NCBI GenBank assembly: GCA_963709045.1 | Contig: CAVPUX010000003.1 | Coordinates: forward strand, 8,065 to 72,064 | Source of the DNA: an uncultured Acidobacteriaceae bacterium | GTDB lineage: Bacteria > Acidobacteriota > Terriglobia > Terriglobales > Acidobacteriaceae | Direction of reading: 5' to 3' | DNA length: 64,000 nt | Shown here: positions 1 through 64,000 of the stretch, in pieces | Numbering within the stretch: position 1 is the stretch's first letter | Layout of the letters: each line of letters begins with the position of its first letter | Notes under the pieces: generated by a model | What the model was told of the DNA's origin: nothing | What the model saw: only the letters and a program-made list of their open reading frames with translations | Databases searched by the model: none | Program-made: the position numbers and the translations under genes

Positions 1-1178
1 CGCGCCACGCGTGCCCGCTCCACTGCCCCGGCACGAGAACGAAACCGGCGAAAAAGATAAACCGAATACAGGCCGGGTCCCACTTGGCGCAGGATGTTTT
101 GCGCTAAACGAAGTTCACGTTCACGGCGACGCCCAACATAGGCGTTGACCACCACAAACCGGCCCGTCCAATCCCGTCCCATCTCATGGCTTACCACCAG
201 AACCGAGCGAGCGCCGGGAATCGGCATCTGCAAGTGTTGGAGCTGAGACGACTCCAGCCGTCGTCCCTCGTCGTCCAAAGCGGCAATCTGGTATCCCGGC
301 CTCCGGCGCGTGGCCCACATGTAGAAAGTGTGGGGGTAGCCGCTCATCAGTTCTGACCCAGCCTGCGAAGGAGCAAGCTCTCGAACCTCAGCGAGGTGCT
401 CCGGAGAGGTTGTAGTCACCCATTTAAATGCCCGCCCAGTGCTGCCCTGAAAGACGACTTCATATACTTCCTTGCTATGAAAGACGCGCCCCAGCTCAAT
501 CATAGTGTCTTGCAGAGCCACAGCAAAGCGACTGCCAATACGGGCCAGCGATAAGAGCCGATTGGTAAGATCGATCTCGCCTCGCAGTTCCTTCTCTCCT
601 TCGGCGAGAAAGCCGAGGAGAAATCCGGTGATCAAAAGAAAACCGCAGCGCATGACGACTCGCTGCGCATCCAATCGCGTGAACATCACGCGTTGCAGCA
701 GGGACGGTCCATACCTCACTACCGCCGCTTGAAACAGCAGCACCCCCGCGCTGATTACTGCCGTGGCCATGGTTTCGGTGAAACCCCAGCGAAAGGCGGC
801 GGCCAGCATTGCGAAAAGGAAAAAAACAAAAAAGATGCTGTTCGGCGGGTCGGTAAAAAGACATAGCAGCAATGGCCACAGGATGTCGCTGATCTGGGAC
901 CACACTACGAAGTCTCGGGTTGGCGTCCGTTGTATCCGGAGCAGCATCAGCAGCCCGAGACTATGGATGATGTAGGCTAACAGGAGAAATCGTCCGAAGT
1001 GATAGTACGGCCCGCTTGCGACCGGTCGGGTCAGCCAGGCTGTGAGCGAGATGAGTGCCAGGAACAAGCGCGAAAATCCGAGCACACGCTCCACACGGCC
1101 GTCTTCGTACCGGCGGCCGGAACCCCGGAGCCGGGAGAGGAATCTGCGAGTAGACGGACCTGGAGACAGAGGCAGCAA
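1..1178 (-). CDS. membrane-anchored sensor histidine kinase, N-terminal part (3' end runs off the window start)
   Basis: Open minus-strand frame absent from the ORF track because it has no stop inside the window. My translation gives 4-5 hydrophobic helices (FSRLFLALISLTAWL, LLLAYIIHSLGLLMLL, ILWPLLLCLF..FFVFFLFAMLAAAF, GFLLITGFLLGFL). A soluble segment follows, ending ...RRRERELRLAQNILRQVGPGLYSVYLFRRFRSRAGAVERARVA. That is the lead-in to a HisKA_3 H-box (ERxRIARELHD), which would lie beyond position 1. AAGGAG lies about 10 nt upstream of a TTG at 1178. Track ORFs 496-903(-), 505-732(+), 763-975(+) and 999-1400(+) are shadows of this frame. Confidence 0.6.
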   Translation of the reverse strand, partial: MLPLSPGPSTRRFLSRLRGSGRRYEDGRVERVLGFSRLFLALISLTAWLTRPVASGPYYHFGRFLLLAYIIHSLGLLMLLRIQRTPTRDFVVWSQISDILWPLLLCLFTDPPNSIFFVFFLFAMLAAAFRWGFTETMATAVISAGVLLFQAAVVRYGPSLLQRVMFTRLDAQRVVMRCGFLLITGFLLGFLAEGEKELRGEIDLTNRLLSLARIGSRFAVALQDTMIELGRVFHSKEVYEVVFQGSTGRAFKWVTTTSPEHLAEVRELAPSQAGSELMSGYPHTFYMWATRRRPGYQIAALDDEGRRLESSQLQHLQMPIPGARSVLVVSHEMGRDWTGRFVVVNAYVGRRRERELRLAQNILRQVGPGLYSVYLFRRFRSRAGAVERARVA

Positions 1179-1579
1179 CAGAAGAGAACTCCTTTACTGA
1201 ATATCTGCGGGGGGTGGCACGATTATGCCACTAAAGCGCTAAACTGCAAAACGGAAATCTTGTCGATACTCGGTAGCAGGAAACTGATACTTGGACTGGG
1301 GCGCCAGCTACATAAGGCCGAGGCAACAACTGCCCAATATGCTTCAGATGGCAGAACGTGTGCCGAATCACCCCTTTTTGTGACCCCGCTCACTGCTTAA
1401 AGTGAAGCCTTGTGACTACTTTAGAGTTGCAGAGCAAGGAGCTTTGGGCGCAAGATGGCGTCGCAAGTGCGCCATAACGGATTTTTCCACGTTTCGCCGG
1501 GACCGGAAGAATCCTACGTCCTGATGCGCACCTTCCGTGGAGAGCAACAGTTCTCCATGGCCGGAAGGAGGTAGAGACT

Positions 1580-2011
1580 ATGAACTCTAAACTGTGGTCG
1601 AAAACGCTATTTATTGCCGCCCTCATGGCGTGCATATCATCCGCTGCCTGGGGGCAGCGTGCCGCCAAGACAGGTCCCAAGTATGACAGCGCCAATGAGG
1701 TGAAGATAAAAGGCGTCGTCGTCGAGGTCCGTGAAGTTCCGGGCCAACCTGAAGGTACCCAACTCGTGGTGAAGACCGATACCAAGACCGTGTTGGTGCG
1801 CGTCGCTCCTACCGACTTCCTGAAAGAAATCGACACCACGTTCAACAAAGGGGACGAGGTGGTAGTCGTGGGTGCGAAAGCTCCGGACTCACCGGATGAA
1901 GAGATACTGGCCCGCGAGATTACCGACGGAAGTAATACGGCCACGCTGCGGGACGATAAAGGCATTCCTATCTGGGCAGGATGGAAACCATCGAAGTCCG
2001 CAGGTAAATAG
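1580..2011 (+). CDS. small exported protein, function unknown
   Basis: GGAAGGAGG RBS 7 nt before the ATG. Signal peptide LFIAALMACISSAAWG. Balanced beta-rich composition (KIKGVVVEVREVPG...VVVVGAK). Confidence 0.75.
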   Translation: MNSKLWSKTLFIAALMACISSAAWGQRAAKTGPKYDSANEVKIKGVVVEVREVPGQPEGTQLVVKTDTKTVLVRVAPTDFLKEIDTTFNKGDEVVVVGAKAPDSPDEEILAREITDGSNTATLRDDKGIPIWAGWKPSKSAGK

Positions 2012-2140
2012 AAATCGCTGGGCCTTGAATGCCGCTCGCTTGGCGGGTAATTCGCCGGCCAACACGCAAATTGCGTTTTCGTCGTGCTCAACAAATGGAT
2101 GGAGGGTGATTCCTCAGCCCCTTTTTCTCCAGTGGGCGGC

Positions 2141-2782
2141 CTATCTTTCCACCCGCACGAACTTTCCACTCGTGGCATCCACGGCAATCCGCAACTTGGC
2201 CTCATCCTGGCTGTTTCCGTAAATAACATGCCAGAGCAACTGGTTCTTCGAGGCATCCCAGTCCAGAATGAAGAAAATCGGTTGCTTGGGATCCTTATGC
2301 GTGAGCTTTTCGCCGCCGTTCGTTTGCGCGACCTCATAGGCCTTATCGCTGTCCACCCTAAGAAATCCAATATCGAATACCTGCGTCGATGCGTTGTTTG
2401 GATTCCAAGTGTCTTCGGCGGAAAAACTGACACCCGGTTCCGGAGTGTCAGGTCCGACTAATCCCGACCAGACAAATAATTTCATCGAGCGCTTAGCTGG
2501 AGAGGCAAATGACGCACGCCACAGGCCGCTCTTGCCTTCATTGGTCGGGGCATCGGCTGTAAATTGCGACTGCAATCGGAAGGGTTTCACGTCCGCTGCC
2601 CATCCCCTCGCGGACAGATACAGCTTCTGGAAGGCCGCACGTCCGGTTTCGTACTCGGCTTGTGTCGCGACGGGCTTAGCTGGCGGATGTGGCGGTTCAT
2701 TGCTGCTGCCGGTCTTGGTGCCTGACGAACAGGCCGCCAGCAGACATAGCAGCGCGAAGCAGGGGACGACGATCTTTCTCAT
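2141..2782 (-). CDS. lipoprotein, function unknown
   Basis: 213-aa ORF with lipobox LLAAC-SSG after a hydrophobic N-terminus. Confidence 0.8.
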   Translation of the reverse strand: MRKIVVPCFALLCLLAACSSGTKTGSSNEPPHPPAKPVATQAEYETGRAAFQKLYLSARGWAADVKPFRLQSQFTADAPTNEGKSGLWRASFASPAKRSMKLFVWSGLVGPDTPEPGVSFSAEDTWNPNNASTQVFDIGFLRVDSDKAYEVAQTNGGEKLTHKDPKQPIFFILDWDASKNQLLWHVIYGNSQDEAKLRIAVDATSGKFVRVER

Positions 2783-2800
2783 GCGGTCCTTAGGGTAGTA

Positions 2801-2975
2801 ATTAGCTTTTAGTGTCAGCTCTCAGCTCTCAGCCTCCCATCAGCCATCAGCCATCAGCCATCAGCCATCAGCCATCAGCCATCAGCCTCTACAGCGGATG
2901 CATTTCTTCGGGCAGCGAGTTGCTAGAGTTTGCTCCGCCCACTAAGAGCTAAAGGCTAACAGCTATGGCTAAGTG
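2801..2975. repeat. heptad-periodic (7-nt) inverted-repeat hairpin containing 7 perfect CATCAGC units (2838-2886)
   Basis: Left arm is attagct tttagtg tcagctc tcagctc tcagcct, then 7x CATCAGC. Loop is about 50 nt. Right arm (2941-2975, ctaagag ctaaagg ctaacag ctatggc taag) is the GCTAA-type complement of the TTAGC/TCAGC-type left arm. Confidence 0.9.
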
Positions 2976-2985
2976 CAATTGCTCC

Positions 2986-3366
2986 TCAATACGCCAGCAG
3001 CGCGACACCCGCCGCTACAAACACGGCGGCGAGCCAGCGGCGACGATCCACGCGCTCCTTCAAAAATACTCGCGCCGCAAAAGCGTTGGCGATGAAAGTC
3101 AGCGATGCAGATGCCGGTCCTACGATACTGACATCGGCCCACGACAGTGTCACCAGCAGACCGGCAAACGCCAACGCCATAAACAGCAATCCGAACATGA
3201 ATTTGGGACTGGCAACAACGCGCCTTACTGCTTGGAAGAAGCCCTGTGATCTGCGCACCGCGCCCAAGTCACCAATCTCCTTCATCGCGCTGGCTTGCAA
3301 TACATCGCCGCAGGTAGCAGCAACGACGATTGCCGCAATTCCGGCCCACATAGTAGCGCTCGTCAT
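2986..3366 (-). CDS. EamA-like (DMT superfamily) half-size membrane protein
   Basis: Internal Met 132 of track ORF 2986-3759 gives MTSATMWAGIAAIVVAATCGDVLQ...LSWADVSIVGPASASLTF...RRRWLAAVFVAAGVALLAY, about 4 TM helices. Its ATG overlaps the upstream stop as ATGA (3363-3366). The N-terminal 131 aa of the listed ORF are out-of-frame shadow. Confidence 0.7.
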   Translation of the reverse strand: MTSATMWAGIAAIVVAATCGDVLQASAMKEIGDLGAVRRSQGFFQAVRRVVASPKFMFGLLFMALAFAGLLVTLSWADVSIVGPASASLTFIANAFAARVFLKERVDRRRWLAAVFVAAGVALLAY

Positions 3367-3821
3367 CCATCCCTCCTGCCGCCCGATGCCACGGTATGCT
3401 GTCGCCCGCGCGATTCTCGGTCTGGAGAGCGCTCGACGGCGTCCGCGTGTGTGAGTGCTGGGCCACCTGCTACGAAGCCAACGCCCGCGGTGATAAGCGC
3501 GATTCCCAGCCAGCGCCAAATGCTGACGGTTTCGTGCAGGAAGAACTTGCCAAGCAGGGCCATCAGCACATAGCTTAAGGCGGTGGCCGGAAGCACATAG
3601 GTCAGGTCCGCCCAGGAGAGTGCTGTGAGGTAGCTTGCCAGGAACAACAACAGCAGGCAGATGCCTACCACGATCCACGGATTCCACAGGGAGGCGAGCA
3701 GGTGGTCCCAGTTTGCCGACGTTACCGGGCCGAAGTCTTTCATTCCCCGCGCCAGGCAAACATCACCACAGGAGGCGAAGATCGCGACCAGCAAGAGGAC
3801 AAGATACTTGCGAAGGGTCAC
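3363..3821 (-). CDS. EamA-like (DMT superfamily) half-size membrane protein
   Basis: MTLRKYLVLLLVAIFASCGDVCLARGMK...LSWADLTYVLPATALSYVLMALLGKFFLHE...WRWLGIALITAGVGFVAG. Paralogous to the downstream ORF (same GDV..., LSWAD..., WRW motifs). Confidence 0.7.
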   Translation of the reverse strand: MTLRKYLVLLLVAIFASCGDVCLARGMKDFGPVTSANWDHLLASLWNPWIVVGICLLLLFLASYLTALSWADLTYVLPATALSYVLMALLGKFFLHETVSIWRWLGIALITAGVGFVAGGPALTHADAVERSPDRESRGRQHTVASGGRRDG

Positions 3822-3829
3822 GCCAACCT

Positions 3830-5368
3830 CTAGGCGTTGACCGGTTCAACCGTTTCAGATTTCGCGCCGCTATCCGACGGTTCCATCGGAGGCGCAGGAG
3901 AGTCCATATTACCCGGATGGCTACGCGACTCTTTTACGGAACGGTTACGCGCAGCGCGCAACTTGAGAAATGACTTTGCTTCAGTGTAGAGGCGCTTTCG
4001 GTCGGTAGAGTTGAATGCCGCCCTCTTCACGATACGGAAAATTGCCTTGGGGCGGAAGTAGTACTCGTCGTAGAAGCGGTGCACCATTTCCAGGATGTAG
4101 TCGCGAGATATCCCCGGATACTCAATCATGGCGACTTGGTGGCCCATGGCGTCAACCATCTGAGCGCCTTCTGCTTTGAGGAAGCCGTTCGCCTTGGCGA
4201 AATCGTAGAGCTCGGTTCCGGGATACGCATGCGCCAGCGATACCTGGATGGTCTCGACATCCAGCTCTTTCGCAAAATCGATGGTGCGTCGAATAGTCTC
4301 TTTGGTTTCGCCTGGCAGACCGAGGATGAAGTCGCCGTGCACCACCAGGCCGAGCTTCTTGCAATCCCGCGTGAAGTCTCGCGCCCGTTCGACAGTCGCG
4401 CCCTTCTTGATGTTCTTCAGGATTTGCTGATCACCTGATTCATAGCCGACAATCAACAGCCGGCAGCCCGCCTCTTTCATTGCCTTCAACGTCTCGTAAT
4501 CGGTGGTCACGCGTGAGGTGCAAGACCAGGTCAGGTTCAACGGCTTCAGCTTTGTGCACAGCTCAATGGTGCGCGCCTTCTGAATGTTGAAGGTGTCATC
4601 GTCAAAGAAAAATTCCTTCACCCAGGGCCAATATTCCTTGGCCTTCGCCATTTCTGCGGCTACTGCATCTGTCGAGCGCTTGCGCCATGGGTGTCCACTG
4701 AGCGTTTGCGGCCACAAGCAGAATGTGCACTGCGCCGGGCAGCCGCGCGTGGTGTAGAGCGAGACGAACGGATAAAGCAGAAACGGCACGTTGTAGCGGC
4801 GAGGATCGATGTCGCGCTTATACACGTCCACTACGTCGGGCAGGGCGTCGAGGTCCGCCACCGCCGGACGGTCGGCGTTGTGCAGTATCTGACCGGTCGG
4901 GCCACGATAGGAAACGCCCAGGATCTCGTTCAACGGCTTACCGTTAGCATATTCGACCACGGCATAATCGAACTCGCGCCGAACGATGAAATCGATTGCC
5001 TGGCCGTCCTTTAGGGAAGCCTCAGGCAACGTGGTGACGTGCGGTCCTACGAAAGCGATCTTCAGCTTGGGATTGGCTGCTTTCATGGCAGCTGCCAGCT
5101 TGATGTCGCCCTGAAAACCGGGGGTGCTGGTAAACAGCACCAGGAATTCGTAATCCCTTCCGATTTGAATGGTCTCTTGCGCGTTCACCTTGTGAGGGGA
5201 AGCATCGAGCAGACGTGAGCCTTCCAACATGCCCGCTGGATACGCCAGCCAGACCGGGTACCAATAGGACTCGATCTCGCGGGTTGCGGGCCATCGGGAA
5301 CTGGCGCCACCGTCATAGTTTTCAAACGAGGGAGGATTCAAAAATAGAGTTTTCAGAGGCATAGGCAT
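3830..5368 (-). CDS. hpnJ: B12-binding-domain radical SAM enzyme, HpnJ-like (hopanoid-biosynthesis-associated)
   Basis: 512 aa. N-terminus KTLFLNPPSFENYDGGASSRWPATREIESYWYPVWLAYPA, radical-SAM cluster TTRGCPAQCTFCLWP, then VGYESGDQQILKNIKKG and IQVSLAHAYPGTELY. This matches my memory of the HpnJ family (TIGR03471-type). No search was run. Confidence 0.7.
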   Translation of the reverse strand: MPMPLKTLFLNPPSFENYDGGASSRWPATREIESYWYPVWLAYPAGMLEGSRLLDASPHKVNAQETIQIGRDYEFLVLFTSTPGFQGDIKLAAAMKAANPKLKIAFVGPHVTTLPEASLKDGQAIDFIVRREFDYAVVEYANGKPLNEILGVSYRGPTGQILHNADRPAVADLDALPDVVDVYKRDIDPRRYNVPFLLYPFVSLYTTRGCPAQCTFCLWPQTLSGHPWRKRSTDAVAAEMAKAKEYWPWVKEFFFDDDTFNIQKARTIELCTKLKPLNLTWSCTSRVTTDYETLKAMKEAGCRLLIVGYESGDQQILKNIKKGATVERARDFTRDCKKLGLVVHGDFILGLPGETKETIRRTIDFAKELDVETIQVSLAHAYPGTELYDFAKANGFLKAEGAQMVDAMGHQVAMIEYPGISRDYILEMVHRFYDEYYFRPKAIFRIVKRAAFNSTDRKRLYTEAKSFLKLRAARNRSVKESRSHPGNMDSPAPPMEPSDSGAKSETVEPVNA

Positions 5369-5477
5369 AACTATCGTATCATCTGTCTCCGTCTGTCAGA
5401 ACTTCTTGGCTATGTTCCAGTTAGATACGTTTGCATGCCAGCCGGATGCATTTCATTGGCAGGTAGCGAACGGTTGA

Positions 5478-6830
5478 TTAGTGGGATGGAATGGCCCAAT
5501 TTTCCAATTGTCCGGTAAGGCGAAGCAGTTGCAGTTCGGCCCGGCTGAGTTCGAGTTCAGCATCAAAATAGGCTGCGTGCTTGTCTTCGGAGTCGAGGTG
5601 GGCGTTCTGCTGGTCGCGAAGATTGGCATTACCGGTCCCAACCCGTGACTTCACGGCCTCCAAGTCTCCCTGAGCAACTTCCCATTCCAATTTGGCCACG
5701 TCTCGTGCTGCCGCCAGTTGCCGTAACGATCTCTGCAGCTTCAAGGCATCTTCGCTGACCTGATTTTTCGTAAGCTCCATCTGCTTTTCCGCGATTAACG
5801 CATCGGCGTCGGCTTGCTCTGCCTTGGCCTTCTGCACGGAGTTGAAGATGGGGAACCTGACATTCAGTCCGCCGCTGAAATTGTTGGCAGTGTAGTTTCG
5901 ATAGTAGAGATCGTAATTGTTGTATTTGGCGAGATAGGCGTACTGCGACGCCAAATCGATGGTGGGCCATTTTAGCGCTTTGTGCTCGCCGATGGCCCTT
6001 GTCTGTGCGGACGCCACCTTTTGTTCCGCCTGTTTCACGGCGAGACTATTTTCCACGGCACGGGCTGGCAAATCTTCATCTTGCGAAATCACCGGCAGCT
6101 CCGGCATCGATCCCGGATCCACTACGATGGCGCTCGCCGATAAACCCAACAGCGCAGCCAAATGTTCGCGGAGTACGTCAGCTTGCGCTTGCGCCTCGGC
6201 AATTCTCAACCGGATACGAGCTGCCACCAACTGGCTCTTGGTGAGGTCGAGCTTGCTGTCCACGCCTTGTTGCAGGCGCTGCTGGGTCACAAACTCCGCA
6301 TTGTCGGCCGCGCTTTGCGCTTCACCTAAAACTTTAAGCTTGCCGGTGAGTTGGTCGAGTTGTTCATAGGTTAGTGCCGTGTCCAGAATCACGGCGTCCC
6401 GCTTGTCTTGCACGTCCAGGGAGGTCGCATTCCAGTCGATCTTCGCCGCCTTGAGGAATTGCCGCAGGGAAGGATTGAAGAATGACTGGACGGAGTTGAA
6501 GTTCACCACCGAGGGCGCCGAGCCTTCCAAAGTGAGCGGAAATCCGTAAGAGTAACCGAGGCCGGAGCCGATTGTGAGCTGCGGAATGTAGTTTGCCCTT
6601 ACTTCCTCATAGGCCTTACGCGCTCGCCACTGGTTGATCGTGGCGATGCCCATGACTCCGCTGTGCTGCAATGCGAGGTCGACTGCATTGCGGAAGGGAA
6701 TCGGCTCTGGGGTCGCAGTATCGGCTGCAGTGCCAGCCGTGCAAGAAAGGACGAGCAGACCAGCGAGAGCGGCCACCCTCACAGCACAATCAACCCGAGT
6801 CATTCTAAAACGGCGGGGCCTTGGGGGCAT
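5478..6830 (-). CDS. TolC-family outer-membrane efflux protein
   Basis: 450 aa with a signal peptide and two coiled-coil/beta repeats. N-terminal FRNAVDLALQHS...ARKAYEEVRANYIPQL is typical of OEP/TolC. Alternative start is Met10 (6803). Confidence 0.85.
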   Translation of the reverse strand: MPPRPRRFRMTRVDCAVRVAALAGLLVLSCTAGTAADTATPEPIPFRNAVDLALQHSGVMGIATINQWRARKAYEEVRANYIPQLTIGSGLGYSYGFPLTLEGSAPSVVNFNSVQSFFNPSLRQFLKAAKIDWNATSLDVQDKRDAVILDTALTYEQLDQLTGKLKVLGEAQSAADNAEFVTQQRLQQGVDSKLDLTKSQLVAARIRLRIAEAQAQADVLREHLAALLGLSASAIVVDPGSMPELPVISQDEDLPARAVENSLAVKQAEQKVASAQTRAIGEHKALKWPTIDLASQYAYLAKYNNYDLYYRNYTANNFSGGLNVRFPIFNSVQKAKAEQADADALIAEKQMELTKNQVSEDALKLQRSLRQLAAARDVAKLEWEVAQGDLEAVKSRVGTGNANLRDQQNAHLDSEDKHAAYFDAELELSRAELQLLRLTGQLENWAIPSH

Positions 6831-6868
6831 CCTTGCTCTACCTGGTGAAGCGATTTGAAGATATCCGG

Positions 6869-7819
6869 CTACTGCTGCCGGCCAAGAGCTTTTCGCGCGC
6901 GGTCAAAACCGGACGCAAGAGCGAGCGACGCCTCATATTCCGAGTTGGCGGCTGAACCACGACCCATCTTCTCGTAGACCTGACCCAAGAGGTAATGAGC
7001 GCGGAAAGCCGGTGCATTTTCTACCAGCCCGCCGGAATCGAGATACTGCTGTAAATATTGCACCGCCTCCGGAAAGTCCCGGCCGCTCAGGTACAGCTCA
7101 TTGGCAGCGTCAAAATAGTTCTCCGCACTGCGACTCGGCTGTGTCATGGCCGTCAGAACGCTCTTCTGTGCGTCGTCATAGCGTCCTCGCAGGCGGTAAT
7201 AATCGGCTAATCGCAACCAGTAGGTTGCAGGATTACGTGCTTCCTCAATAGCGCTGTGGAACTCGCTCTCAGCCTCATCGTACCGTTTTTCCTTGGCAGC
7301 AACCTGCGCCAGGATCAAATGTGCCTCGGCAGCGTTGTATTTGCTGATCTCCGCCGCTTGATCACGCGCCTTGTCGAGTCCGCCACCCATGATCGCCGGA
7401 GCTTGCGTGTAGTACTGGGAAAGATCGCTGCGGGCCTCGACGTTCGCAGGCGCCAGTTGGACTGCGCGCTCAAATTCATTCTTCGCCTTGCGCGCGAGTC
7501 CCGCCGCAGCCAGCGGTTTCGCATCCCCCGCCTTCCTGCCATACGCTCGCGCCAGCCAAAGGTGATAGCTGGCGTCCTGGGGCCGCTCAGCTACTGCACG
7601 TTCCCCCCACTTCACCGCGTCGTCCCAGCGCTCCATGGCATAGTAGGCGCGAGACAGCAAGTTGAACGACTCCGCATCATCCCGATTGCTTAGCACGCTG
7701 ATGGCGTCATTCATGCGACCCAGTGATAGTAACTGCACCGGTGCCGGATCAGCGACGCCGAGGGTGGGAACCATCAGCAGCAGAATCACAATGAGAAATT
7801 TTGAATAGCAAAACTTCAT
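6869..7819 (-). CDS. exported tetratricopeptide-repeat protein
   Basis: Signal peptide FLIVILLLMVPTLGVA. Repeated A..Y..LG/A..A...F..A TPR pattern throughout. Its start overlaps the upstream stop (ATGA at 7816-7819). Confidence 0.8.
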   Translation of the reverse strand: MKFCYSKFLIVILLLMVPTLGVADPAPVQLLSLGRMNDAISVLSNRDDAESFNLLSRAYYAMERWDDAVKWGERAVAERPQDASYHLWLARAYGRKAGDAKPLAAAGLARKAKNEFERAVQLAPANVEARSDLSQYYTQAPAIMGGGLDKARDQAAEISKYNAAEAHLILAQVAAKEKRYDEAESEFHSAIEEARNPATYWLRLADYYRLRGRYDDAQKSVLTAMTQPSRSAENYFDAANELYLSGRDFPEAVQYLQQYLDSGGLVENAPAFRAHYLLGQVYEKMGRGSAANSEYEASLALASGFDRARKALGRQQ

Positions 7820-9075
7820 GGATTAGCGATTTTCACTGGCATCCCCTCTCGCAGGGACTGCATGTTGATAGCCCCCAACGCCAGCACCGCATTGTCGGTG
7901 AGGCCGCTGGTGACTTGAATTCGCGTGAGGTTAGCGACTGAGGTCTTCACATCACGTCGCTGCAACTCCCCGTTTACCACCTGGAAGACAAATTGACCTT
8001 GAACGTCCTGATGCACCGCCTCGCGAGGTACGGTTAGCGCGTTTTGCTGCCTTGCAATGACGACAGCGACGCTAATGTTCGTGTTGGGCAGAAGTTTGAG
8101 GTCGTCGTTCTCCACAACGCAGGTCACTTCGCCAACCATTCGCGTCCCGCGCTGAACCACGGTTGTCGGCAGGGCGTCAACCGTGCCTTGCCAAACCCGT
8201 CCAGGGATGGCGTCCCAGGTGACCTCGACCAATTGCCCCTTGCGAAGTTTGCCGATCTCAGGTTCATCCACGAAGGCGCGCACTCGCACCTTGTGAAGAT
8301 CGGCAACCTGTACCAGCAGATCTCCAGAGTTGACAAATGCACCTTGCCGCACCGGCAGCGAATACACCATTCCCGCGCGAGGTGCAACCACGTTGGAATT
8401 CTTCAGCAACTCCTGGGCCGCGGCAAGGGAAGCGCGCGCTTCCGTCTCCTGCGCCTCGACGTGGCCAACCTCTTGCTTTGAGTAGCGTCCGGTCAGTTTT
8501 TGCTGCAGCATTTCCACGTTGGCTTCGGCAATGCGCAACTTGTTTTGCGCGGCATCCACTTCGGCCTGGGATGCGGCTCCGGTCTTTAGCAAATGCTGCA
8601 TGGCTTCCAGATTCCGTTGTGCCGCATCGCGATCAGCTTGGGCCTTCACCAAGGTATTGCGCGTTGTTAACAATTCGTCCTTGGTGCCACCATTCTCTAC
8701 CGTGTTAAGGTCGGCTTGGGCGCCCCTTAATTGCGCTTCGGCTCGCGCCGCTTGCGACCGCGCGTTAGCGTCTTCGAGTTGCAGAAGTATTTGGCCCGGC
8801 TTCACCCATGAACCCTGCTGAACATAGATTTTCTTTACCGTGGTGGCCATGGGAGCGTAGGCTTCGAAGTTATTCAGGGCCTCGATCTTGCCATTGGTGG
8901 CAATGCTCTCCGTGATGGTTTCGCGGTCCACGCGACCCACCCGAATAGGCACCTGAGAACGGTGCAGCGAGATGAAGGCCGCCAGCACCACCACGGCTAA
9001 GATCAGGCCCGCGAGGATGATCCAAGTCCGCCTCACGTGCGCATGGGGATAGCCGTTCTCATTTGCAGGTGCCAT
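7816..9075 (-). CDS. HlyD-family periplasmic adaptor (membrane fusion protein)
   Basis: N-terminal TM anchor WIILAGLILAVVVLAAFI, lipoyl-like GSWVKPGQILLQLE, a long alpha-hairpin (AQAD...AQRNLEA...) and beta-barrel segments. Confidence 0.85.
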   Translation of the reverse strand: MAPANENGYPHAHVRRTWIILAGLILAVVVLAAFISLHRSQVPIRVGRVDRETITESIATNGKIEALNNFEAYAPMATTVKKIYVQQGSWVKPGQILLQLEDANARSQAARAEAQLRGAQADLNTVENGGTKDELLTTRNTLVKAQADRDAAQRNLEAMQHLLKTGAASQAEVDAAQNKLRIAEANVEMLQQKLTGRYSKQEVGHVEAQETEARASLAAAQELLKNSNVVAPRAGMVYSLPVRQGAFVNSGDLLVQVADLHKVRVRAFVDEPEIGKLRKGQLVEVTWDAIPGRVWQGTVDALPTTVVQRGTRMVGEVTCVVENDDLKLLPNTNISVAVVIARQQNALTVPREAVHQDVQGQFVFQVVNGELQRRDVKTSVANLTRIQVTSGLTDNAVLALGAINMQSLREGMPVKIANP

Positions 9076-9280
9076 TCTTGCCCGAATCTATAAGTATAAC
9101 GTAGGACATAACTTCCCCAACCATGGCGGGGCTTACTGGCAAGGTGCGGAAGCATTGGCTGTGCCTTCTTAATCTGATGTCCGAGCTTGTCCGAAGACGC
9201 AGCACGCACAGCCTTCCTCGATTCGGACTCGCGATCCCCCGTCGCGATAGCGCAGTACATGTCGCTACAATGGGTCCATC

Positions 9281-9679
9281 ATGGCAAAGAGCGCGCGTTA
9301 TACGCCGGAGCACGCCGAGGCAGGTCTCTCCGCTAAACTTCCGGAAATCGAAACCTGGCCGAACCAGTTTCCCGGCTATGAGATCGTGATTGACATACCC
9401 GAGTTCACCTCTGTATGTCCCAAGACTGGCCTTCCCGACTTCGGGACGCTGTGGATTCGCTATATGCCCGACCAGTCCTGCTTGGAACTAAAATCGCTGA
9501 AGGAATACCTGATTGGCTATCGCAATCTGGGCATCTTTCAGGAAAACATCGTGAACCGCGTTCTCGAGGACGTGGTGCGCGCCAGCAAACCGAAATGGGC
9601 GGAAGTTAAGGGCGAGTTCCGCCCGCGCGGCGGTATCGGCACAGTAGTTATCGCGCGTTACCCGAGGCCGAAGAAATAA
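9281..9679 (+). CDS. queF: NADPH-dependent 7-cyano-7-deazaguanine (preQ0) reductase
   Basis: 132 aa with the type-I QueF motif EFTSVCPKTGLPDFGTL and downstream LKSLKEYL..YRN..IFQE. Confidence 0.9.
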   Translation: MAKSARYTPEHAEAGLSAKLPEIETWPNQFPGYEIVIDIPEFTSVCPKTGLPDFGTLWIRYMPDQSCLELKSLKEYLIGYRNLGIFQENIVNRVLEDVVRASKPKWAEVKGEFRPRGGIGTVVIARYPRPKK

Positions 9680-9692
9680 ACCCCGAGCGGTT

Positions 9693-10325
9693 CTAGTATG
9701 TCCCCTCCCGCCGGGTGCCGAAGTACTTACGGATGCCGAAGGTGTTGTATTGTCCCCAAGGGCCATCGGGTCCGAGCCATGCCGGCCCCAGCGGCTGATC
9801 GCGGGACCCGAAGCGCACCAGCTTCGGATGCGTCGTGAAGCGGAACTCGAAGCGCTTCGGCAGATCGATGCCAACGCCCCACTTGAATTCCATTCCGATG
9901 CCGCTCCATGACCAGGTATAGAGTGTTTGGGGAAGGTTTTTCCCAAAGAGAAAATTCGGCTCATAGAACAACATCAGGCGCTTCGCGAATGTCCTGCCGA
10001 TGGGACGGATCTCCACATCACCGGAAATCTGGTAACGCGCGAAGGCGCTGCAAGGCGCGTCCTTGCCGCCGTATTGCGGCGCGCCGGCGTTCGCCGCGCA
10101 GAGGTTGGGATCAATCTCGTTATGCGAAGGAGCGATGTCGAATTGCGCCCATCCCCAATACCAATCCTTGGGAAAAAACAGGCGGTCCTGATTGGCCGCT
10201 GGTTTGGCGGTGGTCGTGGGCTGGGAATCAGCCACGGCATTCGCATCGGTTGCCGGCTTGGAATCTTGCGCCAGCAGGGTGACCTGTAACAGACAAACAA
10301 CCAGGAACAGCAGCAAGCGTTTCAT
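9693..10325 (-). CDS. exported protein, function unknown
   Basis: Internal Met36 of track ORF 9693-10430 starts a clean signal peptide MKRLLLFLVVCLLQVTLLAQ. Confidence 0.7.
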   Translation of the reverse strand: MKRLLLFLVVCLLQVTLLAQDSKPATDANAVADSQPTTTAKPAANQDRLFFPKDWYWGWAQFDIAPSHNEIDPNLCAANAGAPQYGGKDAPCSAFARYQISGDVEIRPIGRTFAKRLMLFYEPNFLFGKNLPQTLYTWSWSGIGMEFKWGVGIDLPKRFEFRFTTHPKLVRFGSRDQPLGPAWLGPDGPWGQYNTFGIRKYFGTRREGTY

Positions 10326-10591
10326 ACACTCTCCGCGACGATAAGTTGGATTACCGCTGAGAAGGAGGGGACAAGTGCGGTGCCTCGCCAGCTTGTGCAG
10401 GCGGGAGAGATAGCGCCGGTGGGCAGTCACCGCGCGCGTTCACTGGTCGATTCTTCTCCACGAGAGATTATCTTGCTATGGCCATCATGGGAAGGATTTT
10501 TGCGGAAGCGCACAACCATCTCTCTCTCTTTCGTCGCATGTCTCATATCCGACTTCGAATTCCAACGTAGAGGCGCGAGAACGCAAACTGT

Positions 10592-10627
10592 GAAGAGCGA
10601 AAAGCGAAAGGCCAAGAGCGAAGAGCG
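10592..10627. repeat. GCGAA-type heptad array (unpaired)
   Basis: gaagagc gaaaagc gaaaggc caagagc gaagagc, 35 nt upstream of the MFS start. Confidence 0.7.
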
Positions 10628-10661
10628 GATCCCGGCCTCTCGTGTTATCCTCCGCCCACCC

Positions 10662-11888
10662 ATGTCTGCCAAGACAAACGCCTGGGCCGCTCTACTGCTG
10701 CTGACGGCCCTGAACTTTCTCAACTACATCGATCGCAATGTCCTTTTTGCGGTACAACCATTGATCCAAAAAGAATTCCGGCTCAGCGACGAGCAGGTGG
10801 GCTTTTTGACCTCGGCATTTTTTGTCTGCTACATGATTGCCGCGCCCCTAATCGTGCCCCTGGCTGATCGCTTCCCGCGCCGGCGAATCATGGCGGCCGG
10901 CGCTTTCGTCTGGAGCCTGGCGACATTACTAAGCGCAGTCACGCACAATTACGACGAACTCTTACTGCGTCACGTTATCGTCGGCATCGGGGAAGCGACC
11001 TTCGTTGCCATTTCGCCGGCTTTCCTCTCCGATCTTTTTCCCGAGGCCGTACGCGGGAGGATCATGGGGCTTTTTTATCTGGCGACGCCGGTAGGTAGTG
11101 CGTTGGGTTATCTGGTCGGCGGTTTCCTCGGAAACCGCTACGGCTGGCGCGCTCCGTTCCTGGTTTCGGCGCTACCCGGATTCCTGTTGGCTTTGGGCGT
11201 CCTCGCATTGCGTGAACCCGTGCGCGGCGCCAGTGATCACTTGGCAGACAGCCTTGAGCGCGGTTCCATGCGCGGACTGTTGCGCAACCGGGCCTTTTGG
11301 ACCATCAGCCTCGGTGCGGCCATGATGACCTTCGCCATTGGCGGTCTGCAGGTGTGGATGCCCACGTTCTTGACCCGTATCCGCCATGTGCCGCTGGATC
11401 GAGCTAATATTTCTTTCGGCGGCATGACCGTAGTCGCGGGCACCGTGGCTACCTTGCTAGGTGGGTGGCTGGGGGACCGCTTGCTACGGCGCACGCCAGC
11501 GGCCTACCAACTCATCTCAGCGATCGGAATGACGCTATCGATTCCGGCAATCGCCGTGGCCATCTACTTCACGGGACCGGCGATGTATCCGGCGATTTTT
11601 CTCGGTGAATTTTTCCTTCTGCTGAATACCGCTCCACTCAATGCCGCCCTGGTGAACTCGGTAAGCGCCCGCATTCGCGCCACAGCGCTCGCGGTGAACA
11701 TATTCGTCATCCACCTGCTGGGTGACGCATTTTCGCCCACTCTTATTGGCTATATCTCAGACAGGACCAATCTTCAGATAGGACTGATGTCAATGATCGT
11801 CGCGGTTGCGCTTTCGGCGGCGGTGTTGTTCTACGGAATGCGATTTGCGCCGAAGATTGGCGGCGAGCAATTAGCGATTAGCAATTAG
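10662..11888 (+). CDS. MFS transporter
   Basis: Met95 of track ORF 10380-11888 begins MSAKTNAWAALLLLTALNFLNYIDRNVL, followed by 12 predicted TM segments and an LADRFPRRR loop motif. The upstream extension reads through a heptad repeat (SEKRKAKSEER), so I treat it as non-coding. Confidence 0.85.
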   Translation: MSAKTNAWAALLLLTALNFLNYIDRNVLFAVQPLIQKEFRLSDEQVGFLTSAFFVCYMIAAPLIVPLADRFPRRRIMAAGAFVWSLATLLSAVTHNYDELLLRHVIVGIGEATFVAISPAFLSDLFPEAVRGRIMGLFYLATPVGSALGYLVGGFLGNRYGWRAPFLVSALPGFLLALGVLALREPVRGASDHLADSLERGSMRGLLRNRAFWTISLGAAMMTFAIGGLQVWMPTFLTRIRHVPLDRANISFGGMTVVAGTVATLLGGWLGDRLLRRTPAAYQLISAIGMTLSIPAIAVAIYFTGPAMYPAIFLGEFFLLLNTAPLNAALVNSVSARIRATALAVNIFVIHLLGDAFSPTLIGYISDRTNLQIGLMSMIVAVALSAAVLFYGMRFAPKIGGEQLAISN

Positions 11889-11912
11889 TAATAGCACCTA
11901 GCAACATGGCCA
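11871..11912. repeat. TTAGC-type heptad array overlapping the MFS stop codon
   Basis: ttagcga ttagcaa ttagtaa tagcacc tagcaac. Confidence 0.6.
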
Positions 11913-11923
11913 ACTGTTGAAAC

Positions 11924-11954
11924 AACGCCCTCCCGCGAGACGCGAGAAGGCGTT
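11924..11954. terminator. possible bidirectional terminator hairpin between convergent genes
   Basis: aacgccctcccgcg-aga-cgcgagaaggcgtt: a 14-bp stem with 2 mismatches and short T-rich flanks on both strands. Confidence 0.4.
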
Positions 11955-11993
11955 TGGATCGTGCAACGTGTTGTCGCAAGGCAGCGAAACTGG

Positions 11994-12341
11994 CTACTTG
12001 GTGAAAGCCGCGATGGCCGACGCTTCGTCGTCTCGTACATCAAAGACGGTATAAAGTTTGGTGATCTGCAGCAGGTCGTGCACCTTCTTGGTTAGATGCA
12101 GCAGCTTCAATTCGCCGCCCTGGTTGCGAACCGACGTGAAGGCGCTAACCAGCTCGCCGATGCCCGAGCTGTCGATGTAGCTGACATCGCCCAGGTTCAA
12201 CAGGATTTTCTTCTGCCCTTTCCCAAGCAGGTCCTTGATGGTGTCGCGTAACACCACACTGCCTTCACCCAGAGTGATTCGTCCACTCAAGTCGACAATG
12301 GTGACACCGTCTACCTGCCGGGTACTTGCTTTCATGCTCAC
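11994..12341 (-). CDS. STAS-domain anti-sigma-factor antagonist (SpoIIAA/RsbV-like)
   Basis: 115 aa. ...LNLGDVSYIDSSGIGELV... contains the phosphorylatable Ser motif. Confidence 0.9.
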   Translation of the reverse strand: MSMKASTRQVDGVTIVDLSGRITLGEGSVVLRDTIKDLLGKGQKKILLNLGDVSYIDSSGIGELVSAFTSVRNQGGELKLLHLTKKVHDLLQITKLYTVFDVRDDEASAIAAFTK

Positions 12342-12787
12342 GTGGAAGCCTCCTGACGGTCCAGATCACTGTTCTGGAGCCGCTTGATCAAAGTAATTTC
12401 AGTGCCGGGATCTAGTTTACGAAAGCGGACTTCGTCCATAAAAGCCCGCATCAAGAATATGCCACGACCGGACTGTTTCATAAGATTTTCCGGCGCAAGC
12501 GGGTCCGGAACCTCGGCCGGGTCGAGTCCCTTTCCCTGGTCGGTGATCGTGATGACCAACTCCCGTCCGTTTTGCTCGAAGGTTAAGTTTACACTCTTGG
12601 CCGGATCGTAGGCGTTGCCGTGCAGCACCGCGTTGATCATTGCCTCGCGAACCGCCATCGAGATACCACTGCGCGTGTCCTCGTCGAAACCAGCCTGCGA
12701 TGAAATCTGGTCCGACATTGCTTCCGCTTTATTCACGCTTTCCAGCGTGGACTCCATCCTGTATGAAACGCGTTGTGGCGCGGTCAT
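12338..12787 (-). CDS. anti-sigma regulatory factor, serine-protein kinase (SpoIIAB/RsbW-like HATPase)
   Basis: Met41 of track ORF gives a 149-aa protein. N-box AVREAMINAVLHGN and G-box ITDQGKGLD...GRGIFLM. A 4-nt overlap with the STAS gene. Confidence 0.85.
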   Translation of the reverse strand: MTAPQRVSYRMESTLESVNKAEAMSDQISSQAGFDEDTRSGISMAVREAMINAVLHGNAYDPAKSVNLTFEQNGRELVITITDQGKGLDPAEVPDPLAPENLMKQSGRGIFLMRAFMDEVRFRKLDPGTEITLIKRLQNSDLDRQEAST

Positions 12788-12949
12788 CAATCGGCCCGTT
12801 CCGTCCTGTTCAGTGCGCGTCCGAGGTCCAAAGGAACAGAATCTCCAAGATGGAGCAGTTTGCCCTTTCGGGCGGTACTTGTCAACGCAAGTGTTGTTAC
12901 ATGTCAAACCGTCACGGAGATCGTCCGTGCGTTTTCCAGGGTTAACTGA

Positions 12950-15056
12950 GTGCTTCGAAAGCGCGCTTCCAGCCTGTCACTCACCAGGACGCGGCATCGG
13001 CATCGCGTTCTTTATGACCTCGGCGTTTCCGGGGCGCCAGTGCGGAAACTCCCAATCATCGCTGGTGATTCCTGTACGGATGATAGATTATTGCTATTCT
13101 CTGTGGGGAAATCTGAGCTCTGGGGCAGGAGTAGCGGTGTCTTCGGTTCTGTCGAAACCTGGAAAGAAGGATCGAAAGGGAATCGAATCTCCTCCGAGCC
13201 GGGGCGCAATCCTGCGTCCAATTCGCGATCCTGGATCTTGCTTCTGGTCCTTCTGGTCACGACCATCGCGTTGTACTACCCCGTCAGCCATGACCCATTC
13301 GTCAACTACGATGACGATGCCTACGTATCCGCAAACGCTCACATCAAGTCTGGCTTGAGCTGGGATACGCTTCGATGGTCTTTTACCACGTTCTATTCCG
13401 CCAATTGGCATCCCCTGACCTGGCTTTCCCATGCCGCGGATTACCAGATGTTTGCGCTGGATCCGGGCGGACATCATGAAACCAACGTAGTGCTGCACGC
13501 CTTGAATGTGCTTCTGCTGTTTTGGGTGTTGCTGCGGGCGACGGGGTCCCCCGGCCCAAGTTTGATGGTGGCCGCACTGTTTGCCTTACACCCGGTCAAC
13601 GTCGAATCGGTGGCCTGGATCTCCGAGCGCAAGAATCTGCTGAGCATGCTGTTCTTTCTGCTCGCACTGGGCGCGTACCGATGGTATGCGCAAAAGCCTC
13701 GCGTCACCCGGTACGTAACTGTCGCCGTGCTATTTGCGTTCGGCATCATGGCCAAACCGCAGGTCATTACCTTCCCGTTCGTGCTGTTGCTTTGGGATTA
13801 CTGGCCGCTGCGAAGAATGTTTGCCGGCGGCGAGGAAGCGTCTCTCGGTGAGACGTTGGCAGCGATGCCGGCGCAGAATCTTTTACGGCTAGTCTTGGAG
13901 AAGCTACCTCTTTTCGCAATCTGCGCAGTCAGCGCGGCGATTACGCTAAAGGCACAGCGGGCGGCGGGGGCCATGAGTGGCATTAACTGGCATCCATTCT
14001 CTGTCCGGCTTGCAGAATGCCATTGTCGCCTACGTGCAGTATTTAGGAGCGGCATTCTGGCCTTCAAACTTGTCGCTGTACTACCCGCATCCAGGAGGTT
14101 CGTTGCCTTTCTGGCAGGTGGCTGGGGCAGCCGCTATCCTCGTCGCGGTTACCTCGCTGGTGCTGGCTGGCCGACGCTGGCGTTATCTCCCGGTGGGTTG
14201 GTTTTGGTTCCTGGGGACCTTGGTACCGATGACTGGTCTGGTGCAAGTGGGCAATCAGGCCAGGGCCGATCGCTATGCCTACCTGCCATTCATTGGCTTG
14301 TTCATCATGGTTTGCTGGGGTGTAACTGAGTGGGCAACGGAGCGGCGCATCTCCCGAGCGGTGTTGGCCGCCGTTAGTGCGATTGTGTTAATAGCGCTTG
14401 CCGTAGTGACCCACCGCCAGATTGCCTATTGGGACGACAACATCACTCTGTGGTCACATGCGGTCCAGGTCACGACCGGCAACTATATGGCCGAAGATCA
14501 TCTGGGGGGAGCGCTACTGGCCGACGGACAGATTGAAGCGGCGATGCCGCACTTCTACCGGGCGGTGGCAATCAATCCGAATGATCCTGACGCTAACCTC
14601 AACATTGGTGGATACGAGCAACAACAACGCAACTTTTCGCAAGCCATTGCGCAGTACAAGAAGGTCATCAGTGGCACGCAGGACTCGCTCGTCCTGAGCG
14701 CGGGAGTACGAGCGAAGGCATTCAGCAATATGGGCTACTCCTATCGCGCGATCGGCGATCTATCTCATGCGCGGGAGAGCTTTGACGCGGCCATAGCCGT
14801 TGATCCCCAGTTTGCTGACGCCTGGCTCGGCTTGGGGCTGGTCGAGCAAAAATCCGGAAACCTTGCAGCAGCGATTCACGCATTCTCCGAGGCCATGAAA
14901 GCTCAGCCTTCGGATTGGGGGTATCTGCTGCTTGCACGGGCCCTCGAGCGAAACGGCGACGATAAAGCGGCGCTGTCGGCCACTCGGAAAGCGCAGAGTA
15001 TGACCCGGAACCTGGAAAGTGCGCAGCGCGGCGCTGACCAACTGCTGGCGCAGTAG
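12950..15056 (+). CDS. TMTC/PMT-like membrane glycosyltransferase with C-terminal TPR repeats; apparent +1 frameshift near 14012; true start uncertain
   Basis: Frame 1 (12950-14329) reads ...YYPVSHDPFVNYDDDAYV...WHPLTWLSHAADY...HPVNVESVAWISERKNLL...KAQRAAGAMSGINWHPFSVRL. The homologous continuation QNAIVAYVQYLGAAFWPSNLSLYYPHP..., and then the TPR repeats, are in frame 2 (13977-15056). The junction is ctt-g-cag at 14009-15. No convincing start lies close to the first TM helix. Confidence 0.75.
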
Positions 15057-15065
15057 CCAGCGCCC

Positions 15066-16037
15066 GTGGCCTCAAATGTAAGCCCGACGCTGCCCGATTC
15101 GGCGGTGCTATCCTCTACTCGTCGCTCCATGCGCATTACCAGCCGCAAAACAACCATCGCGTTCTTCATCACCCTGGGCGTCTGTCTGGCGGTGGCGGCG
15201 ACGGTGCTCAGCACCAGCTGGGTCATTCTCAACTGGCGCGAGATCGTACCCCTAATTCTGGGAGTGATCTTCTTTGGCTTTATCATTGCCGGCGTCATCC
15301 TCAACACCATTTTTCTGGTCCGTGAAATCCGGCGCAATGAGCAGCAAGACAGTTTTCTGAACGCGGTCACCCATGAGTTGAAGACGCCGATCACCTCAAT
15401 ACGCCTATATCTGGAGACCTTGCAGAAGCGCAACCTGGATGAGGAACAGCGGCGTGAGTTCTATCAGGTCATGTTGGACGATACCCAGCGCCTCATCGGC
15501 ACGGTGGAACAGGTACTGCGTGCCGCCCGTGTGGTGCAGAAGAACGCCATACTGTCGCGCAGCGAAGTTGAGGTTGGGCCTCTGGTGCAAGATTCTCTGG
15601 ATCTGGCGCGCTCGCGGCATCATCTTTCGCCCGCTGCCATGGACTGGACAAAAGAGGGCCGGCCCGCCGAACGGCTAACCGTCATGGGAGACCGGGAAGA
15701 GCTAGCCACTGCGTTGTCCAATGTGTTCGACAATGCGGTTAAATACTCGCAGAAGGATCCTGCCATCCGGGTCGAGGTGCTTACGCCCGATCTGCGGCAT
15801 GTGCAAATTCGAGTACAGGACAATGGAATCGGTATATCCCGCGGCGAGCTAAAACGTATCTTCAAGCGTTTTTATCGGGTGCTTACACCGGTCACAACCC
15901 AGGTGAAGGGCAGCGGCTTGGGCTTGTTCATCGTCCGTGCCATCGCGCGCCGCCACGGTGGCAAGGCCTTTGCGGAAAGTGAAGGCACAGGCCGAGGGAC
16001 AACCGTCACCATCCAATTGCCGAGGAATTCGCAGTGA
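15066..16037 (+). CDS. two-component sensor histidine kinase
   Basis: Two N-terminal TM helices, H-box FLNAVTHELKTPITSI, N-box VFDNAVKYS, G-boxes QDNGIGI and GSGLGLFIV. GTG start at 15066, or ATG at 15129. Confidence 0.9.
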   Translation: MASNVSPTLPDSAVLSSTRRSMRITSRKTTIAFFITLGVCLAVAATVLSTSWVILNWREIVPLILGVIFFGFIIAGVILNTIFLVREIRRNEQQDSFLNAVTHELKTPITSIRLYLETLQKRNLDEEQRREFYQVMLDDTQRLIGTVEQVLRAARVVQKNAILSRSEVEVGPLVQDSLDLARSRHHLSPAAMDWTKEGRPAERLTVMGDREELATALSNVFDNAVKYSQKDPAIRVEVLTPDLRHVQIRVQDNGIGISRGELKRIFKRFYRVLTPVTTQVKGSGLGLFIVRAIARRHGGKAFAESEGTGRGTTVTIQLPRNSQ

Positions 16038-16837
16038 GCGACATACTGCTGGTCGAAGACGAAGAGCATCTGGCGCGAGGTCTGAAGTTCAACCTGGAAG
16101 CCGAAGGCTATCCCACAACGGTAGTCGGCGACGGCGAAACTGCGCTGGAATTGCTATTGAAGAACCACAATCAGTTCGATCTATTGGTCCTGGATGTCAT
16201 GCTGCCGGGCAAGGACGGCTTCGCAGTAGCCACGGAGTTGCGCAAAGCCAACCATTACATTCCGCTGCTGATGCTCACCGCTCGCGGTCGACCGGAAGAT
16301 GTGCTGAAGGGGTTTGCCTCGGGGGCCGACGACTATCTACCTAAGCCGTTTGATCTGGCCATTTTGCTGGCGCGCATTCGCGGCCTGTTACGCCGCCGTG
16401 ACTGGAGCCGCACCCTGCTTACCGACCCGCCGGCGGCCGTGCGAGTGGCAGAGCCCGAAGATGCCGACTCCTTGCGCGAGTTCGACGTCTATACCTTCGA
16501 AGGCAAGCAGGTTGATTTTGGGACGCTGGAGTTGCGAGCCCATGATCAGGTTTTTCGTTTGACCCTCATGGAAGCCGAACTGTTGCGGCACCTGATACGC
16601 AACAGCGGGAAGATTGTCTCGCGCAAATCCATTCTCGAAGAAGTGTGGGGATTGCACGAGGATACCGACACGCGCGCTATCGATAATTTCGTGGTTCGGT
16701 TGCGCAAGTATATCGAGAAGGACCCGTCACACCCCCAACACCTGCTTACCGTACGCGGAGTGGGTTACCGGTTCCTGCCCATGCCAGCCGCTACCCCGGC
16801 CCATGAGCGGAAGCGCGATTCCGGCCCTGCCAAGTAG
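16034..16837 (+). CDS. OmpR-family response regulator
   Basis: Receiver domain ILLVEDEEHL...LLVLDVMLPGKDG...LTARG...KPF. Winged-helix LTLMEAELLRHL...VRGVGYRF. GTGA overlap with the kinase gene. Confidence 0.9.
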   Translation: MSDILLVEDEEHLARGLKFNLEAEGYPTTVVGDGETALELLLKNHNQFDLLVLDVMLPGKDGFAVATELRKANHYIPLLMLTARGRPEDVLKGFASGADDYLPKPFDLAILLARIRGLLRRRDWSRTLLTDPPAAVRVAEPEDADSLREFDVYTFEGKQVDFGTLELRAHDQVFRLTLMEAELLRHLIRNSGKIVSRKSILEEVWGLHEDTDTRAIDNFVVRLRKYIEKDPSHPQHLLTVRGVGYRFLPMPAATPAHERKRDSGPAK

Positions 16838-17032
16838 GGCGTTCCTGCTTTGATCTCCATGAACCCTGGTTTGTGACGTTTGCCGTTGTTCTGTTTCTAA
16901 CGCGGGGGTAAACTGCACCCGCAAGCGTCCCGGCATTGCAACGAAAAGATGGCTCGTAGTCGTGCGGGCAGTCCTTTTCCTCGAGGAGAGGATACGTCCT
17001 CTTTGTTCACGAGCATCCACGGGAGTGTACTC

Positions 17033-18635
17033 ATGAAAATTCGCGCAATTGTGTTTTACTTGTCGGTTTGTGCTTTATCAACATTTCCAGTAGTCGCGCA
17101 AAACAATGTGCGGCTGACGGTCAGCGTTACCAGCGCCGATGGAGCCCCGGTCCGCGATGCGAAAAAAACAGACTTCGCCGTGCAGACTGAAGGTAAACCG
17201 CAGACCATCGACACCTTCGTCTCGGCTTCAGAGACGCCCGCCGCGCCTCCGCAGCAGGCAGGCCAGTTCACGAATGCGCCAGACGTAACCGAGTCAGGCG
17301 CGATTTTTGTCGTGCTCGATACCATCCATACTCGCTACCTTGACGAGCGCGACATGCGCGCCATGATTCTGAAGTTTATGGGGCGAGCAGCGCAGTCCAA
17401 ACATGCGGTAACCCTTGGCATCCTTAGCGAGAAGGGTCTTACTATTTATCACGATTATCGTTCAGGTCCGGATGTTCTGCTGGCGGCATTGATCAAAGCC
17501 GGACTGGGAGGCATGAAGGGAGCGACTCCGCCCACGGGAGTCGATGACGCATTGGTCACTGCTGAGGCGGCCCGGTTGGCGGCATTCAACAAAGGAGATC
17601 TTTCCAATGCGACGCCGCAAGAACAGTTGCTGCGGTCGAATCCGCAAATGCCGATGGTGATGTTTCAGGACGTAGGCCATGGGGCATATGGCATGCCCGG
17701 ACGTAAAGCCCTGGTGTGGGTCACCAATGCGGTGCCGTTCGACATCGACCCCAAGACGTTTAATTTTGTTTCCCCCAAAGATACCAACCGCGGGCGTGGC
17801 CGTGAACTTAACCGGAAGCGGACAGCGGAAAGGGAGTGGCGGCGGATCGAGGATGTTTTCAGCGGTGAGCAGGTAAAGAAGATACTGCCTGTTTGGCGTG
17901 CGAGTATGCGCGCGCTGTTTGACGGAGGCGTCGCGGTATATCCCGTCGAAGCCCGAAACAGCTTTACGGCTGCCAGTGACGCGCTCATGCAGGGAAGAAT
18001 GAAGCTGCTGGCATCCTTCACGGGCGGCAAGGCGTTTTACGGCGCCAACGATCCCTTCCCGGAGCTATTGCAGATCAGCAACGGCAACGTTGGCGGGTAC
18101 GTGCTCGGGTTTGCTGAGGGGTCTCATGCCCCTTCCGAGTTCCAACGCGTGCAGGTTACCGTGAATAAGCCCGTCTCGACCATCAGCGCTCCTGAAGGAT
18201 ATTTTCCACACGAGGGCGTTCCGAAGTCTCAGGCGCAGGAGGAGGTGACCCTGGCGCTGCAATCACCGCTGTCATACACAGGAATTCCGTTTAGCGTCAC
18301 GTTCACCGGCAACCAGGATGTCGCGGGCAAGAAGAAGGTCAACATGACTGTTTCGCTAACCGGCGATACCGGCGTGCTGAACGAAGCTACCCGCAGTGTC
18401 GATCTTGTCGTAGTCGCGGTTGCCAAGGATGCCAAAGGCGCGACGGTAGGCAAGCTAAACGAAGGCGCTGGCGGCCAGTTTCCACCCGAGGCGGTTGCGC
18501 AGATCAAAGAACATGGGCTTTCAACTGAAGCGCTCGATCGAGGTCACGCCAGGAGACTTGACCATCCACTTTGTGATTCGCGACAACCAGACCGGACGCA
18601 TAGGCAGCCTCATCGTGCCATTGAAAGTCCAGTAG
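17033..18635 (+). CDS. exported VWA-domain protein (acidobacterial VWFA-related type); apparent frameshift near 18515
   Basis: GGGAG RBS plus ATG at 17033 and signal peptide MKIRAIVFYLSVCALSTFPVVA. After ...FPPEAVAQIKEH the listed frame degenerates (RRLDHPLCDSRQPDRTHRQ...). The +1 frame reads GFQLKRSIEVTPGDLTIHFVIRDNQTGRIGSLIVPLKVQ-stop (stop ends at 18635), the canonical C-terminus of this family. The shift sits at a GGG run (18515-18517). Confidence 0.75.
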
Positions 18636-18669
18636 GGAAACAAGGAGTCCGCCGACCTACGGGAACGAA

Positions 18670-18744
18670 TCTCACCACTGAGGCACAGAGATCACAGAAA
18701 AACACCATAAGAACTCCGTGTCCCCCGTGTCTCCGTGGTGAATG
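18670..18744. repeat. REP-like hairpin (TCACCAC..GCACAGAG type)
   Basis: tcaccactgaggcacagagatcacag...ccgtgtcccccgtgtctccgtggtga. The arms are reverse complements (TCACCACTGAGGCACAG vs TCACCACGGAGACACGG). A half copy is at 46511-46553. Confidence 0.8.
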
Positions 18745-18787
18745 TTTGTCGGCGGAGCGGATGAGCGTCTTTCGCTTACGCGGGTAG

Positions 18788-20239
18788 CTAGCGGCCGAAC
18801 TCCAGAACGGTGATGTCCTTGAATTGCCATACGGCGGGCGCTCCAAACACCGACTGCAGTCTGGCGGCAACCGCTGGAGAATCGTCGTGCAGATCGTCTC
18901 GACCAGGACCTTCGCGCCGAATCATGACCCAGACGTGGCGGAATCCGCGCGAGTTAGCGTTGAGCGCCTGCAGCAAGGTTTTGTCATTGTCGCCCACGCC
19001 GTAATACGGTTGAGTGAACACGCGCAAAGCCGGCGCATGCGGGTCGAGCTGGCGGTAATAATCGAACCCCACTATGGCATAGAACGGGTAGATGACGACC
19101 GCGTCCCCGGGCTGCGCTGAGGTGAGAATGACATTGGTGGCGTTGCGCCAGTCTTCGCGTGGCTTGCGATAGCCCATGATCAGGGTTGGAATCGAAGTCG
19201 CACACAACACCACTACCAGCCAAAAGCCAACATGCCGCTTCGGCAATGCGCTCATTCCACGGCCTGCCAGCATCACCGTGGCCGGAAGGCTGAAGATCAT
19301 ATACCTCTGCACGAAGACCGGATGGCGCAGCGATGCCAGTGCGGTGAGCGCGACCGGGACCACGGCCCACGAGATGACCAGCATGCCTCGCCAGTAATTG
19401 TCGGGCGTAGATTCGCCTTTACGCGCGCGGCGAATTGCAATCACCCCTGCCACCCACAGAATAGCTGACACCAGAAATTTCTCGCCACTCCCACCAAGAA
19501 ACAGCGCAAGATGCAGCAATTGCTTGGGAGTCGGTTTCGGCATCCAGGGGAAGGTCATCGCCTGTGGCGGAACGCGCAGCACATAGGTGAGTCCTGGCGC
19601 TGCAATCGCCAGAATCGCCAGGCCGTGGATGATCATTCGTGTCCAAGGCGTTGGTTTCTTGTGGAAGAACAGGGAGCAGGCTTGCGCGACCAGCACAAGG
19701 GCCCCAAAGTAGTGGCTGTAAACAGCCAGGACACCGAAGAGGGTCCAAAGGAGCCAATCTCTTTCGCGGTTTTCCTCGACCGCTCGTGCAAAGAACCATG
19801 ACGACACCAGCACCAGCAGAATCGTCATGGTGTAACTGCGGGCTTCCTGCGAGTAGTACACGTGGGTGGGACTGAACGCCAGGATGGCGGCAGACGCCAA
19901 CGCCGCTCCCACGCCGACCAATTTCCGGGCGACAAAGTAGATCAAGGGAATCGACGCGATACCGCATACAGCGGCTGGAAGGCGGACCCAGGCTTCGCTC
20001 TGGCCCAGATGGAGCCAGCCTCGCATCAACAGGAAGAAGGCGCCCTGAAAGCTGGCCTCGCCATACCACCAGACGTGTACGAAATGCGGCCATGCCATTC
20101 GCGCCAACGTCACCGTGGCGCCTTCATCCAGCCAGATGCTTTTTGCGCCGAGGTGGAAGAGACGGAAGGCAGCACCGGCGAGGGTCAGAAAAGTCAGAAG
20201 CAAGACCCGGTCGCGGCGGGAGAATTCTGCAGCCGTCAT
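18788..20239 (-). CDS. glycosyltransferase family 39 (ArnT/PMT_2-like) membrane protein
   Basis: Multi-TM protein: ...FRLFHLGAKSIWLDEGATV...AFSPTHVYYSQEARSYT.... Start is Met27 (20239); the longest ORF reaches 20317. Confidence 0.8.
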   Translation of the reverse strand: MTAAEFSRRDRVLLLTFLTLAGAAFRLFHLGAKSIWLDEGATVTLARMAWPHFVHVWWYGEASFQGAFFLLMRGWLHLGQSEAWVRLPAAVCGIASIPLIYFVARKLVGVGAALASAAILAFSPTHVYYSQEARSYTMTILLVLVSSWFFARAVEENRERDWLLWTLFGVLAVYSHYFGALVLVAQACSLFFHKKPTPWTRMIIHGLAILAIAAPGLTYVLRVPPQAMTFPWMPKPTPKQLLHLALFLGGSGEKFLVSAILWVAGVIAIRRARKGESTPDNYWRGMLVISWAVVPVALTALASLRHPVFVQRYMIFSLPATVMLAGRGMSALPKRHVGFWLVVVLCATSIPTLIMGYRKPREDWRNATNVILTSAQPGDAVVIYPFYAIVGFDYYRQLDPHAPALRVFTQPYYGVGDNDKTLLQALNANSRGFRHVWVMIRREGPGRDDLHDDSPAVAARLQSVFGAPAVWQFKDITVLEFGR

Positions 20240-20328
20240 GGGGAATCGCTTCGATGCAGGATGGGCGAGCGGACGCTCGCTGGCCGCGGGCATAAGCAGT
20301 AATCCTAGTCGGTGCAACGCGTTGCCGC

Positions 20329-20389
20329 TATAGGGGATCCTTCAACTCCGTCGCGCAACTGCGGCGCGGCTGCGCTCAGGATGACAAGC
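20329..20389 (-). repeat. intergenic repeat, family TGTCATCCTGAGCG...GGAGTYGAAGGAYCCCTA (copy 1)
   Basis: Reverse complement reads gcTTGTCATCCTGAGCGCAGCcgcgccgcagttgcgcgaCGGAGTTGAAGGATCCCCTAta. It shares both termini with the copies at 24071, 44390 and 44534. Confidence 0.85.
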
Positions 20390-20414
20390 AATACACCAGT
20401 CACAGCCAACGATC

Positions 20415-22631
20415 CTAGCGTGCTCGGGCGAGTACTAAGGTCACGTCGTCTGGCTGTTCACCGCCGGCAATCCAGTCGGTAACGGCGCCGGTCACCAGTT
20501 CGCTAATGCGTGCCAATGACTGATCGCGATGTGCCTGAATTAGCTCAATCAAACGCTCCTCGCCGAATTCGCCAAACTCGTTCTCTGGCTCGGTGACGCC
20601 GTCGCTGTAGGCGACGAACATATCTCCCGGCTCCATGCCGATCGTGCTTTCGTTGTAGCTCATTCCATCGAATAGACCCACCACCGTACCTGAAGTTTCC
20701 AAACGCCTGACCTGGCCGTTGTTGCTCAAAATCAGTGGAGGAAGGTGCCCGGCGTTGGAATAGGTGAGGGAGCGCGAGCCTGCGTTGAAGCAGCCCAGGA
20801 ACATGGTCGCGTACTTCTCCGGCGGCGTGCTGCGATAGAGCTGATAGTTCAGCGTAGCCATCAGCAATCCCGGAGCCAGTTCGGAATCGTTAACGCCGTC
20901 GCCGCGATAGTACATGGGAAGCGCGCTGTCCTTAGGCAGTCCGGCGTCGAGTGCTACTGACGCCAGGGTCCGCTCCGGCTCCAGCGAGTAAGCACGAACA
21001 AACGCGTGTACCGTCGCCATCAACAGCGCAGCCGAAATACCTTTGCCGCTGATGTCGCCTACCGCCAGCACAAGCCTGTCTTCGCGTAGCGGAATGAAAT
21101 CGTAATAGTCGCCGCTAACGGTACGTGCCGGTCGGCACACTCCGTGCACCTCAAGCATGGGCAGGCCGGACAAATCAGCAGGGAAGAGCAGGGTTTGCAC
21201 TTCGTGTGCAATTGCCAGCTCGCTCTCCAGACGCTGTTTCTCCTTTTGCTCGTTCATCAAGGTCGACAGCGACTGCGTCATGGAGTTAAACGACCCTTCC
21301 AAGGCGGCCATCTGATCGTGGGTGCGGACTTTGATGCGATGAGCCAGGTCACCGCGATTCACGTGCTGCGTGGCCACGTAAAGGTCAGCCACGGACTTGG
21401 TGATGCTGCGACTGAGGCGCATGCCGATGAACAGCGCAATCAGCTCAATGATGCCAAAAAAGATTGCGATGCCGACAAGACCATCAAGAAATATCTCGGC
21501 CTTATCTCCCAATGCGTTAAACAGAGTTCCGTACAGCATTGAGGGCCGGGTATCCACCAGCACCAGGCCGGTTAGCGACTTTCCTGTGTGCCAATCAATC
21601 GGACTGAATCGTGTGGCAAACGGAATGTGCACGTCGAAGGCGTTCGCGGGGGCTGGAACGCGGCCGGCCTCCACCCTCGAGCTTGTATTTCCCCCCGATA
21701 AGCTCACTGTCGAGTGCGCGTCGCCCACGTCAACGTCCAGCTTGTCTTTGCTCAGGTTGTATCTTTTGGTTGTCGGCGACGATTTAGGAGTGGAAGCGGA
21801 ACCGCCCGATGCAGCCTTGGATTGCGGCTCCGTGTCTTCCACGTCTGGAGGAAGCACGGTTACCGATCCCAGTTGCGACGTGGCTGTTCGCAGTAGCTGC
21901 GGGGTGACCGGCACATTGGAGATCACTGTCAGGTAATGAGAACCGGCTTCCACGTGTTTGACCACGCGCAGGTGGAGGCGTTTGCCGTCGAGCACAAACC
22001 CTGCAAAATCTCCCTGGATTGCAGTCGACGGTCGAACTGGCGCAATGTCTGGCGCTGGTCGGCCGGCCGCCAGCACAAAAGGTTTGTCTCCGTCCCACAC
22101 GCTTACTACGCGATTGCGGAAGTTCTCGTCAGAAGCGCTGGAGATCTCGGCGGCAATCTGCTCGTTCAACTTTTCAGAGCGCGCCAAACTACGAAACTGC
22201 ACAGCCAGCGACCGGTTGGCCGACTCCAAGTGGTGCAATTCCGACTGCAAATCCGACATGGCGACGTAGGTTGCAAATTGTCCCGCAAACAGATACCCAG
22301 CGAGAAGCGCCATCATCACCAGCAAAATGACAGGAATCACGCCGATGAAGACGTAGGTGACGATTAAGCGATTACGCAGGCGCCACATCAGCCGCTGCCG
22401 CACCCAGCGCAGGAACATGAGCGCCGCGCAAACAGCGAAGATGAAGATCAGGAAGGTGGCCCAGCCGCTCAGCATGGTCCCACTGGGCGAGCGGAAGATG
22501 AGGCGCAGCCCCTCGAGGATCAACGCCAGCGCACCAAACCACAATGTCGTGCGCCCTAACTTGGTTTTGGGGCGCAGCACCCTTCGCAGCCGGGTCTTGA
22601 TCTCTCTGGACTCTGGAAGCTTTAACACCAT
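20415..22631 (-). CDS. membrane sensor PP2C-type serine phosphatase (HAMP + SpoIIE/RsbU domain)
   Basis: 738 aa. TM helices, a large extracytoplasmic region, HAMP (ITKSVADLYVATQHVNRGDLAHRI) and a PP2C core (SGDYYDF...VGDISGKGISAALLM...AYSDGVTE...DDVTLVLAR). Confidence 0.9.
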   Translation of the reverse strand: MVLKLPESREIKTRLRRVLRPKTKLGRTTLWFGALALILEGLRLIFRSPSGTMLSGWATFLIFIFAVCAALMFLRWVRQRLMWRLRNRLIVTYVFIGVIPVILLVMMALLAGYLFAGQFATYVAMSDLQSELHHLESANRSLAVQFRSLARSEKLNEQIAAEISSASDENFRNRVVSVWDGDKPFVLAAGRPAPDIAPVRPSTAIQGDFAGFVLDGKRLHLRVVKHVEAGSHYLTVISNVPVTPQLLRTATSQLGSVTVLPPDVEDTEPQSKAASGGSASTPKSSPTTKRYNLSKDKLDVDVGDAHSTVSLSGGNTSSRVEAGRVPAPANAFDVHIPFATRFSPIDWHTGKSLTGLVLVDTRPSMLYGTLFNALGDKAEIFLDGLVGIAIFFGIIELIALFIGMRLSRSITKSVADLYVATQHVNRGDLAHRIKVRTHDQMAALEGSFNSMTQSLSTLMNEQKEKQRLESELAIAHEVQTLLFPADLSGLPMLEVHGVCRPARTVSGDYYDFIPLREDRLVLAVGDISGKGISAALLMATVHAFVRAYSLEPERTLASVALDAGLPKDSALPMYYRGDGVNDSELAPGLLMATLNYQLYRSTPPEKYATMFLGCFNAGSRSLTYSNAGHLPPLILSNNGQVRRLETSGTVVGLFDGMSYNESTIGMEPGDMFVAYSDGVTEPENEFGEFGEERLIELIQAHRDQSLARISELVTGAVTDWIAGGEQPDDVTLVLARAR

Positions 22632-22742
22632 AAGGTCTTGGAATTATTGCCGTTCGATGGCGTTCGGCGCCAGTCTTAGAATACGGTTGGTCGCCGGGAA
22701 ACGTTTCAACACGTATGAAATTTATGAAGCCGGAGCGCTCAC

Positions 22743-22943
22743 TTAGATTTCCGGATAAAGATCAAAAAAGGCCTCCACACTTTGTCGTAACTGCCGCTCG
22801 ATCTCCTCTTTCGAGCCTTCAATGATATGCAGCGTCACGTGCGCCTCGTGGCCGTTTTTCAGCTTCACCGCGCCCTCGCCTACTTCGGTGACTTCTTCTG
22901 ACGGTAGAAGGCGCATTCCATATACCAGGGTCAACTTTGCCAT
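22743..22943 (-). CDS. small hypothetical protein (66 aa)
   Basis: Only ORF in a 480-nt gap. Protein-like composition (MAKLTLVYGMRLLPSEEVTEVGEGAVKLKNGHEAHVTLHIIEGSKEEIERQL...). No recognisable family. Confidence 0.5.
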   Translation of the reverse strand: MAKLTLVYGMRLLPSEEVTEVGEGAVKLKNGHEAHVTLHIIEGSKEEIERQLRQSVEAFFDLYPEI

Positions 22944-22974
22944 GCCACGATTCTAAATGTTTCCCAAACTGCAG

Positions 22975-22988
22975 GCACTTGTTAGAAT
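22975..22988 (+). promoter_or_regulatory. possible extended -10 promoter element for trxB
   Basis: cacTTGtTAGAAT: TGnTAGAAT about 120 nt upstream of the trxB ATG. Pattern only. Confidence 0.25.
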
Positions 22989-23107
22989 CCGGACGGCGGC
23001 ATTCTGCACGTCCAAGTTTTTGAGCGGCAAGCCGTTATTTCTGTGCGGGCGCTCACGATGGGTGTGGTTGCATCTTCCAGCGCGAAGCGGAATCTAACTC
23101 CAGTCCT

Positions 23108-24061
23108 ATGCCAGACAATGTGCGTAACGTCATCATCATCGGCTCCGGGTGTTCCGGACTGACCGCCGCGATCTATGCTGCCCGCGCCAACCTTAGCCCG
23201 CTGGTCATTGATGGCCATGAGCCCGGCGGACAGCTTGCTATCACTACGCTGGTGGAGAATTTCCCCGGGTTTCCGGACGGCATTCAGGGCCCGGAACTCA
23301 TCGAGAACATGCGCAAGCAAGCGATGCGCTTTGGCGCCGAGTTTTTCGCCGGACACGTTGCTAAGTTGGATCTCAGCCAAAAAGGCCCTGAGGGCAAGAA
23401 GCCCATCGAGGTCAATCTAGGCCGCGAGACGTTGTTGACGCGCACTCTCATCATTGCCAGCGGCGCATCGGCGCGCTGGTTGGGCCTTGCGAACGAGCAG
23501 GCACTCATCGGTCACGGCGTGTCCTCTTGCGCTACCTGCGATGGCTTTTTCTTCTCGGGCAAAGAGATTGCCGTTATCGGCGGTGGCGACTCGGCCATGG
23601 AAGAGGCTCTGTTCCTCACTCGCTTTGCAACCAAGGTAACGCTTATTCATCGTCGTGGCGAGTTTCGCGCCTCCAAGATTATGCTGGACCGCGCACGCAA
23701 GCACGAGCAAATTGAGTTTCTCACCGACACAGTCGTGGACGACGTCTTCGACGCGAACAAAAAGGAAGTTACCGGACTGCGTCTGCGCAATCTGAAGAGT
23801 GGCGAACAGTGGGACCTTCCGGTCAGCGCGATGTTTCTAGGCATCGGGCATACGCCCAACGCACAATTTGTGGGTGAGCAGCTTGATCGCGATGGCGATG
23901 GGTATCTGATTCCCGACGGGTATGTTGGTTCACGAGCGCCGGGAGTATTCATCAGCGGCGACGTGGCCGATCGCCACTATCGGCAGGCCGTTACTGCGGC
24001 AGGAACAGGTTGCATGGCTGCTCTTGAAGCCGAGAAGTACCTGGAAGAGATCGGGAAATAA
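23108..24061 (+). CDS. trxB: thioredoxin-disulfide reductase
   Basis: 317 aa. GSGCSGLTAAIYAAR FAD site, redox-active CATCDG, NADPH site VIGGGDSAMEEA, and C-terminal GDV..R.YRQAVTAAGTGCMAAL. Confidence 0.95.
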   Translation: MPDNVRNVIIIGSGCSGLTAAIYAARANLSPLVIDGHEPGGQLAITTLVENFPGFPDGIQGPELIENMRKQAMRFGAEFFAGHVAKLDLSQKGPEGKKPIEVNLGRETLLTRTLIIASGASARWLGLANEQALIGHGVSSCATCDGFFFSGKEIAVIGGGDSAMEEALFLTRFATKVTLIHRRGEFRASKIMLDRARKHEQIEFLTDTVVDDVFDANKKEVTGLRLRNLKSGEQWDLPVSAMFLGIGHTPNAQFVGEQLDRDGDGYLIPDGYVGSRAPGVFISGDVADRHYRQAVTAAGTGCMAALEAEKYLEEIGK

Positions 24062-24070
24062 GCCGGCAGC

Positions 24071-24137
24071 GATAGGGGTCCTTCGACTCCGCACGAGTCC
24101 GCCACAGCGGACTCGCGCTCCGCTCAGGATGACAATC
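24071..24137 (-). repeat. intergenic repeat, family TGTCATCCTGAGCG...GGAGTCGAAGGACCCCTA (copy 2)
   Basis: Reverse complement reads gaTTGTCATCCTGAGCGGAGCgcgagtccgctgtggcggactcgtgCGGAGTCGAAGGACCCCTAtc, with an internal hairpin gagtccgc/gcggactc. Confidence 0.85.
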
Positions 24138-24161
24138 TCAACCGGCGGAAATGACCGGCAT

Positions 24162-25031
24162 ATGGTTGCCTCACCTATAGACGATTTCGTCCGTGCTGAA
24201 CAGGCGGCGCAATTCATTCTTCAGAGCACCAGTCTGCGTCCGCGTATCGGCTTGGTGTTGGGATCAGGACTTGGGGCCGTCGCCAACGGGCTAAGGGATG
24301 CGCTCGCGATCCCCTACGAAGAAATTCCACATTTTCCGAAAAGCACTGTCGAGGGCCACGCGGGAGTACTTGCCATCGGGATCCTCGACAACATTCCCTT
24401 GGCGATGCTGCAAGGTCGCGTTCATCTATACGAAGGCTATTCCTCTGGCCAGATTGTTCTTCCCGTGCGCGCGCTGGCGCGCATGGGAGTGCGTGCTCTG
24501 GTGCTGACCAACGCCGCCGGTGGAATCGCCCCGGCGTATAGCCGCGGCGCGCTGGTCGTCATCCGCGATCACATCAATCTGCAGGGACGGAACCCGCTAA
24601 TAGGCCCAAACGACGACCGCCTTGGATTGCGACATCCCGACATGACCGACGCTTACAACGCGCAATTCCGGTTGTTCGTTCGTGATGAAGCGGAACGATT
24701 GGGCGAAGGTATTCACGAAGGCGTATATGCGGCGGTGTTGGGACCGAACTTTGAAACTCCGGCGGAGATTCGTTTCCTGCGCACCATCGGCGCGGACCTG
24801 GTCGGGATGTCAACCGTGCTCGAAGTGATTGCGGCACGGCATCTGGGCATGGAGGTACTGGCAATCTCCTGCGTGACCAACATGGCCGCCGGCATGACCG
24901 GCGAAAAGATTACCACCGAGGAAGTAGTGGAGACCGGTGAACGGCTGAGCGGCAAGTTTCTCGCGCTGTTGCGTGCGGTGCTGCCCAGAATTGACGGCTA
25001 TATCAGAAGCCGCTCAACACAATCTGACTAA
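24162..25031 (+). CDS. punA: purine nucleoside phosphorylase (PNP/MTAP family)
   Basis: Met81 of track ORF. ...RIGLVLGSGLG...FPKSTVEGHAG...GRVHLYEGY...TNAAGG...GPNFETPAEIRFLRTIGADLVGMSTVLEVIAARHLGM. Confidence 0.9.
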   Translation: MVASPIDDFVRAEQAAQFILQSTSLRPRIGLVLGSGLGAVANGLRDALAIPYEEIPHFPKSTVEGHAGVLAIGILDNIPLAMLQGRVHLYEGYSSGQIVLPVRALARMGVRALVLTNAAGGIAPAYSRGALVVIRDHINLQGRNPLIGPNDDRLGLRHPDMTDAYNAQFRLFVRDEAERLGEGIHEGVYAAVLGPNFETPAEIRFLRTIGADLVGMSTVLEVIAARHLGMEVLAISCVTNMAAGMTGEKITTEEVVETGERLSGKFLALLRAVLPRIDGYIRSRSTQSD

Positions 25032-25078
25032 CGGCATTGTCACAAGCCTGCCGACCTCTGCGCTACACTACATTGCGC

Positions 25079-25723
25079 ATGTCAGGGGAAATATATCTCA
25101 TCGGTATTACCGGTCCTTCAGGCGCGGGGAAGACCTACCTGTCCGCCCATCTCGCCACGATCCTCCACGCCAGAGTGCTGGCGCTTGACCGCTACTATCG
25201 GGACTTGTCGCATTTATCTCCCGAGCAGCGGGCGCGAATGAATTTCGATGCTCCCGAAGCGCTCGATCAGGAACTCATTGTTGAGCAAGTTACGAGCCTG
25301 CGCAACAACCAGGCTGTGCGGTTGCCTACTTATGACTTCGCGACCCATACACGGACGCGGAGGACAGAGGAGCTTCGTCCGTCGGCCGTGGTTATTATTG
25401 AGGGGCTATTTACACTGCATTGGCCCAAGCTGCGCGAATTGCTGGGCACTAAGGTCTTTGTGGACATGAATGACGAAGTTTGCATGACGCGACGCCAGGC
25501 ACGCGATGTACGCGAACGTGGACGCACTGCCGAGTCTGTTGTGTCGCAATATGCCGCAACCGTCGCTCCCATGGCGCAACGCTACGTGCGTCCCACCATT
25601 GTTCATGCGGACGTCGTGGTCTCGGGAAGCGAGCCTATTGGCGAGGGGGTCGACCGGGTGCTGGCGCACTATCGGAGCCAAATTGCCAACGCGCACCATT
25701 ACGCTGATCAGGCGCCGCGCTAG
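25079..25723 (+). CDS. udk: uridine kinase
   Basis: P-loop IGITGPSGAGKT, NFDAPEALD, YDF..H.R, VIIEGLF and RR..RD..ERGR motifs. ATG at 25079 preferred over the TTG at 25037. Confidence 0.85.
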   Translation: MSGEIYLIGITGPSGAGKTYLSAHLATILHARVLALDRYYRDLSHLSPEQRARMNFDAPEALDQELIVEQVTSLRNNQAVRLPTYDFATHTRTRRTEELRPSAVVIIEGLFTLHWPKLRELLGTKVFVDMNDEVCMTRRQARDVRERGRTAESVVSQYAATVAPMAQRYVRPTIVHADVVVSGSEPIGEGVDRVLAHYRSQIANAHHYADQAPR

Positions 25724-25749
25724 TTTATGCTCCCAATCATGAGGTACGA

Positions 25750-28542
25750 ATGAAGGCCCGCGCCACCTGCTTTGCTCTTGCACTAATCTGCCTGCTTGCG
25801 TCGTCTGGCAGTGCGCAAACCTCCACGCACGACAAGGAGATAAAGTTACCTTCCGGCAAACTGCTGTCGTTGCCTGCACCGGGAGGGCCGCAGAGCACCA
25901 ACAGTTTTCCCACTGCCGTGGCGCTCAGCCCGGATGGAAAGTACCTAGCCATTTTGAATAACGGATACGGCACGGCCGAGTCCAGGTTTAAACAGTCAAT
26001 TGCTTTGCTGGACTTAACGAGCAATCAATTGCGCGACTTTCCGGATCCCCGTCTTGCGCTTCACGCCAAGCAGTCGTATTTTCTCGGACTGGCCTGGAGC
26101 ACCGATGGAACCAATCTGTATGCTTCGATCGCCTCGCTGACTGATCCTGACGGAAAAAAACGTGGCGATACGGGAAATGGAGTCGCCGTGTATCGCTTGC
26201 AAAACGGTACGCTGCTAGCCGACCGCTTCCTCAAGCTACCTCTGGCTCCGCTTGGCCACGGCAAACAATTTACTTACAACCCGAAGAGCGTCGCGGCCGG
26301 TGTCGCCAATCCCTATCCTGCGGGGCTGGCTGTGGTGAAGCGCGAAAACGGCGATGCGCTGCTGATTGCTGAGAACCTTGCTGACGACGCGGTGTTGTTG
26401 GACACCCGCAGCGGCAAGGTGCTCCAACGTTTCGACCTGAGCCACGGTAAGTACGTTCCTACGAGCTTTCCATACGGCGTGGTGGTCAGCGCCGATGGCA
26501 GCCGGGGATGGTGTTCGCTATGGAACGCGTCGCAAGTCGCAGAGCTGGATCTGCGCTCTGGGAAAGTTGTACGACAGATCGCGCTGATGCCGCCGGAACG
26601 CGAGATCGATGTCTCCTCCCATGCAACAGCGCTATTGTTGAGTCCAGATCAACGCCATCTCTACGTGACCCTCTCCAACCGCGACGCAGTTGCGGTGGTC
26701 TCAACCGCAGACGCAGAGGTCGAGCGCTATCTCAGCACCAGTTTGCCGGGACAGACTTATGGCGGCAGCTATCCCAACGCGCTTGCCCAATCCCCGGATG
26801 GAAGTAAGCTGTACGTCGCCGATGCATCGGCCGATGCAATCGCGGTATTTGATACGCGGTCCGCTAATGTACGGATTGCGGAGTACTTCATCCCCACGGA
26901 GTGGTATCCGACCGCCGTAGTGGCCCATGGCGGCGAATTGCTAATTGCGAGCGGCAAAGGGGAGGGAACAGGCCCTAATGCGGGTTGGGAAGACAACCCC
27001 GAGCGTCCGGGAAAACGCAGCCATCCCTACATCGCGACACTGATCCATGGGTCGATCGCCCGAGTGTCGTTGACCGACGCGGAAGCTCATCACGACAAGC
27101 TCACCGAGGAAGTGCTTCGCGGCAATCAGTTGGAAGGGCGCACCGGCGTCATCAGCTTTCAACACGGCGAGAATCCCATCCATCATGTGATCTACATCAT
27201 CAAGGAAAATCGCACCTACGATCAGCTCTTCGGCGACATCCCGGAGGCGAACGGCGATCCTTCGCTGGTGATGTACGGGATGGATATCACTCCGAACCAG
27301 CACAAACTGGCGCGGCAGTTCGGAATTCTCGATAACTTTTACGATAGCGGCGAGGTCTCCGGCGACGGGCATTCGTGGTCTACCGCCGCCATCACCAGCG
27401 ACTATAACGAGAAGACGTGGGAGATCACCTATCGCGGCAAAGAGCACAATTACGACTATGAGGGATTCGTTGGTGATTCCAATCCCATGACCATCGGCAT
27501 TCCCGACGTGAATGAGCCGGGAACAGGTTACTTGTGGGGCAATCTGGCTCGGCACAATCTGACGTACCGAAACTACGGCGAATACGTGAACACCTGGTGG
27601 TGTGAAGAGATTACCCAGAACAGCCCGGCTGCCGACGCAGCTTCTCCCGCTCATCCGCTCGATTGCGCGCGTAAGGACGTAAAGCCTGGCGAGGACCTGC
27701 CTAAAAAGCTGGGCGGAGGCAAGAGTCCTTACCAATACAAGATTCCGATCATCGCCTACGACGCAGCCAACAAGCCGGAGTTGCGTGGGCATTTCGATCC
27801 CAACTTTGCGGACTTCAATGTGAATTATCCCGACCAGTTTCGCGCCGACGAGTTCTTGCGTGAGTTTGGAGAGTTCGTGCACGCCCGTGAGAGTGGCACG
27901 GGCGTGCAATTGCCCAGCTTCGTGCTCCTGCGCTTGCCCGATGATCACACTGCCGGCACACGTCCGGGATCGCCCACGCCGAATGCTTCCATCGCCGACA
28001 ACGACCTCGCGGTTGGGCGCGTGGTGGAAGCCGTTTCCAGTAGTCCCTATTGGGCCGATACGGCAATCTTCATTCTGGAGGACGATGCGCAAGACGGCGC
28101 TGATCACGTGGACGCGCACCGCAGTATTGCGCTGGTGATCAGCAAGTATTCACCCGGCACGCCACAACAACTTTCCGTGGACCATCATTTCTACACCACG
28201 GTTAACCTGATCCACACGATGGAAGTTCTGCTGGGACTTCCCCCCATGAACAACAATGACGCCTATGCCCCCGTAATGACGCCCTTGTTCACCGGAGCAA
28301 GTGAGCAGCCGGCATTCAAGGCTGACTATCGCAACCGTGACAACGGAATGATCTATGAGGCGAATACGGCGAACGCGCACGGAGCTAAGCAGTCTGCCAA
28401 GTTGAATTTCAAGGTCGCAGATGCCGCGGACACAAATGTGCTAAATGCCATATTGTGGAGGGCAGCCAAAGGCGGGGTGCCGATGCCCGCACCGCGTCAC
28501 ACCGTCTTTCCGGCGGGAAGCGAGGACGAGGCAGATAAATAG
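25750..28542 (+). CDS. exported bifunctional YncE-like beta-propeller / phosphoesterase (phospholipase-C/acid-phosphatase family) protein
   Basis: 930 aa with a signal peptide. N-terminal half has repeated SPDG..LYV propeller blades. C-terminal half begins HVIYIIKENRTYDQLFGD and contains DDAQDGADHVDAHRS, typical of the phosphoesterase family. Confidence 0.85.
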   Translation: MKARATCFALALICLLASSGSAQTSTHDKEIKLPSGKLLSLPAPGGPQSTNSFPTAVALSPDGKYLAILNNGYGTAESRFKQSIALLDLTSNQLRDFPDPRLALHAKQSYFLGLAWSTDGTNLYASIASLTDPDGKKRGDTGNGVAVYRLQNGTLLADRFLKLPLAPLGHGKQFTYNPKSVAAGVANPYPAGLAVVKRENGDALLIAENLADDAVLLDTRSGKVLQRFDLSHGKYVPTSFPYGVVVSADGSRGWCSLWNASQVAELDLRSGKVVRQIALMPPEREIDVSSHATALLLSPDQRHLYVTLSNRDAVAVVSTADAEVERYLSTSLPGQTYGGSYPNALAQSPDGSKLYVADASADAIAVFDTRSANVRIAEYFIPTEWYPTAVVAHGGELLIASGKGEGTGPNAGWEDNPERPGKRSHPYIATLIHGSIARVSLTDAEAHHDKLTEEVLRGNQLEGRTGVISFQHGENPIHHVIYIIKENRTYDQLFGDIPEANGDPSLVMYGMDITPNQHKLARQFGILDNFYDSGEVSGDGHSWSTAAITSDYNEKTWEITYRGKEHNYDYEGFVGDSNPMTIGIPDVNEPGTGYLWGNLARHNLTYRNYGEYVNTWWCEEITQNSPAADAASPAHPLDCARKDVKPGEDLPKKLGGGKSPYQYKIPIIAYDAANKPELRGHFDPNFADFNVNYPDQFRADEFLREFGEFVHARESGTGVQLPSFVLLRLPDDHTAGTRPGSPTPNASIADNDLAVGRVVEAVSSSPYWADTAIFILEDDAQDGADHVDAHRSIALVISKYSPGTPQQLSVDHHFYTTVNLIHTMEVLLGLPPMNNNDAYAPVMTPLFTGASEQPAFKADYRNRDNGMIYEANTANAHGAKQSAKLNFKVADAADTNVLNAILWRAAKGGVPMPAPRHTVFPAGSEDEADK

Positions 28543-28619
28543 CCGCGCCGCGGAAGCTGGGTCCTGAATGTGGGAGTTCGGATGGTGAACGGACCTTTCA
28601 TGGAGTGTGCACCCAGGAA

Positions 28620-28940
28620 TTATCCGCTGACCTCTCCCGCCAGCCAAGCCAGATACTCTTCACTGCCGCCCTGCACGGCCAATTCGACGCATTCCGGCAA
28701 CTCGTAAGGGTGCAGTTCCTTGAACGCCGACCGCAGTTGCGCGGCGTGTTCGGTGGTCGTCTTGATTACCAGCAGATACTCTGGCTCGTTTGCGATGTTT
28801 TGCTTCCAGCGGTAAACGGAACGGATCGGTCCGACGATGTTCACACACGCCGCCAATCTGCGCTCTACCAACTGCAAGGCCAGTTTGTCGGCGTCTTGCT
28901 TTTGTCCGATTGTCGTAAGCACTATGCGCGCGCTGGTCAT
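28620..28940 (-). CDS. cutA: divalent-cation tolerance protein CutA
   Basis: 106 aa. ...LAACVNIVGPIRSVYRWKQNI..EPEYLLVIKT...HPYELPE. Confidence 0.9.
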   Translation of the reverse strand: MTSARIVLTTIGQKQDADKLALQLVERRLAACVNIVGPIRSVYRWKQNIANEPEYLLVIKTTTEHAAQLRSAFKELHPYELPECVELAVQGGSEEYLAWLAGEVSG

Positions 28941-29152
28941 CCGCTACCCCCGCCGTGAAGATTTGGGTTCAGACTGTACCACGGCAGGAAATCAAAATTG
29001 CGGCCAGTGATTGGGCAAACAATCCCGGGAGTCATTTGGCGATCTTGGTTCCCCCTCCATTTTCGAGGCAAGTTGCGCTTGACGCCCGAGGTCATTCGGA
29101 AGTTCACTAGAAAATTAGCGTTACGCCGGGCGACAGATTTGCGAATATTGAA

Positions 29153-29527
29153 ATGGTGCTAACCGTTCGTATTGCCGGAGGCTGGTTCTACCGCATGCGC
29201 CGCTTGCTGGCGACGCTATGTATTGGCGCGCTGGCCGTCTTCATCGGTTATAAGGTGATCTTCGGCGCTAACGGCATGAAGGTCTACGAAGACAAGCGAG
29301 CCGAAGCGGTCCGACTCCAACAGCAGATTGGGGACGAAAAAACCCTAAACGAGCAACTGCAGCGCCAGGTCGATAGCCTGCAACGGGAAGATCCCAGCGC
29401 CATCGAAAAAGAAGCGCGCGAACAACTTGGATACGTGAAGCCAGGTGAGATCGTATTGGTCGAACCGCAGGCTAAATCCGACACCCGGCGCGCTCCCGCA
29501 GTTGCCGAGAGTACCAACCCGAAGTAG
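29153..29527 (+). CDS. ftsB: septum formation initiator (FtsB/DivIC family)
   Basis: One TM helix, a coiled coil (AEAVRLQQQIGDEKTLNEQLQRQVDSL), then the conserved IEKEAREQLGYVKPGEIV. Confidence 0.85.
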   Translation: MVLTVRIAGGWFYRMRRLLATLCIGALAVFIGYKVIFGANGMKVYEDKRAEAVRLQQQIGDEKTLNEQLQRQVDSLQREDPSAIEKEAREQLGYVKPGEIVLVEPQAKSDTRRAPAVAESTNPK

Positions 29528-29817
29528 CAAGGCCAACTCTAAGATAGATGTAATGCGCTTAAGCCGATCTTCGAGCGCTGATTCCGCGGCACCACGTTTT
29601 TTCCGCGTAAGTCCACGTTCTGGAATAAACTTGTCGGCAGCAGAATCTGTGGGGGCTTGTGCCTCGTACCTCACGTGGGGTGGAGGCGCCAAGGTGAACA
29701 ACCGGGTTTGCCCGGTATGAGGAGCGACCTCGGCGATTTTCGTCTGGCACTGGCTGGCTTCCCCCTCTTATGAACAAGCTCAGGCCGCCTGGCGGCACTT
29801 CAAGAGGAGACTCAACT

Positions 29818-30183
29818 ATGAAAAAGAGAGTGTTGTTGGTAATCGGGCTCTATTTGTGCAGTATGACCGTACTGGCGGCCGCGAAGGACATGAGCTGGAG
29901 CGGCTGGGTCAGCGATTCAAAATGTGGCGCGAAGGGTGCGAGTGCGGACCACGCCGCCTGCGCCAAGAAATGCATCGCAGCGGGCGAAAAACCGGTGTTG
30001 GTGACCGACAAAGACCAGAAGGTGGTTGCCATTGACAATCCGGATGCTCTCGCTGGCCATGAAGGCCATCATGTGGAAGTGATGGGTAAGATGACCGACA
30101 GTGGCACGCTGCACGTGGATAAGGTCAAGATGCTGGCTCAGTCTGGCGGTACTGGCGGTGCCATGAACGACATGCAGCACTGA
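29818..30183 (+). CDS. small exported Cys-containing protein, function unknown
   Basis: AGAGGAGA RBS and signal peptide MKKRVLLVIGLYLCSMTVLAAA. Four Cys (SKCGAKG..HAACAKKC). Confidence 0.75.
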   Translation: MKKRVLLVIGLYLCSMTVLAAAKDMSWSGWVSDSKCGAKGASADHAACAKKCIAAGEKPVLVTDKDQKVVAIDNPDALAGHEGHHVEVMGKMTDSGTLHVDKVKMLAQSGGTGGAMNDMQH

Positions 30184-30241
30184 GTTTGACGACGCTTGTG
30201 GCAAGTCGCAGGCAGAGTCAGTTGCTCCAGCTTGCTAAGGA

Positions 30242-30272
30242 CCCCGCCCACTTGGGCGGGGTTCGTACTTTT
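30242..30272 (+). terminator. Rho-independent terminator
   Basis: ccccgccc-actt-gggcgggg (8-bp GC stem) followed by ttcgtactttt. Confidence 0.8.
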
Positions 30273-30523
30273 ACAGGGGCTATGCTAAAGTTCCGTTACT
30301 TGCCGCCAGACTCAACGCGGCAGTTTTCAGGGGACAACTTCTCAACCTCCCAAGCGATCAAAAGCAGGGGTAGCTCTTCCATTTGATTCGAAACACGCCG
30401 TCGAGTTTGTCGGTGTCAGGGAGCCGACGGTGCTGTAGTCTCCCGGCTGTTGGACTCGATACACGGCGCTCGTGTCGGACATTGACGGCGAACGGGGTAA
30501 GACACTCAGAGGTGCAGGTAACG

Positions 30524-31330
30524 ATGCTTAACCGCGGCGGAGCAGGTTCCGAACGGCACAACCTGGGGAGTCGGTTTGCCGGAGGCGCAATTGTTGTAAT
30601 CATCGCCTTGCTTGGCGGGCAAATGTCCGCGACAGCGCAAGTCTCGGATCCGAACACTCCTCCGCCTTTGCCGAACAGCCCGACGCAGACGTCGGCTGCG
30701 GCGGCTAAAAAGAACCGGCAGGTACCAGAGGCGAAAGTCCTCGACAAGCGATCGTTCTTCTTTCCTGACATAGCTCATGGCAGTCAGCCGCTGACCTCCA
30801 GCGACAAGTTCCGTCTCGCCCTCGCCAACAGCGTCTCTCCCGCCACCTTTCTTGGATCGGCATTCGCTGCCGGGTTTGGGCAGGCGGCGAATACACCTGC
30901 AGGCTACGGCCAAGGCGCCAGCGCCTATGGTCAGCGATTTGGTGCTGCCATGGCGAACCGCGCCAGTTCGAATCTGCTTGGAAACTTCTTCTTGTGCTCG
31001 GTACTGCATGACGATCCACGTTTCTTTGTAATGGGCGATGGAAGTTTGAAGCAAAGCATCAAGTATGCTCTGCGAAGAGTTGTAATCATTAGAAAAGACA
31101 ACGGTGGAGAAGCCTTCAATTGGCCTGGGATCGTGGCCCCGTTGGGCGCAGCCGGAATCGCGAACACGTACTGGCCGGATGCTCAAAAAGGCGCAGGCTA
31201 CACCTTCAAAGCCTATGGCTGGGCTCTGGCGGGTTCTGCCGGAGTGAATCTGCTGAAGGAGTACTGGCCGACCATAACGAGAAAGGTGCTGGTGCCCCTG
31301 GGGATCGCGCATGAACCAAACCAACCGTGA
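30524..31330 (+). CDS. exported/membrane protein, function unknown
   Basis: Met48 of track ORF. MLNRGG...GGAIVVIIALLGGQMSATAQ signal-anchor, then a Pro-rich linker. Confidence 0.65.
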   Translation: MLNRGGAGSERHNLGSRFAGGAIVVIIALLGGQMSATAQVSDPNTPPPLPNSPTQTSAAAAKKNRQVPEAKVLDKRSFFFPDIAHGSQPLTSSDKFRLALANSVSPATFLGSAFAAGFGQAANTPAGYGQGASAYGQRFGAAMANRASSNLLGNFFLCSVLHDDPRFFVMGDGSLKQSIKYALRRVVIIRKDNGGEAFNWPGIVAPLGAAGIANTYWPDAQKGAGYTFKAYGWALAGSAGVNLLKEYWPTITRKVLVPLGIAHEPNQP

Positions 31331-31735
31331 ATCAGTTGATAACACAGGGCTGTCATGGGGATCGTGGGACAGGATCTCGCTGCGGGGCAGTGCCAGAGAA
31401 TTGCGTGTGAGTACTCACTTTTGGTTTGGTTTCAGATAACGCCATGGATGCGGCTTCCGGATATGGGCAGTTGAGGCAAAGCGCGTTGCTTAGCCTGCAA
31501 CTTACGCGCAATATTCATATTTTTTTCCTTGACCCGGACAGAACCGTTGTCCTAACCTTAGTCCCACTGATCGCGCCGCAACGTAAGTAGCCACTCACGT
31601 CTCACTCTTCCAAGTAATCTGCTTTCTTAAGGCAGTGAAGTCTTTAACGTGGGTGGTGCCGAGTTGACGGGCGATGTCGGCCGTAAATTGGTTCGCGAAG
31701 CTGTGTGGTTTCATTGTGGGTAGGACAACAAAGCT

Positions 31736-32314
31736 ATGTCTGTGGCCAAACAATATCTGCCAGGAGATTTAAGCGCCGCGATGTCTTCATCGGCCCCATT
31801 GGTCGGCTCGTCTGAAGAGTCGCTGAAGTGGTTTGCTGTTTATACGACTCCCCGTCATGAAAAGGCAGTTGCCCGGCACTTCGAATTCCGCAGAATTGAG
31901 TCTTTCCTGCCTCTTTACATGGAGATGCACCGCTGGAAGAACGGCTGTCGCGTCAATGTTGAGCAGCCTTTGTTCCCCGGCTATGTCTTCGCGCGAATCG
32001 GACGATCTAGCTCAACCCAGGTGCTCTCCGTACCCGGAGTCCTGCTGATCCTTGGATCCGGCCGCGAACCGCTCCCCCTGCCGGACTTCGAAGTCGAGGC
32101 GTTGCGCTCCGGTCTGCACCTTCGCAAGTTTGAACCTCATCCGTACCTGATTGTAGGCGAGAAAGCGCGTATCAAGTCTGGATCACTGGCTGGCATGGTT
32201 GGTGTTTTGGCCCGCAAGAAAAATAACTTACGGGTTGTGCTCACCCTGGAGCTGATCAGGCGAAGCGTGGCCGTCGAAGTCGATGCTGATGAGTTGGAGC
32301 GGGTTCCTGCGTAA
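31736..32314 (+). CDS. specialised NusG-family transcription antiterminator paralogue (UpxY/RfaH-like)
   Basis: NGN domain WFAVYTTPRHEKAVARHFEFRRIESFLPLY...PLFPGYVFARI. KOW-like GEKARIKSGSLAGMVGVLAR. Too short and divergent to be the housekeeping NusG, and it has no secE/rplK context. Confidence 0.8.
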   Translation: MSVAKQYLPGDLSAAMSSSAPLVGSSEESLKWFAVYTTPRHEKAVARHFEFRRIESFLPLYMEMHRWKNGCRVNVEQPLFPGYVFARIGRSSSTQVLSVPGVLLILGSGREPLPLPDFEVEALRSGLHLRKFEPHPYLIVGEKARIKSGSLAGMVGVLARKKNNLRVVLTLELIRRSVAVEVDADELERVPA

Positions 32315-32412
32315 GTCGAATTTCCCCTGTCGTTGACGATCGACGCCTGGAAACCCAAGTCTTTACCGAGATACAGCCATTATTCCGATGGTTGGATTTT
32401 CCGCCCGGATTG

Positions 32413-33981
32413 TTACACGCCGACCGGGAATGGCTTGGCGCTGTGCTCCTCGCCGCGCTCGCGCACCAAGCTGTCAAAGCGGCCCTGTAGTAGCGACATC
32501 AATCCGGTGTACCAGTATCCGAAGACGAACAGGAACAAAAATGGCACCGTGATGTAATTTTCGTTCGCGATGGCGTACCAGACGGTCAACGCAAAATAGG
32601 TGCCAATCAGCAACTCAATATAGGGAACCCACCCCAGACGCTTGCGATACTTTTTCGCCGCTACGGCCTTGTCACTCTTGTTCACGACGCGGTATTTCGG
32701 AGTGCGTACAAACGCGCTCTGCTGGCCGATGAGCGCCTCCAGCACCGCCTTGCTGTTGGTGATGGTTAATCCTATGCCCAGCGCCATCAGGGGAGGCAGA
32801 TACCAGATGGTGCGATACCAGGTCCGCGGGAAAAGCTCTTTCTGCGAAACCAGGTAGAAGCTGGAGATCGAAAACGTCGAGGCCAGGAACAGGGGCAAGT
32901 CGATGTACACCATCTGGAACCAGCCCTGATAAAAGCGAATAATCATCGCCGGCAACAGTAGCGTGCTGAGTACGATCATCAGCGGATAGCTGATGTTCGC
33001 GGTCAGGTGATACCAGGCTTCCCATTTCTCGCGGCGCGAGACATCCGCCCGCAGCACCTTGGGCAAGTCTTTCTTGGCGCATTGGATCAGCCCCTTGGCC
33101 CAGCGCGCCTGCTGCGTCTTGAACGCCGTCATCTCGATGGGCAACTCAGCGGGGCATTCCACGTCCTGCAGGTAGCGGAATTTCCATCCCTTCAACTGCG
33201 AGCGGTAGCTCAGGTCGGTATCTTCGGTTAGCGTGTCGTGCTCCCAGCCTCCGGCATCGTCAATGGCTTGGCGCCGCCACATCCCGGCTGTCCCGTTGAA
33301 GTTGAAGAAGACGCCGGCACGCGAGCGGCCGCCATGTTCGAGGACGAAATGGCCATCGAGCAGGATAGCCTCGACCTGCGTCAGATACGAATAGCTACGG
33401 TTCAGGTGCGTCCAGCGCGTCTGCACCATGCCGATTTCCGGATCGGCAAAGTGGTGGATGACTCTCATCAGCCACTCGGGCTGCGGGGTGAAATCGGCAT
33501 CAAAGATGGCCACGAACTCGCTGGTCGATACCTTCAGGCCGGCATCGAGTGCGCCCGCCTTGAAGCCCTCGCGGTTGGTGCGGTGGTGATAGGTAATGTT
33601 GTGGCCCATCGCGGCATAGCGATCCACCACTTCCCGAGCGACTTCCACGGTCTCATCTGTGGAATCGTCGAGCACCTGGATTTCCAGCTTATCGAGCGGA
33701 TATTCCATCTTGCAGACGCATTCCACCAGCCGGTCAATGACGTATTGCTCATTGAAGATCGGCAGCTGAATGGTGACCCGGGGCAATTCGGTGAAGTGCG
33801 AGGTGGGCTCAATCGCCTTGTTCTTGCGGTGCTTATAGTACAAGTAAACCAACTGATACCGGTGCATTCCGTAAAAGGCCAGCAGTATCAGCACGACGAA
33901 ATACGGTATGAGCAACGCCATATCGAAGGCGTTGGCGTGATATAGCCCCTTAAATGTCGGATCCAGAAAATGAGACCTCAT
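32413..33981 (-). CDS. processive family-2 glycosyltransferase (cellulose-synthase/CslA-like, multi-TM)
   Basis: Met70 of track ORF. GT2 motifs QLPIFNEQYV, VLDDSTD, FDADF, TEDTDLS and QQARWAKG (QxxRW), flanked by TM helices. Confidence 0.85.
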   Translation of the reverse strand: MRSHFLDPTFKGLYHANAFDMALLIPYFVVLILLAFYGMHRYQLVYLYYKHRKNKAIEPTSHFTELPRVTIQLPIFNEQYVIDRLVECVCKMEYPLDKLEIQVLDDSTDETVEVAREVVDRYAAMGHNITYHHRTNREGFKAGALDAGLKVSTSEFVAIFDADFTPQPEWLMRVIHHFADPEIGMVQTRWTHLNRSYSYLTQVEAILLDGHFVLEHGGRSRAGVFFNFNGTAGMWRRQAIDDAGGWEHDTLTEDTDLSYRSQLKGWKFRYLQDVECPAELPIEMTAFKTQQARWAKGLIQCAKKDLPKVLRADVSRREKWEAWYHLTANISYPLMIVLSTLLLPAMIIRFYQGWFQMVYIDLPLFLASTFSISSFYLVSQKELFPRTWYRTIWYLPPLMALGIGLTITNSKAVLEALIGQQSAFVRTPKYRVVNKSDKAVAAKKYRKRLGWVPYIELLIGTYFALTVWYAIANENYITVPFLFLFVFGYWYTGLMSLLQGRFDSLVRERGEEHSAKPFPVGV

Positions 33982-34279
33982 GTAATGGCGCAAGCCATGA
34001 GGTTCCACCAGCAGACTGCTAATCAAGTTGAATGTGCGGCTCAGGGAATGTAATCTCCGCGAGAAAGATAGCAGAGGGTGCGCCACGCCGCAGCAAGCAA
34101 TTGCGAACAGCACCCTAACCGCTCGATTGTACCCGACGCGACCGCTGCAAACGGCGGAACTTATAGTTACTGAAATTGGAACTACCAAATAACCCAGAAT
34201 TGGCCCGTTTCTCCATGAAGCCGCTCCCTACGTTGACTCTTATCCCCGAACGGCTAACAATGAAAACAACCGGAATCCG

Positions 34280-35962
34280 ATGCGCTTGCCAGCGATAGTT
34301 CTTGCACTACTCGGTTGTCTCCTGAGCTGCCCGTTCTTTCTAAACGGGCAAGCGGCTTCGTCTGCCACCGGCCCAGTGGCCAACTCGGCCGCAGCTGCGT
34401 CACGATATCCCGAGCAGGCGTACCTGTCGCCCACGCGCTACGCCAACGAATTTTTCGGCTTCGCGTTTGATCTGCCAGCCAACGCGCGTCTGCTGCCGAT
34501 TCCGGAGCCAGTCGCCCCTGATGGGCGCATTCAACTGTTGCAATTGGGTGGTCCAGCGCCCGACGACGCAAGCGTTTCGATCGCTGCTCTTCCGCCCGGG
34601 GGAAGAGGAGCTTTGGATGCGAAGGTTGTGCTTCGCAGAGCGCTTGACCAGGAATTGTTCCGGGGTGTCGAGGAACTTCGCGGACTCTCGAAGACCACGC
34701 TCGCCGGCCACCAGTTCTACTTCTACGAGACTCGGCGTGGGATTGATCAACACATGCTGGCCGGGGCGAATCTCGACGGCTATGTGGTGCTCATGCAACT
34801 GGGCGCGCACAACGAGAGCATGATGAAAGAGCTGGAATCGTCTCTGCAACACATCGTATTCTTCGCGCCCGCGCAGGTTCGTCAGTACGTTACGGCGGAT
34901 GCTCAGGCGTATGAAGGCCCGGCGATCTCGTCGCATCGCCTGGCCCAGTTGGAAGCCGACCCGCCGAAAACGCATATTGCTCCGGGCAAAATCGAGGGCG
35001 GCGTCTACCGCAATCCAGCGCTTGGCTTCAGCTACCAGGTCCCTTCGGGATGGGTGGCAGAAGCGGAGGGCGCTGTGCTGCCTGCCATCGAGCGAGCACG
35101 CGAGAGTAGTGCGCTGGATGGATTGCTCGGCGGGGGACCGGATGCGGGTGCTGCTGAGCGTCAACTACTGAAAGCGTGCAGCCGCACCTTGTTTTCGGTG
35201 TGGGCGAAGCGACCCGAACCTGATGGGCAGATCCCCTACGACGATTTTGGCGAGGTAACGCTCTCGGCGATATCGGCAGAGTGTTTTCCCGGGGTGAAAT
35301 TTCCCGCCACCTCAACCGACGCGCAGGCAGCTCGGGATTTCTTATTGCTCATCGGGCTTACCCACCCGATCCTGCGCGACATGCGCGACGCTAAAGCATT
35401 CACCTCACAGGGCACGGTCTTTCTGTTGCTCCACGGCAACGTAGGCTTCAAAGTTCCGAATGACGAACTCTCGCGACGGTTATCGATTGCGATGGCCATT
35501 ACCCAGCATCAAGGCTACCTGCTGACCTGGTTTTTCGCCGCCCCTCATGACAGCGAGTTGCAGCAATTGCTGGCCGAGAGAGTGAGCTTCGATCCGCCTA
35601 CGACCAAGGATTCCCACGCCACACAAGCCGCTAGAGGCGGAGTGGCTGGCAGTGAGGGTGGTCAGGGCACGGCGACAAGTACGAATTCTGTTGCAGGATC
35701 ATCATCGCAACCGGCCGGAAGCTCCGGCTCGGTAACGAGCGCAAACCTGCCCGGCGGCGGCTCGACCGTAGATAGTGATCCTTCCACAGCCGCGGCTGGC
35801 CAAAACGGAGCCTCGAATTCGAGCCCAGCAGCCCCCGATGCTTCGACGCAGTCGCAGAACGATTCTTCCAGTGCGTCGCACCCAACACGTCCAAGCTTGC
35901 TTCGTCCGGGCGAAACCGTGCAAAGCCAGCAAGGAAGTGGAGCGCCGGTTAAGAAGCACTAA
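34280..35962 (+). CDS. exported protein with two PsbP/DcrB-like modules and a Ser/Gly/Ala-rich tail, function unknown
   Basis: Signal peptide LPAIVLALLGCLLSCPFFLNGQA. Repeated FGFAFDLPANA / LGFSYQVPSGW module starts. Low-complexity C-terminal 130 aa. Confidence 0.7.
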   Translation: MRLPAIVLALLGCLLSCPFFLNGQAASSATGPVANSAAAASRYPEQAYLSPTRYANEFFGFAFDLPANARLLPIPEPVAPDGRIQLLQLGGPAPDDASVSIAALPPGGRGALDAKVVLRRALDQELFRGVEELRGLSKTTLAGHQFYFYETRRGIDQHMLAGANLDGYVVLMQLGAHNESMMKELESSLQHIVFFAPAQVRQYVTADAQAYEGPAISSHRLAQLEADPPKTHIAPGKIEGGVYRNPALGFSYQVPSGWVAEAEGAVLPAIERARESSALDGLLGGGPDAGAAERQLLKACSRTLFSVWAKRPEPDGQIPYDDFGEVTLSAISAECFPGVKFPATSTDAQAARDFLLLIGLTHPILRDMRDAKAFTSQGTVFLLLHGNVGFKVPNDELSRRLSIAMAITQHQGYLLTWFFAAPHDSELQQLLAERVSFDPPTTKDSHATQAARGGVAGSEGGQGTATSTNSVAGSSSQPAGSSGSVTSANLPGGGSTVDSDPSTAAAGQNGASNSSPAAPDASTQSQNDSSSASHPTRPSLLRPGETVQSQQGSGAPVKKH

Positions 35963-36121
35963 GGCAGACGCTTCAGCCGCAACCAATTTTTTTCTACGTC
36001 GTAACAAATCTGTGACAAATACGCAGTCGCGCAAACCTACCATGTTGAGGTCGTTCAACACGATTGATCACATGACGTCTGTGTTTGAGATACCTGTCTT
36101 AACTTAGAGAACGGAGTGAAT

Positions 36122-37357
36122 ATGAAAGACATATTCGTATGCCGGCTTGCGGCTGTAGGCCTCCTCTGCTTGTTGGGTTTGGTTTCGTCTGCTAGCGCAG
36201 GCGACCGACGGCCCGCACACTCTAGAATCAAACAGCTGCCTGTCGAGCTGTCGGAGCCAACCGGTCCCTCGGTGGGGCAAGGCATTCTGATACAAGATAT
36301 GTTTGGTGGCGAAATCTTCGGCTACGATGTCGATCACGGCGGCACCGAAGGCTTGCTGAGCGAAGCGCTGTTGCAGCCGGATGGAAAATACACCATCGCG
36401 ACGGAGACCTTCGATCAGGTCACGGGCAGGATCATCTCAGTGGTTGAACTTGTGACCGACACCAACGACGATTTCATCACGCTGGGCGTGTTGGGGGTCA
36501 CCGCGGGCGCAGGCGGCGTAAGGGGTGGCGCAGGCGCCCACATGGACCATATCGGTCTCCGCGAACAGGAGCACGTGCAGGGGCTATTCGTCACCAGCCG
36601 CACCTACAATCTCATGAACCCGCTCTCGGGCAACATGTTTACCGGCGCGTGGACACCTCCGATTGACGACCACACACAGTTTTTTGAGGATGTCGAAGGC
36701 AATCAGGGTGCGCCCGGCGTCGCTGTCATGGCGTCCACTCAAGAGTGCTGTGGCCGCTTTGTGTTCGGTTCCAATTTAGGGGCGAATACCTTTGGGCCAA
36801 TCGTAAATCTCCAGGACCCCATCTTCACCGGCGGAGTTCCTCCGCTGCTGGCGTATGACAGTACGACCAATCAGGCGGTGTTAGCGCAAGCCCAGGGAGC
36901 GCCGTTCACTATCCCCCAGATTATCCTGGTCAATCTCACGACTACCGCTATCACGGAGTTTGGAGGTCATGGATTCGGATACGTGAACGGGTTGGCGGTG
37001 GACTCGGCTACCGGTATCGCCTGCACTACGACGGAGACCGACAATAACGCCGAGTTCTACAACCTGGCCACCAGGACTGGATTCATTGTCGCCCTGCCGT
37101 TTATAGGGCAGTACTCTGGCGCGACGGTTGCTGTCGATCCCGTGCACAAGCTATTTCTGATTACTCACCCGGTTCCCGGATCTCCGGGCCAGATCCATGT
37201 GTACGACGAGAACGGAAACATGATTGAGTCGCTGCGTAACTTTCAGTTCGGCCCCGGAGGAGCGACGATCGCCTTGAATCCCAATACCCGAACTGGATAC
37301 GTGCTGGCTGCCGGGCATGGCGGAGCCAATTCGGCGCTGCAGTCGTTTACGTACTAA
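36122..37357 (+). CDS. exported protein, probable beta-propeller, function unknown
   Basis: ACGGAG RBS plus ATG at 36122 and signal peptide LAAVGLLCLLGLVSSASA. Repetitive beta-rich sequence. Confidence 0.7.
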   Translation: MKDIFVCRLAAVGLLCLLGLVSSASAGDRRPAHSRIKQLPVELSEPTGPSVGQGILIQDMFGGEIFGYDVDHGGTEGLLSEALLQPDGKYTIATETFDQVTGRIISVVELVTDTNDDFITLGVLGVTAGAGGVRGGAGAHMDHIGLREQEHVQGLFVTSRTYNLMNPLSGNMFTGAWTPPIDDHTQFFEDVEGNQGAPGVAVMASTQECCGRFVFGSNLGANTFGPIVNLQDPIFTGGVPPLLAYDSTTNQAVLAQAQGAPFTIPQIILVNLTTTAITEFGGHGFGYVNGLAVDSATGIACTTTETDNNAEFYNLATRTGFIVALPFIGQYSGATVAVDPVHKLFLITHPVPGSPGQIHVYDENGNMIESLRNFQFGPGGATIALNPNTRTGYVLAAGHGGANSALQSFTY

Positions 37358-37363
37358 GAGCAA

Positions 37364-37419
37364 TTAGCAGTTAGCTCTTAGCTGTTAGCAATTAGCTCTT
37401 AGCCGTTAGCTTTTAGCCT
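37364..37419. repeat. eight tandem TTAGCNN heptads (unpaired array)
   Basis: ttagcag ttagctc ttagctg ttagcaa ttagctc ttagccg ttagctt ttagcct in exact 7-nt register. Confidence 0.9.
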
Positions 37420-37568
37420 TAACGATTGGCGCTCATCGATGAAGGGCGCGGCGTTCGGGCGGCGGTGTCGGAGCTCTATATTTTTGTCATCACGAACAGG
37501 CTTTAGGCGGTGAGGGATCTGTTCTTCTGATTTTTCTGCGGGCTTGCTTTGAACGAAACTGCCAGTAG

Positions 37569-38790
37569 CTACAGTTTCGGCTGAGGTGGTTTCTCTCTGG
37601 CGCCGTCGTCGGTGCGCAGCGCCCGGATGACGTTCTCTACTTGGGCCTCGAATTTGTGCGGATCCTGCTCCCAGCCGGTGAAGTCGGCTGCCAGGCGTGA
37701 GCGGACGGGCTTCGCCTTCCCGCTTTGCCATTTGAACAGGTGGCCGTCAAGGTTTAACGGGATCAGGGCGAGCACCTTCTGCTTGCGCTCTTTCATCAGC
37801 AGGCGTTCTTTTTCGAAGGCAGTGTCAATTTCGTTGTCCACCCACCAGCTCGCCAGCGAGTGCTCGGAGCAGCAGAGCAGGACCTTGTCCCACATGCGGA
37901 TGCCGTGGTCCACCTGTTCGTAGATGTCGTCGCCGGGCAGGAGCTGCTTTTCGTCCAGCCAGCAGCGTATGCCGCGGCCCTGCAGCGTGTCGTGCAGGCG
38001 GCGGGCAAACAACTTGTCCTCGTGACTGTAGCTGATGAAGCAGGAGTAGAAGTCGATGGGGCTGACCACCAGCGAGTGCATGTATTCGATGAAGTTCTCG
38101 GGGACGCCACAGCCGCGCAGGAAGACCTCGGGAATCTTGCCGCGCGGATTTGTAGATGGTGTCGATGCCGATGGTGGACGGCCCGCCGTGGCCGACGGTT
38201 TCGAGACCCTTGGCAGCACTAAGATCAACGCTAGCAAAGTATGTTCCTGACTGCATAACGCTCTGGCAGAAGTCCGTCCTGTCGAGGGTCGCCCCGCTGA
38301 GGTCCGCCGCACGCAGGTCGGCCTCGCTGAGGTTCGCACCGACCAGGACGGTGTCCCGGAGGTCTGCCCACCCGAGGTTCGCCCCACTAAGGTTCGCTTC
38401 GATAAGGCGCGCTCCAATGAGATTTGCCCCGCTGAGGTTCGCCTGCGCTGAGGTCTGCCTCGCTCAGGTCGGCCCGCGGAGGTCCGCCTCGCTGAGATCC
38501 GCGCCACGCGAGGTTCGCTCCGCTGAGGTTCGTCTTGCGGAGGTCCGCCCCGCTGAGGTTCGCCTTGATGGGGTCCGCTCGGTCGAGGTTCGCATCCGTG
38601 AGGTTCGTCTCTGCTGAGATCCGTCCATGAAGAGCTTCACCCCGTTGAGCTTTAGTCTATGAGGTCTGCCCGGTCAAAGTTCGCCTCGCGGAGGTCCGCG
38701 CCGCTATCGCGCTCAGCGATGTTCCTTCCTCCACTTATTCCATTGCTCGACCCCTTGCTTGAGGATTTTGAGATGTTCAGGGTTCGCCAT
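37569..38790 (-). pseudogene. pentapeptide-repeat / TIR-domain protein gene, disrupted by at least six frame changes and in-frame stops
   Basis: Pieces read on the minus strand in three frames, in order.
- MANPEHLKILKQGVEQWNKWRKEH (ATG at 38790).
- IAERDSGADLREANFDRADLID-stop.
- [12 protein letters not shown].
- [39 protein letters not shown].
- [10 protein letters not shown], then [10 protein letters not shown].
- [61 protein letters not shown]...IDTIYKSAR.
- [17 protein letters not shown]...[43 protein letters not shown]...[15 protein letters not shown] (TIR) to the stop at 37569. Confidence 0.8.
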
Positions 38791-38899
38791 GGCCGCGTGA
38801 CCTCGCTTGCTTCCGCGATGCTACGGATGATCTTGGATGGCCACACTCTATGCGACGGCTCCTAGCCAGTCAACATGGGATCGCAAATCTCTGAGCGCG

Positions 38900-39125
38900 G
38901 ATCGGTTGCCGAAGGAAAGAGCCCGTCAGGGCGGAACAACGTAGCCCAGGACGTGAGTCCTGGGTAGGCCGGAGATATGAACCCAGAGCTGGCTTCAGCC
39001 GGCGCACAAAAAGAATCTGTGCCGCCCTGAGGGGCTCGATTGATCTGGAACGCGTACCCAGGGCTTCCACCCTGGGCTAATATTGTTCCGCCCTTCGGGC
39101 TGGGGTCTTGGGTCTAACCCAGGTT
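38900..39125. repeat. cluster of small hairpin modules arranged as a large imperfect palindrome
   Basis: 38921-38968 reads gcccgtcagggcGGAACAAcgtAGCCCAGGacgtgagtCCTGGGTAgg. 39054-39100 reads gTACCCAGGgcttccacCCTGGGCTaatatTGTTCCgcccttcgggc, which is the same module in inverted orientation. Related fragments (gccgccctgaggggc, gggtctaaccc) lie between and after them. Confidence 0.75.
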
Positions 39126-39143
39126 TTCGAGATTGGCTGGTGG

Positions 39144-40190
39144 TTAGTTCAAGAAGAACTTGGTGTACAGCGTGTCCCGCTGCGCGGGGCGGAAGCCGGC
39201 ATCGCGGATGATGCGGCGCAGCTCTTCTTCGGTGGTGCAGTTGCGCACGCCGGCTGCGCGAACCACGTTCTCCTCGATCATCACCGATCCGACGTCGTTG
39301 CCGCCGAAGCGCAATCCGGTCTGGCAGACTTTCAGGCCTTGCGTCACCCAACTCGATTGCACGTTCTTAAAGTTGGTGAGGAAGAGGCGAGCGATCGCCA
39401 GCGTCTTCAGGTATTCGACGGCAGTGGCCTCGTCCCATCCTCGCCCGCCGAGCGCGGTGTTTTGCGGCTGAAACGACCACGGAATGAACGCCGTGAAGCC
39501 GCCGGTCTCTTCCTGCAGGTCGTAGATATGCTGGAAGTGGTTGATGCGATGCTCGTAGGTCTCGCCGACACCGAACATCATGGTGGCCGTCGTTCTCATG
39601 CCGAGCTTGTGCGCGGTGCGATGCACGTTGAGCCAGTCATTGGTGAGGCATTTCAGGCGCGCAATCTTGTAGCGCACTTCGTCGTCGAGAATTTCGGCGC
39701 CGCCGCCGGGGATGGAGTCGAGTCCGGCATCGCGCAGGCGCTTGATGGTGTCTTCGATGGTGAGGCCGCTGACTTCGGCGATGCAGATGATCTCCGATGC
39801 CGAGAAGCAATGCAGATGGACTTGCGGGAAGCGTTGCTTCATGCCGGCCAGCAGCGCTTCGTACCACTCAATCTTCAGATCGGGATGCAGGCCGCCCTGC
39901 AGCAGGACGCCGGTGCCGCCCAACTCAACCGTCTCGCGCACCTTGTCGTAAATCGTGTCGAAGTCGAGCAGGTATCCCTCCTTCGCCATCTTCCCCTTGA
40001 GCGGGCGATAGAAAGCGCAGAAGGTGCAGTACTCGGTGCAGAAGTTGGTGTAGTTGATGTTGCGGTCGATGATGTAGGTGACCACGCCTTCGGGATGGAG
40101 TTTGCGCCGCACCGCATCGGCTTCCATGCCGATGCCGATCAGGTCATCAGAACGATACATCTCGAGCGCTTCAGCTTTGGTGAGAGACAT
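39144..40190 (-). CDS. mqnC: futalosine-pathway radical SAM enzyme, most likely cyclic dehypoxanthinyl futalosine synthase (MqnC; MqnE not excluded)
   Basis: ...VVTYIIDRNINYTNFCTEYCTFCAFYR (CxxxCxxC), GGTGVLLQGG, and FIPWSFQPQNT..L. Start is Met7 (MSLTKAEALEMY). Confidence 0.7.
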   Translation of the reverse strand: MSLTKAEALEMYRSDDLIGIGMEADAVRRKLHPEGVVTYIIDRNINYTNFCTEYCTFCAFYRPLKGKMAKEGYLLDFDTIYDKVRETVELGGTGVLLQGGLHPDLKIEWYEALLAGMKQRFPQVHLHCFSASEIICIAEVSGLTIEDTIKRLRDAGLDSIPGGGAEILDDEVRYKIARLKCLTNDWLNVHRTAHKLGMRTTATMMFGVGETYEHRINHFQHIYDLQEETGGFTAFIPWSFQPQNTALGGRGWDEATAVEYLKTLAIARLFLTNFKNVQSSWVTQGLKVCQTGLRFGGNDVGSVMIEENVVRAAGVRNCTTEEELRRIIRDAGFRPAQRDTLYTKFFLN

Positions 40191-40432
40191 AGGGCGACAC
40201 GATCCCAAGTGACATTCTAACCGGGCAGAGAGCGGGTAGGGAAGCGGTGCCCTTCAAAACGATTAGTGAGATTGCTGATAGCGTGTAGTTGTTTTTGAAT
40301 GCGCTGTGAGTGGAAAACCTTATTCGAACGCTGACACATCCAACCCTAGCGGTACCCTGTGCGCAACAATCCTGCGCAAATGGCGTTTATAGCGGAGTGC
40401 CTCGATGCGGTATAGCCTGAAAGCAGTGACCA

Positions 40433-40912
40433 ATGATCTTACCTAAATGCGACTTGGCAACATGTGCGCGAGTCATCGCGGCTGCATTACTTTTGGCGCT
40501 GCCGTTTCCCGCAGCAGCTGTACTCGGCGATAGTGCCGCGTCGGTCCTCACCGACCAGGCGCGGATGAAGGGAATGCTGCGCAGTACCGACAACCGCACC
40601 TACGTCATGCATGAGATCACGGTCCCGATGCAAACCACGGTACGAGAGTTCGTCTCGCCCGCGGGAGTTGTTTTTGGAGTCGCGTGGGAGGGACAATTCA
40701 CTCCCGATCTGCCGCAGCTATTGGGTCCCTATTACGTGCAGGCAAAGCAGGCAGCTCCGACCCAGCAGCAGACGCATACACGGCGCGCGCCGATTGTCAT
40801 CAACACGCCCGGCTTAGTGTTCCAGGAAACCGGCCATACCCGAAGCTTTCATGGGGTGGCCTACATCCCGCAGTTGCTGCCCAACGGTGTACAAGCCAGC
40901 GATATCCGCTAA
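40433..40912 (+). CDS. small exported protein, DUF2844-like
   Basis: Signal peptide AAALLLALPFPAAAVLG, 159 aa. ...YVMHEITVPMQTTVREFVSPAGVVFGVAWEG.... Family assignment is from memory only. Confidence 0.6.
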   Translation: MILPKCDLATCARVIAAALLLALPFPAAAVLGDSAASVLTDQARMKGMLRSTDNRTYVMHEITVPMQTTVREFVSPAGVVFGVAWEGQFTPDLPQLLGPYYVQAKQAAPTQQQTHTRRAPIVINTPGLVFQETGHTRSFHGVAYIPQLLPNGVQASDIR

Positions 40913-40924
40913 GGAGAAGACTGC

Positions 40925-42448
40925 GTGAGAAGAATTGGCTTGCTGCTCGTGGTATCGAGTGCGTTGTGGATGGTGGCTTGCGGCTCCGGCAGCAGCGGCG
41001 CTGGCGGATCGTCGATCACGTCGGTGAGTGTTACTTGCTCGCCTTCCGCCATCATGTTTGGGCAAACCAGCCAGTGCTCCGCGACGGTGATGGGCACGGG
41101 GAACTTCAGTTCAGCCGTAACCTGGGCGACGACTGCCGGTACCATCTCAAGCTCGGGCCTGTTCACCGCACCTTCCGGGGGAGTTGTGACGCTGTTGGCC
41201 ACGATCACGGCAACCTCGGTACAAGACCCCAGTAAATCCGGGACAGGCTCGGTGACAGTGAATCCGACGCAACAGGCAAGCAACATGCAGCCCATCGTGG
41301 TTGACGCGGGTCCAGCGCCGCAGACCTTTACCACCATAAACGAGGCATTCGTCACCGTCACCGTATGCATACCCGGTACGGCCACCTGCCAGACCATCGA
41401 TCACGTTCTCCTGGACACGGGTTCGTCGGGCTTGCGCTTATTGTCGTCAGCGGGCGGCGGCGAATTAAACATTGCGCTCCCGCAAGCCAGCACAGGCGGA
41501 AATCCGTTGTATGAATGCGAGGTATTTCTCGACGGTTATATCTGGGGCTCGGTATCGACCGCCGACATCACCGTGGCGGGCGAAAAAGCGTCCGCGGCCG
41601 CGGTACACGTCGTTATCCCGTCGACAGCGTCGCCCGCACCGCCAAGCAGCTGTGTTAGTCAAAATCCTCCTGGCGGAGCTGGAAACGAGGGCGACAGCCT
41701 GATGGCGTTTGGCGCGAACGGCATTCTGGGAGTGGGATTGTTTCAGCAAGACTGCGGACCTGCCTGCACCACTCAGAACACGCAGATCCCCAACGTTTAC
41801 TACGATTGTCCCGCATCCGGCTGTACTCCGACCTATGTCGCCCTTGCGCAACAGGTTTCGAATCCAGTCATATTCTTCACCTCCGACAATAATGGAGTGC
41901 TGGTTCAATTGCCCGCAGTGCCCAACGGCGGTTCGCCAACCGTGAATGGCTCGTTGATCTTTGGTATCGGAACACAGCCGAATAACGCGTTGGGCAGCGC
42001 CACCGTGTATCCGGCGCCTGACAGCGGAAACAATGTGGGAAGTATCATTACCACGTTCAACGGACAAGCCTATCCCCAGAGCTTTCTCGACACTGGCACC
42101 AATGGCATTTTCTTCCTCGACAGCGCCACCACCGGAATCCCGATGTGCATGGTGCAAACTGCCTGGTATTGTCCGACTACCTCCCCCGACAACCTGTCGG
42201 CGACGAACCAGGGACAGGATGCGAACGGCACCCCCCTTGGCAGCCCGGGAACGGTTAATTTCACCATCGAGGATGCAGATACGCTGTTCAACTCGAACAA
42301 TGCGGCGTACAGCACAGCGGGCTCAACCAACTCCGGTTCCTTCGATTGGGGGTTGGGGTTCTTCTTCGGACGCAATGTGTTTGTCGCGATCGAGAACTTG
42401 AGCAGTCCCGGCGGCACCGGGCCGTACTGGGCGTATGTCCCGGACTAG
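40925..42448 (+). CDS. lipoprotein with Ig-like (Big_2-type) domain and pepsin-like bilobed aspartic-protease-type domain (DUF3443-like)
   Basis: Lipobox LWMVAC-GSGSSG and an Ig-like module ITSVSVTCSPS...SGTGSVTV. The pepsin-type motifs are HVLLDTGSSGL (DTG at 41414-41422), ANGILGVGL, SFLDTGTNGIFF (DTG at 42089-42097) and C-terminal WGLGFFFGRNVFVAIE. Confidence 0.7.
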   Translation: MRRIGLLLVVSSALWMVACGSGSSGAGGSSITSVSVTCSPSAIMFGQTSQCSATVMGTGNFSSAVTWATTAGTISSSGLFTAPSGGVVTLLATITATSVQDPSKSGTGSVTVNPTQQASNMQPIVVDAGPAPQTFTTINEAFVTVTVCIPGTATCQTIDHVLLDTGSSGLRLLSSAGGGELNIALPQASTGGNPLYECEVFLDGYIWGSVSTADITVAGEKASAAAVHVVIPSTASPAPPSSCVSQNPPGGAGNEGDSLMAFGANGILGVGLFQQDCGPACTTQNTQIPNVYYDCPASGCTPTYVALAQQVSNPVIFFTSDNNGVLVQLPAVPNGGSPTVNGSLIFGIGTQPNNALGSATVYPAPDSGNNVGSIITTFNGQAYPQSFLDTGTNGIFFLDSATTGIPMCMVQTAWYCPTTSPDNLSATNQGQDANGTPLGSPGTVNFTIEDADTLFNSNNAAYSTAGSTNSGSFDWGLGFFFGRNVFVAIENLSSPGGTGPYWAYVPD

Positions 42449-42473
42449 AATCGGCTGCAACCGGAGGTGACTG

Positions 42474-42965
42474 GTGGAGAAGAACACCGGCAAGGAGCCG
42501 ACGGCCTCGCGTCCCCACATGGCAGGTTATGGCGTTCCGAAATCTCTGGAAGGCGCTTTGTCGTGGGAGTGGGCGCGGGAGCGGATCAGCCAATCGCACA
42601 ACTATTGGCTGACAACCGTACGAGCCGATGGCTCGCCCCATTCCATGGTCGTCTGGGGTATCTGGCTCGACGGCGCATATTATTTCAGCACCAGCGCCAC
42701 CAGCCGCAAGGCCCGCAATCTTCAGCAGAATCCAGCCTGCGTCGTATGTACTGAGATGGCGGACCAAGCAGTGATCATCGAAGGTACGGCCCGCAAACTG
42801 GACGACGACAAAATTCCTCAGCCAGCGTTTACCGACTACAAAGCGAAATATGGTTGGGAGCTCGATCCCAAGCGCGGACCGGTTTATGAGGTCCGTCCCC
42901 AGACCGTGTTTGCCATGCCGGAGAAGCAGTTTCCCAACGGCGTTACGCGCTGGAAGCTCGAGTGA
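42474..42965 (+). CDS. pyridoxamine 5'-phosphate oxidase-family (split-barrel flavin-binding) protein
   Basis: 163 aa. ...HNYWLTTVRADGSPHSMVVWGIWLDGAYYFSTSATSRKARNLQQNPA...VIIEGTA.... Confidence 0.75.
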   Translation: MEKNTGKEPTASRPHMAGYGVPKSLEGALSWEWARERISQSHNYWLTTVRADGSPHSMVVWGIWLDGAYYFSTSATSRKARNLQQNPACVVCTEMADQAVIIEGTARKLDDDKIPQPAFTDYKAKYGWELDPKRGPVYEVRPQTVFAMPEKQFPNGVTRWKLE

Positions 42966-43035
42966 TTCACGGATTTCGTGCAGCAATGGGTCTCGGATAT
43001 TGACCGATTGAGGTATTGCGAGTTCCAATCTGCTG

Positions 43036-43587
43036 ATGCCGAAGAAATCTGCGAAACGCAAATCCGTTCCGAAGAAAAGAATGGCGGCCGCCGCAGGTGC
43101 TGCGGGGCAGCCTCACGCAAGCCGTCCAGTGATGCCAGGGTATGGCGTTTCGAAGTCACTCAAAGGGCTGCTCGACTGGAATTGGGCACGGGAGCGGCTG
43201 ACCAAATCCCACAATTACGTGATCATGACGGTCCGGCCCGATGGACGTCCGCATGCCATGGGCATGCACGGCTTGTGGTTCGAGAATGACTTCTACTTCG
43301 GTACCGGTGAGGCCACGCGCAAAGCAAAAAATCTGGCGGCGAACCCGAATTGCATCCTGATCAATGAAAATCTTGAGGAATTGATCATCGTCGAAGGCAT
43401 CGCCGAACCGGTCGGCTCAGAGGAGATCCCCGCGACGCTTTCTGCCGCCAGTAAGAACAAATATGGGTGGCCTTGCGACCCTGGAAAGGGCGGAGTGATT
43501 TTCAAAGTATCGCCGCGCGTAGTGTTCGCGCTTCCGGAGAAGCAGTTTGCGACGGCTCCCACACGGTGGCGATTCACCCAGGATTAG
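43036..43587 (+). CDS. pyridoxamine 5'-phosphate oxidase-family protein, tandem paralogue with Lys-rich N-terminal tail
   Basis: Collinear similarity to the upstream ORF (MPGYGVSKSL.G.L.W.WARERL..SHNY...TVR.DG.PH.M...G.W......YF.T....RKA.NL..NP.C......IIVEGIA, and the ending ...FA.PEKQF....TRW). It adds MPKKSAKRKSVPKKR. Confidence 0.75.
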   Translation: MPKKSAKRKSVPKKRMAAAAGAAGQPHASRPVMPGYGVSKSLKGLLDWNWARERLTKSHNYVIMTVRPDGRPHAMGMHGLWFENDFYFGTGEATRKAKNLAANPNCILINENLEELIIVEGIAEPVGSEEIPATLSAASKNKYGWPCDPGKGGVIFKVSPRVVFALPEKQFATAPTRWRFTQD

Positions 43588-43605
43588 CAGGCAGCTAGCT
43601 GGCGG

Positions 43606-44280
43606 CTACGCAGCACCGTGCATGGCGTTCGACGATTTGCTTCCACGCCGATTCTTGTTCTGGTGCCGGTAGCGCCACCAGAAGTAGAGTCCCGCCAGGC
43701 CACCGACCACCGCCAGCGCAATCAAGGCATACAGCAGCGGCTCATAATAACGTCCGAGCCAGCCCAGGATTTGGCGTCCATAGATTGATCCCAGATACGC
43801 CAGAAGGGTGTAACGGACTCCTCGTCCCAATAACAGGGCACACAGGAAGCTTTTTCGTGGATAGTGCATGGCGCCGGCGGCTATGAGAAAGGCCACGAAG
43901 GGAACCGGAGGAGGAGCGACGGCGCCGACGGCGACCGACCAGAACCCATAACGTTCAAAGATGCTATAGATTTTGGCAGCCCGCTTCTTGGAGATTTTTT
44001 TCTCCAGCGTTTCCTTGCCGCCTTCGGCCCCCAGCCGGTAGGTCAAGTATCCGCCGATGATAGAGCCGATGGTAGCCATGATGGAGTAGTACCACCAGGG
44101 CTCCTTGTGCGCGGCTGCGAGGATGATAGTAAGGGCGTCCATGCTTCCCGGCACAGGTATGGCGGAATTATCGACCACTCCAAGCACAATCAGCCCCGGT
44201 CCGCCGAGACGGCGGAGCGTGTGCCAGATCGTTTTGTGAACGACTACTGCGGCAAGCAGGTGCATCGGATTCGTTTCCAA
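43606..44280 (-). CDS. YqaA/DedA-superfamily membrane protein
   Basis: ...GGPGLIVLGVVDNSAIPVPGSMDALTIILA...GGYLTYRLG...FERYGFWSVAVGAVAPPPVPFVAFLIAAG. Confidence 0.75.
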   Translation of the reverse strand: METNPMHLLAAVVVHKTIWHTLRRLGGPGLIVLGVVDNSAIPVPGSMDALTIILAAAHKEPWWYYSIMATIGSIIGGYLTYRLGAEGGKETLEKKISKKRAAKIYSIFERYGFWSVAVGAVAPPPVPFVAFLIAAGAMHYPRKSFLCALLLGRGVRYTLLAYLGSIYGRQILGWLGRYYEPLLYALIALAVVGGLAGLYFWWRYRHQNKNRRGSKSSNAMHGAA

Positions 44281-44389
44281 CCGCGCCTCTAACTGATATT
44301 TGTTTAGAAGCAGAAAGTCCAGAGGAAGTTCGGGAAGGATGTTTACCGGGCCGTAGGAGCCTCAGGATCTGTCATGTGTCGGTCCACGG

Positions 44390-44584
44390 GTGTCATCCTG
44401 AGCGCAGCGCCCGCAAAGAATTTCAGACACGCTTTCTTGCGGGTCGGGCGGGCGTGGAGTCGAAGGACCCCTACCTACTGCAAAGCTCAAACTGTGGCGG
44501 CTTGTTACGGCAAAAAATCCGAGACGGTAGCAGGTATAGGGGTCCCTCGACTCCTCGCTAGGCTCGTCGCTCGGGATGACAACC
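44390..44584. repeat. two copies (3 and 4) of the TGTCATCCYGAGCG...GGAGTCGARGGACCCCTA family in tail-to-tail inverted orientation
   Basis: Copy 3 (+) at 44390-44476: gTGTCATCCTGAGCGCAGCG-[cccgcaaagaa...ttcttgcggg hairpin]-GGAGTCGAAGGACCCCTAcc. Copy 4 (-) at 44534-44584: ggTATAGGGGTCCCTCGACTCCtcgctaggctcgtCGCTCGGGATGACAAcc. Confidence 0.85.
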
Positions 44585-44599
44585 AAAAATCGTCAAGCC

Positions 44600-45451
44600 C
44601 TACTTGCGCGAGCTTCCGAAGGCGACCGGGCCCAGGAAGCGAAGCTCCGGACTTGCGGGGATGAGTCCGATCTCCTGCGAATAGCGCAGGAAGAGCTGTA
44701 ACCCGCCATGGTTTTGGCGGTCGAGATAATAGTGGATGTTCTCGGTGAGGTAAGCGTAAATATCGGCCTCGCTCAGCCTGAGCTTGGCTGACCACTCGTG
44801 GGCGATTACACGGAGGTTGTCCGGCCCGAGGCCATGGTCCCGCGAGCGCTGAAACACTTTCACCAGGTCCTGATCGCGTGGCGCCCGATCCAGTGCGTCC
44901 AGCCGTATCGCCCAGAAGGCGAAGACAAACGGCTTGCCCGTCCGCTCGTGCCATAGATGCGCCAGGTCATAAACGAAATACTCTTTGCCGAGGTTCACCT
45001 CGAGCGCCGCGTCTCCAATCAACAGCGCAGCGTCATGATTCCGCAGCATCGCCTCAAGCTGCGGCGCGTGCGGCGCGAACTGCCGCTGCCCCCCGAAAAA
45101 CTTGGTGAACAGCACCTGCAACAGCGCTACCGACGTTCGGGAGGAAGTGTCGGTGGCAACCGTCTCTACCTGCTCGATAGGTTTCTGGCTGATCAGCAGA
45201 ATCGACCGGACAAAATCTTTGGCCGCAATGGCGATGTTCGGCAGGATCAGCAATCCGGGTATCTCGGCGTACGTAAAGGCCGGAATGATGCCGATATCGG
45301 CCTGGTTGGCTGCCAATGCCGCCGCACATGCGGAGGGAATAGTGTATTCGATGGTGAAATCGCGGCCCGCCTCTCCATGCTCGAAGTCCCACATGAGGGG
45401 TGCGGTATTCAGAAACGAGATAGCGGACATGCGCAGCGGAGCCATCAACAT
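44600..45451 (-). CDS. mqnA: chorismate dehydratase (futalosine pathway, MqnA)
   Basis: 283 aa. ...ISFLNTAPLMWDFEHG...EYTIPSACAAAL..NQADIGIIPAF...LLIGDAALE...YDLA.LW...TG.PFVFAFW. Confidence 0.8.
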   Translation of the reverse strand: MLMAPLRMSAISFLNTAPLMWDFEHGEAGRDFTIEYTIPSACAAALAANQADIGIIPAFTYAEIPGLLILPNIAIAAKDFVRSILLISQKPIEQVETVATDTSSRTSVALLQVLFTKFFGGQRQFAPHAPQLEAMLRNHDAALLIGDAALEVNLGKEYFVYDLAHLWHERTGKPFVFAFWAIRLDALDRAPRDQDLVKVFQRSRDHGLGPDNLRVIAHEWSAKLRLSEADIYAYLTENIHYYLDRQNHGGLQLFLRYSQEIGLIPASPELRFLGPVAFGSSRK

Positions 45452-45589
45452 TCGAGTCTAGCAAAGCCGGCGTGGTGACGCTGGCAGGAGGAATTTGCGA
45501 CCTCCATCCCTTCGGGAGATTTCGGAATATCGCTGTCGGTAATGTTCCATGGCTGCTTTGCCGATGAATGACTCACGGCCGAAGACTGA

Positions 45590-46360
45590 ATGGCCGCCCC
45601 CATGAATGGCGTAATTGTTGTCGGCACCGCAATGTTGTTCTCTGTCGCAGGATTGCTGGTGGTGCGTCGCTGCGTCAACATCGACTGGCTGAAGCGGCAT
45701 CACGACGTTGCCAGCCATTTCTTCGTCATGATCGGCAGCCTCTATGCGGTGTTGATTGCCTTTTCCATCTACGTGGTCTGGAGTGCGTCCAAAGAGGCGG
45801 GAGCGAACCTTGAACACGAAGCGACCGAGGTGGCCGACCTGTCACGGCTGTCGATGGCGATGCCTGATCCGCTGCGCAGAAAGATCACGCCGGCCCTCAT
45901 GGAGTATCTGAACGCGGTGGTGCAAGATGAGTTTCCGGACATGCAACACGGTCGCGACAGCGAACGCACCTGGACGGCAGTCCAAAATTTGTGGGACGTG
46001 TATGGAACGAGCCAGCCGGAAACGGCACGCCTGCAAGCCTACTTTGGGGAATCGCTAAGACACTTGACTCAACTCTCGGACTACCGCCGCACCCGACTCT
46101 TTGCCAGCCATGGCACGGTTCCCGCAATGCTAAAGGGTCTGCTGCTTTGCGGCGCGATTCTGCTGATCGCCTTCACCTATCTTGTGGGACACGAGAATGT
46201 CTGGTCACAGGCAGCTATGACGGCGGCGCTGGCGGGAGTCCTCTCATTCAGCTTGTTTCTAATAGGGTCGCTGGACAGTCCATATTCCGGAGTGGAACGG
46301 GTCACGCCGCAACCGTTCCAACTAGAATTGCGGCATGTTGCGACAAGAATACCGAAGTAA
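45590..46360 (+). CDS. membrane protein, DUF4239-like
   Basis: N-terminal and C-terminal TM pairs flank a soluble helix-rich core (...EATEVADLSRLS...YLNAVVQDEFP...). Family assignment is from memory. Confidence 0.65.
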   Translation: MAAPMNGVIVVGTAMLFSVAGLLVVRRCVNIDWLKRHHDVASHFFVMIGSLYAVLIAFSIYVVWSASKEAGANLEHEATEVADLSRLSMAMPDPLRRKITPALMEYLNAVVQDEFPDMQHGRDSERTWTAVQNLWDVYGTSQPETARLQAYFGESLRHLTQLSDYRRTRLFASHGTVPAMLKGLLLCGAILLIAFTYLVGHENVWSQAAMTAALAGVLSFSLFLIGSLDSPYSGVERVTPQPFQLELRHVATRIPK

Positions 46361-46510
46361 TCGGGCCTCAGCCACGAGGTCCTCCGCATTGGGCCCGCCT
46401 TGTAATTCAATACATCCTCACGTCCACGAGTGACCGGCTACCTTGACGGTAATCACGGCACTGGTTACTGTCCGACTGGGAGCAGGTTTTGCCACTTCCC
46501 TCGAAAATCG

Positions 46511-46553
46511 ATTCACCACAGACACACAGAGAGCACAGAGTTTTGATTTTCAT
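46511..46553. repeat. half copy of the TCACCAC..CACAGAG REP-like element
   Basis: attcaccacagacacacagagagcacagag; no inverted partner follows. Confidence 0.6.
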
Positions 46554-46602
46554 TTGAGGGCCGATGGTGGCCGGATCTACTTCGCCCTCAGGAGAAATTG
46601 CT

Positions 46603-47775
46603 ATGCAAACGGAAGTCCCGGTTCGAGCTCACGACCACGCGGTAACCCGCAAACTGCAATGGCTGGCTTTGTCGTTGACTCCCGGCGTAGGTGCGGGACG
46701 CGGACGCAAGTTGGTGGAAATGTACGACAGCATAGAGCGAGTGTTCGCCGCGTCCCTAACGGAACTGGAAGCGGCTGGGCTGCCGGCGGCGTCCGCGCAG
46801 AGTCTGGCGCTGGGTAAGTCGATGGAACTGGCGAGTGCCGAACTTGACCACGCCCGGGAATTGGGTGCCCAGGTGATCGTCCCGGGGGATGCAGAGTACC
46901 CGCGACGGCTGCTGGAAATTTATGATCCGCCACTCGTGCTTTACCTCAAAGGTAATGCAGAAATCATTGATAAAGCAGGGATTGCGGTGGTCGGCACCAG
47001 GCATCCGACGCCCTACGGAACGGGCATGGCCGAGCGCCTGGCCTGCGACCTTGCGGCCCGTGGGCTCATCATATTTAGTGGGATGGCACGCGGAGTAGAC
47101 ACCGCAGCCCACCGCGGGGCCTTGCAGGCGCACGGTCATACGGTCGCGATCTGGGGTACCGGAATTGACGTTGTCTATCCAGCGGAAAATCGGAAACTCA
47201 CCGACCAGATCCTGGCGTCGGATGGCGCGGTTTTGAGCGAGTTCCCCTTAGGGACTTTTCCAGCGCCACAGAATTTTCCCATTCGCAATCGGCTGATCAG
47301 CGGCATCTCGATCGGCGTTCTGGTGCTTGAGGCCGGTGAGTTCAGCGGAACCCGAGTAACGGCGCGCTGTGCCCTGGAGCAGGGACGCGAGGTCTTCGCG
47401 GTGCCGGGGAACGTGACCAATAAGCTCTCCTGGGGGCCTAACACACTGATTAAACAGGGTGCGGCTTTGGTTGCCACATGGGAAGATGTGTGGGAGGCGC
47501 TTCCCGCCGATGTGCGCCTGGTGCTCAATCCACGGGCGGCGGCTGCATCGGAAGAGGCGGCTGCGTCATCACTGTTTGAGACGGCCCAGTTGCCGCCGAA
47601 CGAGAAAAGGGTTTATGCCCTGATGCGAGCGGATGAATCGATCCATATCGACCAACTGGTCGAGCGCCTGACTTCGTACCTTTCGTCGTCCGAGATTTTC
47701 AGCGCGTTGTTCGAGTTGGAACTGAGCGGCCGTATCCGGCAGATGCCCGGAAAATATTTTGTGAGGACGATGTGA
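46603..47775 (+). CDS. dprA: DNA-processing protein DprA (Smf)
   Basis: AGGAG RBS plus ATG at 46603. ...YP..L..I.DPP.VLY.KG......IAVVGTRHPTPYG......LA..L...G..I.SGMARGVD..AH.GAL....TVA..G.G.D..YP.EN. Confidence 0.9.
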   Translation: MQTEVPVRAHDHAVTRKLQWLALSLTPGVGAGRGRKLVEMYDSIERVFAASLTELEAAGLPAASAQSLALGKSMELASAELDHARELGAQVIVPGDAEYPRRLLEIYDPPLVLYLKGNAEIIDKAGIAVVGTRHPTPYGTGMAERLACDLAARGLIIFSGMARGVDTAAHRGALQAHGHTVAIWGTGIDVVYPAENRKLTDQILASDGAVLSEFPLGTFPAPQNFPIRNRLISGISIGVLVLEAGEFSGTRVTARCALEQGREVFAVPGNVTNKLSWGPNTLIKQGAALVATWEDVWEALPADVRLVLNPRAAAASEEAAASSLFETAQLPPNEKRVYALMRADESIHIDQLVERLTSYLSSSEIFSALFELELSGRIRQMPGKYFVRTM

Positions 47776-47783
47776 CGGCGCGG

Positions 47784-47818
47784 TAGCGCTATTCGCCTTT
47801 CGCTCTTCGCTTTTCGCT
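47784..47818. repeat. TTCGC-type heptad array, left arm of the hairpin enclosing the four-helix-bundle pseudogene
   Basis: tagcgct attcgcc tttcgct cttcgct tttcgct. Positions 47794-47810 (CGCCTTTCGCTCTTCGC) are the perfect complement of 48282-48298. Confidence 0.85.
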
Positions 47819-47866
47819 AAGGCCGGAGAGATCGGTTCGCAGTTCGCTTTTTAGCTGGGGTAAGAA

Positions 47867-48222
47867 ATGGGGGGCGTCCTGAGGAATTACGAGGACTTGG
47901 AGGTTTGGGAACAAGGCCCACGCGCTCACGATCAAAATCTATCGTGCGACCGAACGTTTCCCCGATCGGAAATGTTTGGACTGAGCAGTCAAATTCGTAG
48001 GGCAGCAGCTCGATTGGTGCAAATTTGGCGGAGGGATGCGGTCGCTGGGGCGATGGGGAAATGGCCCGCTACGTGCAGATTGCCAGCGGATCTGCGAGTG
48101 AATTGCAAAATCGTTTGAGGTTGGCCAAAGATTTGGCGTTGCTAAGCGCGGCCGAAACATGCCGATCTGCTGAGAGACTTAACGAGCATTCGGCAAATGC
48201 TGACCGCATTTTCAACGCATGA
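47867..48222 (+). pseudogene. four-helix-bundle protein gene (23S rRNA intervening-sequence / Avd-like family), three frameshifts
   Basis: Stitching three frames gives NYEDLEVWEQ / KAHALTIKIYRATERFP / RSEMFGLSSQIRRAA / SSIGANLAEGCGRWGDGEMARYVQIASGSASELQNRLRLAKDLALLS.... This matches the family pattern (F.DL.VWQ.A..L...IY..T..FP..E.YGL.SQ.RRAA.SI..NIAEG.GR....E....L.IA.GS..EL.TQL.LA). Confidence 0.8.
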
Positions 48223-48260
48223 GGCTTCGAGCCGCCCCAGTATCGGCGTCGAAAGCTCTG

Positions 48261-48298
48261 GCGAAAAGCGAATAGCGAATAGCGAAGAGCGAAAGGCG
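48261..48298. repeat. GCGAA-type heptad array, right arm of the same hairpin
   Basis: gcgaaaa gcgaata gcgaata gcgaaga gcgaaag gcg. Confidence 0.85.
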
Positions 48299-48361
48299 CC
48301 CTCACCTTTGCCGCCAGTGGGCGGCCCGTGCTAGCTTCGTAGTAACAAGATTGAGGTTCCA

Positions 48362-50902
48362 TTGTCAAAAGGTTTAGTCATCGTCGAATCGCCCGCTAAA
48401 GCGAAGACGATCCAAAAATATCTGGGCTCGGGCTACGAGGTGGAAGCCTCGCTCGGACATATCAAGGACTTGCCCAAGAAGTCGCTCGGCGTCGATCTTG
48501 ACGATAATTTCGCCACCGAGTACGTCGTTATTCCGGGCAAGGAGAAGGTCGTCGCCCGCCTGAAGAAGCTGGCGAAGTCGGCGGATACCATTTATCTGGC
48601 CCCTGACCCGGACCGCGAAGGCGAAGCCATTGCCGCCCACCTCGCCGAAGAACTCGGCGGCGATTCGGTTGACGGGAAGCGGAAGGGCAAGAAGGGCGCG
48701 GTCACCATCCGCCGCGTCACCTTTAACGAAATTACCAAGCGCGCGGTGCAGGAGGCATTCCTCCACCCGCGCGACATCGATTCCAACCTGGTGGACGCGC
48801 AGCAGACTCGCCGTGTGCTGGACCGGTTGGTGGGGTACCAGGTCTCACCGTTGTTGTGGGACAAGGTGCGTCGCGGAATATCTGCCGGCCGTGTCCAGAC
48901 CGTGGCCTTACGTCTGATTGTCGAGCGCGAGCGCGAGATCAAGGCCTTCGTCAAGGAAGAGTATTGGACGATCGACGCTCATCTGCATGCCGACAAGCCG
49001 CCGACGTTTGCAGCGCGGTTCATCGGGATTGGCGACGAGAAGACCCCAATCACGAATGGCGACGATGCGGCCAAAATCAAAGCTGCGGTCGAGACTGCCG
49101 CTTGGAGTGTTCGCTCGGTTGACAAGCGCGAGCGCCGCCGCAGTCCGGCAGCGCCGTTTACCACCAGCAAGTTCCAGCAGGATGCATCACGCAAGCTGCG
49201 TTTCAGCGTCAAGCGCGCCATGATGATCGCTCAGCGCCTGTATGAAGGCGTTGATCTCGGCGAGGAAGGTACTGTCGGACTCATCACGTACATGCGTACC
49301 GACTCTCCGCAGGTGTCAAACGACGCCGTCGCTGAGGTGCGGGAGCTGATCGGCAAGGAGTACGGCAAGGAGTTTCTGCCCGAGGCGCCGAACACCTACA
49401 AGTCGAAGAAGAGCGCGCAGGAGGCGCACGAAGCCATTCGTCCGACGGCTGCGTCGCGGCATCCGGACCAGATCAAGCGGTATCTCCAGGAAGACGAGTA
49501 CAAAGTTTACAAGCTGATCTGGCAGCGTTTTGTGGCCTCGCAGATGAACCCCGCGGTCTTCGACCAGACGACCGTGGAGATCGACGCCAAGAACGGCAAT
49601 GACGTGTACCGCTTCCGCGTGACGGGCTCGGTGCTCAAGTTCGAAGGCTTCCTGAAGGTTTACGAAGAGTCCAAGGATTCTAAGGACGAAGAAGACGAGG
49701 CGCTCAAACACAAGCTGCCGGTTCTGACTGAAGGCCAGAAGCTCGCGCTGAAGGGAATTGATAACGAACAGCACTTTACGGAGCCTCCACCGCGCTTCAA
49801 CGAAGCCTCGCTGGTGAAGGAACTGGAAGAGCGCGGGATCGGGCGGCCCTCGACCTACGCCGCCATTATCAGCACCATCCAGGAGCGGCAGTACGTGCAG
49901 AAACTCGGAGGGAAGTTTATTCCCACCGAAATTGGCTTTGTGGTGACCGACCTGCTCGTCGCGAACTTCAAAGACATCTTCGATCTGCAATACACCGCGC
50001 GGTTGGAAGAGGAGCTCGACGAGATCGAGGACGGCAAGGAGCGTTGGACCGACGCCCTGGCCGAGTTCTACAAGAAGTTCGAGAAGGAACTCCATTACGC
50101 TGAGAAGCACATGGAGAACGTGAAGCGGATGGAGAAGCCGACCGACGAGAAGTGCGAACGGTGCGGCTCGCCGCTGGTCATCAAGTGGGGCAAGCATGGC
50201 TCGTTTTATGCGTGCAGCGCCTACGACAAGACTGACCCGAACAGTTGCACGTTCACCAAGGAAAACCCTATCGATCTGCCTGACCTGGACTCGGCCGACG
50301 TGCAGGAAACCACGCAGGAGGAGTATTGCGAAAACTGCGGCCGTCCGATGGTGCTGAAGCGCGGACGCTTCGGGCAATTCATGGCTTGCACCGGTTATCC
50401 GGATTGCAAGACCACACGCCGGCTGGACCAGGCCAAGAAAGTCCCGGACATCCCGCTTGACGAAAAGTGCCCGCAATGTGGACGGAACCTGCTGCTGCGG
50501 CATGGCCGCTATGGCGAGTTCATCTCGTGTAGCGGTTATCCGGAATGCAAGTGGGTGAAGCAAAACTACATCGGGGTGAAGTGTCCGGAGTGCAAGGACG
50601 GTGAGTTGGCGGAGAAGAAGGCTCGCCGCGGCAATTTCTTCTACGGCTGTTCCAACTACCCGAAGTGCCGATTCACCTCGGCCTACAAACCGGTTGCCGA
50701 GCCCTGTCCCGAGTGTGGCAGCCCATACCTGCTGGAGAAGAACCTCAAGTCCGGCAGCTTCCTGGTATGTCCCAACAACAAACGGACCGAAAGCGAAGAA
50801 CCAAAGACTGCCGCAAAGGGCCGTGGAAAGAAGAAATCCGCGGATGAAACTACGGTTAAATGTGACTACTCGCGGGAAATCCAGCCGGTAGCTGTTGCAT
50901 AA
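48362..50902 (+). CDS. topA: DNA topoisomerase I
   Basis: 846 aa with a TTG start. Toprim LVIVESPAKAKTIQKYLG, DPDREGEAIA, active-site region YMRTDS, and multiple C-terminal C4 zinc ribbons (CERCGSP...CSAY, CENCGRP...CTGYPDC, and others). Confidence 0.97.
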   Translation: MSKGLVIVESPAKAKTIQKYLGSGYEVEASLGHIKDLPKKSLGVDLDDNFATEYVVIPGKEKVVARLKKLAKSADTIYLAPDPDREGEAIAAHLAEELGGDSVDGKRKGKKGAVTIRRVTFNEITKRAVQEAFLHPRDIDSNLVDAQQTRRVLDRLVGYQVSPLLWDKVRRGISAGRVQTVALRLIVEREREIKAFVKEEYWTIDAHLHADKPPTFAARFIGIGDEKTPITNGDDAAKIKAAVETAAWSVRSVDKRERRRSPAAPFTTSKFQQDASRKLRFSVKRAMMIAQRLYEGVDLGEEGTVGLITYMRTDSPQVSNDAVAEVRELIGKEYGKEFLPEAPNTYKSKKSAQEAHEAIRPTAASRHPDQIKRYLQEDEYKVYKLIWQRFVASQMNPAVFDQTTVEIDAKNGNDVYRFRVTGSVLKFEGFLKVYEESKDSKDEEDEALKHKLPVLTEGQKLALKGIDNEQHFTEPPPRFNEASLVKELEERGIGRPSTYAAIISTIQERQYVQKLGGKFIPTEIGFVVTDLLVANFKDIFDLQYTARLEEELDEIEDGKERWTDALAEFYKKFEKELHYAEKHMENVKRMEKPTDEKCERCGSPLVIKWGKHGSFYACSAYDKTDPNSCTFTKENPIDLPDLDSADVQETTQEEYCENCGRPMVLKRGRFGQFMACTGYPDCKTTRRLDQAKKVPDIPLDEKCPQCGRNLLLRHGRYGEFISCSGYPECKWVKQNYIGVKCPECKDGELAEKKARRGNFFYGCSNYPKCRFTSAYKPVAEPCPECGSPYLLEKNLKSGSFLVCPNNKRTESEEPKTAAKGRGKKKSADETTVKCDYSREIQPVAVA

Positions 50903-50967
50903 TAGAAGTCTTGTCAATCCAACCCGCCCGGCCATCAGCCGGGCATTCCTGTGAAAAGGAGCAAATC

Positions 50968-51435
50968 ATGGCAGGACAACTGAAAAGCGGGACACTCATT
51001 GCCCACCTGATCGTTAATGACGCCCCGAAGGCTTTGGACTTCTACAAGAACGCATTTGGAGCAGAGATCCTGGGTGTGCACAAGACGCCCGACGGAAAGG
51101 TAATGCATGCGGAGCTGAGTTTTGGGGGCGCCAGGCTCATGTTGGCGGACGAGTTTCCCGGCATGGGCGCTGGTTCACCCAAGACGCTGGGTGGAAGCGC
51201 GGTCGTGCTGAACCTTTATGTTCCGGAAGATGTTGACAGCTTGTTCAAGCAGGCGGTGGCAGCAGGAGCTACGGTAGTGATGCCCCTGGCAGACCAGTTC
51301 TGGGGCGACCGCTACGGCCAGGTCACAGACCCCTTTGGGCATCGCTGGGCCCTCGGCCAACACATGGAAGACGTTGCCCCCGACGAGATGGAGCGTCGCG
51401 CTAAAGAGGCCTTCGCCGCGATGGCGCACAAGTAG
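50968..51435 (+). CDS. VOC-family (glyoxalase/bleomycin-resistance fold, PhnB-like) protein
   Basis: AAAGGAG RBS plus ATG at 50968. ...HLIVNDAPKALDFYKNAFGAE......HAEL.FGGARLMLADEFP...FWGDRYGQVTDPFGHRW. Confidence 0.8.
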   Translation: MAGQLKSGTLIAHLIVNDAPKALDFYKNAFGAEILGVHKTPDGKVMHAELSFGGARLMLADEFPGMGAGSPKTLGGSAVVLNLYVPEDVDSLFKQAVAAGATVVMPLADQFWGDRYGQVTDPFGHRWALGQHMEDVAPDEMERRAKEAFAAMAHK

Positions 51436-51528
51436 CCCTTCTGAAGCCGCGCCGCCGAAGCAATCATCCAACCCAAATGAAAAGCCGTCAGCACGGCGGC
51501 TTTTCCTAACCTACTTCCTGGAGGATTC

Positions 51529-51972
51529 ATGAGCAGTACACCCGCGACACATCATGATGCTGAACTTATCCTGAAGCTTTACGAACTACGCCGTGAACCG
51601 GTAATGCGCGAAGCCCGGAATTTTGTAGCTGGCTTCAGCCCCAAGTCGGTCGACGACATGCTCGCCGTGGCGAATGCGTTTGGCACCAAGGAAAATGCCT
51701 ATGTCCGTCAGGTATTCGGCTACTGGGAAATGGTTGCCTCGCTGATCGTGCATGGCACTCTAAACGCGTTGCTGGCGTATGACACGCTCAGCGAAATGTA
51801 CTTCGTATATGCCAAGATACAGCCTCTCGTGGAAGAGTTCCGGCAGAAGTCAGGGATGGTGGAATTCCAGGTGAATGTGCAGAAGGTGGTGGAGAGCTCA
51901 GCCGAAGGCCGGGACCGACTGGCGCGGATGCGAAAGCGCCAGGCGGAGATGGCGGCAGCCGCCGCGCGATAA
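51529..51972 (+). CDS. hypothetical protein
   Basis: 147-aa helical protein with a GGAGGA RBS. No family recognised. Confidence 0.65.
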   Translation: MSSTPATHHDAELILKLYELRREPVMREARNFVAGFSPKSVDDMLAVANAFGTKENAYVRQVFGYWEMVASLIVHGTLNALLAYDTLSEMYFVYAKIQPLVEEFRQKSGMVEFQVNVQKVVESSAEGRDRLARMRKRQAEMAAAAAR

Positions 51973-51977
51973 CCCAC

Positions 51978-52823
51978 TTAGCTCAGATATTCGCGAATGT
52001 AGGGATCGTTGTTGCGTAACAGATCGGCAACGGTCCCTTCGAAGATGATCTTTCCATCCCGCAGCATGAGGAACCGCGTGTGCAGGTCGCGGACGCTCCC
52101 GTCGCCGATCGGCATCATTTTGTTCTGCTGCCGGTCGAAATAATGGCTCGCCATGGTGAACGCGTCTTGCAGCCGGTGCGTCACCAGCAAGGAGCTTGTC
52201 CCATACACGTCGCGCTGTTTCACGATGAGCTCGATGATGGTGTTCGAGGTCACCGGGTCGAGGCCGCCGGTAGGTGAATCGTAAAGGATGACCTCCGGCT
52301 GCGTAATGATGGCGCGCGCAATGGCCACGCGGCGCCGCATACCTCCGGACAGCTCGGACGGGAACAGATCGACGGTGTGCTCCAGTTCGACGAAGCGCAA
52401 GGCCTCCAGCACGCGCTGATGGATTTCGACCGTCAGCTTTCCCGTCTCCTCCATCAGGCGATAGGCGACATTCCCTTCCACGGTCAAAGAATCGAAGAGC
52501 GCGCTCTCCTGAAAGACCATTCCGATCTTGCGCCGCAAGTCGAACAGGTCTTCCTCGCGCATCTGCGTAATCTCTTCGCCAAGAACGATGATGCGCCCCG
52601 CGTCAGGCTTCAATAACCCGAGCGCCATTTTCAGGATCAAGGTTTTGCCGGTACCGGCCACCCCCATCAGGATCTTGGTTTCACCTCGGGGCAATTCAAA
52701 GGAAACACCCTCCAGCACTGGGTGATCGAAAGCGATCTCAACATTTTCGAAGCGAATGACGGGCTCGACCGTGGGCGGGGCGGTGGGTTGGCGCTGTTCG
52801 GCCGGCGGTGCGAGGCTCGACAT
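51978..52823 (-). CDS. ABC transporter ATP-binding protein (MlaF-like)
   Basis: Walker A GVAGTGKT, signature LSGGMRRRVAIARA, Walker B VILYDSPTGGLD. Confidence 0.9.
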   Translation of the reverse strand: MSSLAPPAEQRQPTAPPTVEPVIRFENVEIAFDHPVLEGVSFELPRGETKILMGVAGTGKTLILKMALGLLKPDAGRIIVLGEEITQMREEDLFDLRRKIGMVFQESALFDSLTVEGNVAYRLMEETGKLTVEIHQRVLEALRFVELEHTVDLFPSELSGGMRRRVAIARAIITQPEVILYDSPTGGLDPVTSNTIIELIVKQRDVYGTSSLLVTHRLQDAFTMASHYFDRQQNKMMPIGDGSVRDLHTRFLMLRDGKIIFEGTVADLLRNNDPYIREYLS

Positions 52824-52825
52824 AG

Positions 52826-53605
52826 TTAGTACTGGAAGATGCCCATAAGCAAGCGGGTAATGAAAAAATCGCTGACCAAGATCAGGACCGACGCGGCCAC
52901 CACGGCCTGCGTCGTAGCTCGTCCGACACCTTGCGTGCCCCCCTTGGCGGCGAGGCCGTAGTAACAGCCAATGGTGGAGATAATAAAGCCGAAGATCACC
53001 GGCTTACACAGTCCCATGAATACGTCTCCGAAGCGCAGCGCCTGGTAAGCCGTGGTCCAATACTGGTTGGGGTCGAGTCCCAGCAGCACATACGAGATCA
53101 CGAATCCCCCCGTCAATCCCACCAGGTTGGAGATGATGGCGAGAAAGAACAGCATCACCATGCTGGCAATGACCCGTGGCGTTACCAGTTTCTTGGACGG
53201 ATCGACTCCCATGGCGCGCATGGCATCGATCTGCTCGGTGACCTTCATGGAGCCCAGTTCGCTCGCCATGCCGCTGGAATTGCGGCCGGCTACCATCAGT
53301 CCCGTCAGCACCGGTCCCAGTTCGCGCACCATCGACAGCGAAACCAGTTTGCCGGTCAGCGACAACGAACCAAACTGCTGCAAGGTGCTGGAGGTCTGCA
53401 GGGCCAGCACCGCGCCGGTAAAGAAGCCGGTCAGCACCACGATGGGCAGGGAGCCGACGCCGATGGAATCGGCCTGCAACAGGGTATCGGCATAGTACCG
53501 GGGATGCCCGAAAACATTGCTGAGCGAGCGCCCGGCAAGCAGGGAATAATCCTGCACCGCCTCGACATTTTCCTTCGCAATTTCGATCGGCGAGAAAGTT
53601 GGCAT
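52826..53605 (-). CDS. MlaE-family ABC transporter permease
   Basis: Met48 of track ORF gives 259 aa. ...GVGSLPIVVLTGFFTGAVLALQ...LGPVLTGLMVAGR.SSGMASELGSMKVTEQIDAMRAMGVDP. Confidence 0.85.
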   Translation of the reverse strand: MPTFSPIEIAKENVEAVQDYSLLAGRSLSNVFGHPRYYADTLLQADSIGVGSLPIVVLTGFFTGAVLALQTSSTLQQFGSLSLTGKLVSLSMVRELGPVLTGLMVAGRNSSGMASELGSMKVTEQIDAMRAMGVDPSKKLVTPRVIASMVMLFFLAIISNLVGLTGGFVISYVLLGLDPNQYWTTAYQALRFGDVFMGLCKPVIFGFIISTIGCYYGLAAKGGTQGVGRATTQAVVAASVLILVSDFFITRLLMGIFQY

Positions 53606-53836
53606 CAGGTTCCGGAAAAGAGATACGAACGAAAATATATCAGAGGAACATGAATTGGCCCCGGTTTCGAATTCAGTACCTACCCCGCCAGGAGTCTGTT
53701 CGGCGAGAAACGAAGGCCCCGATCTCCTCGACATCACTGCCGCCAACGGCGGACTTGATCCGACCCTTTGCTTGCGGGCGCGGCTTCATTTACCATGCAA
53801 TGCCTAGCTATTGCCCGGCACGCCAGGAGGCGGAGT

Positions 53837-54232
53837 ATGGCGTTTCAGGTCGATCGTAGTCCGTTCGATCCGGAATCAGGATTCGAGTATTACATTTGCT
53901 TCAAACCTCCGACCGAGGTCGAGGGCGACGAAGTAGAGTCACGCATCTCTGTCGAGGCGGCGCTCTCCGTCTCGGAAACCGGCGATGTGGCTGACCTCAG
54001 CTTTATGCTGCCCAAGATGTGCCGTAACGATCATGCCCTTTCGTTCCTGAAGCGCGATCCGACCGCAGCCTGCGTCGAGAACCGGGTGTTTATCGCCGTA
54101 CCGGGTCTGAATGGCGATGCAGTGTTCAGCGCTCCGGCAACGCTCGAACTGGACCACGCCGGACGCATCGTAGCCATCGAAATCAACGGCTGCATTCCCA
54201 AGACCAGCACATTTAGACCGGGGCACGCGTAA
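53837..54232 (+). CDS. hypothetical protein
   Basis: AGGAGG RBS 6 nt before the ATG at 53837. 131 aa; no family recognised. Confidence 0.6.
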   Translation: MAFQVDRSPFDPESGFEYYICFKPPTEVEGDEVESRISVEAALSVSETGDVADLSFMLPKMCRNDHALSFLKRDPTAACVENRVFIAVPGLNGDAVFSAPATLELDHAGRIVAIEINGCIPKTSTFRPGHA

Positions 54233-54239
54233 AGGCCGC

Positions 54240-54426
54240 CGTTCGCTTTTCGCTCTCGCTTTTCGATTGCTATTCGAAGTCTGCGGCGAACCAGAACTGG
54301 CCTTAGAGCTGCGTGACAACATCCGCCACCACGTCGGCTTGGCTCATCGGTCGCCATTCTGGTGAGAGCCAAGAGCGAACAGCGAAGAGCCAAGAGCGAA
54401 GAGCGAAGAGCGAATGGCGAATAGCA
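54240..54426. repeat. heptad-periodic hairpin (TTCGC-type left arm 54240-54286, GCGAA-type right arm 54366-54426), no gene in the ~80-nt loop
   Basis: Left arm: gttcgct tttcgct ctcgctt ttcgatt gctattc. Right arm: gagccaa gagcgaa cagcgaa gagccaa gagcgaa gagcgaa gagcgaa tggcgaa tagcaga (9 units). Confidence 0.85.
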
Positions 54427-54447
54427 GAACTCCGGTATGATGTCGGC

Positions 54448-55071
54448 GTGGACGATGTAACGGCATTTATCCTGGCAGGCGGCCGCAGCACCCGCATGGG
54501 CAGTGACAAGGCATTGCTGTCGCTCGGCGGTCAGACGCTGTTGGAGCGCGCCTTGCAGACCGCCGGGACCGTCGCGAAAACGGTGTTTATCGCCGGCCCG
54601 CGCGAACGGTACGGGCGGTACGGCGAGGTAGTCGAGGATGTTATTCGCGATTGCGGTCCGCTGGGCGGAATCCACGCCGCCCTGTGTGTCACGAAGACCG
54701 ACCTGAACCTCATGCTTTCCGTGGACACGCCGCTGATGAGTTCGGATTTTCTGGCGTGGCTGCTGGAACAGGCACGTGCGAGCCGTGAGTTGGTCGTGGT
54801 TCCCGAGGCGCTGGGAGGGCTGCAACCGCTGGCCGCGGTGTACCGTCGTGCGTTGCGGGCCGTGGCCGAACAGGCGCTGAAAAGCGGTGACTATAAAATC
54901 GACCACTTGTTCCGGCTCGCGCCGACGCGCTACATTTCTGAAGCTGAAATCGTGGCGGCTGGTTTCTCGCTGGCGGTATTTCGCAATGTGAACACTTTCG
55001 AAGAATATAAGGACTTGCTGCAGACCGAAGACGCCTTGCAAGTGAAAGGGACAGAGAGCCACGGCACATGA
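54448..55071 (+). CDS. mobA: molybdenum cofactor guanylyltransferase
   Basis: In-frame GTG at 54448 gives VDDVTAFILAGGRSTRMGSDKALL...GPLGGIHAAL...LSVDTP. The longer track ORF reads through the heptad array. Confidence 0.8.
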   Translation: MDDVTAFILAGGRSTRMGSDKALLSLGGQTLLERALQTAGTVAKTVFIAGPRERYGRYGEVVEDVIRDCGPLGGIHAALCVTKTDLNLMLSVDTPLMSSDFLAWLLEQARASRELVVVPEALGGLQPLAAVYRRALRAVAEQALKSGDYKIDHLFRLAPTRYISEAEIVAAGFSLAVFRNVNTFEEYKDLLQTEDALQVKGTESHGT

Positions 55072-55865
55072 ACGAGCGAAAGCCCTACATCGAGTTTCAG
55101 GATGTACGCAAGGCATTCGGCAGCAATGTCGTGCTCGACGGCGTCAGTTTCGACGTCATGCCCGGCGAGACGGTCTGCATCCTGGGACGAAGCGGGGTAG
55201 GCAAGTCGGTTTCGCTTCACGAGATTATGGGCTTTCTCAAGCCTGACAGCGGACGCGTCTGGGTCGCCTACGAAGACATCACCGACTATGGCGAGCAGGA
55301 CCTGGAGCGCATCCGCAAGAAAGTGACCATGGTTTTCCAGAACGGTGCGCTCTTCGATTCGCTGACCATCGGCGAAAACGTTGCGTTTCCGCTGCGCGAG
55401 CGCGGCGGTCTCCAAGAGGAGCAGATCTACCAGATCATCGACGGCTTGCTGGACATGGTGGGCGTGCGGGAATTTCGCGACTTGCTGCCCTCCGACTTGT
55501 CCACCGGGATGAAGCGTTCCGTGGCCATTGCCCGCGCCTTGGCGGCGCAGCCGGACGCCGTGCTCTACGATGAGCCGACCACTATGGTCGATCCGTTAAT
55601 GGCGCACCTGCTGGGAGACTTGATCAAGAAGCTGAAGAAGCAATTGAAACTGACCAGCATCGTGGTGACGCACGACATGGCTTTGGCCAAGAAGCTGGCC
55701 GACCGACTGCTATTTCTACACGAGGCGCGTGCCATCTTCTTTGGGACGTTTGCGGAAATGGCGCTTTGCAAGGAACCCATCGTGCAGGAATTCCTGGAGC
55801 TTGACTCGATGGATTTCGAGCGCTACTTCGGCGCGCGGCGTCCGGCGCACGAGCCGCGGGTGTAA
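55068..55865 (+). CDS. ABC transporter ATP-binding protein (second MlaF-like ATPase)
   Basis: Walker A GRSGVGKS, signature LSTGMKRSVAIARA, Walker B VLYDEPTTMVD. ATGA overlap with the mobA stop. Confidence 0.9.
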   Translation: MNERKPYIEFQDVRKAFGSNVVLDGVSFDVMPGETVCILGRSGVGKSVSLHEIMGFLKPDSGRVWVAYEDITDYGEQDLERIRKKVTMVFQNGALFDSLTIGENVAFPLRERGGLQEEQIYQIIDGLLDMVGVREFRDLLPSDLSTGMKRSVAIARALAAQPDAVLYDEPTTMVDPLMAHLLGDLIKKLKKQLKLTSIVVTHDMALAKKLADRLLFLHEARAIFFGTFAEMALCKEPIVQEFLELDSMDFERYFGARRPAHEPRV

Positions 55866-55891
55866 GGGCGACTGTCGAAGGTCTGCATGAG

Positions 55892-56317
55892 GTGTGGGTG
55901 GCTGTTTATTTTATTTTCGTCGGAGTTGGCCTAGCCGCGGATGCCGCTGCGGTCCTCTGGGCATCGTACAGAGAAAAAATCGTCTCCTTGAGCACGGTGG
56001 ATATGGTTGCACCTTTCACGTTGTCGATCATGGCGACCCTTCTAGTACTGTTTGGCTCTGTAGGGATCGTGCGGAACTTGAGCCTGCGATCGCGTTTGTG
56101 GCTGGCCCTATCGTGTGGTGCATTCTTTTTGGCTGTGCCACTCCTAATGAGTGCCGCCGGTGCCGGGATGAATGTCCACGGCTGGACCTTTTACATGGTC
56201 TGGCCGACGATGCAAAGCCTCTTCGTCATGTTAGTTTCTCTGCTTTCAGTTTTGATTTCAGCGATTCGAAAGCGATTGCCTGTAGACGCCGAGCGGGTCG
56301 AGCGCAATAGCGGGTAG
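55892..56317 (+). CDS. hypothetical 4-TM membrane protein
   Basis: GTG-initiated 141-aa ORF with four hydrophobic segments. The competing ORF 55894-56310 is Arg/Cys-rich and unlikely to be coding. Confidence 0.5.
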   Translation: MWVAVYFIFVGVGLAADAAAVLWASYREKIVSLSTVDMVAPFTLSIMATLLVLFGSVGIVRNLSLRSRLWLALSCGAFFLAVPLLMSAAGAGMNVHGWTFYMVWPTMQSLFVMLVSLLSVLISAIRKRLPVDAERVERNSG

Positions 56318-56374
56318 CCTCGTCACGGCGATTCCGATGACGGGACAGGGCTGACGAACGCCTCGCAAAGAGTT

Positions 56375-57020
56375 CTAAAACCCTTGCGCAACCAAGCGCT
56401 CTACCGTGAGCGCGCCACTTTGCTCATCGCGGCGGGTCCACTTCTCCAGATACTTGGCGACGATGTCGGTCTCGATATTCACCGGATCGCCGGGCTTCAG
56501 CGAACCCAGGTTGGTCATCTTCACCGTGTGCGGGATGATGGCGATGGTCAGGCGCAGTCCTTCCAGCTTTGCCACGGTGAGGCTGATGCCTTCGATGGCG
56601 ATCGATCCCTTGAACACCACATACTTCTCAAGATCTTCTGGGATGTCGAGCAGTAGCCAGAAGTCGTCCGCATTGGCAATCGGTTCCAAGCCGACGAAGC
56701 GGCCTGTGCCGTCCACGTGTCCCTGCACCATGTGGCCGCCCATGCGGCCATCTGCTTTCAGCGGCAGCTCCAAGTTGACCAGAGCGCCCTGGGTGATGCG
56801 GGAAAGCGACGTGAGCCGCCAGGTTTCGGCGGCCAGGTCGGCGCAGAAGGATTGCGGTGTGATATCGAGCGCGGTCAGGCAGACGCCGCTGACGGCGACG
56901 CTGTTGCCTTCGCGCAACTCTTTTGCTGTGTTGGGAGCGTTGATGGTGATGCGGTGATTGCCGCCACGTTCGACAATGCGTCGCAATGGTTCCGACTTCT
57001 TCTACGAGTCCAGTAAACAT
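56375..57020 (-). CDS. ribE: riboflavin synthase; apparent frameshift after codon ~13
   Basis: ATG at 57020 encodes the invariant N-terminus MFTGLVEEVGTI and then goes out of frame. The rest (RRIVERGGNHRITINAP...GNSVAVSGVCLTAL...GGHMVQGHVDGTG...KGSIAIEGISLTV) is in the frame of track ORF 56375-56986. The junction is around 56980-56986. Confidence 0.85.
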
Positions 57021-57038
57021 GATGATGACCTCAAGAAA

Positions 57039-57218
57039 CGCTGTTCGCTATTCGCCTTTCGCCCTTAGCTTTCAGCCGTCAGCTCTCAGCTAAAGCTTAC
57101 CAACCCCAAATGAACTGCGCATTATCGATGCCTGTCACAACTGTTAACTGAATGCTGACAACTAATGGCTGAAAGCTTAAGCGAAAAGCGAAAAGCGAAA
57201 AGCCAACAGCGAACAGCG
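57039..57218. repeat. heptad-periodic long hairpin between ribD and ribE, no gene in the ~90-nt loop
   Basis: Left arm: cgctgttcgctattcgcctttcgcccttagctttcagcc. Right arm: ggctgaaagcttaagcgaaaagcgaaaagcgaaaagccaacagcgaacagcg. The ends are perfect complements (57039-57049 vs 57208-57218; gctttcagcc vs ggctgaaagc). The arms differ by two heptads. Confidence 0.9.
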
Positions 57219-57223
57219 ACCTC

Positions 57224-58456
57224 TTACGTCTCCTGCACCAGTTGAAGGTTATCCTCGTACGGATCGCGCAGGTAACCTTCCACGGCGAAGTCTTCGCCGA
57301 AGCGGTGCAGCACCAGCGATTTCACATAGGCCGCCTCGCTGATACGACGATATCCCGCGCCCAGGGCAAACGGCACAGAGCCGGTGCCGGCAAGAATCTT
57401 GGGAGCGTAATAAAAGAAAATCTTGTCCACAACACCCGCCGACAAAGCCGCCCAGTTCACCATGGCGCCGCCTTCGATAATCAGGCTGGTGATTTCGCGC
57501 TCGCCGAGGTTCGCTAACACTCCGTCGAGATCGGGACGGCCATCCGCTCCGGGCACGCTGCCAGGAAAGGGAATAGTACCGTCTTCCACGGGACGGCGCA
57601 TGGGGACCTGCTCTACCAATACGCCACGCGCTTCCAGTTCACGCCGCTTATTTTCTTCGGCAAAGCAGCAGTAGACGATGAGATCTTCCCGCGCCGTCTT
57701 GACCACGCGCGAGTCGAGTGGCAAACGCAGGCGCGAGTCGAGGATCACGCGCAGCAGCGGCCTGCGGCGGAGAAGCGCAGTGCGGTCGGTGAGCAGTGGA
57801 TCGTCGGCGATGATGGTGCCCACTCCGACCATGATGGCATCGTTGGTGTGCCGCAACTCCTGCACATGGGCCCGCGCTTCCTCGCTGGTGATCCAGCCAC
57901 CGCTCGCAGTCAGCGATCTCAGAGCGTCCTGCGTTGTGCCTTCTCCTGGAGGCGGGGCAATCTTGCCGTCGAGCGTCATCGCCGTCTTCAGGGTGACAAA
58001 CGGAATCTTATGACGGATATATTTCGCAAAGGACTCGTTCAGCTTCTTCGCTTCAATCTCTCCCAGGCCTTCCTGCACGTCGATTCCGGCGTCGCGCAAG
58101 CGGGCGAGTCCTTGTCCCGCAACCGCCGGGTTGGGATCGCGCATGGCGACGAAGACGCGCTTCACGCCAGCGGCAATGATGGCATCAGCGCACGGACCGG
58201 TGCGTCCCACATGAGAACAGGGTTCGAGGTTGATATAGAGCGTGGCGCCACGGCTGCGATCGCCACCGGCCTCAAGGGCCAGAATTTCCGCATGTTTGCG
58301 GCCCTCGTAGGTGTGCGTACCGCGGCCGGCGATCTTCCCCTTGGCATCGACCAGGACCGCGCCAACACACGGGTTGGGAGAAGCCAGAGCGATGCCTTTG
58401 CGGGCGAGCTCCAGCGCTTGCTGAATGAACTGCTCGTCGGTTGAGGCCTTACTCAT
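57224..58456 (-). CDS. ribD: bifunctional diaminohydroxyphosphoribosylaminopyrimidine deaminase / 5-amino-6-(5-phosphoribosylamino)uracil reductase
   Basis: Deaminase zinc motifs HAEILAL and LEPCSHVGRTGPC, with a C-terminal reductase domain (VTLKTAMTLDGKIA...IIEGGA). Confidence 0.95.
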   Translation of the reverse strand: MSKASTDEQFIQQALELARKGIALASPNPCVGAVLVDAKGKIAGRGTHTYEGRKHAEILALEAGGDRSRGATLYINLEPCSHVGRTGPCADAIIAAGVKRVFVAMRDPNPAVAGQGLARLRDAGIDVQEGLGEIEAKKLNESFAKYIRHKIPFVTLKTAMTLDGKIAPPPGEGTTQDALRSLTASGGWITSEEARAHVQELRHTNDAIMVGVGTIIADDPLLTDRTALLRRRPLLRVILDSRLRLPLDSRVVKTAREDLIVYCCFAEENKRRELEARGVLVEQVPMRRPVEDGTIPFPGSVPGADGRPDLDGVLANLGEREITSLIIEGGAMVNWAALSAGVVDKIFFYYAPKILAGTGSVPFALGAGYRRISEAAYVKSLVLHRFGEDFAVEGYLRDPYEDNLQLVQET

Positions 58457-59407
58457 TTAATTGAACAGCGAATCCACGAAGTCCCGCGGATTGAAGGGCA
58501 GCAGGTCGCCTACCTTCTCGCCAACGCCAACGTAACGCACCGGCAGGCCAAGCTCCTTCGAGATAGCCACCACCACTCCGCCCTTGGCGGTGCCGTCAAG
58601 TTTGGTGAGCACGATGCCGGTCACGCCGGCCGATTGGGTAAACAACCGAGCTTGCTGCAAGCCGTTCTGGCCGGTGGTCGCGTCCATCACCAGCAGTGTT
58701 TCATGGGGAGCGTTAGCGCTGAGGCGTTGCGCGGTGCGCCGCATCTTCGCCAGTTCGTCCATCAGGCTGGACTTAGTGTGCAGGCGGCCGGCGGTGTCGA
58801 CGATGACGTAGTCGGTGGAACGGGCTTTGGCTGCCTGCATGGCGTCAAAGAGCACCGCCGCGGGATCGCCGCCCGGCTTGTTCTTGATGACTTCGGTCCC
58901 GGTGCGATCGCCCCAGATCTCAAGCTGCTCGATGGCCGCGGCGCGAAAGGTGTCTGCGGCCGCCAGCAGTACGGTTTTGCCCTGGCCGCGCAACGTATGC
59001 GCCAGCTTGCCGATGGTGGTCGTCTTTCCGACGCCATTCACGCCGACCACCAGGATGACCTCGGGCTCGCCGTCAACTTTTTGCACCGGCCGCTTGTCGG
59101 TGGTATCCAGGATGGCGAGCAGTTCGTCCTTCAGCACGCGCTTCAATTCCTCGACATTGCCCACCTGCTTGCGATCGACTTTCTCGCGCAAGGCCGCCAG
59201 CACGGTCGAAGTTGTCGCAGTGCCGAGATCGGCGGTGAGGAGGGTTGCTTCCAGGTCGTCGAGGGTGTCGCGGTCGATCTCTTTGCGGATGGCGACCACT
59301 TCTTCGATCCGATCGCTAAGGGTCTCGCGCGTACGCGTGACCGCCTCTTTCATGCGTTGCAGGAAACTAGGTTTTTCTTCGGTACTGCCAAATAGGGTTT
59401 GAATCAT
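58457..59407 (-). CDS. ftsY: signal recognition particle receptor FtsY (short form)
   Basis: [27 protein letters not shown]. GTPase motifs [21 protein letters not shown] and [10 protein letters not shown]. The stop abuts the ribD ATG with no gap. Alternative starts are at 59428 and 59581. Confidence 0.9.
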
Positions 59408-59611
59408 GAAGGAATCCGTCGCGGACATCGCAAAATATGTCTCGATAGAGCTAACTGCCGCTCGCACGAGAGCAATCTGTCGCGAAAATCCATTATAGAC
59501 ACGCGGTTGCACTGCTGCTTTGGTCGGCTGTCGTGATCTTGTGTGCCGGATTGCGGGAATCTGTGCTACCCGCCAATTCATCCAAGATAAATATTCTTAC
59601 GAGGAGACCTC

Positions 59612-59866
59612 ATGGCGAAGTGTGAGCACGTAAAGCAAGCCAATACGAACGTGCAAGCCAGCAGTGATGTTTGCCAGGCCTGTGTCGATGCCGGATTGCG
59701 CTGGGTGCAGCTCCGCAAATGTTTGACTTGCGGGCACGTGGGTTGTTGCGATTCCTCCGCCGGCCAGCATGCGAATAAACACTTCAAGGCGACCGGACAT
59801 CCGGTAATGCAAGCGTTCAGGTCCGGCGACTGGAAATGGTGTTATGTGGACGAGGCGTACGTGTGA
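59612..59866 (+). CDS. UBP-type zinc-finger protein
   Basis: GAGGAG RBS, 84 aa. CEH....C..C......W..LR.CL.CGHVGCCDSS...HA.KH...TGHP. Confidence 0.8.
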   Translation: MAKCEHVKQANTNVQASSDVCQACVDAGLRWVQLRKCLTCGHVGCCDSSAGQHANKHFKATGHPVMQAFRSGDWKWCYVDEAYV

Positions 59867-59870
59867 GGGG

Positions 59871-59908
59871 CGCTGTTCGCTCTTTGCTTTTCGCTCTCGC
59901 AGGATTGG
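59871..59908. repeat. TTCGC-type heptad array (unpaired)
   Basis: gctgttc gctcttt gcttttc gctctcg, between convergent genes. Confidence 0.7.
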
Positions 59909-59938
59909 CGATTCGCTGCGAACGGGCTAACGAAGAAG

Positions 59939-60343
59939 TCAGTTTTGGCGCAGCCAGTTTTCGCGACGAAGCCCATTAATCTGCGCGAACTCCCTTTCGT
60001 TGTCGGTGACGATGGTGTAACCAAGAGCCATTGCCTGGGCGGCGATAAGCAAGTCATTTGCGCCAACCGGTCTGCCAGCCTGTTCAAGTCGGGCACGCAC
60101 CAGACCGTAGGTGGAATCAGCAGGTGACTCGAAGGGCACGATTTCAAGCGCGCCGAGCACCGCTTCCAGTTGTGAGGTGAGCCGCAAAGACTGTTTCTTC
60201 GCGGCGCCGTAACGCAGTTCTGCGGAAACGATGATGCTGGTGCAGACTTGCGCCTCCCCGATCTTGCGGATGTATTGTGCAACGCGGCCCTGCGGGTTGC
60301 GGACCAGGTCCGAGACGATGTTGGTATCCAGTAAGTAGCGCAT
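59939..60343 (-). CDS. vapC: type II toxin VapC (PIN-domain ribonuclease)
   Basis: MRYLLDTNIVSDL...SAELRYG...NDLLIAAQA......TDN..EF: the four acidic PIN residues are in context. Confidence 0.9.
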   Translation of the reverse strand: MRYLLDTNIVSDLVRNPQGRVAQYIRKIGEAQVCTSIIVSAELRYGAAKKQSLRLTSQLEAVLGALEIVPFESPADSTYGLVRARLEQAGRPVGANDLLIAAQAMALGYTIVTDNEREFAQINGLRRENWLRQN

Positions 60344-60576
60344 CAGAGATCAACCGGATCGGGCGGCAGGTCGGACAGGGGCGGGAAATCCTCGGCGAGA
60401 GTTTCCAGACTCGCAAGTACCGTTAGCAGAGACTTGGGCGATGCGGGTTCAATGATCAGGCGCTCGCCTTCCTTGCGCATGATGGCTTCCTCGCCTGGGA
60501 GTTCGAACTCACGGGGGATACGAACGGCTTGGTTTCTACCGTTCTTGAAGAGTCTGACATGCCGCTCAGCAGCCAT
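60343..60576 (-). CDS. vapB: type II antitoxin VapB (AbrB/SpoVT-type)
   Basis: MAAERHVRLFKNGRNQAVRIPREFELPG. The stop overlaps the vapC ATG (TGATG). Alternative start at 60594 lies inside the palindrome gacatatgtc (60590-60599). Confidence 0.85.
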   Translation of the reverse strand: MAAERHVRLFKNGRNQAVRIPREFELPGEEAIMRKEGERLIIEPASPKSLLTVLASLETLAEDFPPLSDLPPDPVDL

Positions 60577-60692
60577 ACGCGAATCCTTTGACATATGTCA
60601 AGAGCATATGCCAGCCAGACTCGTATTTCAAGTTCTTCGAGCGTAGGTGGCTCTTATGTGTCGATTCTTGAATTTGTGTACTCTGTAGTGAG

Positions 60693-63465
60693 TTGTGGGG
60701 AACTTCCACAGCGTTTCTGATAACCCAATGGCTTTTTCCAGACCTGACCAAATTGCGTCTAGTCAGTGATCGCCCGGCTATGCCTGCTGCTCGCTGTTCT
60801 CATGCGCGACGAGCTTTCGCCCAAGTTCCATCTCCCTGGGTCGATACCAAGCCGCTTGCGGTCGATAGCGGCGACACCGGCCTTAAGGAGATGTTGCGCC
60901 GCCTGCATACCACGGCACGGCTCATGCACACCGTCGCGCATCCTGACGACGAAGACGGCGGCATGCTTACCCTCGAATCTCGCGGGCATGGCGTGACCGC
61001 ACTGCAACTCACATTGAATCGCGGCGAAGGCGGGCAAAACAAAATTGGCAGCAATCTGCTGGATGAACTCGGTATCGTCCGCACCTTGGAGTTGCTGGCG
61101 GCCGACCGTTACTACGGAGTCGAGCAGCGTTTCACTCGGGTTGCCGATTTCGGATTCTCCAAGACGCCGGAAGAAACCTTCCAGATGTGGCACGGCCACG
61201 ATGTTGCGCTGGGCGACATGGTGCGCGTGATTCGCACCTTCCGTCCCGATGTGATCTGCACCCGCTTTCAGGGCAACAGCCGCGACGGCCACGGCAACCA
61301 TCAGGCGTCGGGAATTCTGACGCGAGAAGCCTTTCGCGCGGCCGCCGATCCGGCGCGCTTTCCTGAGCAGGTTCGCGAAGGACTGCGACCCTGGCAGGCG
61401 AAAAAGCTCTACATGGACAACGTTCGCGGTACGGAAGATTGGACCATCGAGCTGGACACTTCGCAGTTCGACCCGCTGCTGGGCGAAACCTATGTGCAAT
61501 TCGCCTGGAAGGGGCTGAAGCACCAGCTTTCGCAGGGAGCCGGCGGATGGACGCTGCCCGAGGGCCGGCGCACCAGCTACTACAAGCTGATCGATTCGGT
61601 GTTGCCGAATGCGCCGGTTGCAGGTGCGCATGAGAAAGATTTCTTCGATGGGATCGATACGTCGTTACCCGGCCTGGCGACACGGCTTGGCGGCTGATCA
61701 GGCGAAAGCCCCGTGGCTAGCTCCGCAGCTCGACGCGATTGCGAAAACGGTGGATGAGGCCACCACTGCGACGCAGACCAACGATCAAGCGGCGGCCAAG
61801 CCACTGCTGCACGGCTTGGAGCTGACGCGCGCGCTGATCGGCAAAGTTGAGCAATCGACGCTGCCGGCTGTGGAGAAAGCCGACTTGCTGGCTTCGTTGC
61901 GTACCAAGCAACACCAGTTTGAAGAGGCCGCCAATCTGGCGCTGGGACTCGATCTCGGCGTTGGGCCGGGCACGCCAGACGGGCGCCCCATGGCGGAAAA
62001 CTTTCCGACCTCAAATGGTGACGTACTGGCCGCAGTCATTACGGCAGGGAAGTCCTTCCTGCTTCTGGCAAAGCTGCACAATGGCAGCGCGCTGCCGCTC
62101 GATCTGAAGCAGCTTACGCTGGATGTTCCGCCCGGCTGGAAGGCCGAGCTGTTCATGGACCAGGTGCCTAAGCGAATTGGGCCCGGCGACGGTTGTGCTG
62201 TCACCTTCCGCGTGACGCCGCCCGCGGACGCACAGCTTACCAAGGCTTACTTCCATCGCGACAATCCCGAGACCGATGCCATCTACCAGATCGACAATCC
62301 CGAGTATGTGACCCTCGCGTTGCCGCCGCCGCCGGTAGCGGCGCATGCGGTGTACAGCGTCAACGGCGAACAAGGTGAAATTCGTAGCTTTGCGCGAACG
62401 CCCGTCCATGACACCCATGGCGAGGCTTGGTCCATGCCGCTGGCCGTGGTGCCACCGTTTTCGGTGGAGACCTCGCCTGCCACGCAGATCGTTCCCGCGG
62501 GATCGAATCCGTCAGCGCAGTTGAGCGTGATGGTGCAATCGACGGTAGCGAACGGCAAGGGGATGGTGCATCCCGAAGTACCGTCGGCATGGAAGGTCGA
62601 ACCGCCGTCGGCCCCGGTCGAGTTCAGCAAGACCGGCGAACAGGCTGCCGAATTCAAGATTCTGCCGGATGGCGCGAAAGAAGCTCGCTATCAGGTCCGC
62701 GCCTTGCTGAATGCCAATGAACGCGATTACAGCGAAGGCTATAGCTTGGTTACGCGGCCCGATCTTGGCGGCTTCTTCTATTACCAGCCCGCGTTGCAGC
62801 GTGCCAGCGTCGTGGAGGTGAAGGTCCCGCAGGGGCTGAAGATCGGCTATCTCATGGGAGCGGGGGACGACATTCCTATTGTCTTGCAGCAGGTCGGCCT
62901 GGACGTCACCGCGCTGACCCCAGACGATCTTGAGCGCGGCGACCTCTCGCGCTTTGGGACGATTGTGCTTGGCATTCGGGCCTACGACACGCGTGATGAT
63001 CTGAAGAAGCACAATCAACGGCTGCTTGACTACGTGCGCAACGGCGGCACGCTGCTGGTGCAGTACAACACCTCGCCCGGTGACTTTAACGCCGGACACT
63101 ACCTGCCCTATCCGGCGCAACTTAGCCGCGAGCGCGTGACGGTGGAGGAAGCGCCGGTCACCATTCTTGATCCGCAAAGCCCGGTCTTCCACTATCCCAA
63201 CCAGATTACGCAGCATGATTTTGATGGCTGGGTACAAGAGCGTGGCTTGTACTTCATGGACCAATGGGACTCGCACTTCACGCCGCTGCTGGCCTGCAAC
63301 GATCCGGGCGAGTCTCCACAAAAAGGCGGCCTTCTGCTGGCGCAATACGGCAAGGGATACTACATGTACACCGGATACGCCTTCTTCCGTCAGTTGCCCT
63401 TCGGCGTACCAGGAGCCATCCGTCTCTACGTGAACCTGCTGAGCGTGGGACATGAGCCCAAGTAG
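60693..63465 (+). CDS. large PIG-L (LmbE-like) family deacetylase; apparent frameshift near 61692, N-terminus uncertain
   Basis: The PIG-L motif VAHPDDEDGG and HGNHQASG are in frame 1, which ends ...DTSLPGLATRLGG-stop (61697). The continuation DQAKAPWLAPQLDAIAKTVDEA... to 63465 is in the +1 frame. Removing one g from ggcggc (61689-94) fuses them. Confidence 0.75.
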
Positions 63466-64000
63466 TCCGCCCGACCAGCCTGAACTGATTCGCGGCGTCG
63501 GACTGGCGGGCGCGACCACGCTGAACATGATTGACATGATCGGCGTGGGGCCGTTCATCACCATCTCGCTGATTGTGAGCGCGGCGGGTGGACCGCAAGC
63601 CATGCTGGGATGGATTCTGGGCGCGATCTTCGCGTTATGCGATGGACTGGTGTGGGCCGAACTGGGCGCGGCCATGCCGGGCGCCGGCGGTTCCTATCGC
63701 TATCTCAAGGAAATCTACGGACCGCAAACCATGGGACGGCTGCTGTCGTTCCTTTTCATCTGGCAACTCTCGTTCAGTGCGCCACTGTCGGTTGCATCAG
63801 GGTGTATCGGACTGTCGCACTACGCCGCATATCTTTGGCCCGGCCTGGAGCACACGCTCATGGAACACACGCTCCACGCGGGCGTCCCGGTGCTGGGCGC
63901 GCTCGATGTCCGACTGGTGCTGATGCCGGGTACGTTCGTCGCGATCGCGACTTGTGCTCTCGTAGTTATCCTGCTGTATAGGCGAATCACGGCGGTTGCC
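63452..64000 (+). CDS. APC-superfamily amino acid permease, N-terminal part (runs off window end)
   Basis: Open frame not in the track because it has no stop. MSPSSPPDQPELIRGVGLAGATTLNMIDMIGVGPFITISLIVSAAGGPQAMLGWILGAIFALCDGLVWAELGAAMPGAGGSYRYLKEIYG.... It overlaps the preceding stop by 14 nt. Confidence 0.8.
   Translation, partial: MSPSSPPDQPELIRGVGLAGATTLNMIDMIGVGPFITISLIVSAAGGPQAMLGWILGAIFALCDGLVWAELGAAMPGAGGSYRYLKEIYGPQTMGRLLSFLFIWQLSFSAPLSVASGCIGLSHYAAYLWPGLEHTLMEHTLHAGVPVLGALDVRLVLMPGTFVAIATCALVVILLYRRITAVA

Follow-up and report, generated by a model that had tools for sequence, protein, structure and literature searches.

A decayed four-helix-bundle gene enclosed by inverted heptad arrays in the dprA-topA spacer of an Acidobacteriaceae genome

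To our knowledge, the S23p/four-helix-bundle (4HB) family, despite its thousands of members, has no known role outside diversity-generating retroelements, and for about 30 years there has been no explanation of rRNA intervening sequences or of the heptanucleotide repeats of bacteria. The locus described here, together with its relatives, ties these three subjects together. It lies between dprA and topA in the window, that is, the whole 64,000-nt stretch of DNA analysed, and it poses a simple question: are a broken 4HB gene and the inverted heptad arrays on either side of it parts of one element, and if so, what connects the protein to its repeats?

The dprA-topA spacer and its enclosed gene

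The upstream flank of the spacer is dprA (46564-47775, plus strand; PF02481, 2.6e-74, with the DprA winged-helix domain), whose place to the left of the site is conserved in 40 relatives, and the downstream flank is topA (48362-50902, plus strand; PF01131, 2.2e-131, with Toprim and zinc-ribbon domains). Both genes are confirmed by their Pfam profiles, and the gap of 586 nt between them is the figure given by an earlier interpretation made from the letters alone, hereafter the sequence-only reading. Within the gap resides a decayed PF05635/TIGR02436 4HB gene (47867-48276, plus strand) that bears the motif AEGCGR and matches its profile in two frames, with an N-terminal piece at 47867-48118 (profile positions 1-40, E = 1.1e-5, 26.1 bits) and a C-terminal piece at 48025-48222 (profile positions 47-101, E = 1e-8, 35.7 bits). 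The latter exceeds the curated cut-off of 33.8 bits, in agreement with the proposal that the spacer holds a gene akin to those of 23S rRNA intervening sequences and of Avd. Intact orthologues at the same junction reach 115-121 bits against PF05635, and the one in G013 reaches 114.7 bits against TIGR02436 (cut-off 24).

Alignment with these intact orthologues details the decay. The ancestral TTG start codon has become CTG, single-base indels lie near 47912, 47957, 48005, and 48152, 5 nt have been deleted near 48213, and the pieces of the gene are spread over three reading frames. A further change is a leader insert of ~35 nt found in this genome only (about 47822-47860, plus strand), which contains extra TTCGC units at 47836-47851, is covered by repeat family D1, and is missing from the orthologous cassettes of G013, G008, G024, and G002. 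The three frameshifts counted in the sequence-only reading were thus an underestimate, as there are at least five indels in addition to the lost start codon. The copy is a pseudogene and cannot itself act as a reader of its surroundings in the sense proposed below.

On either side of the gene stand arrays of 7-nt units, as had been described: a 5′ (left) arm of ~4.6 TTCGCNN heptads (47787-47819, plus strand) and a 3′ (right) arm of ~5 GCGAANN heptads (48261-48298, plus strand; 92% matches), both recovered with period 7 by a tandem-repeat finder. The right arm is spanned by inverted repeats I1 and I2, and the ancestral 4HB reading frame terminated within it. In their best inverted register the arms oppose 47794-47819 to 48273-48298, a 26-nt match in which even this dead copy still retains 96% complementarity and which encloses the 17-nt perfect complement noticed at the outset (47794-47810 versus 48282-48298). 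Folding of the RNA, suggested earlier as a check, gives a minimum-free-energy structure that pairs both arms (z = -2.7). The distance between the arms is 443-453 nt, compared to a family median of 420 nt, and the locus combines the two defining features of the family surveyed below, namely cognate arms (here of the TTCGC class, with G at heptad position p3 and C at p4) and the remnant motif AEGCGR. Just beyond the right arm, a small GC hairpin (GCCGCC-AGTG-GGCGGC) is followed by a conserved GTGCTAGCTTCGTA box (48310-48341, plus strand); both are kept 3′ of the right arm in all genomes of the genus, regardless of cassette type. They lie outside the cassette and likely belong to the topA promoter region; a consensus promoter scan returned no site there.

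The resemblance to ribosomal intervening sequences, here outside rRNA, was the central proposal of the sequence-only reading, and the enclosure of a PF05635 remnant by closely complementary arms sustains it. The intervening sequence of Coxiella has a 28-bp terminal stem, tandem GACAGAT heptamers before its S23p gene, and is excised by RNase III (PMC4990558). More generally, intervening sequences of 23S rRNA (Coxiella burnetii helix 45, Leptospira, Xanthomonas-type S23p; PMC4990558) share with the present element a ~28-30-bp stem of terminal inverted repeats whose loop contains an S23p/PF05635 gene, tandem heptamers ahead of the start codon, open reading frame decay, and sporadic presence at fixed sites. 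They differ in that they are inserted in a helix of 23S rRNA (25 or 45), whereas the element here lies between dprA and topA, and in that RNase III cutting, demonstrated in Coxiella, would extend to this spacer only by analogy. An intervening sequence proper was rejected given the location between protein-coding genes and an Rfam search of 47000-58000 that returned nothing relevant, with one chance-level match only. The PADLOC defence-system library likewise gave no match.

A family of cassettes and its turnover

The enclosed gene is one of five PF05635 loci in this genome (G000, assembly 4.95 Mb; other G-numbers denote the relatives compared), four of which are intact. Inverted heptad arrays bracket all five, with a different heptad at each: TCAGTTG, GGCATTT/TAGCATT, GGGGTTA/GGGGCTA, TAGTGGA, and TTCGCNN. 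Genome-wide, 61 of 499 heptad arrays have an inverted partner within 2 kb, as opposed to 2 and 6 pairs in the reversed-only and complement-only controls. The loops of the resulting hairpins are bimodal in length, with ~44 falling at 25-150 nt and those of 411-528 nt being exactly the five gene cassettes. Most of the 499 arrays belong to about seven heptad families, and array lengths plateau at 3-4.5 units before falling sharply from 5 units up. Apparent 1-1.5-kb loops with other cargo proved to be ordinary genes between separate arrays.

The same architecture recurs far beyond this genome. In the genus, 30 of 32 further PF05635 loci have heptad arms, as do 125 of 161 unique proteins sampled across ~20 phyla including archaea, and 62 of 79 loci in an independent metagenome sample. 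A threshold on arm score (at least 12) and lag-7 identity (at least 0.55) took the place of a null built from flanks of unlike loci, which is inflated because loci share heptads. Overall, inverted heptad arms accompany ~78% of ~240 loci across phyla, and ~20% of family members are devoid of detectable ones. The median arm measures 30 nt (4.3 units). The 5′ arm typically ends ~31 nt upstream of the profile match, and the 3′ arm begins ~20 nt past its end, often holding the stop codon. Where the neighbouring genes are co-directional, the cassette gene is co-oriented with them in 60 cases and opposed in 8, a bias that points to expression on host read-through transcripts.

Gene-less versions of the hairpin are far more numerous in this genome than gene cassettes, 48 compared to 5, and sit at gene junctions, including those inside operons. 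All three that the sequence-only reading had named in the window are present: one of the TTCGC/GCGAA class upstream of mobA (54240-54426; tandem-repeat finder), a composite with outer TTCGC and inner TTAGC/TCAGC units (57039-57218; tandem-repeat finder, with the nesting read from the letters), and one whose left arm is made of TCAGCNN/CCATCAG units and whose right arm is made of GCTAANN (2801-2975; tandem-repeat finder). TCAGC and GAGTTTC arrays are also common here without a cognate cassette. The accompanying idea that such hairpins have frequently lost a cargo gene holds in part. Loss has occurred repeatedly at dprA-topA, but the hairpin at 54240 has counterparts in the orthologous spacer of at least 10 relatives, none of them with a gene, so not every gene-less hairpin is the product of recent gene loss.

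Comparison of the dprA-topA spacer in related genomes, also suggested at the outset, dates the arrival of the cassette. In the sister family the site is empty in all 15 genomes, with spacers of 29-234 nt and no 4HB gene, and within the genus 22 of 25 genomes carry a cassette there, 15 of them an intact one and 7, this genome included, one disrupted by frameshifts or stops; the cassette entered the junction within this genus. The gene is half-deleted in G017, and in G021 and G022 it is gone, leaving a mini-hairpin with the right arm still in place. Intact copies have dN/dS values of 0.06-0.22 and are under purifying selection in most species. The arms are complementary in every relative; it is the heptad itself that varies.

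Three cassette types, with TTCGC, TCAGC, or TTAGC arms, occupy the junction, each with its own protein type and ~50-55% identity between types. They do not cluster on the flank tree (8 changes, compared to a shuffled mean of 7.9), and supported sister species carry unlike types. Sliding identity between sisters stands at 85-100% along the flanks, and the fall to 40-60% coincides exactly with the stretch bounded by the outer arm ends. The pair G003 and G022 exemplifies this, with flanks 98-100% identical around a full cassette in one and a mini-hairpin in the other. Unclustered types and an identity drop at the arms together imply replacement as units, followed in some genomes by decay to a mini-hairpin. 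Thus, cassettes at dprA-topA are replaced, arms included, by heterologous types; the sites are constant, and the elements within them turn over. In addition, G003 carries at another locus a TTCGC-type cassette with 76% protein identity to those at dprA-topA, and G000 has there a gene-less CAGTTGT hairpin. Composite arms in G011, with outer TTCGC and inner TCAGC units, suggest insertion into an older hairpin. Unit turnover and the second locus in G003 give substance to the suspicion that the element is mobile; more broadly, the original observation is confirmed and its interpretation was largely right on family, gene loss, and turnover.

As for the means of movement, the cassette encodes the 4HB protein only, with no transposase. 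Target-site duplications are not apparent among 123 cassettes, the longest direct match outside the arms averaging 3.98 nt against a null of 3.73 nt. A classical transposon, MITE, or foldback element was rejected on these two grounds. A resident reverse transcriptase was discarded as a mobility engine, since the genome contains only sub-threshold PF00078 fragments, which lie on another contig.

Arm polarity and a residue that tracks a base

When heptads are phased so that the best-conserved G occupies p3, they read N-A-G-p4-N-N-N, with p2 being A in 154 of 187 phased heptads. Across phyla, 44 cassettes have a 5′-arm consensus with AG and no CT, and 2 have one with CT and no AG. Among the 48 gene-less hairpins of this genome, whose arm sequences were read directly, none is reversed (AG to CT, 25 to 12, the CT-only cases being TTCGC-type arms). 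Arm polarity is therefore fixed, with N-A-G-p4-NNN in the 5′ arm and its complement in the 3′ arm, and it is the same on both strands because the element is a palindrome. Two further ideas were abandoned: a left/right asymmetry in AG conservation (0.90 versus 0.84) is small and biased by how the consensus was derived, and the notion that heptads serve as stop codons in all frames founders on the many heptads that contain no stop.

The base at p4 in turn follows the protein. Among 630 pairs of 126 protein columns and 5 heptad positions, the strongest association links p4 to residue X, the variable position of the otherwise invariant motif N-I/L-A-E-G-X-G-R (AEG-X-GR), with a corrected mutual information of 0.75 bit (z ~16). 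X shares only 0.09-0.19 bit with p1, p5, p6, and p7, and the next-best protein columns (56, 58, and 62) adjoin X. On a tree built without the X column, 12 of the 23 p4 changes share a branch with a change in X, compared to 3.5 expected (p = 8e-6), and in seven separate lineages Q was lost together with a change from T to G at p4; p7 too co-changes with X above expectation (12 versus 5.0). A rule fixed on the first data set (Q to T, C to C, H to G, W to G, S to A, and A to A) was right 30 times and wrong 7 times on the metagenome set, whose proteins have a median identity of 61% to the training proteins. Pooled counts are 65 of 73 for Q to T, 24 of 28 for C to C, 13 of 19 for H to G, 7 of 9 for W to G, and 5 of 5 for R to G, with X types Y, K, and A being ambiguous for p4. 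In this genome, Q-, C-, and H-type cassettes coexist (C2:18033 being of Q type and C2:409325 of H type) and all five obey the rule, which implies that it is the cassette, and not the host, that encodes the p4 constraint.

This covariation is correlational and in part phylogenetic. Nonetheless, taken at face value it suggests that the 4HB protein is probably a reader of the arms and that the description of its gene as mere cargo is probably wrong. Fixed arm polarity and an AEG-X-GR residue that predicts p4 appear to be the new features of this family. As a correspondence of one residue to one base, the rule is concrete and falsifiable, and if it holds, it would define a new class of repeat-reading ring proteins and point to a hidden layer of operon punctuation or regulation as well as to a transposase-free means by which a small gene may spread and persist.

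Structural comparison offers a plausible geometry for such reading. The predicted model of a paralogue (pLDDT 90.9) consists of four helices and places X where helix 2 ends and passes over to the helix 2-3 loop, at a tip of the bundle. Its best fold matches, 2GSC, 2RLD, and 4DWL, have five chains each, and the TM-score against Avd is 0.70-0.71 over the query length and 0.84-0.87 over the target length; by analogy with these solved relatives, the cassette protein is presumably a ring pentamer. In the RNA-bound Avd pentamer (8UB7/8UBE), all five protomers grip an RNA stem-loop, and flipped-out bases are held in crevices and read by the same residues of different protomers (10.1101/2023.10.23.563531). 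Five protomers agree with arms of ~4-5 units. Avd of diversity-generating retroelements (PDB 4DWL, 8UB7/8UBE) thus shares fold and family with the cassette proteins, and is itself a pentamer with equivalent residues of each protomer at the RNA. It differs in that the Avd model NF033474 gives cassette proteins only 24-27 bits against a cut-off of 80, and in that the cassette has no reverse transcriptase nearby and no template and variable repeats. The spacer gene was accordingly not taken for a retroelement Avd, NF033474 being far below its cut-off and no reverse transcriptase reaching threshold in the genome.

Candidate mode of action and its rivals

We hold it fairly probable that the dprA-topA spacer is a dead copy of an IVS-type hairpin cassette, in which a ~400-nt 4HB gene lies between inverted arrays of 4-5 cognate heptads and encodes a protein that reads its own heptads. 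In such a cassette, gene and arms would be transcribed together with the host operon, as the orientation bias suggests, and in the read-through transcript the arms would form a predicted stem of ~30 bp, a putative RNase III substrate by analogy with 23S rRNA intervening sequences. The pentamer would bind the N-A-G-p4 units of the arm or stem, one protomer per unit, as covariation and homology suggest, and binding might tune stem pairing, processing, or the protein's own expression. In trans, the protein could act on the gene-less hairpins that share its p4 class, of which there are dozens. At dprA-topA, the TTCGC-class reader is dead and its arms survive; a second C-type gene, C2:412448, stays in the genome and could serve as the remaining C-type reader. 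If A-G-p4 is decisive, the orphan TCAGC and GAGTTTC arrays would still be readable by the resident C- and Q-type proteins.

A wider proposition, for and against which we find the balance even, is that PF05635 pentamers are a large natural family of modular 7-nt-repeat readers. The invariant A-E-G..G-R tip would read the invariant A-G, and X would specify the base that follows (T/U with Q, C with C, and G with H, W, or R). Each cassette would thereby be a gene with its own binding site, exerting trans control of gene-less hairpins in operons, including ribosomal-protein operons, and in rRNA. Were it true, the modular-reader view would account for the heptanucleotide repeats of bacteria and archaea, long a puzzle, as well as for rRNA intervening sequences. 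A functional parallel, conjectural in nature, is provided by TRAP and similar rings, which bind short (G/U)AG repeats that follow one another along an RNA with spacers in between. TRAP and the proposed reader would both be homo-oligomeric rings on tandem N-A-G repeats with variable spacers, and in both, occupancy of a 5′ segment could come at the expense of a stem further downstream. TRAP differs in its unrelated fold, its period of 5-6 nt as opposed to 7, and its 11 subunits as opposed to 5.

Two comparisons bear on whether the arms act as RNA or as DNA. Arm mismatches in the genus comprise 33 G:U and 48 A:C, and those of 125 cassettes across the survey comprise 109 G:U and 142 A:C, with no sense-strand G:U excess, although G:U should be the commoner of the two were RNA pairing selected. 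The mismatches thus show no sign of such selection, and it may be at the DNA level that the arms are kept complementary. Furthermore, the order of units is mirrored in register between the arms beyond what unit-shuffled arrays give (64 testable cassettes, mean z 1.16, p = 1e-10), so the arms are true mirror copies and not merely two arrays of one heptad. Copying of one arm from the other as DNA, or a palindrome of recent origin, would fit this mirroring, which neither establishes an RNA function nor speaks against one.

One alternative is a DNA-level foldback mobile element, in which the arrays are inverted binding ends on double-stranded or hairpin DNA, joined by the pentamer, and host repair of hairpin breaks or template switching copies the cassette between sites with the same arms. 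The symmetric mismatch spectrum and in-register mirroring would follow from it, as would unit replacement with edges sharp at the arms, the occupation of one site by unrelated elements, and nested or composite arms, all with no need of a transposase. We nevertheless consider it unlikely, in that the protein has no catalytic domain, target-site duplications are wanting (3.98 versus 3.73 nt), the sole homologue with a known ligand binds RNA, and strong co-orientation with transcription is left unexplained. The reader proposal can accommodate movement by host hairpin repair or by copying between same-arm sites, which is a guess on our part. Such a guess fits the sharp edges, the nested arms, and the missing transposase.

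A purely RNA-level view, in line with the sequence-only reading, in which the arms merely form an RNase III stem excising the insert from host transcripts and the protein is unrelated to them, draws on the demonstrated excision of the Coxiella intervening sequence, on the pairing of the arms in the predicted fold, and on the co-orientation of cassette genes with host operons (60 versus 8). It is nonetheless distinctly improbable as the whole account: G:U is not above A:C in the 125 stems, p4 tracks a protein residue while unlike p4 classes share one host, and a fixed 5′ NAG polarity would be superfluous for a plain stem.

Very unlikely, in our estimate, is the possibility that the hairpins are REP-type host elements, acting as terminators, insulators, or mRNA stabilisers, with the 4HB gene as a hitch-hiker, even though gene-less hairpins outnumber cassettes 48 to 5, are long-lived at orthologous spacers, and lie at gene junctions, also within operons. 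Heptad class goes with protein clade across phyla, every loop of 411-528 nt contains this gene and no other, and the sister family is wholly without the element at dprA-topA. No T run follows the stems, and the single terminator-like site in the region is outside the arms. REPIN-RAYT systems do offer a likeness in their scattered intergenic palindromic repeats and a single-copy gene flanked by its own repeats, but the cassette has no HUH/Y1 transposase and its arms are arrays of 7-nt units, not a fixed palindrome. Lastly, chance or slippage microsatellites flanking a pseudogene, conceivable insofar as short tandem repeats can come from slippage and copy number differs among relatives, are refuted by the pairing, family, and length counts (61 inverted pairs against 2-6 in controls, seven families making up most of the 499 arrays, and lengths that do not follow geometric decay), alongside a build common to all five genome loci and to ~78% across phyla.

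In the literature searched, family-wide heptad arms, their polarity, a residue-to-base link, and gene-less copies are not described, and work on bacterial heptamers (PMC4679880, PMC4692102) and on S23p draws no link between the two, save for the heptamers in the Coxiella intervening sequence. The STRR/heptanucleotide repeats of cyanobacteria and Beggiatoaceae are abundant heptamers of unexplained function, and their description makes no mention of a four-helix-bundle gene (PMC4679880). The heptamer reported there is TAACTGA (PMC4679880), to be compared with CAACTGA here.

Heptad-encoded ends of the cassette reading frames

In the cassettes, a PF05635 four-helix-bundle gene lies between inverted arms of 7-nt repeats. 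Many of their ORFs, as noted with the decayed remnant in the window (47867-48276) and for cassettes generally, run into the 3′ arm and stop there, and their final residues and stop codon are therefore encoded by the heptads themselves. Units of CAACTGA, for example, specify the ending ...QLTTDN*, and GCTGA units the ending ...LADS*.

The arms themselves depart from the usual form at two loci. At L110, from an Acidobacteriaceae metagenome-assembled genome, the period is 8 rather than 7, with the unit AGCGAGTC; at L126, from a Planctomycetota metagenome-assembled genome, the arms are giant, at about 245 nt each, with an alignment score of 159.5.

The region upstream of topA

Immediately 5′ of topA (window 48310-48341), a small GC hairpin precedes a GTGCTAGCTTC(A/G)TA box, and this pair of elements is kept in all genomes of the genus independently of the preceding cassette. 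The hairpin takes the form GTTTCGCC-N-GGCGAAAC in many relatives and there looks like a relic mini-hairpin of the TTCGC/GCGAA class, the heptad class of the arms at dprA-topA in this genome.

Further arrays, a variable spacer and reverse-transcriptase-like fragments

Additional heptad arrays, of TTAGCNN, GAAGAGC, and AGCAATT types, occur in the window at 37359-37421, 10592-10627, and 11866-11904. Beyond the window, a 10-kb stretch of the same genome (G000:C2:1262120-1272218) is dotted with heptad hairpins, at least seven in all and belonging to several classes; it is apparently a ribosomal-protein operon, given the L14-like ribosomal-protein gene within it. On another contig (G000:C5:522667-524065), long arrays stand on either side of an ordinary gene, and one of them, of GGGGCTA/GGGTCAG type with dozens of units, can be read on one strand as an open frame.

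Matches resembling reverse transcriptase are confined in this genome to two sub-threshold fragments, again outside the window (G000:C15:10900-11384), which score 25 and 22 bits, lie in neighbouring frames and probably represent a decayed retroelement.

Within the window, the convergent spacer at 55866-56375, between a gene ending at 55865 and a minus-strand gene (56375-56986), contains a 141-aa ORF (55892-56317) that is specific to this genome and had no match in an NCBIfam comparison. The spacer ranges in length from 15 to 1750 nt among relatives, and may be another insertion hot spot.
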